A stretch of 64,000 nucleotides of DNA from the NCBI GenBank assembly GCA_017654855.1, contig CM030333.1, positions 992,001 to 1,056,000 of the forward strand, given 5' to 3'. Positions 1 through 64,000 of the stretch are shown here, one piece after another; within the stretch, counting starts at the first letter, position 1, and the number at the start of each line of letters is the position of its first letter. Below the pieces are notes generated by a model. That model worked only from the letters and a program-made list of their open reading frames with translations, searched no databases and had not been told where the DNA came from. The position numbers were made by a program, and so were the translations under genes. The DNA is from Podospora anserina (taxonomy: Eukaryota).

Positions 1-2
1 CA

Positions 3-1016
3 GGCTGGCCGACCCCGAAACCGGAACCAGCTCGACCTCGTGAACAGGAGCCGCCTGTACCGCAACAATCAGCGTTGAGAGAGCTGCAGGGAGCGTCTCC
101 CATGGACAGGTCACAAGGTCCGCAACGAGCACCGCCGATGGAAGCACCAAGAGAGCTTCAAAGGGCACCCACGATGGAAGCGTCAAAGGAGACCCAGAGG
201 CCACCCGTGGAGCCTTTTCGACCTCAGCTCCAAAGAGCACCAACAATGGAGGTCCCGAGACAACTCCAGAGAGCCGCCACGATGGACGAGCCAAGGGACA
301 TGCAAAGACAAGATCCCAGCAGAACTCCGCAACGACCTCGAGACCCCCGTGACGAGCTTCGCGACGGCAGACCTCTCCACGAACGATCCCGCTCGCAACC
401 TCGCAACTTGCCTCCTCCCTCGGCCCAGCCTTCCCGCGGCGACTGCAAGGCATGCGGGCTGCCAATCAAGGGGAAATCGATTTCCAGCGCCGACGGCCGT
501 CTCACCGGGCGCTATCACAAGCCGTGCTTCGTCTGCTCGACCTGCCAGGAACCATTCACGTCAGCGACGTTTTACGTCTTGAACGACAGACCCTACTGCG
601 AGCAACACTACCACAAGCTCAACGGCAGCTTGTGCGGGAGTTGCGGCCGAGGCATCGAGGGGGAGTATCTCGAGGATGAGACTTCTCGCAAACACCACGT
701 CGGATGCTTCAAGTGCGGCGACTGCGGCATGGCGCTTCGTGATGGGTACTTTGAGGTCAACGGCAGGGCGTTTTGCGAAAAGGACGCCTGGAGGCGGGTG
801 CAGCAGCCTCCTCCTCCGCCTATGATGATGGGCGGCGGCAGGGGAATGGGTGGTCCTCCCGGACGAGGAAGAGGGGGCATGAGGCCGCCGGGACCGATGG
901 GGCTGCCGGGGGCGAATCCGAGGTTTGGGCCGAACGGTCCGTATGGGAATAGTCGACTTGGACCGGGACCGAGACCGAAGATGGAGAAGAGGATGACGAG
1001 GTTGGGGATGCTGTAG
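3..1016 (+). CDS. LIM-domain (paxillin-like) protein, 3' portion; gene starts upstream of window
   Basis: Frame is open from base 3 to TAG 1014-1016. Two tandem LIM zinc-binding motifs (CKAC...HKPCFVCSTC...CEQH; CGSC...HVGCFKCGDC...CEKD) followed by a Gly/Pro/Arg-rich tail. Confidence 0.9.
   Translation, partial: GWPTPKPEPARPREQEPPVPQQSALRELQGASPMDRSQGPQRAPPMEAPRELQRAPTMEASKETQRPPVEPFRPQLQRAPTMEVPRQLQRAATMDEPRDMQRQDPSRTPQRPRDPRDELRDGRPLHERSRSQPRNLPPPSAQPSRGDCKACGLPIKGKSISSADGRLTGRYHKPCFVCSTCQEPFTSATFYVLNDRPYCEQHYHKLNGSLCGSCGRGIEGEYLEDETSRKHHVGCFKCGDCGMALRDGYFEVNGRAFCEKDAWRRVQQPPPPPMMMGGGRGMGGPPGRGRGGMRPPGPMGLPGANPRFGPNGPYGNSRLGPGPRPKMEKRMTRLGML
75..310 (+). repeat. Degenerate coding repeat, about 11 aa unit (R/P-E/Q-LQRAPTME-x-P)
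   Basis: RELQGASPMD, GPQRAPPMEAP, RELQRAPTMEAS, PQLQRAPTMEVP, RQLQRAATMDEP visible in translation. Confidence 0.8.
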
Positions 1017-2458
1017 GGGTTACAGTTGAACGGTTATCTATCTGATCACGCCGAACCGAACCTCCCTTCCCCGGTTAATATTAATTCGACATTTTCGACA
1101 ATTCTTGACGCTGAGCTAATAACATGAGATAACGGCTTGACGTCTGACACTTTTTTTTTCTTTGTTTACGGAAACTCATAGACTGAGGAACTTTTTTTTC
1201 TTGTTGGATTCGGCTTTTTATACCCCCCCCCTTATTGTGGATTTGGCTTCGTATATATATATATATATACCCACCGGGATATTCTGGACAGGTTGTTGTT
1301 GTCCTTTTTTATCCTTTTTTTATTTTTTATGATACGATAATTTCAGGCTGGCCAACAGCATATTTGGATGGAATATTTTTGGACTGGTGGATGGATGGAT
1401 GGGTGGATTAGGGTCTGGGATAGGGAGGGGAGGGAACAGAGGGGGAGTTGTGGAAAATGCATTTGGTGGTGGAAGGATGGGATTTCTGGGGATGGGGAGG
1501 GGACATGATTGTGTTGCACGGGTTGGGGGGTTCCTGATGTAAGGGCCCGGTGATTGCTTGAATTTGACGTGGTGATACGCGACGGGTGTGATGGATGGAT
1601 GGACGGGCGGTTACATGAGATATTGAAGGGGGTTTGATGTTGGGATATGCTGTGCGTCGTCATGTCATGGTGATGTGTACAGGCAGGCAGGCAGGCGGGG
1701 AGATAGCTGAGATTTTGGAAAAGAGACAATTTTTAGTTGCTAATATATGGAAGACATATTGACCGTTCCTGTTCGCTTTTTGGGGTGATATCGAGGAGGT
1801 TTGATGACGGCATGGGGGTGTGAAAAGGTCTGTCTATCTATGCAAAACTCATCTGGCATGTTGCGTATCAGATTCCCGTGGACGGGTAGATGGACTTTCA
1901 GACAGATGCACTCCGATTGGGGTTATGATGTGGTGGTCGGTACCTACCCGGCAAAGATGGCCGATGAGAAATGATACAACGATACTGTGGGTGTGTTTTC
2001 CATTCCAGATAGTTTGCTTGTTTCAAGTTGGGTCATGGTGTTCCACTGTCTCGGGATAATACCGAGAGCTTGTACTCCGGACTTTGATGGCGAATATGGC
2101 CACGACTGTCTGGAGCCCGGGAGGACGTTTGAGCAATGATGGAAGTACCGAACGTTTTGCTGGCTTTTTTGGGGGGGGGAGGAATTGCTCCTGTTGTTTT
2201 GCGGGATATATATGGGATTAGAGAAGGAAGTTGGTGTAATGTAGCTCTGCAAGAGATCACTCGTCCTTCAGGTGCCTTGGGGATGGTTCAAGTGCTAGAA
2301 ATGCGGTTGGATAGGTATTCGCTAGTTACAAAAGGTTGTGGTGTTTATGGGTAAGTTCACGTAGGTAGCCGGTGTCCCATCTTCTAGATCTATGGTTTCT
2401 GAAGGAGAATCCCCAGGTTAGTAAGTAGGGTAGGTGGGTACTCGGTCATCCTTTCATT

Positions 2459-2751
2459 TTCGAGGCTTGCCGACTGGGACTTTTGCCTAGAGTTCAAAGA
2501 AGATTGTCCGAAAAGGAACGCCAACAGATTCGATCCGGGTCGGTTTATGTCTGGGATGAGAGGGAAGCTGGCATGCGGAGGTGGACTGATGGAAAGTCAT
2601 GGAGCGCCAGCCGTGTGTCTGGGAGTTTTTTAACATACCGCGAGATGGAAGGCAAGCGACGGAATGGTTTTGGGAACTCGAGGAGGGGGCTGGGAGAACT
2701 CCGGATTCTTGTCGTGGCAGTGATGAGGATCAGGATGATGGGGAGCCAGAC
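2459..2751 (+). pseudogene. pac2: Gti1/Pac2 (WOPR) family transcription regulator fragment, Pac2-type, truncated and frameshifted
   Basis: FEACRLGLLPRVQRRLSEKERQQIRSGSVYVWDEREAGMRRWTDGKSWSASRVSGSFLTYREMEGKR is the WOPR-a core; the linker GAGRTPDSCRGSDEDQDDGEPD continues in another frame after a G run at 2685-2689. No N-terminal start segment and no WOPR-b (GLxKQSFS) segment seen. Confidence 0.8.
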
Positions 2752-5270
2752 AGTTTGGCGGCTGGTATAGATCATACCATCAGTGCTGCTAAGGAATCGA
2801 GGCTCTCTCCAACTTCCGCGAGGCCAGCCCGCTCAATGTGTACCCAATCTCCACCGCCCATCCCACAACACCGTCGATACAACAGCTCGCAGAACCTCCG
2901 AATAGAGTTTAATCACCCCCTTCTTGAAACTGACGATAGCCGATCTCCGATTTGTTTTGACAAGCATTATTTCACTCAATCACCTCCGGGGAAACCACAA
3001 CCGAAATTATCATCCTCTACACCGTCTCCTCCTCCACAAAAATCCGTTGTTCCCTTAATGCGCGCTAGAAACTCGCTTCGAAACGTTTACGCCAGGGGGG
3101 GCGAACGGACGCCCGTTGCCAAGTTTCGCTGGGCTTTTTCTTTTTTTTCTTTTTTCTTACTGGTTTTCCGCCACAGAGATCTTGTGGACGATGAAAAATC
3201 GTCCCCTATTGATAATGATTGGTGTTGGGGGGAAAATGATGTGCACAATCTCAGGTGACACTGCGTCGTCGATTCCCTGTGGCTTGCCGGCTGGGTAAAA
3301 TAGGAGAGAGTCCTTTACGATCGACAGAAACTCGAGGGATCATTATATGATTTGGCCTAGAAAAGATAAAGAATCAACTTAACCAAACCTGTGTCCCTGA
3401 CGATCATTGCTTGTTTGGCAGGTTATTGTATTTACGGGTTGTATGCAAGATAAGATTTCTAATCAGCCGGCAGAGAGGACAAAAAAAGGCTTGTTTGGAT
3501 TTGGCATTGGAGTTGGAGTGGGAGTTTGGGACTTTGGTTAGGTGGGTTGCAATAGACTAAACCAAAGCGCCAGAAACAAAAGTTTCATTTCCCTCGGCGG
3601 TACTCGTTGAATTATTGACACCAAAAGAACGGTTCTTCTGCAAAGGACGACAGCTGAGCCGGTGCGGTCTCCGGTGTGATGTTACCATGCTAGATTAGGT
3701 GTAGATATTGTGCCGTAGAGCACGACGCTGCGGCGTGGGAGGTGATTGGTTGGGTCAGGACACAGGTCTGCGTAACCTCAGTTGGTGATGGGAATCGTGG
3801 GGATAGATTTGAAGGATCAATAGGCAGGCAAGGCTCACTGGAGCAAAGGGTCTTCGTCGTCGTCGTCAAAGTGAAGCCATCGTGGGCTTGAATGGTGAAA
3901 TGGCAAGCCCATGCGAGGAGGGCCGGGATGCAGGTGGCTTGTGGGACGAACTGGTGGCTTGGTGGCTTCGATTCGAGGTGCATCACACACAATTGTGACT
4001 GTCTCTCGTGTCCGCCGAGTCTCACACTTACTTCGTGTTCCCCGTCATGATGTGGTATTTTGTGCCTGGAGGTGCAGAGACGGATTACTGGACTTGGATA
4101 TATCATGAGGGCGTCTGACGTTCTGTGTGAACATGGTATAATGAGGATTCAAATCTTACGTACTTGAGCTCTCGATGTTGCGGTTGGTTCTCTGTGACAG
4201 GTCTAGACTCTGGGCTAGCAAATCCCCTGCTCGGGGTAGCGCTGCTCGGTTGGGTGGCCGTTGGCGTCATTTCCGCACCCCTGTCTCATCTTATCAGTGC
4301 ATGCAGCGGCCACAAGTCGTTACCTACACGTGCTACCTCTTGAAAAGAAGAGAACTTGAAGTGTTACGTGTCCGAGGCGGTGGGATCAGGTTTGTCTCCC
4401 TCGTGAGAGGGCGATCGTTATCCATCGTGCGACAGCCACGAAGAAAAGAGCGGGTATCTCTGCTGCGATAACCCAGGAAAAGGCGGTCGATCTGTCAAAC
4501 GATTCCATGTTGAACCAGAAACAGAAACAGTCCCCTAATTCGGAAGTGGGCCTGGGCTGCATTGGCCCTGTCGTGCGCTAAGCTTTCTCCACTCCCTGCA
4601 GAAATCTTCAGGGGCTTTCCCTTGTTTATCGAAAGTCGAGAAGGGGGCAAACGACAGGTCGGACCGCGCTGCCCCCACGGACCAGACCGGCCGAAAGATA
4701 CAAGCTCTTGTCATGCCTCGTTCTGTGTGACCTGTGAATGTCTCGTCTTTTTTGCTCTACCTTGATTGAAGTACTTCTGTTCTACACAGAACGTTGTCGA
4801 AACGTTTCCCGTTATCGCACCAGAAAAAGCGTTGGCTTCTTCGTGCTTGTGCACCGAAAACGCACGTAGGACTCTGGGCTTTTTTTTCTTCTGGCGCTGA
4901 GGCGTGCCGCTCTCAACTTAACCTCCGCTTCTCCCTTTTTATCGTCAATTTGCCTAATATCAGCTACGGTGTGGGTGGCCGCCAGTCTTTACTGCCTTCC
5001 TTTTTATCCCCCAATCGGCAATCGCGATCCAGTATCGTGATCTCAGCTGCACTCTCCTGGTTTCTGCGACCGACTGCCAACGGTAGTCCCCTCCAAGGTC
5101 GACCGACCGACTGAGTCGAACATCGCGACTTCGTTTTCCATTCTCTAGGCCGCAGACAGGACAGCATCGTACCGAAATGCCCGTATAGCGCCGATCGTTT
5201 TACACACCTACATTCGTTTCACGTTTCCCGACCACATCGCGGCGTTGACCACCACCATACCAAAATCGAA

Positions 5271-7536
5271 ATGTTGACAAAAACACACATTCGCCGAGTG
5301 CTTACTCGGCCAAAAACTTATATCCCGGCTCTTGCGGTGTTTGTTCTCTGCTGGATCCTGCTGGCGCACCACGGTGGCTATAGAGTGGTTCCTTTCTACG
5401 ACCGTCCAGTCAACACTGAGCGCGACCCAGGTACGGATTGAGTTCTCCGGACGGATACTGGCGTTTGCTGACCACAAAATAGATGAGCGCAAGGAGCTTG
5501 CGTTGCAAGCGCAAAGACAACTGTTCGAGAAAGACTGGCGCGATCTGGAAAAGTAAGTGACACCCTGGAAAGCCATTTCACCATCTGCTTGACGCTAACG
5601 TTCGTCTTCTAGGAAACCTGGACTAGGCGCCGTATATGGCAACACCTTGAACAGCCTTACCGACCGGGACACCAGAAAGCCATCGCACGAGGCCAAGCTG
5701 ACCCTGGGTGACAACTCCACCTCCTTCACCAAGGAACGTCCCGCTATCTACAACCCATATCCCAAGTACAACTCAAAGGAATGGTTGGCCACCCATGCCC
5801 TGTATGTGCCTTGCATTGGAGCCACGGGAGACGAAGTCGAGGATATCAAAGTCTTCAGGGGCCGCCCGCGCAACTTCCCCGACCCCGGCTTTGGAAGCTA
5901 CAGCACGCTTGGACTTGACCGCAACCTTTGCTTCGAAAGAGAGACTCGGATGGGCCAGTACGGAGTAAACCCGGTGATGGATAAGGACGGCCAGCCGGTC
6001 AACTGGGACAAGGTCAACTGGGGCGAGTTGCAATCCAAATGTGTTGATCAGAATCAGGCACGTTTTGCCACGAGCGGTCCGCCGAACGCCTATGTCGACG
6101 AGGAGGAGGACAGCGAGCCTTCCCCCGACCTGAAAAAGTACGACGAGTCTGCCGAGAAGCAGACGCCCAAGGACCTGTTGGCTACATTCAGACGGTTCTG
6201 GCGTGGTCCGGATGCCCGCCCGCTTCGCTCAAGATCGATTAAGGGCGTCTTCGAGAACAAGCGCGCGTACAATTCGACCGTCAAGGCCAGAGAGGCCAGA
6301 ACCGCCATTCTGCTGCGATCCTACACCGGAAAGGAGTACAATGATAACGACAAACAAGCCATTCGGTCGCTCATTACAGAGCTCAGCCTGCGAACTGGTG
6401 GAGAGTATCAGGTTTTCTTGTTTGTGCATTACAGAGAAGACGAGTTCGATATCTGGGCTAGCGAGGACCTGTACCGTCAAGCGATTGAGAAGCACGTTCC
6501 CGAGGAGCTCCGCAGCATCACCATTCTTTGGACCGAGGGAGCCGTTGACAAGATGTACCCCAAGCTCACTGTCAAGGCGAGGAAGGTGCACAACGGCCAG
6601 TTCCTGCCTGTCCAGATGTTTATGCAGGAGTTCCGGGAATTCGACTATGTTTGGAACTGGGAGATGGACTCACGGGTGGTTGGCCATCACTACAATGTGC
6701 TCAACAAGTTGGCTGAGTTTGGCCGCAAGCAGCCTCGACGGGGACTCTGGGAGCGCAACGAGCGCTTCTACATCCCTTCTTACTATGGAGGGTTCGAGTC
6801 CAAGTTCCGCCAAACGGTGGAGAGACAAGTCGGGGATGAGACGATTTGGGGCGCTCCCAAGCTTCCTGTTGTCAACCCTGTCGGTCCCAAGCCACCAGTC
6901 GAGAATCCCAAGGACGACAATTACAAATGGGGTGTTGGTGAGGAGGCCGATCTGATCACCCTGGCGCCCATATTCAATCCAGTCAACAGCGGCTGGATTA
7001 TGCGCAACCAGGTGTGGGGATACCGAAACCTGAACTTCCCATGGGGCAAGCTACCTCGCCGGGCTACGATCATTACTCAAGTCAGAGCGTCAAGGAGGTT
7101 GATTGACGTGATGCATGCTGAGGATCTCAGAGGCAACCACGTCGCCTCCGAAATGGTTTCTCAGACCACCGCTCTCCTCCACGGACTGAAGGCTGTGTAT
7201 GCGCCCATGCCAGTCTACTTTGACCGGGCGTGGAGCGGCAGCCAGCTGGCCAAGTGGTTCAACGGAGGCCCCAAGGGGCAAAGTGGCAGCTTCGGCAGCG
7301 CCATGGGATGGGGACAAGAGGGGAGATACCTGGGCAGCACATGGTACTACCGTGCCATTCCACCTCAGCGATTGTACAACAACTGGATGGGGTACGAGGA
7401 CACTGGCATCGGCGGCCCCGAGTGGGAGCAGAAGCACGGGAGGACATGTCTTCCTTCGATGATTCTGCACCCGATCAAGGAGGTGAAGCCAACGGAGAAG
7501 GGGTATTCGACTGATTCGAAGCTTCCTTATGATTGA
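5271..7536 (+). CDS. DUF3405 family protein, type II membrane anchored (3 exons)
   Basis: ATG 5271; N-terminal hydrophobic anchor IPALAVFVLCWILLA; introns 5431-5482 (GTACGG..GCTGAC..TAG) and 5553-5612 (GTAAGT..GCTAAC..TAG) join in frame to the 629-aa ORF; motifs RTAILLR, RSLITELSL.GGEYQVFL, FDYVWNWEMDSR, WGVGEEADLITL.PIF, HPIK recalled as typical of DUF3405. Confidence 0.85.
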
Positions 7537-9537
7537 GAGGGGCTACAAGACAACACCAGCCGGTCTGATGGAAAACAAACAACAAAAAAAAGTATCCCGC
7601 CGAGTTGCTTGGTTTGAGAAAGAGGCTGCAAGGGTTGAAGGGCAGGACGATTTACTTTTTTTTTTTCTGCGGCGGAAATTTTGGGGGGAGGGACGAGGTT
7701 ATGAAGCCACCACATGCTTTTCTTTGGGAAAGGGCAGATGTACCGCTTACCTACCAAGCAACTCGTTTATTCATGAGGAGGTTACCCCAGGTTATTGTAA
7801 CCAGATCATTGGATCTGGGGGTCGCGACCTCTGGTGGAGCATCATCGTCATTTTATCATGGGATGCATCACATTTTTATATACCCCGGATCATCATCATG
7901 AATATGGCCTCCCCCTGCCCCTGCCTGGGGGAGGGGGGGGGGGGGTTGTGGGATGACATGTAACACACACACACATTGCTGCTTGTATGATAAAAAGCCA
8001 CGATTTGTTTTGGGAGTTTTTGGAGTTGGTAGAATGGATGGATGGGAAAGGGGGGTAGGGGGATAGCATGGCATGTTTTTGGGAGCGTGATTCAAAAAAA
8101 GTACTGTATAGATAATTCTTAATGAACGGAATGGCATTTTTCATGAATATTTTGTTTCTTTATGTTGAGTATTGATGGGAAAGGGGCGTGTCAAAGTGAT
8201 TCCTCTGGCGGGTTGGTGGTTTGGGTAAAATCAGGGGTCCACCCTTGTTCAAAAATAGCACCGCGTGACAGGCTGGCTAGTGGTGGAAGAGAAAGGATGA
8301 TCCGATGGGGATTGGATTTGCCGGGTTTGTAGGTGATGGGATGGGATGGGCTTCTAGAACTTTTGGATTTGGAGGTGTAGGGGGGCAAAGGAGGGAGAAA
8401 TGTGAACCCGAGTTTGTTGACAGTTTTTCGGGGGTTGATGATGATATCTACGATATGAAAAGTGGTGAATGATAGGGAAGGTGGGTCGGATATTAATCTT
8501 TTGGATCACCTAGCAATACCACATGCCATTTCCATCTTAGATGGGTAGGTGTAAAGCTTATCATTATGTTCCATGTCCGGCAGGCGCGGAAGGATCCTAG
8601 TAGGTATCACGGTAGTTTTTTTTTGTTGTTGGACTTCTGGAAGGTGCGGTGTGTAATTCTCGAATGATGCACGGGAACGGAGACGGAGAGACAGTGTGCT
8701 GGAGTGGTGTAAGTGAAGCCGGGAGAACCGATGGTGTAAGACATCTCAACTCACTTCCTCCATAACCAGGTTTGGGGGGAGTCATGGCCAGCAGCCCAGA
8801 GCGGGACCGAACAGGAAAAGAGTTCGGTGTTAAGACCCGGAAGTTAGAACTGGCCTGGGGGAAAGAAACTCCAGCCCAAGATGGGGAAAATCCAACAATG
8901 AGAAAATGGATAGCCTCAAGCACGACAACCTGGGATTGACAGGGCTGCCGTTGAAAATCGATCTCGTGGCGCCTGTAAGCCCCAAAGTTGTGGAGCGACA
9001 TGGTCAGACTTTCAGCGCTTGAACAACGCCAAATCAGCCCAGAACGACAAGCCACTGTTCATGCTGAGCCACAAACGCCTTGGGAATCTTTGTAATACCT
9101 GCGTTTTGATTGGACAGAGATCCAAAATGGGGTACGGGTTGTGGGGATGTGGTCTGGGTGAGTCGATTGATGGACGACCCATTGTTCGTGTTTGCCGGGT
9201 GGTCCGTTGAACTTGGCAGTCACACGGTGTGCGGTGGTGGTGGTCAAAGGGCAGGGCTGCCAGGTGGGCTGGGCTCAGGCACCGGAGTTTGTGGCATGTT
9301 TGTTTTAAAAGGGATGAGGTTCCCGCCCAAAGTCTGAAGGCTTTTTGGTCTTTTTGTTCTTATGATCAGTAAAGCATTTATTACCTACACAGACGATTTT
9401 TGATCTGGGGATCTGGAAGTACCGGACAAACGTTCAACAAAACGAGTTTCATCAACCCAGCCAACCACAAGCTCTCCACTTGTTCACTTACACGCGGTCT
9501 TCAACAACAACCACAACCTTTTATACACCACCGCTCT

Positions 9538-9598
9538 CACCACCACCACCACCACCACCACAACAACAACAACAACAACAACAAACAACAACAACAAC
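9538..9598 (+). repeat. (CAC)n(CAA)n microsatellite in probable 5' UTR
   Basis: Direct run of CAC then CAA/AAC triplets about 50-100 bp upstream of ATG 9644. Confidence 0.9.
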
Positions 9599-9643
9599 TT
9601 TCTTCTCTCTTAAAGTTCAACTCACAAAAACAAAGCCGTCAAA

Positions 9644-9916
9644 ATGTCCCCGACACACACCATGTCCGCCCACCTCTGCAAACAAATCGTCTCCTCCTGG
9701 CGCGAGAGCAGACAGTCCAACACCACCACCAGCAGCCCCCTCCCTTCCCCCCCAAACAACATGGGCTCCTACTTCCCTCGCTCTCTCTCTTCCTCATCAT
9801 CACCAAAGACCTCGCTAGACAACGGCGACCGTCACGACACCTCTGTCCCTCTGTCAAGACAAACGTTCAACAACAACAACAACAACAACAGCAACTGGAG
9901 ATGGGGGTCCCGTTAA
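9644..9916 (+). CDS. Small (90 aa) Ser-rich hypothetical protein
   Basis: Strong fungal start context (GTCAAAATGT), CA-rich leader, purine/G-rich trailer typical of a 3' UTR; N-terminal MSAHLCKQIVSSWR segment looks like a short helix; no recognisable domain. Confidence 0.65.
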   Translation: MSPTHTMSAHLCKQIVSSWRESRQSNTTTSSPLPSPPNNMGSYFPRSLSSSSSPKTSLDNGDRHDTSVPLSRQTFNNNNNNNSNWRWGSR

Positions 9917-11229
9917 GCGGAAGGAACTGATTGGTCCAAAAAGGGAAGGAGGAAAGAAAGAAAGTGTTATCGTATGATTTGAGGGAGGATATCGCACCAC
10001 CCAACTACACCACACCACACCACACCATTTTTATTTAATACGACTACGAACCACCCACACCAGTTACTAGAGAGAGGGAGGGATGGATGCCTGGATGGGG
10101 TATGCCGAGTTATGCAGGCCCATCGTTGGTGGTACACACACCTTAGACTTGGGTTTGAAAGGAGGGAGGTTTAGTCGACATTACACAACATGAAATGGGC
10201 GGTGGAATACAAGGGATTTTTGGGCTGGACTACTGGACTGGACTGGAATTGGATGGCGACATTCTACAATGAAGAGAGAGGGAACATCATTCGCAGCCCG
10301 CACAGCCAGCTTGGCAGGGCGCTGGACAAACACAACGGAGTTAAACGGAGAGGGATTCATTGATTTTGCTTTGTTATCATCATCATTATACCAATTTACT
10401 ATTTTTTCACCATTTACTTGAACTATGTCGCAATATCCTGCTTATGTCACTGTGGGTGAGAGTGAAAGTTGGCATTTTGCCTTGTAAGGTGTGAATGAGA
10501 TGAGATGGCGCAATCGACACTAACAATTGACAGTTCCCTTGTGCTGGAAAAAGAAGATCATTTTGTTGGCCGCTTCGGTACCGAATATCTCTATAATGAA
10601 AATTTGGCTCGCCCAGTCATGAATCCATAACGGAAGGTTTCTTTGCGCGGTGTCTGTTACGCAAAATTCTTTCGAGAATCGTGCCATGCGAGAGGGAATG
10701 TCATGCCATTTTTATCTAAACCGGGCGTGCCGCAGGTCGCCGTTTGTTGCTGCTACCTTGACCGCTGTTACTGGTGTAAGTGTTTCTCGCACGGTGTGGG
10801 GAATGGATCGGACCCGGAGAGCGGTACAGGAAAGGGGAGAACCGGTGGGAATTGAGATCGGGGAAAGGTTTATAAGGTCCACATTTTCCCGTTGGGGGAG
10901 GGAGATCTAACGGGAATGCCGGTGACCGGGTTTGGCTGCCGGTTTTTGGTGGTGCGGAGGGAGGTGATGGATTGATACCATATCTTTCTACTTGCTCATT
11001 TGTGCCAATGCCCCAGCTCTGCATGTTGAGCGAAGGCTGTATTGGCTTGACACACCTGTTTGAGTTACCCGTTGGAGATTTGTCTCGAGGACACAGGTGT
11101 CTGTGTTATTCATGATCTTTCTGGCATCGTCTGTGGCGTGAGTCGGCGACAGCAAGCTTGGACGAGGTTGGATGATTCTGGGTTGGTCAGTGAACGTTTG
11201 TCCCCGGCTGAACTATTGTTGTCCTCTAT

Positions 11230-12408
11230 CTACTTGTACACATCCAGTTTCTCAAGATGTACCAACCCATTCGCAGGCTGTCAAATCCCGTCAGCTTTTC
11301 TTCATCCCCATTCAATCATAAAAGGAAGCTACTCACCGGGGCATACTGCCTCAACTTCACCCCCGCCTCCCTGAACACCGCCGCCGTATCCCCATCCATG
11401 CTATACCCGTGACTATACACCACCTCCCCGATCCCAACCTGAACAATCTTGATGCTGCACGTCAAGCACGGGTGCGTAGTGCAGTACAGCACCGCGCCCT
11501 CCCTCACCCTCTCCCTTCCCGCTTCAAGCAGGGCATTCTCCTCGGCATGGATACAAAGACAAGTCGTCAACCCGTGCCCTGACCCCTGACCGGCATTGCA
11601 CCTGTCACATCCCCCCTCCCCACAGTTGACCAAGCCCCTGGGTGTACCGTTGTAACCCGTGCTGATAACCCTCTTATCCCTCACAATAACGCACCCAACC
11701 CGCCGCTTCATGCAGTTTGCCCTCTGCGCCGCCAGCTCAGCCAACGCCATGAAGTAGGCGTCCCACGACGGGCGGAGCCGGTCTTGATTCAACAAATCCA
11801 GCTTCCCCAGCGTGGCGTACAAGTGGGCGAGAGAAGAAGAGGTGTTCAACAACCTCACTGTCGCTCTTGATATCATCGCCTGGGTGCCGTTTACTGGATC
11901 GTAGAGATGGGAGTCGTTTAGTGTGACGAACGACTCGAGATCAGTAACTTCATGATCGGGTTCCGACTCCTCGTTTGGTCCTTTCAAGAACCGGCCGTGG
12001 TTGGACTGGGACTGTCGAGCTAGGAAACGTTTCCAGCGGACGGTCAAGGGGGCGTCGACCGAGAGGAGGAGGAAGAAGGGGCGGCGGGTGTACATTTCGA
12101 GAATTTCTTCTGAGGGAATGTCGGTTGTTACGAAGCGGTCGCGCCATCGTTTGGTGACGAATTCGAGGAGTTCTTCGGGGGTGGAGAAGGTGGTTTGGGT
12201 GGTGGTGGAGGAGGAGATGGAGGATGGGGGGGTGGTTTGGGTTGTTTGTTTTGGGGAGAGGTAGAGGTGGGTGAAGCCGTGGTGGTCGGCGAGGTAGTTG
12301 GCGATGGTGCGCTTGCCGGCGCAGATGCCTATGATATGTGTAAGTAAGAGTGGATGGGTGAGAGGCCAAGGTGGTCATGTGTTTACTGCCGCAGATTCCA
12401 ATGAACAT
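11230..12408 (-). CDS. DCD1: dCMP deaminase (3 exons) with N-terminal P-loop-like domain
   Basis: MFIGICGS|ICAGKRTIANYL after removing first intron; RPSWDAYFMALAELAAQRANCMKRRVGC, GYNGTP, HAEENAL and PCLTC zinc motifs; last intron (GTGAGT..GCTGAC..CAG) yields PANGLVHLEKLDVYK-TAG at 11230. Confidence 0.95.
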
Positions 12409-12566
12409 TTTGACTGTTGAGTGGAGATTGAAGATTGGTGTTTTGATCAGATGGAGAAGTAGGGATCCGAAATGAGAACGTCTATTCTCTCAGTAAATAT
12501 CTACAACCATGAAACTCTCCGGCCAGCTAAGGTGTGTAATAAGTCCGTTTTGAAATGGCGGAGAAC

Positions 12567-12613
12567 GAAGACGCGCTTCCAGCTGCAAGTCATCAACGCG
12601 TGAGCGCGTCTTC
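12567..12613. promoter_or_regulatory. MCB-like (ACGCGT/CGCG) cluster in an 11-bp inverted repeat upstream of DCD1
   Basis: GAAGACGCGCT (12567-12577) and AGCGCGTCTTC (12603-12613) are exact reverse complements; ACGCGT at 12596-12601; about 160-205 bp upstream of DCD1 ATG. Confidence 0.6.
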
Positions 12614-13350
12614 AAGCTCCTCGTGGCCGATGATTAACCGGTGGGATGTGTCTGTCTTCAGTTGGCCATGATATCAAACAATAGTACATTTTGGTTAAGG
12701 ACTATTCTATGTTCACAGTTTGGTCCCGTTCCTTATTTCCCATATCTGATGGGCCGTATTCTAGAATCTCTCCGTGACCATCAGCCTTTGTCCAAGGTGG
12801 TGGCTCAGGTACCTTGCCTTGTTCATGGCGGGGCAGTCTGGTATACGCTTGAAGCAGATCCCTGGAAAGTGCGGGGCATCAGCCAGAGCTTCCTTCCTCC
12901 ACGCCCCGCTATCGAACTGAAGCTGGTACCTCCCATCTGACTTCCAACTTGAACCGAATAGAACGGCAGTTGCGTATCGTATATAATCCAGGTCTTACCT
13001 TCCCAAGCTTGTGACACACCAGGCACCGGTCATCCGGTGATGCCACACCACACCTGACCAAAGCTTTGCAGCTTACCTGAGACGCACATGTGTTCCAAGG
13101 TGTATCTATCTCTAACGCTCTAGACGATTCGAGTCATCCACAACAGTATTATCCTTCTTTGCCAAATCCAACAAAGCCGCCAGGCTAGATCTTCTCAACG
13201 TCGCCGCTTTGACCAGTTCGCGAACAGTAACTTCGCTCCGAAATCGCGTACACAACTTGCGATCACAACCCCGCGGTCAGTCTTCCCCAAACACCAACGA
13301 ATCGAGAATCAACCCAGCGAATCGACCCCGCGAGGCGACCACAGAGTACC

Positions 13351-15618
13351 ATGGCGCCCGTCAAATTCGTCCCATTCTCTTCGGAGATAGAACTACCGTT
13401 CTATTCATCGCTTTTCTCGTCCAAACTCGACCATGACCGACTTGACGATTCCGCCCGCGCGGTTTTGGGCGTTTACGAGCCCCGCGTGCAGGCCGATCCC
13501 GAGGCCAGCGTGAGGATGCAAATACTGGGAAATGCCCTCACAGCCAAAGAGTAGGTTTCTGCAAATTGAACTTTTACATTGTGCTGTTCGAACTAATGGC
13601 TGACAGTGACGACAGCCTACCTGTTGGCACGAGTCGCGCAAAGGGGTTTATCAAGAACGTTAACACCATCGAAGATTTCAACAATGTCAACAAGACTGCC
13701 ATGATCGAGGACATCGGCCGGCAGGTGTGTTTATTCTTGACCTGGGGCCAGTTCTTTGTGAACTAACCACGCTTTGGACACCAGATTTGGGATGCAATTC
13801 AAGACGGCACAATCTACTCAGTTCCCTCTCTACTGTCGTCCTTCGCGATCCTTTCGTTCGCCGACCTCAAAAAGTACCGATTTACATATTGGTTTGCATT
13901 TCCGGCCCTACACTTCAAGAAACCTCTATGGGAACGATCTGGCGACATCGAGCGGTTAAACTCTGGGGAAAGCGAAGCTCTCGTCGAGTCGGTTGGCACA
14001 TGGCGGTATACTGTCAGCACGGAGAAGGAGCATGGTTTCTTTCTTGCGAAGAAGTCACGGGGCGAGCATGCCACAGGAAGAGGACCTGTGGACGACTCGA
14101 TGGCAGAGGAAATAGGATACCAGTGGCAAATCGGGTCACTACGCGATTTTGAGAATGGCTTCTTCAACGACATCCCCGAGGAGGACCGATATGTTGCCTT
14201 TGTGGACCCCTCAAACTACCCTGAACACCCTTCATGGCCGTTGCGAAATCTCCTGGTCCTGATCTCGCATCGATATCGGCTGAAGAAGGTACAGATTCTT
14301 TGTTACCGTGATACCCAAGCACGCAGGCACGAGGCTCGGAGCATCATTCTCCCGTTGTCCTTGAACCTACCCAAAGATTTCGATTTCGCGACGGTTCCCG
14401 ACGTAACAGGCTGGGAAAGGGACGGCGGATCGAAACTGAGGCGCCGGGTAGCCGATCTGGCCGAGTATATGGACCCGACCAAGCTGGCCGATCAAGCTGT
14501 GGACCTCAACTTGAAGCTTATGAAGTGGCGCCTGGCACCAAATCTGGAACTCGACACCATCAAAAACACCAGCTGTCTCTTGCTGGGTGCTGGAACGCTT
14601 GGCAGTTATGTGTCTAGGAATCTCATGGGCTGGGGCGTACGGAAGATCACTTTTGTGGACTATGGTGCCATTTCATTCTCGAATCCTGTTAGGCAGCCAT
14701 TATTCGAGTTTGAGGACTGTCTTCAAGGGGGCAAACCAAAGGCCTTGAAGGCGGCTGAGGCGCTCAAAAGGATCTACCCGGGAGTGGAAGCCGAAGGGCA
14801 TGTGCTCTCGGTGCCTATGTTGGGGCACCCAGTTACCAACGAGGCTAAGACCCGAGACGACTTCAATAAGCTACAAGAGCTGGTCAACTCACACGATGCC
14901 GTCTTCATGCTCTTGGATACCCGCGAGTCGAGGTGGTTGCCTACGCTCATGGCCAAATCCGCGAACAAAATCGTCCTCAATGCTGCGCTTGGATTCGACA
15001 CATATGTGGTCATGAGACATGGAGCCAAACCGGAAGATGGGAGTGAAGACACCCTGGGTTGCTATTTCTGCAACGACGTCGTTGTTGCTGCCGATGTAAG
15101 TTTTCTGGCTGTCCCTATTCTCCACATGATACACAAAACTAACGAGCAAATAGTCCATGAAAGACGCAACCCTGGATCAACAATGCACCGTCACCCGTCC
15201 CGGAGTGGCAGCTATTGCCTCGGCTCTCCTCGTCGAGTTGTTCTCCAGCATTCTCCAGCATCCACAGAGGCAGCACGCCCCCGCACCTGTTCCATCAGCC
15301 AATGGAGAATATGAACGTGACCCCCCTGAGCACCCCTTGGGCATCGTACCACACCAGATCAGAGGGTTCTTGTCCTCGTTCAACAATATGAATATCCGTG
15401 GGAGGTCATATCCACAGTGCAGTGCTTGCTCCAAGCCAATTCTGGAAGCTTATGCAAAGGATGGATGGGGATTCGTCAAAAAGGCCCTAGCTGATAGGGA
15501 CTATGTTGCCGAGTTGAGTGGGCTGGCTGAGGTTCAACGACAGGCGGAAGCGGCTGCTGCAGATGTGGAGTGGAGCGAGGAAGAAGGTGACGATGACGGC
15601 GAGGGTATACTACTATGA
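13351..15618 (+). CDS. ATG7: Autophagy E1-like activating enzyme Atg7 (4 exons)
   Basis: Introns 13551-13606, 13725-13784, 15096-15153; motifs [66 protein letters not shown] (catalytic Cys), [13 protein letters not shown]. Confidence 0.97.
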
Positions 15619-16182
15619 CGTTAGTGAATGCTTTTGTAGATACGGGCTATACTGGCGTCTTGGTGTTAGCGGGGTTTCATGGTTACCCAGGGTTTAGGTC
15701 AAGTCTTTGGTCTTATGATAGATGAGATATTATATGCTGTTCTGCTTGAGATTTATCTGAGAGGTGTACTAAGAGAGTCGAGAGGAGTGCTAAGTTCTGC
15801 AGAGAACGGGCAGACCACGACACTCATCTTGTCTGTGGTAAAGCTACAAGCGAGCAAGTGTTGCCGAAACTGCTGCCTCCAGTGTCATCACATTGACCAT
15901 CTTTGAAGCCTTTCATATTCTGTTCTGTCAAGTCGCTATACTTTTGTCCACAACATGATTGCTCTCGCAAGTCGAACCCCCGGCTAGATGCCCATCACGC
16001 CAACCCAACTTCGTCCTAGCCCCGCCAAGCTCATCCCTATCTTATCCCAAAGCGGTCAAACCCGTCAAAACTTCCCGCCCCACTTTATTTTTCCCTTCCC
16101 TCTCCCCAAAATTTCCCCACCACCAAACTTGGCCCCTTCCCTTTTTTCTCCAGCAACCACCCCGACAAAACAACCGACAAAG

Positions 16183-16464
16183 ATGGCGCAAGGAGCCATC
16201 AAAAAGGCCCCCAAGGCCAACCCGGGGCTCACCAAAGCCAAGGGCAGCGGCGGCGGAGCGAAAAAGGTCAACAAACCCCAAAAGGCCAAGAGCGGCGGGA
16301 GCGCAGACAAGCAAAAGAAGAAGTTCACCTCGGGCATGGTGGCCAAGACGGAGCTGATGCTGGGGGCGAGGGCGGGGCATCTGGAGCTGATCGGGAAGGG
16401 GAGGGACAAGACGAAGAAGGGGCCTGCGACGGAGAGTAAAGGGGGGAGCCGGAAGTTTGGTTAA
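16183..16464 (+). CDS. Small Lys-rich UPF0390/DUF2462 family protein (93 aa)
   Basis: ATG in CAAAGATGG context; MAQG start, Lys-rich middle, and KTELMLGARAGHLELI motif match my recollection of this family. Confidence 0.8.
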   Translation: MAQGAIKKAPKANPGLTKAKGSGGGAKKVNKPQKAKSGGSADKQKKKFTSGMVAKTELMLGARAGHLELIGKGRDKTKKGPATESKGGSRKFG

Positions 16465-16684
16465 GACTGACTGCGCACTTTGTATGGTGGCAAGTCTGGG
16501 ACGGAGAACGACGGCGGGGCGGGTTGGGAGATTTGGAAGGGGATGGAAACGACAAGGGAAAGGACGACAAGATACCCATTGTTTACGATATTGTTTCGCG
16601 ATTCTTGCATGACTTTTGGGATTGGAAGGGATTTGGTACGACTCAATATGGCCGACAGACTGCTCGCTTTTGTAAAAATTGCAT

Positions 16685-18386
16685 TTACGCCTCGACAAAA
16701 CTCTCGGCGACTTCTCTCAAGACGCCCTCTACATACTTTGCGTCCCTCTCAACCTCGACCCTCCACGTCGACACAGCGATTCTCACCGCCTTCCTGCCTT
16801 GCCATTGCGTCCCGCTCACAAACATCTTGCCCGTCTGGTTGATCCGATCAACGAGAACATTATTCAGCGCCTCGTTTCTCGCCCGGAATAACACAATCAT
16901 GAAGATGTCTTCCTCGACATGATTCTCAGTCTCAGGAAGCAGCTCGTAATGTTCAGAGTTGTGGATAAAAGAGGCGAGTTTCCTGGCAAGGAACACCATC
17001 CGGCTGAACATGGCCTCCATGCCCTCTCGGCCCTCGCTTTTCAGGACGGCATAAACTGGCAGGGCGCGGAAGCGACGGGAGTTCTCAAGGCCGATGTTCA
17101 AAGGGCCGAAGATCCCATCTTCTTGGGAACCGGCAGCAGAGGAGGATGGCGGGGGAGCCAGGTAGGCGGCGCCCGGGTTGCTAAACACTTGAGTGAGGGT
17201 GGATGGGTGGCGGGAGAAGAAAATGCCGTTGTCGTAGGGCTTTTTAACACGCACACACACACACACATATTAATACAGCAAGCAAATAAAAAGTTGAAAA
17301 CATATACAAAAAAAAACTCAAAAAACTCACCACATTGAGAAGTTTATGCCCATCCACGCAGATACTATCCGCCAATTCCATGCCTGCGACACAGGCACGC
17401 AGACTAAGAAACTGGTCTGTTTTGGGCAGAGCCCGGGCAAAGATGCCAAAGGCGCCGTCGACGTGGATCCAGGCCTTGTAACGGTCAGCCAGGCTGCGGA
17501 TCTTGGGCATGTCGAAGATGGCTGTGGCGAACCGGCCGGTGTTGACCTCGCCCGAGGAGATGGCTATGATGCATGCTGTGCTGTTTTTTTCAGCCTCTTT
17601 CAGGGCTGGTTCCAACTTGTCGAGGTCGATTCTCCACGGTTTGTCATCTTGTCCAACATCGAGCACGCACTCCTCCCCCAACCCCAATATCTTGGCCGCC
17701 TTGAGCAGCGAGGAATGGGGTTTCGACGTCAGAATCTTGATATCTGCCACCCCAGCGGCAATACAAGCTTTGACCAAGCCTACCTTGGCCACGGATTTTT
17801 CAGGGGAAGAGAGGCGGGAGGAGATGAGATATTCCCTCCCGCAGGCCAAACCGAGGATGTTGGCGCCCGTGGCGCCTGTGGTGAAAGTCTTGGCTGGGAA
17901 GCGGGAGGGTGGCAGGTCAAGGAGGGAGAGGAGCATGGATAGGGTTGTTGACTCGACGAAGGTGGCGGAGGAGTGGACCCATCCTGATGATGATGATGAT
18001 GATGACTGGGGGAAATGGACCTGGACGTTCTGGTCGAGGGCGGTGACGAGGTTGTCTGCTGCTTGGGCTATGGGGAGGCAGGAGCCGGTTACGAAGCCGT
18101 AGTAGTAGGGGGAGGTTGATTGCTGGTTTAGGGAGGGGAGGATGGACTCCAACAGGTGGGTGAGGGTTGAGGAGGGGGTTGATGGGGGGAGGTCAAAGGG
18201 GGCGGAGGGGAGGGAGGAGAGGGTTTGGGTTAGGGTTTGGGGGGTGGGGAGGACGGGGTGGGTGGTGGTGTGGGTTGTTACGGTGGCGCGGAGGCGGGTG
18301 TAGGCTGAGAGGAGGAAGGCGGATTCGGGGTCGGGTCCGGGGTCGGGGTGGAGATCTGGACCGGTGGGTGTGTTCGGGGTCGTCAT
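16685..18386 (-). CDS. Group II pyridoxal-phosphate-dependent amino acid decarboxylase (2 exons)
   Basis: YYGFVTG, FTTGATGANILGL, GEVNTG, WIHVDGAFG, DSICVDGHKLLNV|PYDNG (PLP lysine, joined across intron 17240-17330), ENSRRFRALP. Substrate not assignable. Confidence 0.92.
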
Positions 18387-20371
18387 GATGGGCGGGATGG
18401 AGGTGGGAGGGCGGGTGTTCTTGGTGTTTGATTCGGAGGAAAGCTCCCGGCAATGGCTGACTTGGCAAGGTGCTAAGAGAAGACGGTGAGGCTCGGAGGA
18501 TATTTGAGAAGGGCCAATGACGGGGGGAGGAAAAGTGCTTGAGAGGGATCTTTGAAAGCATGCTGTAGATTTGAGAGTGTCAACTGGTTGGTCATATGCA
18601 TGGCGCCTGCGGAGTCGGTAAATGCGAGCGGGATGGGTGCTTCCTCTCGGGCCCTTAGGCAGGAGGGAATGCTAGTTGGGCCATGGGGGAAACCATCGTC
18701 ATTCGACCCCTCGTAAACCTGAGCTCTGCAACAGGTTGGAGCAGATAAGTGGTCGGGGACACCCCTGGCGATGGATGGGGAAGGACGGTAGCCTTGTAAC
18801 CCTCTCGGTAGCGGGTGTAACGTGAAACGTGCGGAACTTTCTTTGGACTTTTTAGATTTTTTTTCTCCGGACATTTCCCCTAGTCGGATGAGATATCAAC
18901 CGGCTGTTATCAATCTGTCCTAGTACTAGATGTGAGCCCATGACGGGCCTGCTACCAAGCGTTGAGTGTGAATGGATGTCTAGAGACGTGCCAAGGTCGG
19001 AAGACAGTCTGATGGTGATAGAAATATATGCCCCATTTGAGAAGGCGATAAATGGAAGCCTTAGATGTGCAGCTGCAGGCTGTTGTTCCATGTTGCCCCT
19101 CACCCAGCGAGCCGGTGAGAGTGAGGGGAATATCGAGCTGTCATGCAGCGTGCAGCACGCAACAACCCGAAGCGGAGACTGCTACACAGCCATCTATACG
19201 GGGGAGGCCTTCTGATAGGTTGAGCTTAATTACCACGCGATACCTGTTACGCCTCTGCATCAGAGGTTGTCGAAGACGAAAAGAAAACAAAGAACGGGCA
19301 AGCTGACCATCTCCAGGCACCCGTGGACCTGTTTTTCAGCAGCCTTCCCCAGGTCCACTCCAGACTCCGGTGGTCTTCGGTTAGCGGCACCGTGCCATGA
19401 ATTTGGCCACATGCCAACTTGAATCGTGATAAGTCGCGAGAACAGGAAGCAAGATCGATGGCGAGAATGATTGGGAAAGAGGGAAGACCGGCAGTTAAAT
19501 ATTCGGGTGATAAACCTCACTAAAACCCAGGAGTCCCTTGCTACTTTAGCGCCCATGATCAGCATGCTTCCCACTACAACGGGAGTTCCCACACCCAAAT
19601 CTCGCCTGAACGGGACGGCACCCGACACAGGGCTCATCGTGAACATGCTGCAGTATCCCTTGCTATCCCTTGTAAAACCCCCGTTTCTTCACCATTCCAG
19701 GGCCAAAGCTAGCTCCGTGGGCAAAATCAGCTCAGGGTGGTATGCGACTCTAGGGCCGGATCTATAATCTTTTGCTGCTGCCGCCATCATCATTACTCCC
19801 CACCACTGATTTATCAAGAGAAATTTACCCAGTTGGTCACCTACCTTACCCACAGCGATCAGGACCTCCCACACCATCGGCGGACAATTGCTGGGTACGA
19901 CACTAATACAACTTAGCTAGGTAACGGCACGGCACAGACTGATCGATCAACGGGCACCGAGAGCTTCCCGATCTGCCAACAAGTCCAAGTCCACACCACC
20001 CAAGGGCAGTCGAGACCCGTTCCGAACTGTTGGGCCAGTGATCCACGCACACGGGTCTTTGTTCTGACAGAACGCTCCCGCTTCTGGATCACACCCAAAC
20101 TGTTGGGTCAAGGCTGCCGCTCAAATCGACAAAGAACCAAGGGACCAGCAGGGAGGGTTCCGAGCGCAAAGGGCCTTGCGTGGAGGATCCGGGGAGGAGT
20201 CGCCGACCGCTGGCTTATACGGTGTTCTGGACCTTGTGTCTTGTCTTTTCTCAAGTAACATATTTCTCGGCCTTCTCCTTTGCCCGTCCCCCTTCGCTAC
20301 CTCGTAGTGTAGCCGCGCCGCACGCCAAAGCTCCATCTCGGCATACTCTCTCTGGTGCCAATATCTCAACA

Positions 20372-21848
20372 ATGGCTGAGTCTACCAAGTCTGGCACGTC
20401 TGAAGTGTCATCCTCTAGCACGGCCTCAAAGCCTGTCGATGACGACAGGTTCACCTTTGAGTCTGTCCTCGACGACTCATCACACATCGAGGCTGATGTA
20501 AGTTGTCCGAGGAGCATCGTCCAATGTCCCTGTAGCCAAGCTGAATCCTGTTGCTTCTAGTCAAACCCCCATGACATCTAGTATGAACAACCTGCCTGGC
20601 CTAGTCAACAGCCTGACGCAAGACTGATGCCAACCTTTTAGTGACACCCAATCCCTTTCCGAGTCCATAGCCGACTTCCGAGAGGAGTTTGGCAGGACAT
20701 ATCATTCCTACCGTGCCGGCTGTATGTCCTCTCTTCTCTTCCTGCTTCGACCTTGGTGACTGACAACTTTGCCTAGCATACTACTTCCCCAATGACCCCA
20801 CGGAAGCAGAGCGAATGGACGAGCAGTACGAGATCATCAAGGTCATCATGGACGGGCGGCTTCATCTGGCGCCGTTTACCCGCGAAAAGTACCCGCGGAA
20901 GGTGCTCGACATCGCCACAGGGACTGGGCTTTGGGCCATCGAGATGGGAGACGAGTACCCGGATGCTGAGATAGTAGGAACGGACCTCTCGCCGATTCAA
21001 CCGCCGTTTGTGCCACCGAACGTGAGGTTCTTTGTGGAGGATTCGTATGTTTTACCCTCTCTCCCCTATCAATTATCCTCCGATGGCTAACACATCTCCC
21101 ACAGAACCGAAGAATGGTATGCATGCCCTACTTTCCCTCCCACTAAAGCCGCTCCCCACTAACATGTACTCAAGGGACTACCCCCCCTCAGAATTCGACC
21201 TCATCCACACCCGCGTCACAATCGGCTGCTGGGCCGACATGAAGAAGGAAATCATCGCCCGCGCCTTCCACCACCTCAAACCAGGCGGCTGGCTCGAGTG
21301 TCAAGAAGTCCCCGGCATGCCCCACTGCGACGACGGGACCATGCCCCCGGACTACGACTGGCTCAAGTGGACCCTCGAGCTCTACAACAGCTCCCGCCTC
21401 GCCAACCGCCAGGTCGACGTCGGGGAGCAGCTCAAGGACTGGATGAGGGAAGTCGGCTTTGTCGACGTCCACGAGGCCGTGTTCAAGATCCCGCTCAACG
21501 GCTGGCCAAAGGACACGAGACTCAAACACGTGGGGATGCTGTGGCAGAGGAACTTGCTGGATGGCTTGCAGGGTTTCAGTCTGGGGTTTTTTAGCAAGCA
21601 TTTGGGGAAGACGCAGGAGGAGATTGAGGTATTCTTTTTTCCTTTCCAGCAACATATTTTCTTTTTTTGTCTTTCATGATGATGGAGCTAACGTTGTGGT
21701 ATAGGTCTCCCTCGTGGACGTAAGGAGGAGTCTCTTCAACAGAAAGATCCACGCTTACCACAAGCTCTACGTGGTCTACGGAAGGAAACCGGAGGGCGCC
21801 GCCACCGCGCCAGAAGCTGAGGCAGGAGGAGACACAGGCGAAAAATAG
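20372..21848 (+). CDS. SAM-dependent methyltransferase, LaeA-like/TdiE-like family (7 exons)
   Basis: Introns 20498-20560, 20581-20641, 20722-20776, 21045-21104, 21117-21174, 21629-21704 give a continuous frame with GRTYHSY, YFPND..EAERMD, VLDIATGTGLWA, GTDLSPIQP, LKPGGWLECQE, WPKD, VYGRKP. Confidence 0.93.
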
Positions 21849-22343
21849 CACACCGATCTCGGGCGTGTTAAAACACTTTTTCACTTTTGGGTACACAAAC
21901 ACATCCCAGACCAGCGAGGAGCTTTCATACATGTCGATGATACCTTACGGCGCCAGGTTCCCGTTTCTCTCCTTTCAATGTTGGATGTCACGATTCAGGC
22001 TACCGTGGTTGATGAAGGAACAAAGAAAATGGGGACAACATGACTTGATGTTGACGTTACGTGCCAACTTAACTTAGGTAATGAAGAGCCGATGATGATG
22101 ACTTTGGTGTGCTCAACATATTATTACCCCACTGAAAACGCCTACAGGAAATCAGTCATCAGTTTTTTCGGCTACCTACCAAATCGGCATCCCACTACCT
22201 AGAAGTACGAACGCCCTGCTTGCAAAAATTCCAACAAGAATAACAAACGACAATCTGCCCATCCTCTTCTTATACCACCGAAAGAAACAAACACGCAAAC
22301 AAACCCATGAAAACCCCACACAATCTGTTCTTTCCTCAATTAC

Positions 22344-25300
22344 TCAAGCAGTATGCTCCAACCCCCCCTCAACAGTCGCATCCTTCGCACTGTCATCCAC
22401 ATCCAACACCTTTTCCTCTTCCACCCCTTCCCCCTTTTCCTCCTCCTCCTCATCATCACTCACCTCCCACTCATTGGGCCTCACAACCCTAACCTTGACC
22501 AACCCCTCCACATCCTTATCCTCCTCCTTCACCTGGTAGTAAACCCTCAACCCCACCGCCACAACCGCATTCCAGGGGTCCTTGACAAACTCATCTTCTT
22601 CCTCTGACCTGTAACCACCAGGGCCATTCCCGGGGGGACCACCAGGGGGCCCACGGGGGAGCATGCTTCTCAAAAGGTTGGCTGCGTTGTCGTCGTTGTC
22701 GGAGACGAGGCAGTCGAGCTCCGAGTCGGAGAGGTCTGGGGGGGACATGGGGGGCATTATGGAGGGGGTGTCGGAGATGTAGCCGCCGTCGTCGGGGGGG
22801 TGCTGTTGGGGATAGGGGCGGCGGGGGGGTTGGTTGTCGGGGTAGTAGGGGGCTGTTGGGGCTCTGGAGGGGGGGCGGGAGGGGGGACCGGGTTGGTATT
22901 GAGGTTGGAATTGCTGCTGGGGATGTGTGTAAAAGGTAGGGGGTCGGGAAAGGGGGGGAGGCTGGAATTGTTGTTGGTCGGCTGTGGGGGGTCTCGAGGG
23001 GGGTCTAGAAGGGGGGCGGGATTGGGAGCCGGGATGTTGCTGATACATATGTTGGGGGATGATGGGGTGCTGGTAGAGAGGGTGAGGCCCGTTGAAGGGG
23101 TGGTGATGGGGTTGGGCGGGGTGCTGGTGGTAGATGGGGACCATGGGGGGCGGGTGAGGTTGACGAGGCATCTGTTCGACGTTGTTCTGGTCAGGTCTGG
23201 TCCCGAGGAGGTCCTCGAGCTCGGCCTTGAAGTGAGAGACCACTTCGAGAGCTTTTTTCAGCTTGAGGGTAGCCTCGGGATGGGGATCGATGTCTTTGGA
23301 ATTGGACGCAACATCAGCATCTTTGGCTGGGTCAACAGTGGCTCCTTCTTTATCATCCGTCGTGGCTGCCTTAACTGGCTCAGATGTGACCTCCTTCTGT
23401 TTGGCTTCCTCGTCAGGATTGGCAGGAACATTGCTGCTGCCTTCCTCTGCGGCATTGTTCTTTTCGGCATTGTTCTTTTCGGCATTGTTCTTTTCGGCAT
23501 TGTTCTTTTCGGCAAGTGCTCCTGACGATGAAAGGGAAGGAGTATCCTCGCCGACAGTGGACACATCAGGTTCGGCTGCTGCTTCCGCCTCGTCATCGGC
23601 TTTCTCCTCATGAGCTTCGATCTCAGTTTGGGTCTCTTTGTCGAGCTTGGGCTTCTCCGCGCCCGAGTCCGCCTGGACTTTTGACTCGGCCAGAGGTTGC
23701 TCCCCGACCTTCATTGGTTCCTCGCCATCCTTGGGTTTCTTATCGGGCTCTGCGCCCTCCTCCACAGCAACCTCAGTCTGAGTTCCCTCATCGAGCCTCG
23801 CCCTGTTGTTGCCCTTTGGCTTGTCAGCTTCATCATCCGCTTCAGCCTCTGCCTGCTCCTGCTCTGCTGCCTGCCTCATATGCTGCCTGGAATCCCGAGC
23901 TGCGCGCCTCTTCTCGTCACGTTTCTTCTGCTGCCCAACTCTCCATGCCTTCTCGTAGGCCATCTGCTTCTTCTTTTGTTTGATTTGCCTCAGCTCCTGG
24001 CGGTGGATCTTTTTCTGATAGTCAAGATATCGCTTCCGGACCTCTTCGCGGTGCTTCTGCTGTTGACGTTTCTTAAAGGCCTCACGCGCAGTCTTTTCCT
24101 CCTCGGTCTCTGCAATCTTGGCTTTGCTGAGTGCTAGGTCATGCGATAGGCCAATCCGGAGTATTTTGTCACGGCGGTTCTTGACATTGGCGCGCAGCAC
24201 CTCCTCAGGCTCCATCAAACCTTCATGCTTCTCCGCGTCAATCAAAACGAGGACGGTGTACTCGTCTGCCTCAAGGTCTAGCTCCACGCTGATAGACCTG
24301 CTCATGCCGTGGCCCGAAGCCTGACATCGAACGATGTAGTCCTCTTCGCCAGCCTTGTGGACACGGAACCCAAGCAGGAATTCATACCGGCCCTCCAAGC
24401 CTCGGAAATACCGTTCATCAAGCTGCGCCAGGACAAGAACGACTGGCCCCGATCTCTCCAAAGTGAAGGCGAACTTGGTGTGGTGGTATTGCGGCGACCA
24501 CGGAACATCGAGCGTCGTCCAGATCGAGGTGATCTTCCAATCAGGCCCAAACAACCTCGTACGTTCGAATCGCTGATACTTACGCAGCAGATCCTTGTAC
24601 GACATCCAAAATGAGCCGTCATCACCGAACTTGTGGTTCAGCTTGGTCAACCACTCGGGAGTCCATTCCTTACTGCCGTCACTCCATGCTCCTCGCCATT
24701 CACCCTTGCCCCACGGATTTTTCAACATGACCAGACGCACGCCATCAATCTCGACGGCCTTCATGATGGAGTAAGCGTGCCTCTCGACGATGCCTCTTCT
24801 GTTCCCATAACCGCACGCCATGTGACCGGTCGAACATCCAAACAAGAAGTCTTGGTTGACCTTCATCAGCTCGTTCTTCCAGAAAGCATCCTTATCCAGG
24901 ATATCGGTGGTATTCAACTCGGAAGTCACACCGCCGGTCAAATCCTCGATACCCTCGGCCGTGAAACCGCCATCGATGGCTTGATAATCGCCATGTGCTT
25001 TGGCATATGCCTTCTCCAGCAACGGGAGCCAGGTCTCGTTCAGATTCTCACACTGCGCAAAATACAGGGCGACACTTCCAGATTGAAAGTTTCGCCGGAA
25101 GATTTCCTCGGGGTCGGGGCGGTTTTCGATGTCATCCCATATTCGACGTTCGACGTTGATCAAGCCATCTACGACTTGCTCATCGTAGTCTTGCTTGATC
25201 AAGTACAGCTGGAAATATCGTCAGTATTGTATCCCGATCCAAATGCGAGGGAGGCAACTAACCTTGTCGTCGATGATTTCGCTGAACCACTCGCCATCAC

Positions 25301-26363
25301 GGTTGAAGACAAAACCGTATACACCGACATTTTCATCACGAGCGACGCAGACCCGCTCGATCAAGCCCGGCTTGTTGCTAAGAGTACAGATGGCTGCGAG
25401 AAGCCAGCAGTCACCATCTCGCCCTTGACGAACATCGTCTGCCGTGGGTCCCTTGATGAAAAACTGGGGGTCTTCAAAGATATCTCCCACTCGTTTGACA
25501 GACCGGGGGCAGAGCTTAGACATCTCGGCCCTCACCTCAGCGGACTTCTTTCGGCTACCTTTCTGATAGCCAGTCTGACCTCCGCGCACAGGATCGCTCT
25601 CGTCAACTGAATCGATCTCTTTCTCGGCCTCTTCTTCACCACCCTCCCTATTCCTTTTTGTCTTCTTTCCCAACGCTCTCGCGCGCTGCCGTCCTCTGGG
25701 GTTCCACTCTGGGGGCTGCCTCGGATGTCTAGGCTGATCGTCGTCACTGTTGTCATACTCTGGGTAGTCATCCTTGCAGTTGCTCAAACTCTCCAGACAG
25801 TCCCTCGTTCTCGTCTTGAGGTCCCACTCCCTATGTAACTTGGTAAGTAATCGACGTCATGGGAAGCAATGTGGGAACTGGAACCTACAAGTCGAAATGC
25901 GGATCGCGATACTTCTGGTTCACCCTCTTGCACTCTTTGACAATCTTGTCAACTTTAGCTCGACAAAGAGCCGCCGCCTCCTCGTACGAGGTGCTTGTCG
26001 CTCTTCCACCACCACCACCGTTGGCGAGGTCTTTGGCGGCGGTACGTTTGGCAAGCTTCTCGGCGTATTCATTCTTGGGAATAATATTTGTTACTTTGGT
26101 AGCAATCAGCGGCTTGTTATACAAGATGGGTTGTTCTGCAGTTGGATACAACCGTGGGCTGAACTCCCTGAAGAGGGGAGATGGACAATGATCAAGGGCA
26201 TACCTTTTCCTGGATTGTCACTGGTGAATCTCTTCCAGAAGTCGTCGACATTTTGCTGGGGACCGTATCTGCCACGACGGCCGCTCTGCTTGATGAAGCC
26301 AGGGGGCGGAAGGACTATGGGCTTGACGCCATAGGGCTGATCGGGGCCTCCTCGCCGGGACAT
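22344..26363 (-). CDS. Calpain-like cysteine protease (peptidase C2) with long charged/Pro-rich C-terminus (4 exons)
   Basis: Introns 26094-26203, 25831-25888, 25209-25262; catalytic triad motifs QGRDGDCWLLAA, HAYSI, KNPWG; WLPLLEKAYAKAHG, EDLTGG, DDGSFWMS. Confidence 0.95.
23451..23514. repeat. 15-bp coding tandem repeat x4 (AEKNN) in calpain tail
   Basis: GGCATTGTTCTTTTC repeated four times perfectly on the + strand. Confidence 0.95.
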
Positions 26364-39641: not shown

Positions 39642-39770
39642 CTGGGTTGCAGGATGCCATCAAGGTGCTGTTGTTTTGCTGGTGAATTTAATCAGTGACA
39701 AACTTGCGACAAACAACAAAAGACGAAACTATCGACTTTTTGATCGGCGACAAATCGGAGAGCAGCAAGG

Positions 39771-40609
39771 ATGGTCAGGAAACTCAAGTTTCATGAGCAG
39801 AAGCTCTTGAAGAAGTGGGTGGTGATGGAATGATCGAGAAAGGGAGAAAGGCTAATGTGGGATGCGCAGGCATGACTTTGTCAATTACAAGCAGGATAAC
39901 AAGCATCGGGATCATGATGTTTCGAGGTATGGATTCTGTACTGTGGTTTTTGATGAATTGGGGCTAATGGTTGGTAGGCGGTATATGATTCAGAAGCCGG
40001 AGGATTATGTATGTTTTGATGGCATCGAGGATCTGACTGTTTCGTTGCATCTGGACCATTACTGACCTTTTCAAAGCACAAATACAACAAGATTTGTGGC
40101 TCTCTTCGACAATTGGCCCACCGTCTTAGTGTAAGTTTGGTCTCCGAATGAGTGGACTCTTGAAAACCAGCATGCTAATCCTCGATAGTTGCTTCCACCA
40201 GATAACGAGGTCAGAAGAAAACACGAGACCCTTCTTCTGGACAAGCTCTATGACATGGGCATTCTTTCGGTGTGTGACCCCATTCCATGATAAAGCAAAT
40301 GCCCATACTGACTGGTGATTCCAGACCAAGTCAAAGCTGTCTAATGTCGAGCACAAAGTCACAGTCTCAGCCCTTGCCAGACGGCGGTTACCAGTCGTCA
40401 TGACCAGATTACGCATGGCCGAGACCGTCCAGGCTGCTACCAAGATGGTGGAGCAGGGCCATGTCCGTGTTGGTGTTGAGCAAATCCAAGATCCCAGCTT
40501 TCTGGTGACGAGAAGCATGGAGGACTTCGTCACCTGGACCGCTGACAGCAAGATCAAGCGGAACATCATGAAGTACCGCGACAAGCTCGATGATTATGAT
40601 CTGCTCTAG
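39771..40609 (+). CDS. IMP3: U3 snoRNP protein Imp3 (S4 domain; 6 exons)
   Basis: Five short introns removed give [18 protein letters not shown]..., [81 protein letters not shown]. Confidence 0.96.
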
Positions 40610-41193
40610 AGGGTTAAGGTACGGGTAGATTCGCTAGGAGCATTTGCATTTTTGGCGTTATTATGGGCGGATGATAAACTTGGGCGTTGACAAGAGTTTG
40701 CCAGTTTGGCTTTAATTATCTTGTGAGACAATCCGATTTGATTTGATGTTTGTGCTGATTCAATGGGTTGGCCTAGGTCCCTGAAGCGTACCTTCCATGC
40801 TAACACCAGGCCTCCTTCCCCTGATTGACCTGCCTTCGGGGCCCATGGCAAGATTGTTCGGCGCTCTTTCCATTTATCAGATATTTTGTGGGAGTGTTTG
40901 CCACGCAAGTGTTCGATGACGGCAGACCAACATTCAATCCCCTTGCTCTACACTTCTTCCAATTCCATTCATCTTCACCCCCGTTTAGTCTTCATTGCAT
41001 CGTCTTTCGTTCATGTCCTAATTCCTATACGTTATCTTCATCTCCTCCTCCGACGTGGACAGAGGCTATCCAAACAACCAACCAACCACCAACCATTCCT
41101 ACACCCTTCGCTGGTCCAGAAGCCTCGAGGCCATCGCCTCCTGTCCCTTGTTCATCAGACTCTCTCCCTCAAGTTCATTCCGACTTCACCACA

Positions 41194-44100
41194 ATGAATG
41201 CCAACCACCCGCCAGAGCTCCGCACTGGGCTGCAAATGAGCACAACCGGACCAGACGTACCTCCTAGTCCTGAGTCTTGTTGCTTCACTACCGCACCAGT
41301 TGGCTTGCCAGATTTCGGTGAGGGTGTCTCGACCGTGCCTTCATCGAGCAAGGCATACCAGGATGCTCTGCAGAACCTGTCGGCCAGCCATCCTCCCTGG
41401 CTTGACAAAGCCGCTCCTCTGTCTTACTTTACGCCCGGGCTTGTTGGGTCCCGTGAAGGCTCTCCGAGAAGCTTCCTGTCACATCCACCGGTACAGAAGC
41501 CTCTACCAGTCGTTCCGGAAACAAGACGGAAACCTGATCCAGAAGCTGGTCATTCTGGTGGTGGAATTCAAGGCAGGATATGCATCGATCCCCGAATGCA
41601 TCCGACGAAGGCCCACGCGAAACTTCATCATCCAGGATTGCTGAAAGGAGCCGATTTTTGTGATGCCGGGGTTGAATGCGCTCCTATCGAGCCAATCGAG
41701 TCACCTGAAAAAGACAAACGCTTGTTTCCGTTCGGCGATTTCTTTGATGATTCTTCAGACGAAGAAGGCCCCGTCGTCGGCTACCGCTTCCGCAGACTCA
41801 CTGGTGGTGACATTTGCAGAGAAAGAGTAGACGTCTCCAACCACAAACACTCTGGTCACAGCTCAGCCCTCAAAGTACGGCCTGCTCTGGGTGTCACGGC
41901 ATTCAATCTTTCCGATCACGAACAACGTCAGCCGTATCATGGGGTGTCAAAGGTCCGCACACTAGCTGATATTCCCCCCATCAAACTTCTTAATCCGCCA
42001 CTGGAAATACCGTTGCGGGACAGCAGCTTGGCAGACCCTGGCCAAGTTTGTGATGACCTCGCACCCGAGCAGACAGAAGCCCGTTCCGATTCATCCCGGC
42101 CCTCCAGCGAATATTCATCGCGCTCTAGTTCCCGGCATATAGGCGATATGTTGCTCTATGGGGAAGGGCCGCCATTCCATCAACGTGCAGATTCCGCCCA
42201 GTCCATGATCTCGGACGGGACTGTATTCAGTCCATTTGAATCGGGTCAACCTGCTGTAGGAGAAATCTTTCATCAAGACCGCAGTCCTATCCTGGACGAG
42301 ACAGCTGTGCTGAGCGATGCTGAACCGGCTAACGCACCTGAAGAGACGTTGTGGGCCAACGGCAGGTCATTCAGTCAGAATGAGGATCCGATACTACGTC
42401 CATTAGAGTGTGGGTTTCCCACTGTCCATCCATGCTCTTGTGTTGTGCCGAAGGTCCAGCCGTCTACTGAAGATCTTCTGGGTGTTGGGCTCCGTCCCTT
42501 GGTCGAGTCTCCAAGAACCAAGTCAAGTGCGGAGAGAAGAACAAGGAATCGTCGAGCAGAAACGGCGCCCGAGTTGGCTGCATACTAGGAATCAACGTCT
42601 GAGGTAGCCAGGGGCTCGGATGTAGAGTTGTCAACTGCAAGCAAGAAGGTTGGCGAGCTCCATATTCGTCATGATACTGGGCATTCTACTAACACCTCTC
42701 AGGCATCTTCTGTTGATCCTCGCCGTGCGACTACGACCACCGTTTCGTCAAACTCGGGGGATGGTCCTCGCTCAACCGGAATAACAACCCCAAGAAATTT
42801 GGACCTCAGTCGTCTGGCCTCGTTCTTCCGTGACCTCACCAAGCCGTATGAGACGTACCAGTCCAAGTTGACTGAATTACCCGCAAGGGAAAATACGGTA
42901 GAGTCTGTTGCGGGCAATCAGCCAACGTCTCCCGTCTCGGGAAGGATCAGGAACCTCACTGGTAATTCCACCGCGTCAACATCCTTGGATACGCGGTTCA
43001 AGCGCACTGTGTGCAACATGGAACAACTGCTCAACAAAGCCATGGATTTGGCAAATCAAGCTGTTGACCAAGATGACCACCAATGTCTCGATATGCTTGG
43101 AACAGTGGACCATGAAGCAGACTCTCACAACTCTCCACCAAGTGTGCACGAGAGCCTACCTAGCGTCTACGAGTCGAGTGACGATGAACAGCCGCCTCCT
43201 CCTCCTCCTCCTCCTCCTCCTCCTGTTCACAAAAGAACGATCGAGAAGGTTGCTACGCCACGTTCTTCGATCAAGCAGCCTCCTCATGTCCCCAAACATC
43301 ATAGGTCAGCTCCTGGTATGCGCAGTAGGAACGTCAGAATCGAGATTCCCAAGAGGGTCACGAGCCTCAGGAAGCTTAACGCTGGTATGGTGCATGCCCC
43401 ACTATCAGACCTTCAACGGAGTCGATTTCAGGAGTTGTCGCCCCCAGTGAGCCCGCTCACGCACGCCCCTTCCAGACCAGACGATCACGGCCAGACAGAT
43501 TCTCTATCTGAACAAGGCTGCATTTTGATGAGTAGAGGGTCCAAGAAGGTCAAGAAGTGTCGCAGTTGCCGCCGTCTTCCTTTGCTCAACCATCGCTTCA
43601 GCTTCTTGTGTGCAAAGGAAGAGGATGTTCCTCTTAAGGATACTCGTTCAAGACCTGATGCCAAGCTGCGACCCGCCGGAAAGTCAATTTCGGGAAAGAT
43701 ACGAAAATCAAACTCTTGGAGCTTCGATGGTGCTGTTGACCATCGTCCTGATGATTCAATGGAGGACAGTCTGCTCCATGAGACGGATGGAGCTGGGCCG
43801 TCGGCCGAGAGATCATATCCGGTCAAAGATGATCACTTTGAGCAAGATGATCCTCACCCCGAGAATGGTACCGACAGCAGACGCATCAACCTTCGTGGCA
43901 AGGCACACGTCAGTCTCAGAGGCTATCAGGGCTTCAGCCTCGCTCGTGCATATCGACGCCATCCCATTGCTCGCGACTGGTCTACGGTCCGGAAACGTTT
44001 TGTGGCGACGGTTGCATGCCTGAGTACGGCTGTCATTGGTGTTCTTATCGGCATCTATGCTGGTATGGTGCCTTCGATACAGTACATGATTGCTGACCTG

Positions 44101-46311
44101 CAACACTACGCCATTCTCGGCAATGTTTTCTTCTACATTGGTCTCGCCATCCCCAGCTTCTTCTTCTGGCCGTTACCTCTTCTTCATGGCCGGAAGCCCT
44201 ACATCCTGTCGAGTTTGGTCTTGGCTATGCCTCTCCTCTTTCCCCAAGCCATCACGGTTAGCCAGCCTCGGTCACCCTATGTCAGCACCTGGAGATGGGC
44301 TCTGTTGAGTTCTCGTGCCTTCATGGGCCTTACCCTGGGCTTTGCTAGCATGAACTTTCACTCCGTATTGACTGATCTGTTTGGGGCTTCGTTGATGAGC
44401 GGCAACCCGCACCAAGAGATTGTTGACAAGCATGACGTGCGAAGACACGGAGGAGGTATGGGTGCTTGGTTGGGGCTCTGGACATGGTGCTACACTGGCT
44501 CTCTTGGAATTGGGTTCTTGCTTGGGGCCGTCATCATTGACAGCGCAAACCCATCATGGGGATTCTACGTCAGCATCATCCTCATCATGTTCATCCTTCT
44601 TTTGAATGTTGTCTGTCCCGAAGTCCGACGCTCCCCGTTCAGGAGATCCGTGGCTGAGGTCAGAAACGGCAACCGGGTTTCGAGAAGGGTGGCCCGAGGG
44701 GAGGTCATGATGCATCGTGTCAAGGATGGTCCTACATGGTGGGGGCAAGAGGTGTACCATGGCATCTTGTTGTCGCTGGAGATGCTTCGGCAGCCTGGCT
44801 TTCTCATCATTGCGCTCTACACGGGATGGATCTACGCCCAGGTCGTCCTAATCATTGTTCTCCTGGGTGCCTTGACGTCGAGGTCATACCAGTTGAGGTC
44901 ACCGTTTGTTGGTCTCTGTGTCGCTTTCATTTCGTTCGGTGCTTTGGTGGCCATCCCGTTCCAAAAGGCGAACTTATTTTCTCGGGGTCGCCACCACCAG
45001 CAACAGTCAAATGAGGATACATTCGACAAGAAGTTCTCATGGACGTCTCACCTGCTGAGGCGGACAATTGTTTGCTTGGTGTTGCCTCTTGTGGGAGTCG
45101 CCTACACATTTGCCTCGACCGGCCCTCCGGTTCCTCTTGAAATCCCTACACTATTCGCTACGATGATTGGTTTGCTCTCGGGTCTCGCCATCTCAGAATG
45201 CAACGGCTTGATCATGGAGACATTTGACACTTCGGATCTTCACCCGGGAATGACTGGCCGGCCGCGTGGTGCCTCCAACAAGTCATCCAAACGCACCAAC
45301 TACTCGTCTTTTCCCTGCGTCACAGCCGGGTTTGCAGTTTGCCACACGATTGGGTTTGTCCTGGCAGCTGTGGCTACGGCAGTGGGAGGTAATCTGCAGC
45401 GAAACCTCGGTCAGCAAGCTGCAACTGGTGTCGTTGCCGGTATTCTGTTAATCCTGACGCTCCTTCTCCTCGCGGTTCTCATTCGCTTCAAAGATGTGCA
45501 AATCATTCCCGTTTCCAAGAATCTCGAGATGGAAAAGTGGGAGAAGTACCGCAGAGAGAGCATCCGCCGTCGCTCTGAAGTGTCCGCACCTGCCACACAA
45601 AACACCATGACCGACGCAGAGATGTGGCGGCCTCTTCTCATGGGCAATCCCTCTAGCCGCATGCGCCGTGTCAACATTCTTGAGCTGGGGTCCATGAGTC
45701 GGTGGACAGAGATTCGCAAGAAGAACCGTCTGATTGATGAGACGTCAGCTCATCTCAACCGTGCTGCTCTCGAGTCGGCAGCTACGGCCCTTGAGGAGAC
45801 AACCACTGATCTTGTCCGTCGTGTCAGCAGCCGGAGGAACAACCGGAGCCCTCCGCCACGGAGGTTTTTCACTGGCAGCCCTGGCCCTTCGGGGGTAGCG
45901 AGAAGTGAGAGTCCCATACAGCGGGCTGTGATGACGCCAAAGGCTATGGAGCTTGATTCCTTTATTGTGGTCAGACAACCACCTGTTGCTGCTACTGCTG
46001 TTCCGGCGAGTCCATCGCCACTTCCGGGCCATTCCAAGACGAGAGGCGCCGGTGATGACTTTATGGAGCGGGAGTGTGTCATGGGGCAGACGGTGAAGGA
46101 GGAAGAAAATGAGAATGGGGATGGGGCGCTGTTTGAGTCGAGTGATTTTTTGAGTTCGTCGGATGACCAGAAGGATGTTGTTGGGCGTGGTCGTGCGGAG
46201 ATCAAGGACAAGTTTGATGATGCGGGACATCAAGGTCATGGTCATCAGAGTCATTTTCAGGAGGAGGAGAGCGAGGGGAGGAGGAATGGGAATGAGATTC
46301 AAAGGAAGTGA
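41194..46311 (+). CDS. AMD1: Large MFS-domain membrane protein (AMD1-like) with one in-frame premature TAG at 42586-42588; predicted 1705 aa if recoded to Trp
   Basis: ORFs 40825-42588 and 42628-46311 are in the same frame, separated only by TAG; first ATG in good context at 41194; C-terminal half has about 11-12 TM segments with HPIARDWSTVRKR and PLPLLHGRKPY (DHA1-like MFS). Orthology to AMD1 is from recall, not searched. Confidence 0.8.
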
Positions 46312-49300
46312 AGACTGCCAGAAGGGGGTAGAGATTTTGTGATTTTATGGCCCTAGATTAGGTACCTCTATAAGTCATGCTCACACTTTCACGTTTTGTT
46401 TGGGAGTTGAAGAACCTGTTGCCTGGCCATGAAGTGTGCTCGTCAGGTTGCTCCTTCCCTTCAGAGCTGTTGTGGCTGCTGCTGGTCCATTCATGCTCAC
46501 CTAACGTGGAAAGAGGAAGGAGCGAACCAGTGGTTTATATATTAGGTCAACCATGTACTTTCCAACAGCAGCTCTGATAATCCAGCCAGGGCGCCACTTA
46601 TGTGGTCAGGACAAATGGTCAGATTGGAGGAGCTGCTGTTACCGCCCCCCGGTCCCCCCGCCGGGAGTTTGCAACTGATAGCTTCCGAGTTCGATTCCGA
46701 AGTAAACCCACTGAGGGTTTCGTAGCCGGCCACCCTCAAGGGTTGGCCGGTGAGCTTTTGCTTTAATTTTTTTTGGCGATTTCTTTGCGATTTCATTTAT
46801 TTATTGTTGTTGTTGTGTAGTTGCCTAGGTGGGTGGATACCTATCACATGGAATGGGACGATGAGACTTGCTTTGTGTGTATGGTGGAAGGTTTGAGAAG
46901 GGGTTTGTTTACTTTGTGATGAGGGTATTTTGAGAGAAGAGCGAAGGTCTTGTGATCCCTCCATCTCTTTTATTGCTCTGTTTGATTGAGCAGTCCATCC
47001 ATCTGCCTTTTGATCTGGTCCGTGACAGGGCTAACCTTTTGCTCTTGAACAATTTCATAGTAGGTGGTAGCCCTTTGTTTACATAGCTACTCCTAACCGT
47101 GGTCTGTGGTAAGGTTTTGTTGGTTTGGGAAACCACCACGTAAGCTTGTGGTTCAAACAACGTTTCATGTATTCATTCAGAGCCTGCCGTCATCTCCAAG
47201 GATAGACAGATGGGCCATGATATCACCCTTCCTTTTCACTTGGTACGTTTCAACACACACTGTGTAGAGCTAGTTCGCCAAATGTACCTTCTAGTCACTA
47301 CACGCTGAGTAAGAGAGAGGGATTCAGACGCCAGAGTTGAACAGCATGAAGCTAACATCTGCTCACACATGACAAATTGGCCATGTGTAAACAGCCAAAA
47401 CGCTCATTCGTTCATCTCGAGCAAGCAAGCAAGCGAGCTGGTTCAGGGAGCTAGGTATAGTACACCGCATCTTTGGTCTTGGTCTCGTCTTGGTCCTAGG
47501 TTTGGTTGGTTGTCTTTGTTCTTCCCTTCTTTCTCCATGCGGTGTGTCGTGTCTGGTATGCCATGCCATGCCTCTAGGGTCCTCATGATCGAGTCCAAAC
47601 GATCGGAAGGGGTCCAACGTCCGTTCACGCCCATGTGTTGTTGCGTCTGCTGTGTCCCCCCCTTTTCTTTCCAACCCCTGAAGTTGTCGTCAGCTTGCAT
47701 TCAGCGATTTCTTTCAGGGTCCAAGTTATTTTTTTTTCCCACCCTCTGGCCGGGCTGGCCTGGTTGGACTTGAGAGTTCGATCGATCTGGAATTTTAGGC
47801 AGGGTCCCTCACATCAAGTGGGCATGTCGTCATTGACCCTTGAATTTATCAAGGACGACCCTTGGGCTTGACATTCTCATGTTGAGTGGGAGGGGGAAAT
47901 CCAGGAATCCCATCATCCCGCCCGGTTCCACTAGGGACTGGCTTCCCTTGACTTGGCTGATTGGGTGTTAGGGATGAGATCTGAACCTTGGCTGCTGCAA
48001 GATCAAGGTTATATCGGTCCCGTTCATGGGGACACGAGGTGCGAGAAAGGCCACGAGGAGCTTGTGCCTGTGTATCGTGTTAGGTGTGATGAGGGTGGTT
48101 GACTGGACCCTAGGTGCAGATGAGGGTGGTCAGGTACGACTCTTACACGACAGTGTCAAGGGGTTTTCGAGTCGGTCTTTTGGCTTTGAACTCGGCGATG
48201 AGAGGGGGAGGGAGGGGGGGGATCCTTGTGATGATTTTCTGTTGGGAGGCATGTTGATACGTGCGATTTTCAGGGTCTGAGACTTGCAAGCGGTGTCAGG
48301 GACAGGATGGGATACGACGGGGGAGCAGGCCGAGTGGTGGTGGTTGACGTTGTTGTGATAATGGAATGTGTTGCTCGGCTTGACAGGGGTCGGAGACGAG
48401 GGCGAGGAGGGGGCCCGGGACGTGCTAGATGACGGTTGCAAACTTCCCGGAATGAAGTCGTATATAATGGGCAGGAACGGCCTCGATGCTCCTTCTCCCC
48501 AACGGATCGGACGGCTTGGCTTCTGAAAGGTAGTATTATGGAAAGAGCGATGCTTCTCCTGCCGTCATTGACAGCTGAGGTTGGATTCTAAGCCATGTAT
48601 TACTCATCAGCAGAGGCTAGAAACCGGAGGTCCCTTCTTGCAGTCGATAAGGCCGCACGCGAGTATCACATTGTGACATGCATCCTGTCGTACACCTTGT
48701 GAAGTTGTACACACACGAGGCCACACGGTCAATCAATGGCATCTAAAAACGCCCTCGCGGGGATTCGAAAAAGTCGGACCCTTGGCCTTGTTATGGTTGT
48801 AGCACCCCCATCGGAGTGTTCTAGAAGATGAGCAGCGTGGAGGTTTATTGGGTGCGGTTCGGATCTGGATATCTAATACTGCCTGAAACTGTTGTCAGAT
48901 ATTGCAGCGGCAAGTCAACGGCTAGGTAGGCATGCACGAATTTTCTACAGAGCTTGTTCTACTTGATCAAGTCTATCACTGGTTGATCATACGTGTCAAC
49001 CATCCATCCAGAACCTCATAACACCATGACTCCCTCGAGTAAACATCCCTCACTTGACAACAGCAGGGACCTACCTGTCAAAACTGCACCCTCCCGCGGC
49101 CCGATCTTCGCATGCCAAAGAAATAGAAACCCATGTTCACATTTCCTTGGTTTTTGTAAACTTTCCCAGTCAGTCCGGGTCTTTGGATCCGGCCTCTCGT
49201 TCCCCAGCTCACCCGCCGCGCCCGTCAGTCAAAGCCGTTGTTTTACTCTGACCCGAACCACACTGGAGTGCATATGTCTGATCCAGATCCAGGGACGCAT

Positions 49301-52300
49301 TACCCGTCCGCTTCCCAGAGCCGATCCGGGCAATTTGTTTCAATCTTTGGGATCGAGCGGCTCTTGGGGGTGCTTTTGAGACATATTATCGATTTAGACC
49401 GCCTTTTAGACGTCAGTTGTATTTTTCTTTTTCTTGCTTTCGGGGGATGCCTCGAACTTGGACACTCACGATACATACGACAAAGACAATACAACCATTT
49501 CGTTCACCGACATGGTAGACAGGGCAGATAAGCCAAAACACAAGAGAGGACCACAACAGAAAAGACAGCTTCTGGACCAGAGCAGAAACACCACATTAGC
49601 CAGCAGCGGTGTGTTTGGAATCGGATCTGCTTGGCTCCCTGGAATACATGTGCATAGGGTCCAGGCAAAGCCAAACCGCCGATACGTACTCTGCAGCTGG
49701 GACCGTCTCCCAGCTTTCCTGCGAGGAGTTTCTGGAAGCCTTGTCAGCCTGCAAAGGAAAGGCAACCCGTCGAGCTAACAGCGTCTTCCCTTGCGTCCCA
49801 TGACACGAGCCTGCCATGCTCTCACCAGTCGTCGGACACAAGCGAGACCCCTTCCAATATGGCAAATGCAGGTTTGGCTTCTTGCTCGCCGTCTTCCATC
49901 ATGTGTCATTGCGCGCTGATTGAAACACCCTATCTGATAGCTTGTTCGTCCGGTCGATTTGGACGGCTGATATAGGCCAACCTACCACACAGTGTATGCA
50001 GGCTGAGCCCTATAGCCAGAGCTGATATGTGATATCCTTCTCCCTTGGCTCTTGTCTCTTCCTCCTTTCCCGCACCACCAACACGGGGGGGCCAACGGGC
50101 AAACAGAAACAAATCGTACGCCTTGTCATGCGCGCGTGCAGCAGTAGTGTCATCTGAGGAGTCACACTCCCCCTTCACAATCGCAATCGACATCTCGATT
50201 CTTCATCTTACATTATTCGATTTTCTATCTCGATCTTACGATTTCACCCGTACCCGCCTTTTCAGCTGAGGGAGTTTGCTTTCCCAGTGGGCGGCTCTAT
50301 CCCTGACTTGGCAAGCTGCAGATTGCAGATGCAGCTGAGAGTCAAACTAGTAGCTCCAGATCGAAAAGAAAGTAGAGAAAGGAGGATTGGGTGTTCTAGA
50401 CCCGAGGAATTGTGTTGGTAGAAGACTTCTGAGCTTTCACTCAAGCCGGAGTAAGCGCCGTAAACATATTTCCAAGATTGCAAATGTTTGATGAGTGCAT
50501 CATCGCCTGCTTGGAGATGATATGATGCTCCTGGTACAGTATGTGGTTGCATTTACCCCGGCGGCGTGTTGGTTTTGGCAAGCTTTTTTCCTCCATCACC
50601 CACACGCCCTCCCCCCAAATGCGGCTTTTTTTTTCTCTTCCCTCCCACTCAATGCATGCAACCGACAAACTCCATCATCCCAGAAGTTCGGTCGGGCAGA
50701 AGTGGATGGACTCGGAATGATAGCCTGCGGCTCGTTGCGAGCACAGTGTGTATTTACTCCACAGATTTCGTGCCATTCCCATTCCTGCGGACCACCACCA
50801 CTGGGCAGAAACCCCGCACAGTGCACCTACCACCCCACAAGCCAGATCCCGTGACGTCAGTTGACTGACTGTTACGGTCGAGATTAGCGAGGGGAGGAGG
50901 GAGCTTGGCAGGTAGAGGTACTTCGTTGGCGGGGGGGTTATTAAATTCTCCAATCATACACCTGAGTTGCTTTCACGACAGCAATTCGACTGCGCCGCAG
51001 GGTTCAGTCAGCCTTAGGGGGAGGCGAATGATATCATTGATGATGGTTTTAGATGGATGGTTTAGAAGATTAAAAGCGGGGGGTGGAAGTGATTGTTGGC
51101 TTTGATATCGACAGCTGGACCCTGATCTGTTGGCCAAACGCTGCTCTCCAACCAGTGCGAGGGGTAACCGTTCCAGCTTGCGAGCAATTCAAAGCTGGAA
51201 TTCTTGGGACTAGTGTTTTAAATGCCAAAACGGTGTTGTCTGTCGGACTCCAGTTTATAGCTAGGCCCCGCCCGCACGCACTGAGAAGCGCTCTCAGCCT
51301 TGCCACAGTGCGGGCTGAGGGGGGTACCTCGAGGTACACAGGTATCCGGCCGCCGCCCACCAGTCAGCCACCTAGATCGATTTCCCGTTTCTGAGTGGTG
51401 AAAAAAGGGGGGGGTAAAGATCTGCGACCTGTCGATTGGAGCGGGCGGGTCCTACATTATGGAGGTTTTGACGGGGCCACGCGCGCGTGTGTGGAATCGA
51501 GAGAACACAAAGGTCTGTTGTGTGTTTGGCAGGTGATCGGGTAGGAGTCCAATGAGATCTCGATTAGATATGTAGAGGTTGGATTAAGGCAGAGATGTTG
51601 GGATTGGGAGGTAGGTTGACGATGAGGTTTTCGTTTCTTACCCTATGAAAGAAAAGTGACAACAAATCGGAAAGACAAAAACCTTCCTGCCAGGTGGGCT
51701 GACATTTTTTTTTTTTTTCGCTTGGTGGCAGAGTAGTATGGGGTGGACGAGATTTCTCTCATGTTGCAGCTGGAATGAATTGTGATGATGCAGCTACCCG
51801 TTTCTTGTGTGTCCCAAACCTACACAACCACTCACAAAGCGCGAGCCGATGATTATCCATCCGCTTCGTCTCTCTCCAAAACCAAAGCCCGGTTCTCGGT
51901 TCTCCACCATTATCGTTTATATTTTTTGGCGTTGCGGCCGCAGCTCGAGGTCTCTCTCTCTCTCTCCGTTTCTTTATCATTGGGTACCAGAAATAGTTGC
52001 ACAATGCTGCCCAAATTTTGCCTCCTTTTCTCTCCCTAAACCCGTTCCCGAACCGTGTGTACACACTTCCCGAGCATGTGTTTCGGCCCGGTAAAACGAA
52101 TGGGTAAGCGAAGTAAAATCACCTGATGGTCTCGGTCCGACGTAAAGGTAGCTTTTGGTTTCTTCTTCTTAAAGAGGGGGAGGAGAGCAAGCAGTTCCAC
52201 ACCCACACCGGCCGGACCGCGACTTGCACTGACTATGATGAGTTGGCAAACAGGTAAGGTGGACTTGTCAGACCGTTGCACGACCTTTTCTTTTTTGCCT

Positions 52301-54399
52301 TTTCCTCTCTCCCTCACTTCCTCGGCTGGGTATTCTTCCGCGGACCGGAGGAGGAGGAGGAGGACGACGACGACGACGACGAGGGCGAAAAAGAGAAGAA
52401 AAGGCTGATGATGGGGGAATGATCTGTCAGATCTGGGCGGCCGCGGAAAGGAGGATGGGGAAATATCCTCCGGTGGGGCGATCATTCTTTTTTTCACTTT
52501 TCTAATCGGTAAGCATAAAAATGGCATGAGAGAACTGACAAAGTTGAACCCGGGGAGCCGGGGCCATGATGTGGGAAAAGAAGGCTAGAAACGCCTCTTC
52601 CGCTTTGCATGATGACTGCTTGCGTTGCGGGTGTGTGATCTGTTCTATCTTGCTTTCTTAGCTCACCTAACCAGCTTCCTCGATAACTCAGCATGCACTG
52701 TGGCGGTGTCAGAACTTTGGTGATTGATGGCTTGGGAAGAATTTGAAACCCAATGACCCGATTCCTGGCTCCCTCTCGCTCTCTCTCTCTCTCACACACA
52801 TATGTTGAGGTAATGGTGGTGGGTAAGGTACACCTATCCACCCCCCCCTCCCCCGTTTCGGGATCCGACATCCAGGGTCCACGATATTTTTTTGGCATAT
52901 TTGTTCCCCCCCATCACAAGTATAGCAATCTATGCTCGGCCCGCTGCGTGTCTTTTAGCTCTTTATAAGCACCGAGTGACAAGTTCAGTGATCGACACTT
53001 TTTTCCTTCTCTGGGGGTTACGGTCAGCAAGCCTCAGACAGCAGATAACTGAGCATGAAATGAAGATCTTGATGCCCAAGGGCGCACAAGCATTTTTTTT
53101 TTCTATATCGATATCATTTGTCAGAGCGAGGGGGCTATGATTGATCAAGTCAGCTACCTGAACAAACAAGACAAGATCTTCGATTTCTCAATAGGCAAGA
53201 GTGAGAGAGAGGGGCGGGGGAGGAAGGGTGGATGGATATTGGTGGGGAAGGGGCAGCCCGTCAATCAATTAATCACTCGGATCGGGCTTGACGGGAATGT
53301 GCATGAGGGAAAGGGAGTTGATCAAATGTATTGGGTGGCATGGTTTGTGTGTATCTTGACTATCAACTGCACATGTTCCTTCCACACCCACCACCACCCT
53401 ATTCGACAAGAGGGTGAATATTGACCAAAAGGTCAGATGTTTGACGCCTCTTTTTCTTTTCTTCTAGTGGCCAGAATGTTGCAGTTGAACTGGCGGGAGC
53501 AGCACGACTAGCTGATTGCCTTGTATTGTTGGTCATTCGGTTTCCTCTCTGATGTTGGATCCATGTTTGTTTCGCCACGGTGGTATTTAACTTTCGAACA
53601 GGGCAACGGTGGGCAATAGACATCAACGCACCTGTCAAACCTCTTTACCTACGTGCCTACCTACCTTGCTCCTACTTCTCAAAACTTATCCCAAAGTGTG
53701 TATTGGGGGAAAAAGAAGTAGCATACAAAACTGCCGTGCCCTTCCACCACAACACAACACTCCATACACTCCATCGGCTAAACCTGCCCCGTTTCACCAA
53801 CACCATCAACTCACATTTCCATCCATCCACCCAGCCAAACAAGGGACCACCCGCAGCCCACACGCAGCCTCCTCAAACAAAACCGCAAGATAATTCCTCT
53901 CCCCATCCTAGTAGGGATTCCCGGCCCTTCCTTTCCCGATTCCGAACCAGCAGCTGTCAGAAAATGTTTGGGCGACAGGAAAACTGTGTGTGTGTGCTTG
54001 TATCAAAAGCCAGCCAAGCTCCTGACTTTGACCATGCAACTACCCGTCCGATTTTCTTGCACCTCTTCTTATACAGTATGAAAAGGTAAAACGCCACTAC
54101 ATGTAAAAAGTTGCACTTTCTTTCCATGTCAAAAGTATGATCAATCAGTGGTGTTGGTGTGAATCCGAGCCTCTGTTGTGTGTGTATTGTGTCACTAAAG
54201 GTGCCCAAACTTGCCATGCCTGCCCTCCCACCATAATCACTCTCCCCGAAACACCATCATGATATCTCGCAAGAAAAACCACAACGTCACACACACGACC
54301 AACCGAACAGGTCTTTTCACAAAAACGACACACCACACCCCCAAGAAAAACGTACCACACACACGCACACACACACATGCGAAACTCAAAATCAAAACA

Positions 54400-55050
54400 T
54401 AACCTCTCTCAAAATATCTCTGTTTCTTTCTCTTTCTTCTTCTCTTCTCACATATAACTCAAACACACACACAAGTTACACACCCTCCCCCCCCCGCCCC
54501 CTCCCCAATGATAAAAAACAAAAATGCCATGAACACTCCCCCCTCCCCCAGTGATAACACCTTCGCCTTCCCCCCCCCAACCCCCAACCCCTACCTTTGC
54601 CCCACCGTATATGTTTGTACTCTTCTTTCTCCCCATTGCACCATAAAACAAAAGCCAGCCAGCCAGTAGCAAAAAAAGAAAATCAAGTCCCAATAACACA
54701 AGTCTTTCAGGCGAGAACAGCAAAAAGGAAAAAAGGGGAAAAAAAAGAGGGGGTATATGTATATACAAATATCAACCGTACACAAACCAAAAAAAAAAAA
54801 AAGATCTTCACATTCGCATTTTTCCACTTCTTTTTGATTCCTCCTCCTCCCCGGCGGCAGTGCTGGTTGTTGCAAAGGTGATTGAATATATTTCCTTCTC
54901 CCACAAGGAGAAAAAAAAACGTATTCGGGTATTCGAAAAACATTTGGTGTGTGATATAAAAAAACGACATGGTTGCAGAAGACGGATACACGTGTTTGTT
55001 GCCTGGAAGGAGAGAAGACCAAAAAAAACAAGAAAACAAAAAGAAAAAAG
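54400..55050 (-). other. Low-complexity probable long 3' UTR of the GATA factor gene
   Basis: Directly downstream of stop; U-rich and GU-rich tracts on the minus strand; no credible ORF. Confidence 0.55.
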
Positions 55051-55061
55051 ACCGGTCAATA

Positions 55062-56720
55062 CTAGCTCCGGTCCTCGGATGGCTTCGGCCTCAGCGACCT
55101 CTGATCAAGCTGCCTTTTTCGCTCCAGTTTCGCATAGTGAAGACCGCAGGCGTTGCATAGCGTCCTCGCCCCGTCGGGACCGCGCCTCCACTCTGGGGTG
55201 TCAATCCTGTTGCAGCTGTGACACCGTCCGGGAGGAGCCGCACGCTGTTTTGATAACTTTGTTAGCTTGCCATGTGCCATTTATCCGGTAACCATCTGTC
55301 AGACAACAACAAAAAAAAAAGAAAGAAAAAAAAACTTACGCCGCGCCGTTTCTTAACCTCGTTCAGACTGTAGGCTGGCTTCATCCCGTCGTTGTACATG
55401 GCCACATCCTCGTCCTCGGGCTTTCGGCCGTGATCGCGCGCTCGCTCGTCCTGAATTCTATTCCGTTGAATCATTTCCCGCACCTCCTCGAGCTTCTTGA
55501 GGGCAAGCAGGAGGCTGTTGAGAAGCCCGCCGACCTCGTTCTCGGTGGGCATTCTCGACAGGATGGGCTGTGAGCCACCCTGCTCCCGCGCGGCAGCTAC
55601 GTAGGCCTCGGCAAAATTGAAGCCAGTACGGCACGAGTTGGCAACCTGGTATAATTTGTTAGCATCTGAGTTTTGGCATCACGGTTCAAGATGCGACTCA
55701 CGATTTGCAGAGCATCTTGGTAGCCATATGTTTCGTAATGCTTGTCCAGGGCGGCCTTGTAGTCCGACAACCGATGGTGCATATATTCGCTGTTTTCCTC
55801 ACCATACGCAGGTGGCCGTTGCGAATCATATGGGGATGAGAAGCCTGGTCCTGAGCTTCTAGGGGATGCTGGGTATGCCGACAGAGGCAACTGTCCAGGT
55901 GGCAGGCGTCCGGTTTCAGAATAAAGCCCTGGCAACTGCTGCGGCGGCTGCTCGCGATGGCCAGCGCTGAGAGGCGGTTGTTGTGGCTGCGGTGGCCTGT
56001 GGTCCGACTCAGCCGAGTCGACTTTGTGTGCATGTGAAGGGGAGTGGTGTGGCCCCGAGAAAGTGTTCAGTGGTGGAGGTGCAGGTCGGCTAGCCAAAGT
56101 AGGCCGTGATGGGTCAGAGAAGGCAGGGAGGGTATCTGATCGTGGGTAACCCGACGATACAGGATGCAGTGTTCTTGGCGACTGGTTCTTCTCGACTCCA
56201 GCCTCAAAGGACCGTGGCGGACCTGTGAGCGATGCGACCGAGAAAGGCGCTGGGAGGCTCTGAGGAGGCATTTGTTGAGGCACTGGGGGTGCAAATGACC
56301 CAGGCTTTGTCCCCGAGATGACTTCGGAGATGGAAGGGAGGGATTGCCGGTGGTTGTTAGCGGATTCCGGTTCTTCAGCCGACCGGCGCGGCTCAACCGG
56401 CGAGATCATGCCAGGGATGCTGGTGACGGGAGCCGAGTGTGGGTATCCCGAATTATACGAAGAGTGATGCTGATGGTAACCCGGGGCGCTCGGGCTGATG
56501 ATGGTAGCGGTCGCCATGTTTTGCCCTTCTCTATACGAGGTATCGATGCGTTGGTCTCGAGGTCGTCTATCAAAATGATCCAAGGGGTTGCTGTTGGCAG
56601 TTGGAATTCCACTGGAGAATTGAGAATGTTAGACGCGCCTTGGGGAAGGGAGCAGCAGCAATCAAGCAAAGAAGAAAAAGTCACAAACCTTTGCCTGTTA
56701 CCTGAATCACCCGCTTCCAT
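55062..56720 (-). CDS. nsdD: GATA zinc-finger transcription factor, NsdD/SUB-1/Pro44 type (4 exons)
   Basis: [11 protein letters not shown] first exon; introns 56612-56688, 55646-55701, 55245-55339; [10 protein letters not shown] motif; [46 protein letters not shown]-terminal C-X2-C-X18-C-X2-C finger. Confidence 0.95.
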
Positions 56721-59700
56721 AGCGGGTCTTGTTCAACTATGTGTGTATATATATCCTTCAAGCAAGCAAGGCGCTACGGTGTGTGTTTGACGTGCAGATT
56801 GACGGGTGGTGCTTGTCGAGTGCGCACAGTCGCTACCATCCAGCTGGCGGTGACGGTCGGACTTGGGACCGTTTTTGGCGTCGGCTCTGCGGCTCAATCA
56901 GGGCCGGTGGGCAACGGTGGTTCAGCGAACGTATAAGAATGCTATTGTCGGCTTTCCGCTTTTCGGTTCCGTAGGCAGTCCGCGGGCCAATTCCTGAGAG
57001 GAGAGGCCTAATAGCACTCAACAAGCACGGGGCGATGCTGCAAGAATCCTCAAAGGGCACGGCGGCGGTAGATTGGGGGGGGGGGTGGAAGGCAGTAGGT
57101 CACAGGCGTGCAAAAGACGGACAGGAAAGGGAGGCCAGGTGGAGGTGGGCGGACAGGCGCGGTTTTGTGTCTTTCCTTATTTTGTTAGGGGACCCGGGGG
57201 GAGGGGGCTGCTGAGGCTAGAGGACTCGCAGATAGCCAGCCGCTCGGGGGGAGAAGGGGGGGGGAAAGGTAGGTATGTATGTGTACTGTGTGGGTTTGGG
57301 GTGGATTGGAGGGAGGGGCGATCGAGATCAGGTGTGGGTCACCACTCTCCCGTGGAAATGGATTGTGGGAAACGTGCTGTTTCCCCCCGGACCCTTGTGT
57401 CTCGCGCCGACGTGAGACCAGGTACCTCGACCAAGCGTTAGCGTTCCCAGCTCCGCACCTCGCAAGCCTGGGCAGAGAAGCAGCCAGCCAGCCAGCCTAC
57501 GGATACAGCCAGTCAGCCAGCTCGTCCACAGCACAGCACAGCACAGCGCAGCTCCCACAGCAGCAAGCACCAAACAGCTCACTCACCCCCCTCTTTTCGA
57601 GCCGAGTGAGAAGAGGAAAGCAAGCTGCCAAGCCCGGGCTACCAGATTCGATGATGCCTGTGCCGTGTTGATGTCACTGTCCTGCCAATCTGGACGATCG
57701 TTGCGAAGAAACCGAAAAGGCGGAACAATTCGCTCTCGGCCCTGGCGGGCTCGTGTGGTTGGCCAGAAATCCCTCTGCCTGGATAGTGATGACGACTGGT
57801 CGTTGGAATTGGGAACTGGTGCACCGTAGTCAAAGCAGAAGAGACAGGAAAAGAGAAGAGAAAGCGAAAGCGACCGGGCCGCTGATGGGCGAGGGCCGGA
57901 CGATAGACAGTAATTATTACTACCTTCTCTCTCTCACCTCGAGGTGGGAGCACCTCCAAGCTGCAACACGGGTAGATGAGTCTGGTAGTGGCAGTTTATA
58001 GCTTGCTGTGCGTACACTACCGTGCTCTGTGTGCCTCACACAAAGTCGGAGAAAAAGACGGGAGGACTTGAAAAGGCTCTCCCTCTCCCCAGATCGATTG
58101 GAAAACATGCTACAGTAAGTACTGGTACTTGCCCAACAGCGTCTTATGTCCGCAGTCTCTTTTGCTGGTTGCTGCTGCAGCATCAGGCACTTCTGGAAAT
58201 GCTCTCTACCTGTTCTTCCAAGTACTGTACTGTACCTCGCGGTACCGGAAACGATCGCGTTCCCGGCATGGCATGGCATGGCATGGCTTCTCCCTCTCTC
58301 TGATGAGATTTGATGAACCGATGCGCGGGTCGTCCAGTCAGGAAATGCAGTTGGTTTGAGTGGGGGAGGGAAGGGGGTGCATGGGGGCGCCATCTCATGC
58401 TCCACCTGATGCTTGGGTTACCACTGGGCTGGGGCCTTGCTGCGATGCTGGCTGGGATTTTGGTCAGCCAGGAATTTGGTACCCCAGCCCGATGCGGTGA
58501 GGGCAAACCTTGTCGCCTGGTTGGCCGGCTTCCTGCCGAGTCCACTTTGTCCACGGGTACTTGGCGGTACCAGGAGATGTCGACACCCCGTCACCGTACC
58601 GTGTGCTCTTTTTGGCTTCGAACTGTGTCGTCGCTTCCTCCTCGACAGAAGAAGGAAAACGTCAGCGCCCAGCAAAAAAAAAAAGCAAAAAAAAACGCCA
58701 GCTGACAAGGAAACACCCCCCAAGGTCTCCAAGGTGGGTGCATTTCGATCTGCAGGATCCTTTTCGAGTCACGTTATTAGAAGAACATGACAGATAACAG
58801 TCTCAACCACAATCATTGTTTGATCAAATGGCAAGTTCCGCCGTCGTCCCGAGCTGCTGCCATTGTCTGCCGCATTCAAGAGGGCGGCTCACATCTCTAT
58901 CCGTATGTACACGGCCTCTGTCCCCGCACACAGAAGATCTGGCTATCGGATCGGACATCGCTCCCCGATCTGGGTGCCGTATCGTGCCACTGTGCCTCCA
59001 CCATAGGTCAGCTTTTGAGCGCGTACGTAAGGTAGCTATTGTACGTGTGTACTAGGTGGCATGTTGGGCAGATAAGGAAACATCCAGGCAGCAGCAAACA
59101 CGCCCAGCGTCATAGTGTATAAAAGTCTGGTTAAGCTTATGTTACGGACTTATTTGTCGGGTCGCTCAGGGCGGCAACGGAGGCTGCACCAACAACAGCT
59201 GGAGAGCACTTGTTTCTGTGGTGGGTTTTCGGTAGGGAATCTCTGAGTCTGCCGAGGCCAATTCATCACTATCGCACGATTTCACCCTGGTGTTTGCCCG
59301 GCTTGGCGTCACATTCTAGAAGGAAAATGTCTGTGACTGCCCCCTATGCTGGATCGAGATCCCTGGTCTTGGCCCCCTGTGTCGTGTAAATCGTTGCTGT
59401 AAACGGCAATCCCAGCCAGACCAGATGGATGGGACGGATGAGATGACGCCTTTGTTCCAATACAACCGCTGTTTATACTATCTGGCCAGCCGTCTGGCTC
59501 TGCTTGAATGTGCTGTCACAGGGCGCTGTGGAACAGCGTCGTAGCTGTGAGCTATTGAGGAGTTATATCCAGTGGTTGCTCACTAGTCCAGTCGGGGCAC
59601 TCCGAGCATAGCAGACTGCCGATTTCCCCAGCGATCGGTACCGGTATCTCGGCGGAGAATGTGCATAAGCAGTTCCCTGCTTTTCAGTCGGCTCCGTGGT

Positions 59701-62700
59701 CCGCTGGAGGGCTCAGCAGAGGGAAAATTGCCAACGGTTGGCAGTTTTCCAGTCCCGGCATCTGTCAGAGAATGCCAGCGCCCAAGGCGGCTGGTCTGGC
59801 AGCCGCTGACCTGACAAACTCACCTGATGGAGGGGTAGTATTCCGACCTCTCCATCTCCGCCTCGACGAATGGGCTGTGGCATCACACTGCTCCCAGGTG
59901 CACTCAGCCATATGAGCTGGCACTCTGGTGCGTGATACAAACAGTGCGGTGTTGCTACCAGCGGCTCCCAGAGATATGCCGAGCGAGGTGAATGAAAAGG
60001 CCTCATCGTGGTCAGAAGAGGCGGGCCCCCGTCCAGCATGAAATTCCCTCTATCGACTTCTGGCTTTTATGACGAATCTCCAAGCGGGAATAGTGTCAGG
60101 TATCGCATCCGCTCCATCCTCTCGCCCCTCCAAATCTCCGGGTCTCCCAGCGTGGGGCCGCCGCGAGGGTCGTGTCGTGATGGATTCAGGAGGTTCGCAC
60201 ACGAGGAATACGACGCTGTTCCAACACCAGCACGTGGGCTCTTGCTGGGTTGTACCACGGGATACCCTGAGGATTTCGAGGGAGCGGTTTGAACCGAAGG
60301 ATTGGGCCACAAGGGGTTTCTCATCGATCGGATCTGGCCTGGTGCCCCCGCTGACGGGCAAGGGTCATGAGATGAAAGGACACGGCCAATCTTGAGTGCC
60401 ACAGTGCATGGCGCTAGGCTGGCAGGCCTGCGTGCTGAAAGGTTGCGGTTTGCTGGATTTTTCTCGCTAATCGAATGGCCGAATCGGCCGGGCTTGGGCC
60501 TTGTCGAGAGCGTGGATGGGTGGAATATGGGCAGATGGGATGATGGAATCAGTGGAAAATGCAACGCACCCGAAAAGTCCCGCCAAGCTCGGTTTTGTGA
60601 GCGGCCCAATCTGTTTTCCCCGCTCTGCAACTCCACGGGCAGACGGGTTGGCCCTATCAGCATTGGCTGATTATTTTCCTGCAGACCAAAGAGCTGTCTG
60701 CGACAAGAAAAAAATCGCTGAAACGGGCAACATTCACGGGTAAAGTCAGATGATGAACGGTGGATCGGCTTCGGGGGAAAACCGCGCGGGAAGGGAAAGA
60801 TGGCGTCGATATGTTCGATATTTGCATGTACGGCACGTGATTGTGAGGTAATAGGTATTAGGTATCTCCCCGCAATTTGCAGGATATTCCTCTTCGGACA
60901 AGAGAAGCTGTGGCGGTGGTAGTGTACCTATGCTGTCTCGAGAACTTTCGGCAGAATGCTACCTGGAGAAGCAACAGCAGCATCAGCAGCATCATCATCA
61001 ATCAACCCGCAACTCTGGGAGATCGAACCAACAACAGCTGGGAACGGATATCATCATTTTAGTACATGCCGCGGGAAGAGCGTCACCTATCTAGTGTCGC
61101 GGTCCCTGTCTGCCTGACCCGCTTTTTGTTCCACGCTTGGGCCTGGTGGACGATGGAACCGTTCGTCCTAAAAATACCACCAACGCCCGCACTGTGTACC
61201 TCTGAAGCTTCCCAGCAGTGAGAGGTGTACAGTGTGCCGATGATCTCAACCGCTCTTGCATCTGTCAGAAACAGGAATTCTGCGCCCCTGGCATTCTTCT
61301 CTGCATCTGCCACTCACCTGTCATCACTTTCCCTTTTCCCCATCGCTGTGCCTCGTCAGCCATCACAAAACGAACACCGAGCCCAGGACTGACCACCAGT
61401 GCAGTGAGATGTGTGCGTGCCCAAGGCCCCACAGCGGGGAGAATTGGACGGAACAGCATCCGGGCTCACGCTCGGTGACGAGCCTTCTTTCCCTCGGGAG
61501 CGGCGGAGAACTTTCCGGGCTCTGTGCTCTCTGCTCGTTTAGTTTCAAAACATGCTGATCCGATAGATCCCCAGTGATTTCTTCAGAAAACATTCAGGCA
61601 CCCGAACCTGAAGGCACCATCGCTCTTTTCCCCTTTCTGGCCTGCTGTTCATCAAGACCCTGACAGCTAAAACGCACTATCGACCAGACCAGGATCGGAT
61701 ATGGACAGGTTTTCTTAACGGTTGCTTTTATCACGCTAGCCATCTTGATCTCGTGTGGGGACCCAGCGGGCCAGAGGAAAGCGAATACGTGAGATCGACA
61801 CAACGAGACATCCACCCAACGGCCGGCAGTTGTGGGTGCAAGAGGCCGGAATAACTGGGAACAAGTGGCCGTTCTTACCGACACATCTTCTTCGAAGCCT
61901 TCTTCCCGAGCCTACCTACCACCAACCGCTCTTCCACAAGTTCTTCGTATCGTGCGGTCTGTCTCTACGAGGAGCCCATACTCACCCTAGGTCCAACACC
62001 ATCCCGCAGATGTCCGATGTGGCAGCCTGGGGATACGGCAAACCTCGCACAAATACAACTCTGCTTAAGTCAGCGGTGGTTGCGTTCTCGCAGCCCTCAC
62101 ACTCTCTGGCCGTCTAAGGGGATGGGCTCTGGATTGGGAATGGTTCCTGAATGAGCCAATGTCCCAATTCCTGCCATTGGTGCGGGGGTCCGTAGCCGCA
62201 TCCCAGATCAGGCGATATCTGCAGGAAATCACATCTCGCGACCTTCCCACTGGGTTCCATCGAGACCGATGTCGCGCTGGCCCCCCGTCAATGTACTCAC
62301 AGGTACCTTAATTACTGGCCGACCCCACTGACCAACAACCCTCCCTGTCCGGTTTCATGGTTCGCTGCCCACCCTTGCCCGTCCCACGAGCCTGCCGAGC
62401 TCCGGACTAGTTCAGAGGATTATCAGCTTCGCCGGCGACCTTTCCAGAAGTCAGATTGGCTGGAAAAAGAGGGGTGGGGGCGGTGGGGGCACGGGGAACC
62501 GTGCTCCATGTTCTGTTCTGACGCGGTCGACGATGGGGATTGCAACGTTGGAAAGGACGCCCTGCATCCGATCATCCAATTTTATCGCCTCTCCATCGCA
62601 TCCGCATGACGAGATCCAAGTTCTGTTTCTCGTGTGTCGACCACTAGCACGAGTCCGTTGGCAAGTGTTGGAGGTTGGGGGACTTTGGCGGGAGAGGGGG

Positions 62701-64000
62701 GGGGGGGCAGGGCAGTATCTCGCTGAATATCAGTCACCAGGTCTTCCTGCCATGTGGCATGTCGTTAGCCCGCTGCAGGCAGAATTATTGAGACTGATGG
62801 CTCTGACGTTGACAGCTTTGACAGGTTCGGCCAATTTTCTCGAACAAGAAGAAGCCTACTACATACATGTCGGGTTGATAAAAATGCACATGCATTACAT
62901 CGATACACACCGAATCTCACCTACTACTATTGTGCTGTCTCATTGGATGTGTTCTGTTCAGCCTGAAAAGAGAATTGTGTGTGTTTTTCCCCCCATCGAT
63001 CTCACAAAATCTCTTATCTCAACCCGTTCGTTCCCGCGGGCTGCTGCGCACCCCACAGTCCATCGCATCTGATGGGTAATTTTTTTTTTCCCGATCTGAT
63101 TTCCATCGCATCTGATCTGATCTGACCCGACCGATCTTGGGAGGATTTTTTCGATTCCGCAGCAGCCAGGGTGTGGGAATTGATTTACTACGTCAACTCC
63201 GGCCCCATATAGCCTTGTTTTGAGTTTTTCCAACGGTCAAAGACACATCGGGTTTTGCGTTGTCAAGGACTGAAGAAAGATAGGTAAAACCCGCATTCGC
63301 TTCTAATGCAGGCAGGATATCCACCGACTTTTTCGGATGTGTGGGGGGAGTATGGATGGGACTTGGAAGTGTGGTCACGGGATGGGGATATGGAGGTGGA
63401 TGGCTGGGCTAAAAATATCGGGAATTTTCCTGCATTGGACACATCACTTATCCTACCTACGTGCGGTCTGGGGGGGTTGCCTACTACTTACATGTGTCAC
63501 TGAGACTGAGAAATGTATTCTCGTGTCAGAAGATATTTTTTGTTTTTTTGGCCATTGGAAAATCAAGGCGGCGGTGGCCAACAACATTTGTCACACGTGG
63601 TCGAGCAGTCAGTCAGTGTGTTAAACGAAGCGTACATATATAATCGTCCTTGATATGTACCGATCCGTGGCAGGTACGCGGTGTCATCAACAACAAGTCG
63701 AGGCTGAAGGATTGGCACTAGCTTTGAACAGCCAGACAACGGGTGCTTGCTTTTGCCTTCCCGCTTTTTTTTTCTTTCTTTTTTTTTTTGAAAATCCCCG
63801 ACGGGTTGTGTTACCTGTTTCTGTGCGAGGGGGTATCATGTTTTTTTTTTTGGACCAGTTGATGCTTCGGCTTGATGTATGTCAAATGGCAGCCGGCAGT
63901 CGGATAGCTTCTACATAATTTGCATATTTGAGGATCCCGATGCTCGGACTGGGGGGACGCTCGGATAGGGGAGTGGTAGGTTCGGAACGGTGGATTTCCC

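Follow-up and report, generated by a model that had tools for sequence, protein, structure and literature searches.

The gene PODANS_2_1870 of Podospora anserina is interrupted by one in-frame TAG. Restorative, PSC-type A-to-I editing in fruiting bodies is proposed to correct it; the site is a strong candidate for this, as yet unproven, and the explanation is considered probable. The gene lies in a window of 64,000 nucleotides (the whole stretch of DNA that was analysed). Its frame of 5.1 kb runs from the ATG at 41194 to the stop at 46309-46311 and is broken only by the TAG at 42586-42588 (surrounding codons GCA TAC TAG GAA TCA ACG TCT GAG GTA GCC). An earlier note on this DNA had described a single in-frame TAG in a 5.1-kb MFS gene, which was indeed found, and the stop-to-stop ORFs on its two sides (40825-42588 and 42589-46311) are in the same frame. 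The note's codon counts were largely borne out: 464 codons lie between the first Met (41194) and the TAG, and 1240 further codons follow without another stop, but 18 of these 1240 belong to an intron that had been missed. The spliced coding length is 1687 codons, and the main features are as follows.

41194 to 42648, plus strand: exon 1 of PODANS_2_1870, 485 codons, the N-terminal, mostly disordered arm, in which the TAG is codon 465
42586 to 42588, plus strand: in-frame stop TAG (codon 465), with 42587 as the A proposed to be edited; relatives have Trp here in the motif S-A-S-E-L-V-A-Y-W-E-S
42649 to 42702, plus strand: intron of 54 nt, phase 0 and frame-preserving, GT..AG, with a TACTAAC branch at 42687-42693
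42703 to 46311, plus strand: exon 2, 1202 codons plus stop, with a disordered middle, the MFS domain and a C-terminal tail
43999 to 45483, plus strand: membrane domain, with 10 strong hydrophobic segments plus weaker ones in a Kyte-Doolittle scan

The start Met at 41194 agrees with the MNANHPPELRTG start in homologues. The membrane domain begins near residue 915 of 1687 and contains a Pfam MFS_1 (PF07690) match at 44020-45225 (E = 1e-09, 38.2 bits, cut-off 33.4). With an MFS_1 domain 3' of the TAG and full-length homologues across both halves, the coding nature of both halves is far beyond chance.

The TAG is read by a DNA-like run, X15 (depth 56), and by spliced contigs from three studies (X1, X2 and X4), which were taken as RNA-derived solely for the spliced joint of the 54-nt intron, a joint that X15 does not have. 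The readings below come from these four runs; in X21-X24 a share of 0.00-0.05 of the sequence words was present. The spliced contigs pass through the TAG, and the sole intron removed from them is 42649-42702. Exon 1 is covered without a joint by X1 record 2 and X2 record 7, and exon 2 is unbroken, with no more joints, in X1 record 3 (43233-46248) and X4 record 19 (43336-46223). The same 18 codons are missing from the homologue models P0001, P0002 and P0004. Since the TAG is present in X15 and is not spliced out in X1, X2 and X4, the stop is genuine and is retained in mature mRNA. An assembly or sequencing error, or a mutation private to the strain, is effectively refuted: a genomic check for TGG or CAG, as had been proposed, gave TAG in X15; the window and the contigs of the three other studies carry the same TAG; and a bypass at this very codon is needed by the model of P. 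anserina S mat+ and by those of three sibling species. No A>G at 42587 was found in the spliced contigs, which come from samples without a stage label and drop minority variants, and no other difference from the window is listed over the gene in them. What was assembled from those three samples, and hence their majority form, is the unedited one.

It had been expected that standard annotation would split such a gene or invent an intron, and in the P. anserina complex four species have models that do avoid the stop, in three ad hoc ways. The public model of P. anserina S mat+ (P0210) matches the window with 0 mismatches except that residues 437-465 are missing, owing to the following 'intron':

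42502 to 42588, plus strand: 'intron' of 87 nt in model P0210, whose acceptor is the AG of the TAG; not supported by the contigs of X1, X2 and X4

The models of P. bellae-mahoneyi and P. pseudopauciseta have in common a 39-nt bypass intron (~42573-42611), and the P. pseudoanserina model gets round the stop with a frameshifted exon. The stop is common to the P. anserina species complex and fixed there, the state in the siblings being read from gene models and not from their DNA. A condition-specific splice, such as the annotated 87-nt or 39-nt intron, would take out the TAG and leave editing unneeded, and both introns are GT..AG, keep the frame and are used in public annotations. This is nevertheless very improbable: no joint of a bypass intron occurs in X1, X2 or X4, while all three have lost the 54-nt intron nearby; the models of the four species disagree among themselves; the skipped segment contains the conserved ...ELVAYW... 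motif; and 39 nt is below the usual fungal intron length. The earlier statement that no intron removes the TAG thus holds for these contigs, and the 54-nt intron that it overlooked leaves the TAG in place. Another candidate, which would run from a GTTGGC donor at 42573 to the real acceptor, was rejected; it loses 130 nt and breaks the frame, and its joint is absent from the contigs.

The preferred reading, editing of the TAG, is supported by the immediate sequence context. A 42587 follows C (-2) and U (-1) and precedes G (+1), G (+2), A (+3) and A (+4). The U, the G at +1 and the A at +3 had been pointed out before, and all six of the positions from -2 to +4 carry the preferred neighbour for fungal A-to-I editing, by the preferences of F. 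graminearum reported in PMC9600606, where U at -1 is the most important. The same six-position optimal context is found at 2 of the 1117 A's in the mRNA, and a TGG>TAG change would create it at none of the 18 remaining Trp codons. In addition, A 42587 had been placed in a loop closed by a 7-bp stem with these two arms:

42575 to 42581, plus strand: 5' arm TGGCTGC, part of the MFE folds computed with +/-30, 40 and 100 nt of flanking sequence
42604 to 42610, plus strand: 3' arm GTAGCCA, present in the same MFE folds

The stem exists (six Watson-Crick pairs and one G.U), but it does not place the A clearly in a loop. In the +/-30-nt fold the A belongs to a weak inner helix of 4 bp; its P(unpaired) is 0.46 there and varies with flank length from 0.46 to 0.97. 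With a fold that is not significant by itself (z = -1.47; 18/200 shuffles equally stable) and an A that is about half unpaired in the +/-30-nt ensemble, the hairpin was dropped as stand-alone evidence for editing.

A comparison of homologues, along the lines of the alignment that had been proposed as a check of codon 465, found the motif [AT][YF]W[EQ], with Trp at this codon, in 17 of the 86 proteins compared. These are Sordariales homologues and include proteins of Neurospora crassa, Sordaria, Cladorrhinum, P. australis and P. fimiseda. On the evidence of these proteins, the ancestral state of codon 465 is Trp. A check for selection downstream of the TAG was likewise positive. Between the window and P. 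pseudopauciseta, replacements 3' of the TAG were found at 1 of 507 MFS positions and at 16 of 705 disordered positions (Fisher p = 0.002), a test that presumes that the TAG is older than the split of the two, which is itself inferred from gene models and not from DNA. Constraint thus appears to persist on the MFS domain 3' of the TAG.

These data bear on whether the gene is a young pseudogene, with the transporter lost in the P. anserina complex, the 464-residue fragment or nothing made, and the frame open only through youth. The species of the complex are ~98% identical in protein and an open frame over 1200 codons is therefore weak evidence alone; the absence of editing from the contigs fits this explanation as well. 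Such a loss is still judged quite unlikely. The replacements 3' of the stop are uneven between the MFS and disordered positions, the stop fell on a conserved Trp in a context that no remaining Trp codon could offer, and two more distant proteins, T. verruculosa P0003 and 'Cercophora samala' P0212, have models that skip codon 465 and yet hold an MFS identity of 95%. Spore discharge in P. anserina is normal. Furthermore, the family includes AMD1, which is needed for ascus maturation in F. graminearum (PMC5496914).

The MFS constraint demands only translation by some route, and the stop might also be bypassed without editing. The MFS part would then be made from an internal start (a shorter transcript or a downstream AUG) or by low-level UAG readthrough, with both halves under selection as separate or occasionally fused products. 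The A at 42587 in all spliced contigs is in agreement with this, as is the annotation of two separate proteins in Triangularia setosa and Cladorrhinum samala. Such a bypass is considered unlikely on several grounds. The first in-frame Met after the TAG (...CNMEQLL...) lies downstream of a conserved ...KPYETYQSKLTELP... motif; this motif is kept in relatives, and therefore the stretch between the TAG and that Met seems to be translated too. The TAG is bridged in one piece by contigs of X1 and X2, which is no proof that one transcript spans it. It is unusual for translation to re-initiate after 464 codons, and UAG followed by G is not a known leaky context.

Under the preferred reading, restorative editing, a G-to-A mutation would have changed the Trp codon UGG conserved in Sordariales (...ELVAYWES...) to UAG, which the primary transcript retains, as seen in the spliced contigs. 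In vegetative or early tissue, translation would stop after 464 residues, and with an exon junction 60 nt 3' of the stop the mRNA might in addition be degraded by nonsense-mediated decay. As asci develop, A42587 would be deaminated by the sexual-stage A-to-I system of Sordariomycetes, and the resulting UIG would be read as UGG (Trp), which would bring back the ancestral residue and the full-length transporter. The full-length form might then, as the earlier note had proposed, be confined to fruiting bodies. The site may have been tolerable because the flanking Tyr and Glu codons make the context optimal for editing upon UGG>UAG, and of this step the context itself is observed.

This scheme has a precedent in Fusarium. 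AMD1 (PSC04, FGRRES_10094) of F. graminearum is an MFS protein whose codon-211 UAG is edited to UGG in perithecia (PMC5496914; PMC10776026); the gene requires this UAG>UGG editing, and 97.6% is edited at 8 dpf (PMC5496914). The sexual-stage mRNA editing system has been dated to the common ancestor of Sordariomycetes, and its TAG stops are reported to derive mostly from TGG, to arise repeatedly and to affect mainly proteins that contain disordered regions; for some PSC pseudogenes, transcription also occurs in hyphae (PMC10776026). In P. anserina, ADAT-type genes are reported to be up-regulated in perithecia (bioRxiv 10.1101/2024.12.09.627484). In the papers found, A-to-I mRNA editing is mentioned in passing and is neither measured nor catalogued for Podospora, and Pa_2_1870 is named in none of them; the supplements of PMC5496914 (Fig. 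S1) and PMC10776026 (figs S4-S6, tables) may list a Podospora ortholog or site.

PODANS_2_1870 appears to belong to the AMD1-type family, in which an MFS membrane domain comes after a long disordered N-terminus. Membership in a long-N-terminus MFS family that contains Fusarium proteins is borne out by the exon-2 product, which has 56% identity over 742 aa to Fusarium albosuccineum P0114. The N-terminal half of the window protein gave no significant match to P0114 in pairwise BLASTP (E = 0.43), and homology of the N-terminal arm therefore rests on a multiple alignment, in which N-terminal motifs align over Sordariales, Hypocreales and Glomerellales. The gene may be the AMD1 ortholog, as the earlier note had proposed; the homologue and cluster searches returned no named F. 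graminearum protein, just other Fusarium and Nectriaceae proteins. One unnamed fragment, P0118, has 210 residues from its MFSTFF Met, so that its stop is at codon 211, the position reported for AMD1.

Both AMD1 and the Podospora gene have a long N-terminal region, an MFS domain (~11 helices) and a conserved tail, and in each case one premature UAG falls in the N-terminal arm and is skipped in the public model by an invented intron. The stops differ in position. In the multiple alignment, the Fusarium N-terminal fragments P0128 and P0118 stop at the column that corresponds to window residue ~196-197, ~270 residues upstream of codon 465, and therefore the Podospora site is independent. That column is not Trp in the other aligned sequences, whereas Trp is ancestral at the Podospora site. 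Late sexual-stage expression, a location at the ascus membrane and a role in ascus maturation and discharge are among the features that define the AMD1 group. Editing, stage-specific expression and function are established for AMD1, while the Podospora gene is known from sequence and contigs. Similarly, the Podospora site resembles known PSC sites such as PUK1, which are described as UGG-derived UAG codons in disordered regions of Pezizomycotina-specific genes, with a U at -1, purines on the 3' side, conservation in sibling species and recurrence in related lineages (PMC10776026, PMC5496914). An RNA-DNA difference was demonstrated for those sites, in contrast to the Podospora site, which is a candidate.

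A further stop in the family is indicated at a second conserved Trp codon of the N-terminal arm:

42352 to 42354, plus strand: W387, TGG in the window, in the motif E-T-L-W-A-N-G

Models of Triangularia setosa (P0082) and Cladorrhinum samala (P0218) end exactly before W387 (see also the unnamed ORFs P0083 and P0219), and the downstream part stays intact in these lineages. It is conceivable, as a tentative proposal somewhat short of probable, that the AMD1-type transporter was 'gated' by premature stops several times independently at different codons, the transporter remaining intact each time. The stops in that proposal are at window residue ~197 (Fusarium), at W465 and at W387 (Triangularia setosa and Cladorrhinum samala). 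The W465 stop is that of the P. anserina complex and apparently also of T. verruculosa and 'Cercophora samala' QBC41.

If editing were refuted, the locus would be a conserved stop bypassed by another route, which is less expected. If editing is true, the models of P. anserina and its three siblings need to be mended to one 54-nt intron without a bypass intron, and P. anserina, a genetic model with easy crosses, gains a clear site at which restorative editing can be tested, in a family with an existing link to ascus maturation. Stops at three codons of one family in separate lineages would then provide independent support for selection for premature stops corrected by editing, and not their mere tolerance. 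Should repeated gating be true as well, selection would repeatedly favour keeping the transporter back except in the ascus, where RNA editing releases it, and the gene would offer natural replicates of an experiment on the survival-reproduction trade-off model of restorative editing.

A single in-frame TAG (...GCA TAC TAG GAA TCA...) interrupts the AMD1-type MFS gene PODANS_2_1870 in the window. The stop-to-stop open reading frames 40825-42588 and 42589-46311 adjoin in one frame, and the codon counts of the earlier note were reproduced, with 464 codons ahead of the TAG from the first Met at 41194 and 1240 beyond it without a further stop. A crude hydropathy scan gave 10 strong segments in the window's protein. 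The following features are used here.

Features of the gene, forward strand
41194-42648 and 42703-46311: coding sequence of 1687 codons, number 465 being the TAG
42352-42354: TGG codon of W387, a second Trp conserved in the N-terminal arm
42586-42588: TAG, codon 465, with the candidate edited A at 42587
42649-42702: real intron, 54 nt, phase 0, GT..AG, with a TACTAAC branch at 42687-42693
Downstream part: MFS_1 (Pfam), E = 1e-09, 38.2 bits against a cut-off of 33.4

At three other sites in the window, two open reading frames of at least 150 codons are split by one stop: 25221 (-) TGA, 29881 (-) TAG and 23258 (-) TGA. These are probably ordinary introns; the context at 29881, GTATGG TAG, resembles an intron donor.

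Homologues that cover both halves, roughly 1200-1700 residues long, occur in Podospora, Triangularia, Cladorrhinum, Neurospora and other Sordariomycetes, and the 90% cluster of the best match includes PODANS_2_1870 of P. anserina S mat+ (P0210, 1676 aa). P0210 matches the window's unspliced read-through translation with no mismatches and one gap at residues 437-465, so the window is from P. anserina or codes for an identical protein. In its model 87 nt (42502-42588) are left out, the acceptor being the AG within the TAG. This model also reads the real 54-nt intron as coding. It had been foreseen that annotation would invent introns over the TAG, and in the P. anserina complex the public models of four species do evade it, by three different devices.

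Bypass of codon 465 in public models
P. anserina (P0210): 87-nt intron
P. bellae-mahoneyi (P0209): 39-nt intron, about 42573-42611
P. pseudopauciseta (P0001): 39-nt intron, about 42573-42611
P. pseudoanserina (P0211): frameshifted exon

Since the models of all four species bypass codon 465, all four appear to carry the stop.

Transcript evidence came from contigs of X1, X2 and X4, presumed RNA runs from three studies, none of them recorded as RNA; contig joints were placed in the window after the stated +2 shift. The 54-nt GT..AG joint is spliced in the contigs of all three and absent from the genome-sized run X15, and the homologue models P0001, P0002 and P0004 lack the 18 codons of this intron. 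None of the public bypass devices fits these spliced contigs. As had been claimed, no intron removes the TAG in these contigs: no joint crosses it, and X1 record 2 (41209-42646), X2 record 7 (40600-42646) and X4 record 17 (42374-42611) read straight across it, with 0 letters that differ. A condition-specific splice that takes out the TAG is very unlikely, the bypass introns being unsupported in these runs. X15 likewise reads TAG, at a depth of 56. Because X15 and the spliced contigs agree, the TAG is genomic and kept in spliced mRNA, and a sequencing error is hardly conceivable.

No further joints were found in the covered parts 43233-46248 (X1) and 43336-46223 (X4); the contig comparison left out 43180-43232, a proline-codon repeat. 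This run (PPPPPPPPPPP in the protein) differs in length among sibling species, with gaps at residues 667-672. At 40600-41223, overlapping the start codon, mean contig depth is 125 (X1) and 271 (X4), against 11 and 2-8 in the gene body; a strong 5' leader could account for these deep contigs, as could a transcript that is antisense or belongs to a neighbour. Position 42587 is A in all three spliced contigs, which give the majority path only, in runs of unspecified stage, and this speaks against editing. No other letters are listed across the whole gene in these contigs; in these samples, the assembled form is the unedited one.

The proposed comparison of relatives revealed Trp at codon 465. In 17 of 86 proteins, a motif search detected Trp within ...S-A-S-E-L-V-A-Y-W-E-S..., among them those of N. 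crassa, N. tetraspora, Sordaria brevicollis, Cladorrhinum spp., P. australis, P. fimiseda and Triangularia (Apiosordaria) backusii. Given Trp at this codon across Sordariales homologues, Trp is the ancestral state in the order, and TGG to TAG is one G>A change. Three further models are compatible with a stop here, but also with a wrongly chosen donor or a short deletion: T. verruculosa P0003 leaps from ...SASEL to where the real intron has its acceptor, Lasiosphaeria miniovina P0019 leaps likewise, and in 'Cercophora samala' QBC41 P0212 precisely four codons are absent, VAY plus W or stop. At 90%, P0212 clusters with the C-terminal open reading frame of the window and is, in this gene, much nearer to P. 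anserina than the Cladorrhinum samala record is; the labels Cercophora samala (QBC41DRAFT) and Cladorrhinum samala (QBC42DRAFT) may denote different organisms.

A further site in this gene at which stops seem to recur is W387. T. setosa P0082, Cladorrhinum samala P0218 and the open reading frames P0083 and P0219 all end in ...E-T-L, directly before this Trp, and the remainder of the gene is annotated apart and intact in T. setosa (P0004) and Cl. samala (P0007, with W at the 465 column). The T. backusii model skips the stretch containing the W387 site. Repeated stops on conserved Trp codons, with an intact frame beyond, match the premature-stop-codon-correcting (PSC) sites of PMC10776026, which describes TAG as arising chiefly from TGG and as having originated independently several times, with loss and regain.

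Replacements were counted between the window and P. pseudopauciseta P0001.

Replacements per aligned positions
N-terminal arm: 10/460
Middle disordered region: 10/439
Membrane domain: 1/507
C-terminal tail: 6/266

Past the stop, the membrane domain (1/507) differs from the disordered parts (16/705; Fisher p = 0.002), showing that this domain is still constrained. The earlier note's proposal of selection on both sides of the TAG is borne out for the downstream membrane domain. Neutral decay does not fit, because after a real truncation it would not spare the membrane domain; a young pseudogene is accordingly an improbable explanation. MFS identity to the split or skipping models of T. verruculosa (95.5%) and T. 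setosa (94.8%) is at the same level as to W-bearing T. backusii (94.6%).

AMD1 of F. graminearum (FGRRES_10094) is described in PMC5496914 as a 1386-aa protein with 11 helices, its MFS domain spanning 618-840, whose UAG at nt 631-633, covered by a mis-predicted intron, is 97.6% edited at 8 dpf; its orthologues occur in ascocarp-forming classes alone. Over 742 aa, the exon-2 product of the window shares 56% identity with F. albosuccineum P0114 and is collinear with it to the C-terminus; for the N-terminal half, pairwise BLASTP against P0114 was not significant (E = 0.43). In a multiple alignment, the motifs HHLLKTS..GP, HHPGLLKGADFCD and H.GHS.A.KVRP align across Sordariales, Trichoderma, Cosmosporella, Colletotrichum and Verticillium. 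The Fusarium N-terminal fragments P0128 (Fusarium sp. NRRL 66182) and P0118 stop at one alignment column, window residue ~196-197; as P0118 has 210 residues from the MFSTFF Met, its stop falls at codon 211, as published for AMD1. Compared with the Fusarium stop, the one in Podospora is some 270 residues further downstream and is therefore an independent event. Of the earlier assignment as the AMD1 orthologue, membership in the AMD1-type family is well supported by these alignments and strict orthology is probable; the stop position is not shared with Fusarium.

According to PMC9600606, F. graminearum editing prefers U at -1 most strongly, a pyrimidine (C or U) at -2, G at +2, and a purine (A or G) at +1, +3 and +4; 62% of sites lie in predicted hairpin loops, primary sequence outweighs structure, and N. 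crassa results are similar. The neighbours of A42587 (C, U before; G, G, A, A after) match six of six of these preferences, among them the U at -1, G at +1 and A at +3 already noticed, so the context is optimal. Only 2 of 1117 A's in the mRNA, A42587 included, have all six, and TGG>TAG would create this context at 0 of 18 other Trp codons. It derives from the codons for conserved Tyr (UAY) and Glu (GAR) that flank codon 465; therefore G>A at this Trp yields an optimal editing site at once. The proposed stem TGGCTGC/GTAGCCA is present in minimum-energy folds, with 6 Watson-Crick pairs and one G.U. Stability of the 66-nt fold is at chance level (z = -1.47; 18/200 shuffles fold equally well), and the probability that A42587 is unpaired is 0.46 at +/-30 nt and 0.47, 0.77, 0.97 and 0.47 at +/-40, 50, 75 and 100 nt.

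Correction of A42587 by sexual-stage A-to-I editing is, in our judgement, fairly probable; bypass of the stop via an internal start or readthrough is rather unlikely. The sole exon-exon junction follows the TAG by 60 nt, and the usual rule for junction-dependent nonsense-mediated decay is 50-55 nt. With a junction 60 nt downstream of the stop, unedited mRNA may, speculatively, be a target of this decay. Components of the pathway are said to occur in P. anserina (PMC9801653). A literature search, partly of abstracts, found no published editing sites in Podospora and no papers naming Pa_2_1870; the supplements of PMC5496914 and PMC10776026 may list the Podospora orthologue. PSC editing and AMD1 are already known, and the P. 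anserina TAG is a candidate site at a new position in the AMD1-type family. A42587 would be deaminated in ascus development and UIG decoded as Trp, so that the full-length transporter would be made only then; elsewhere, translation would end at residue 464.
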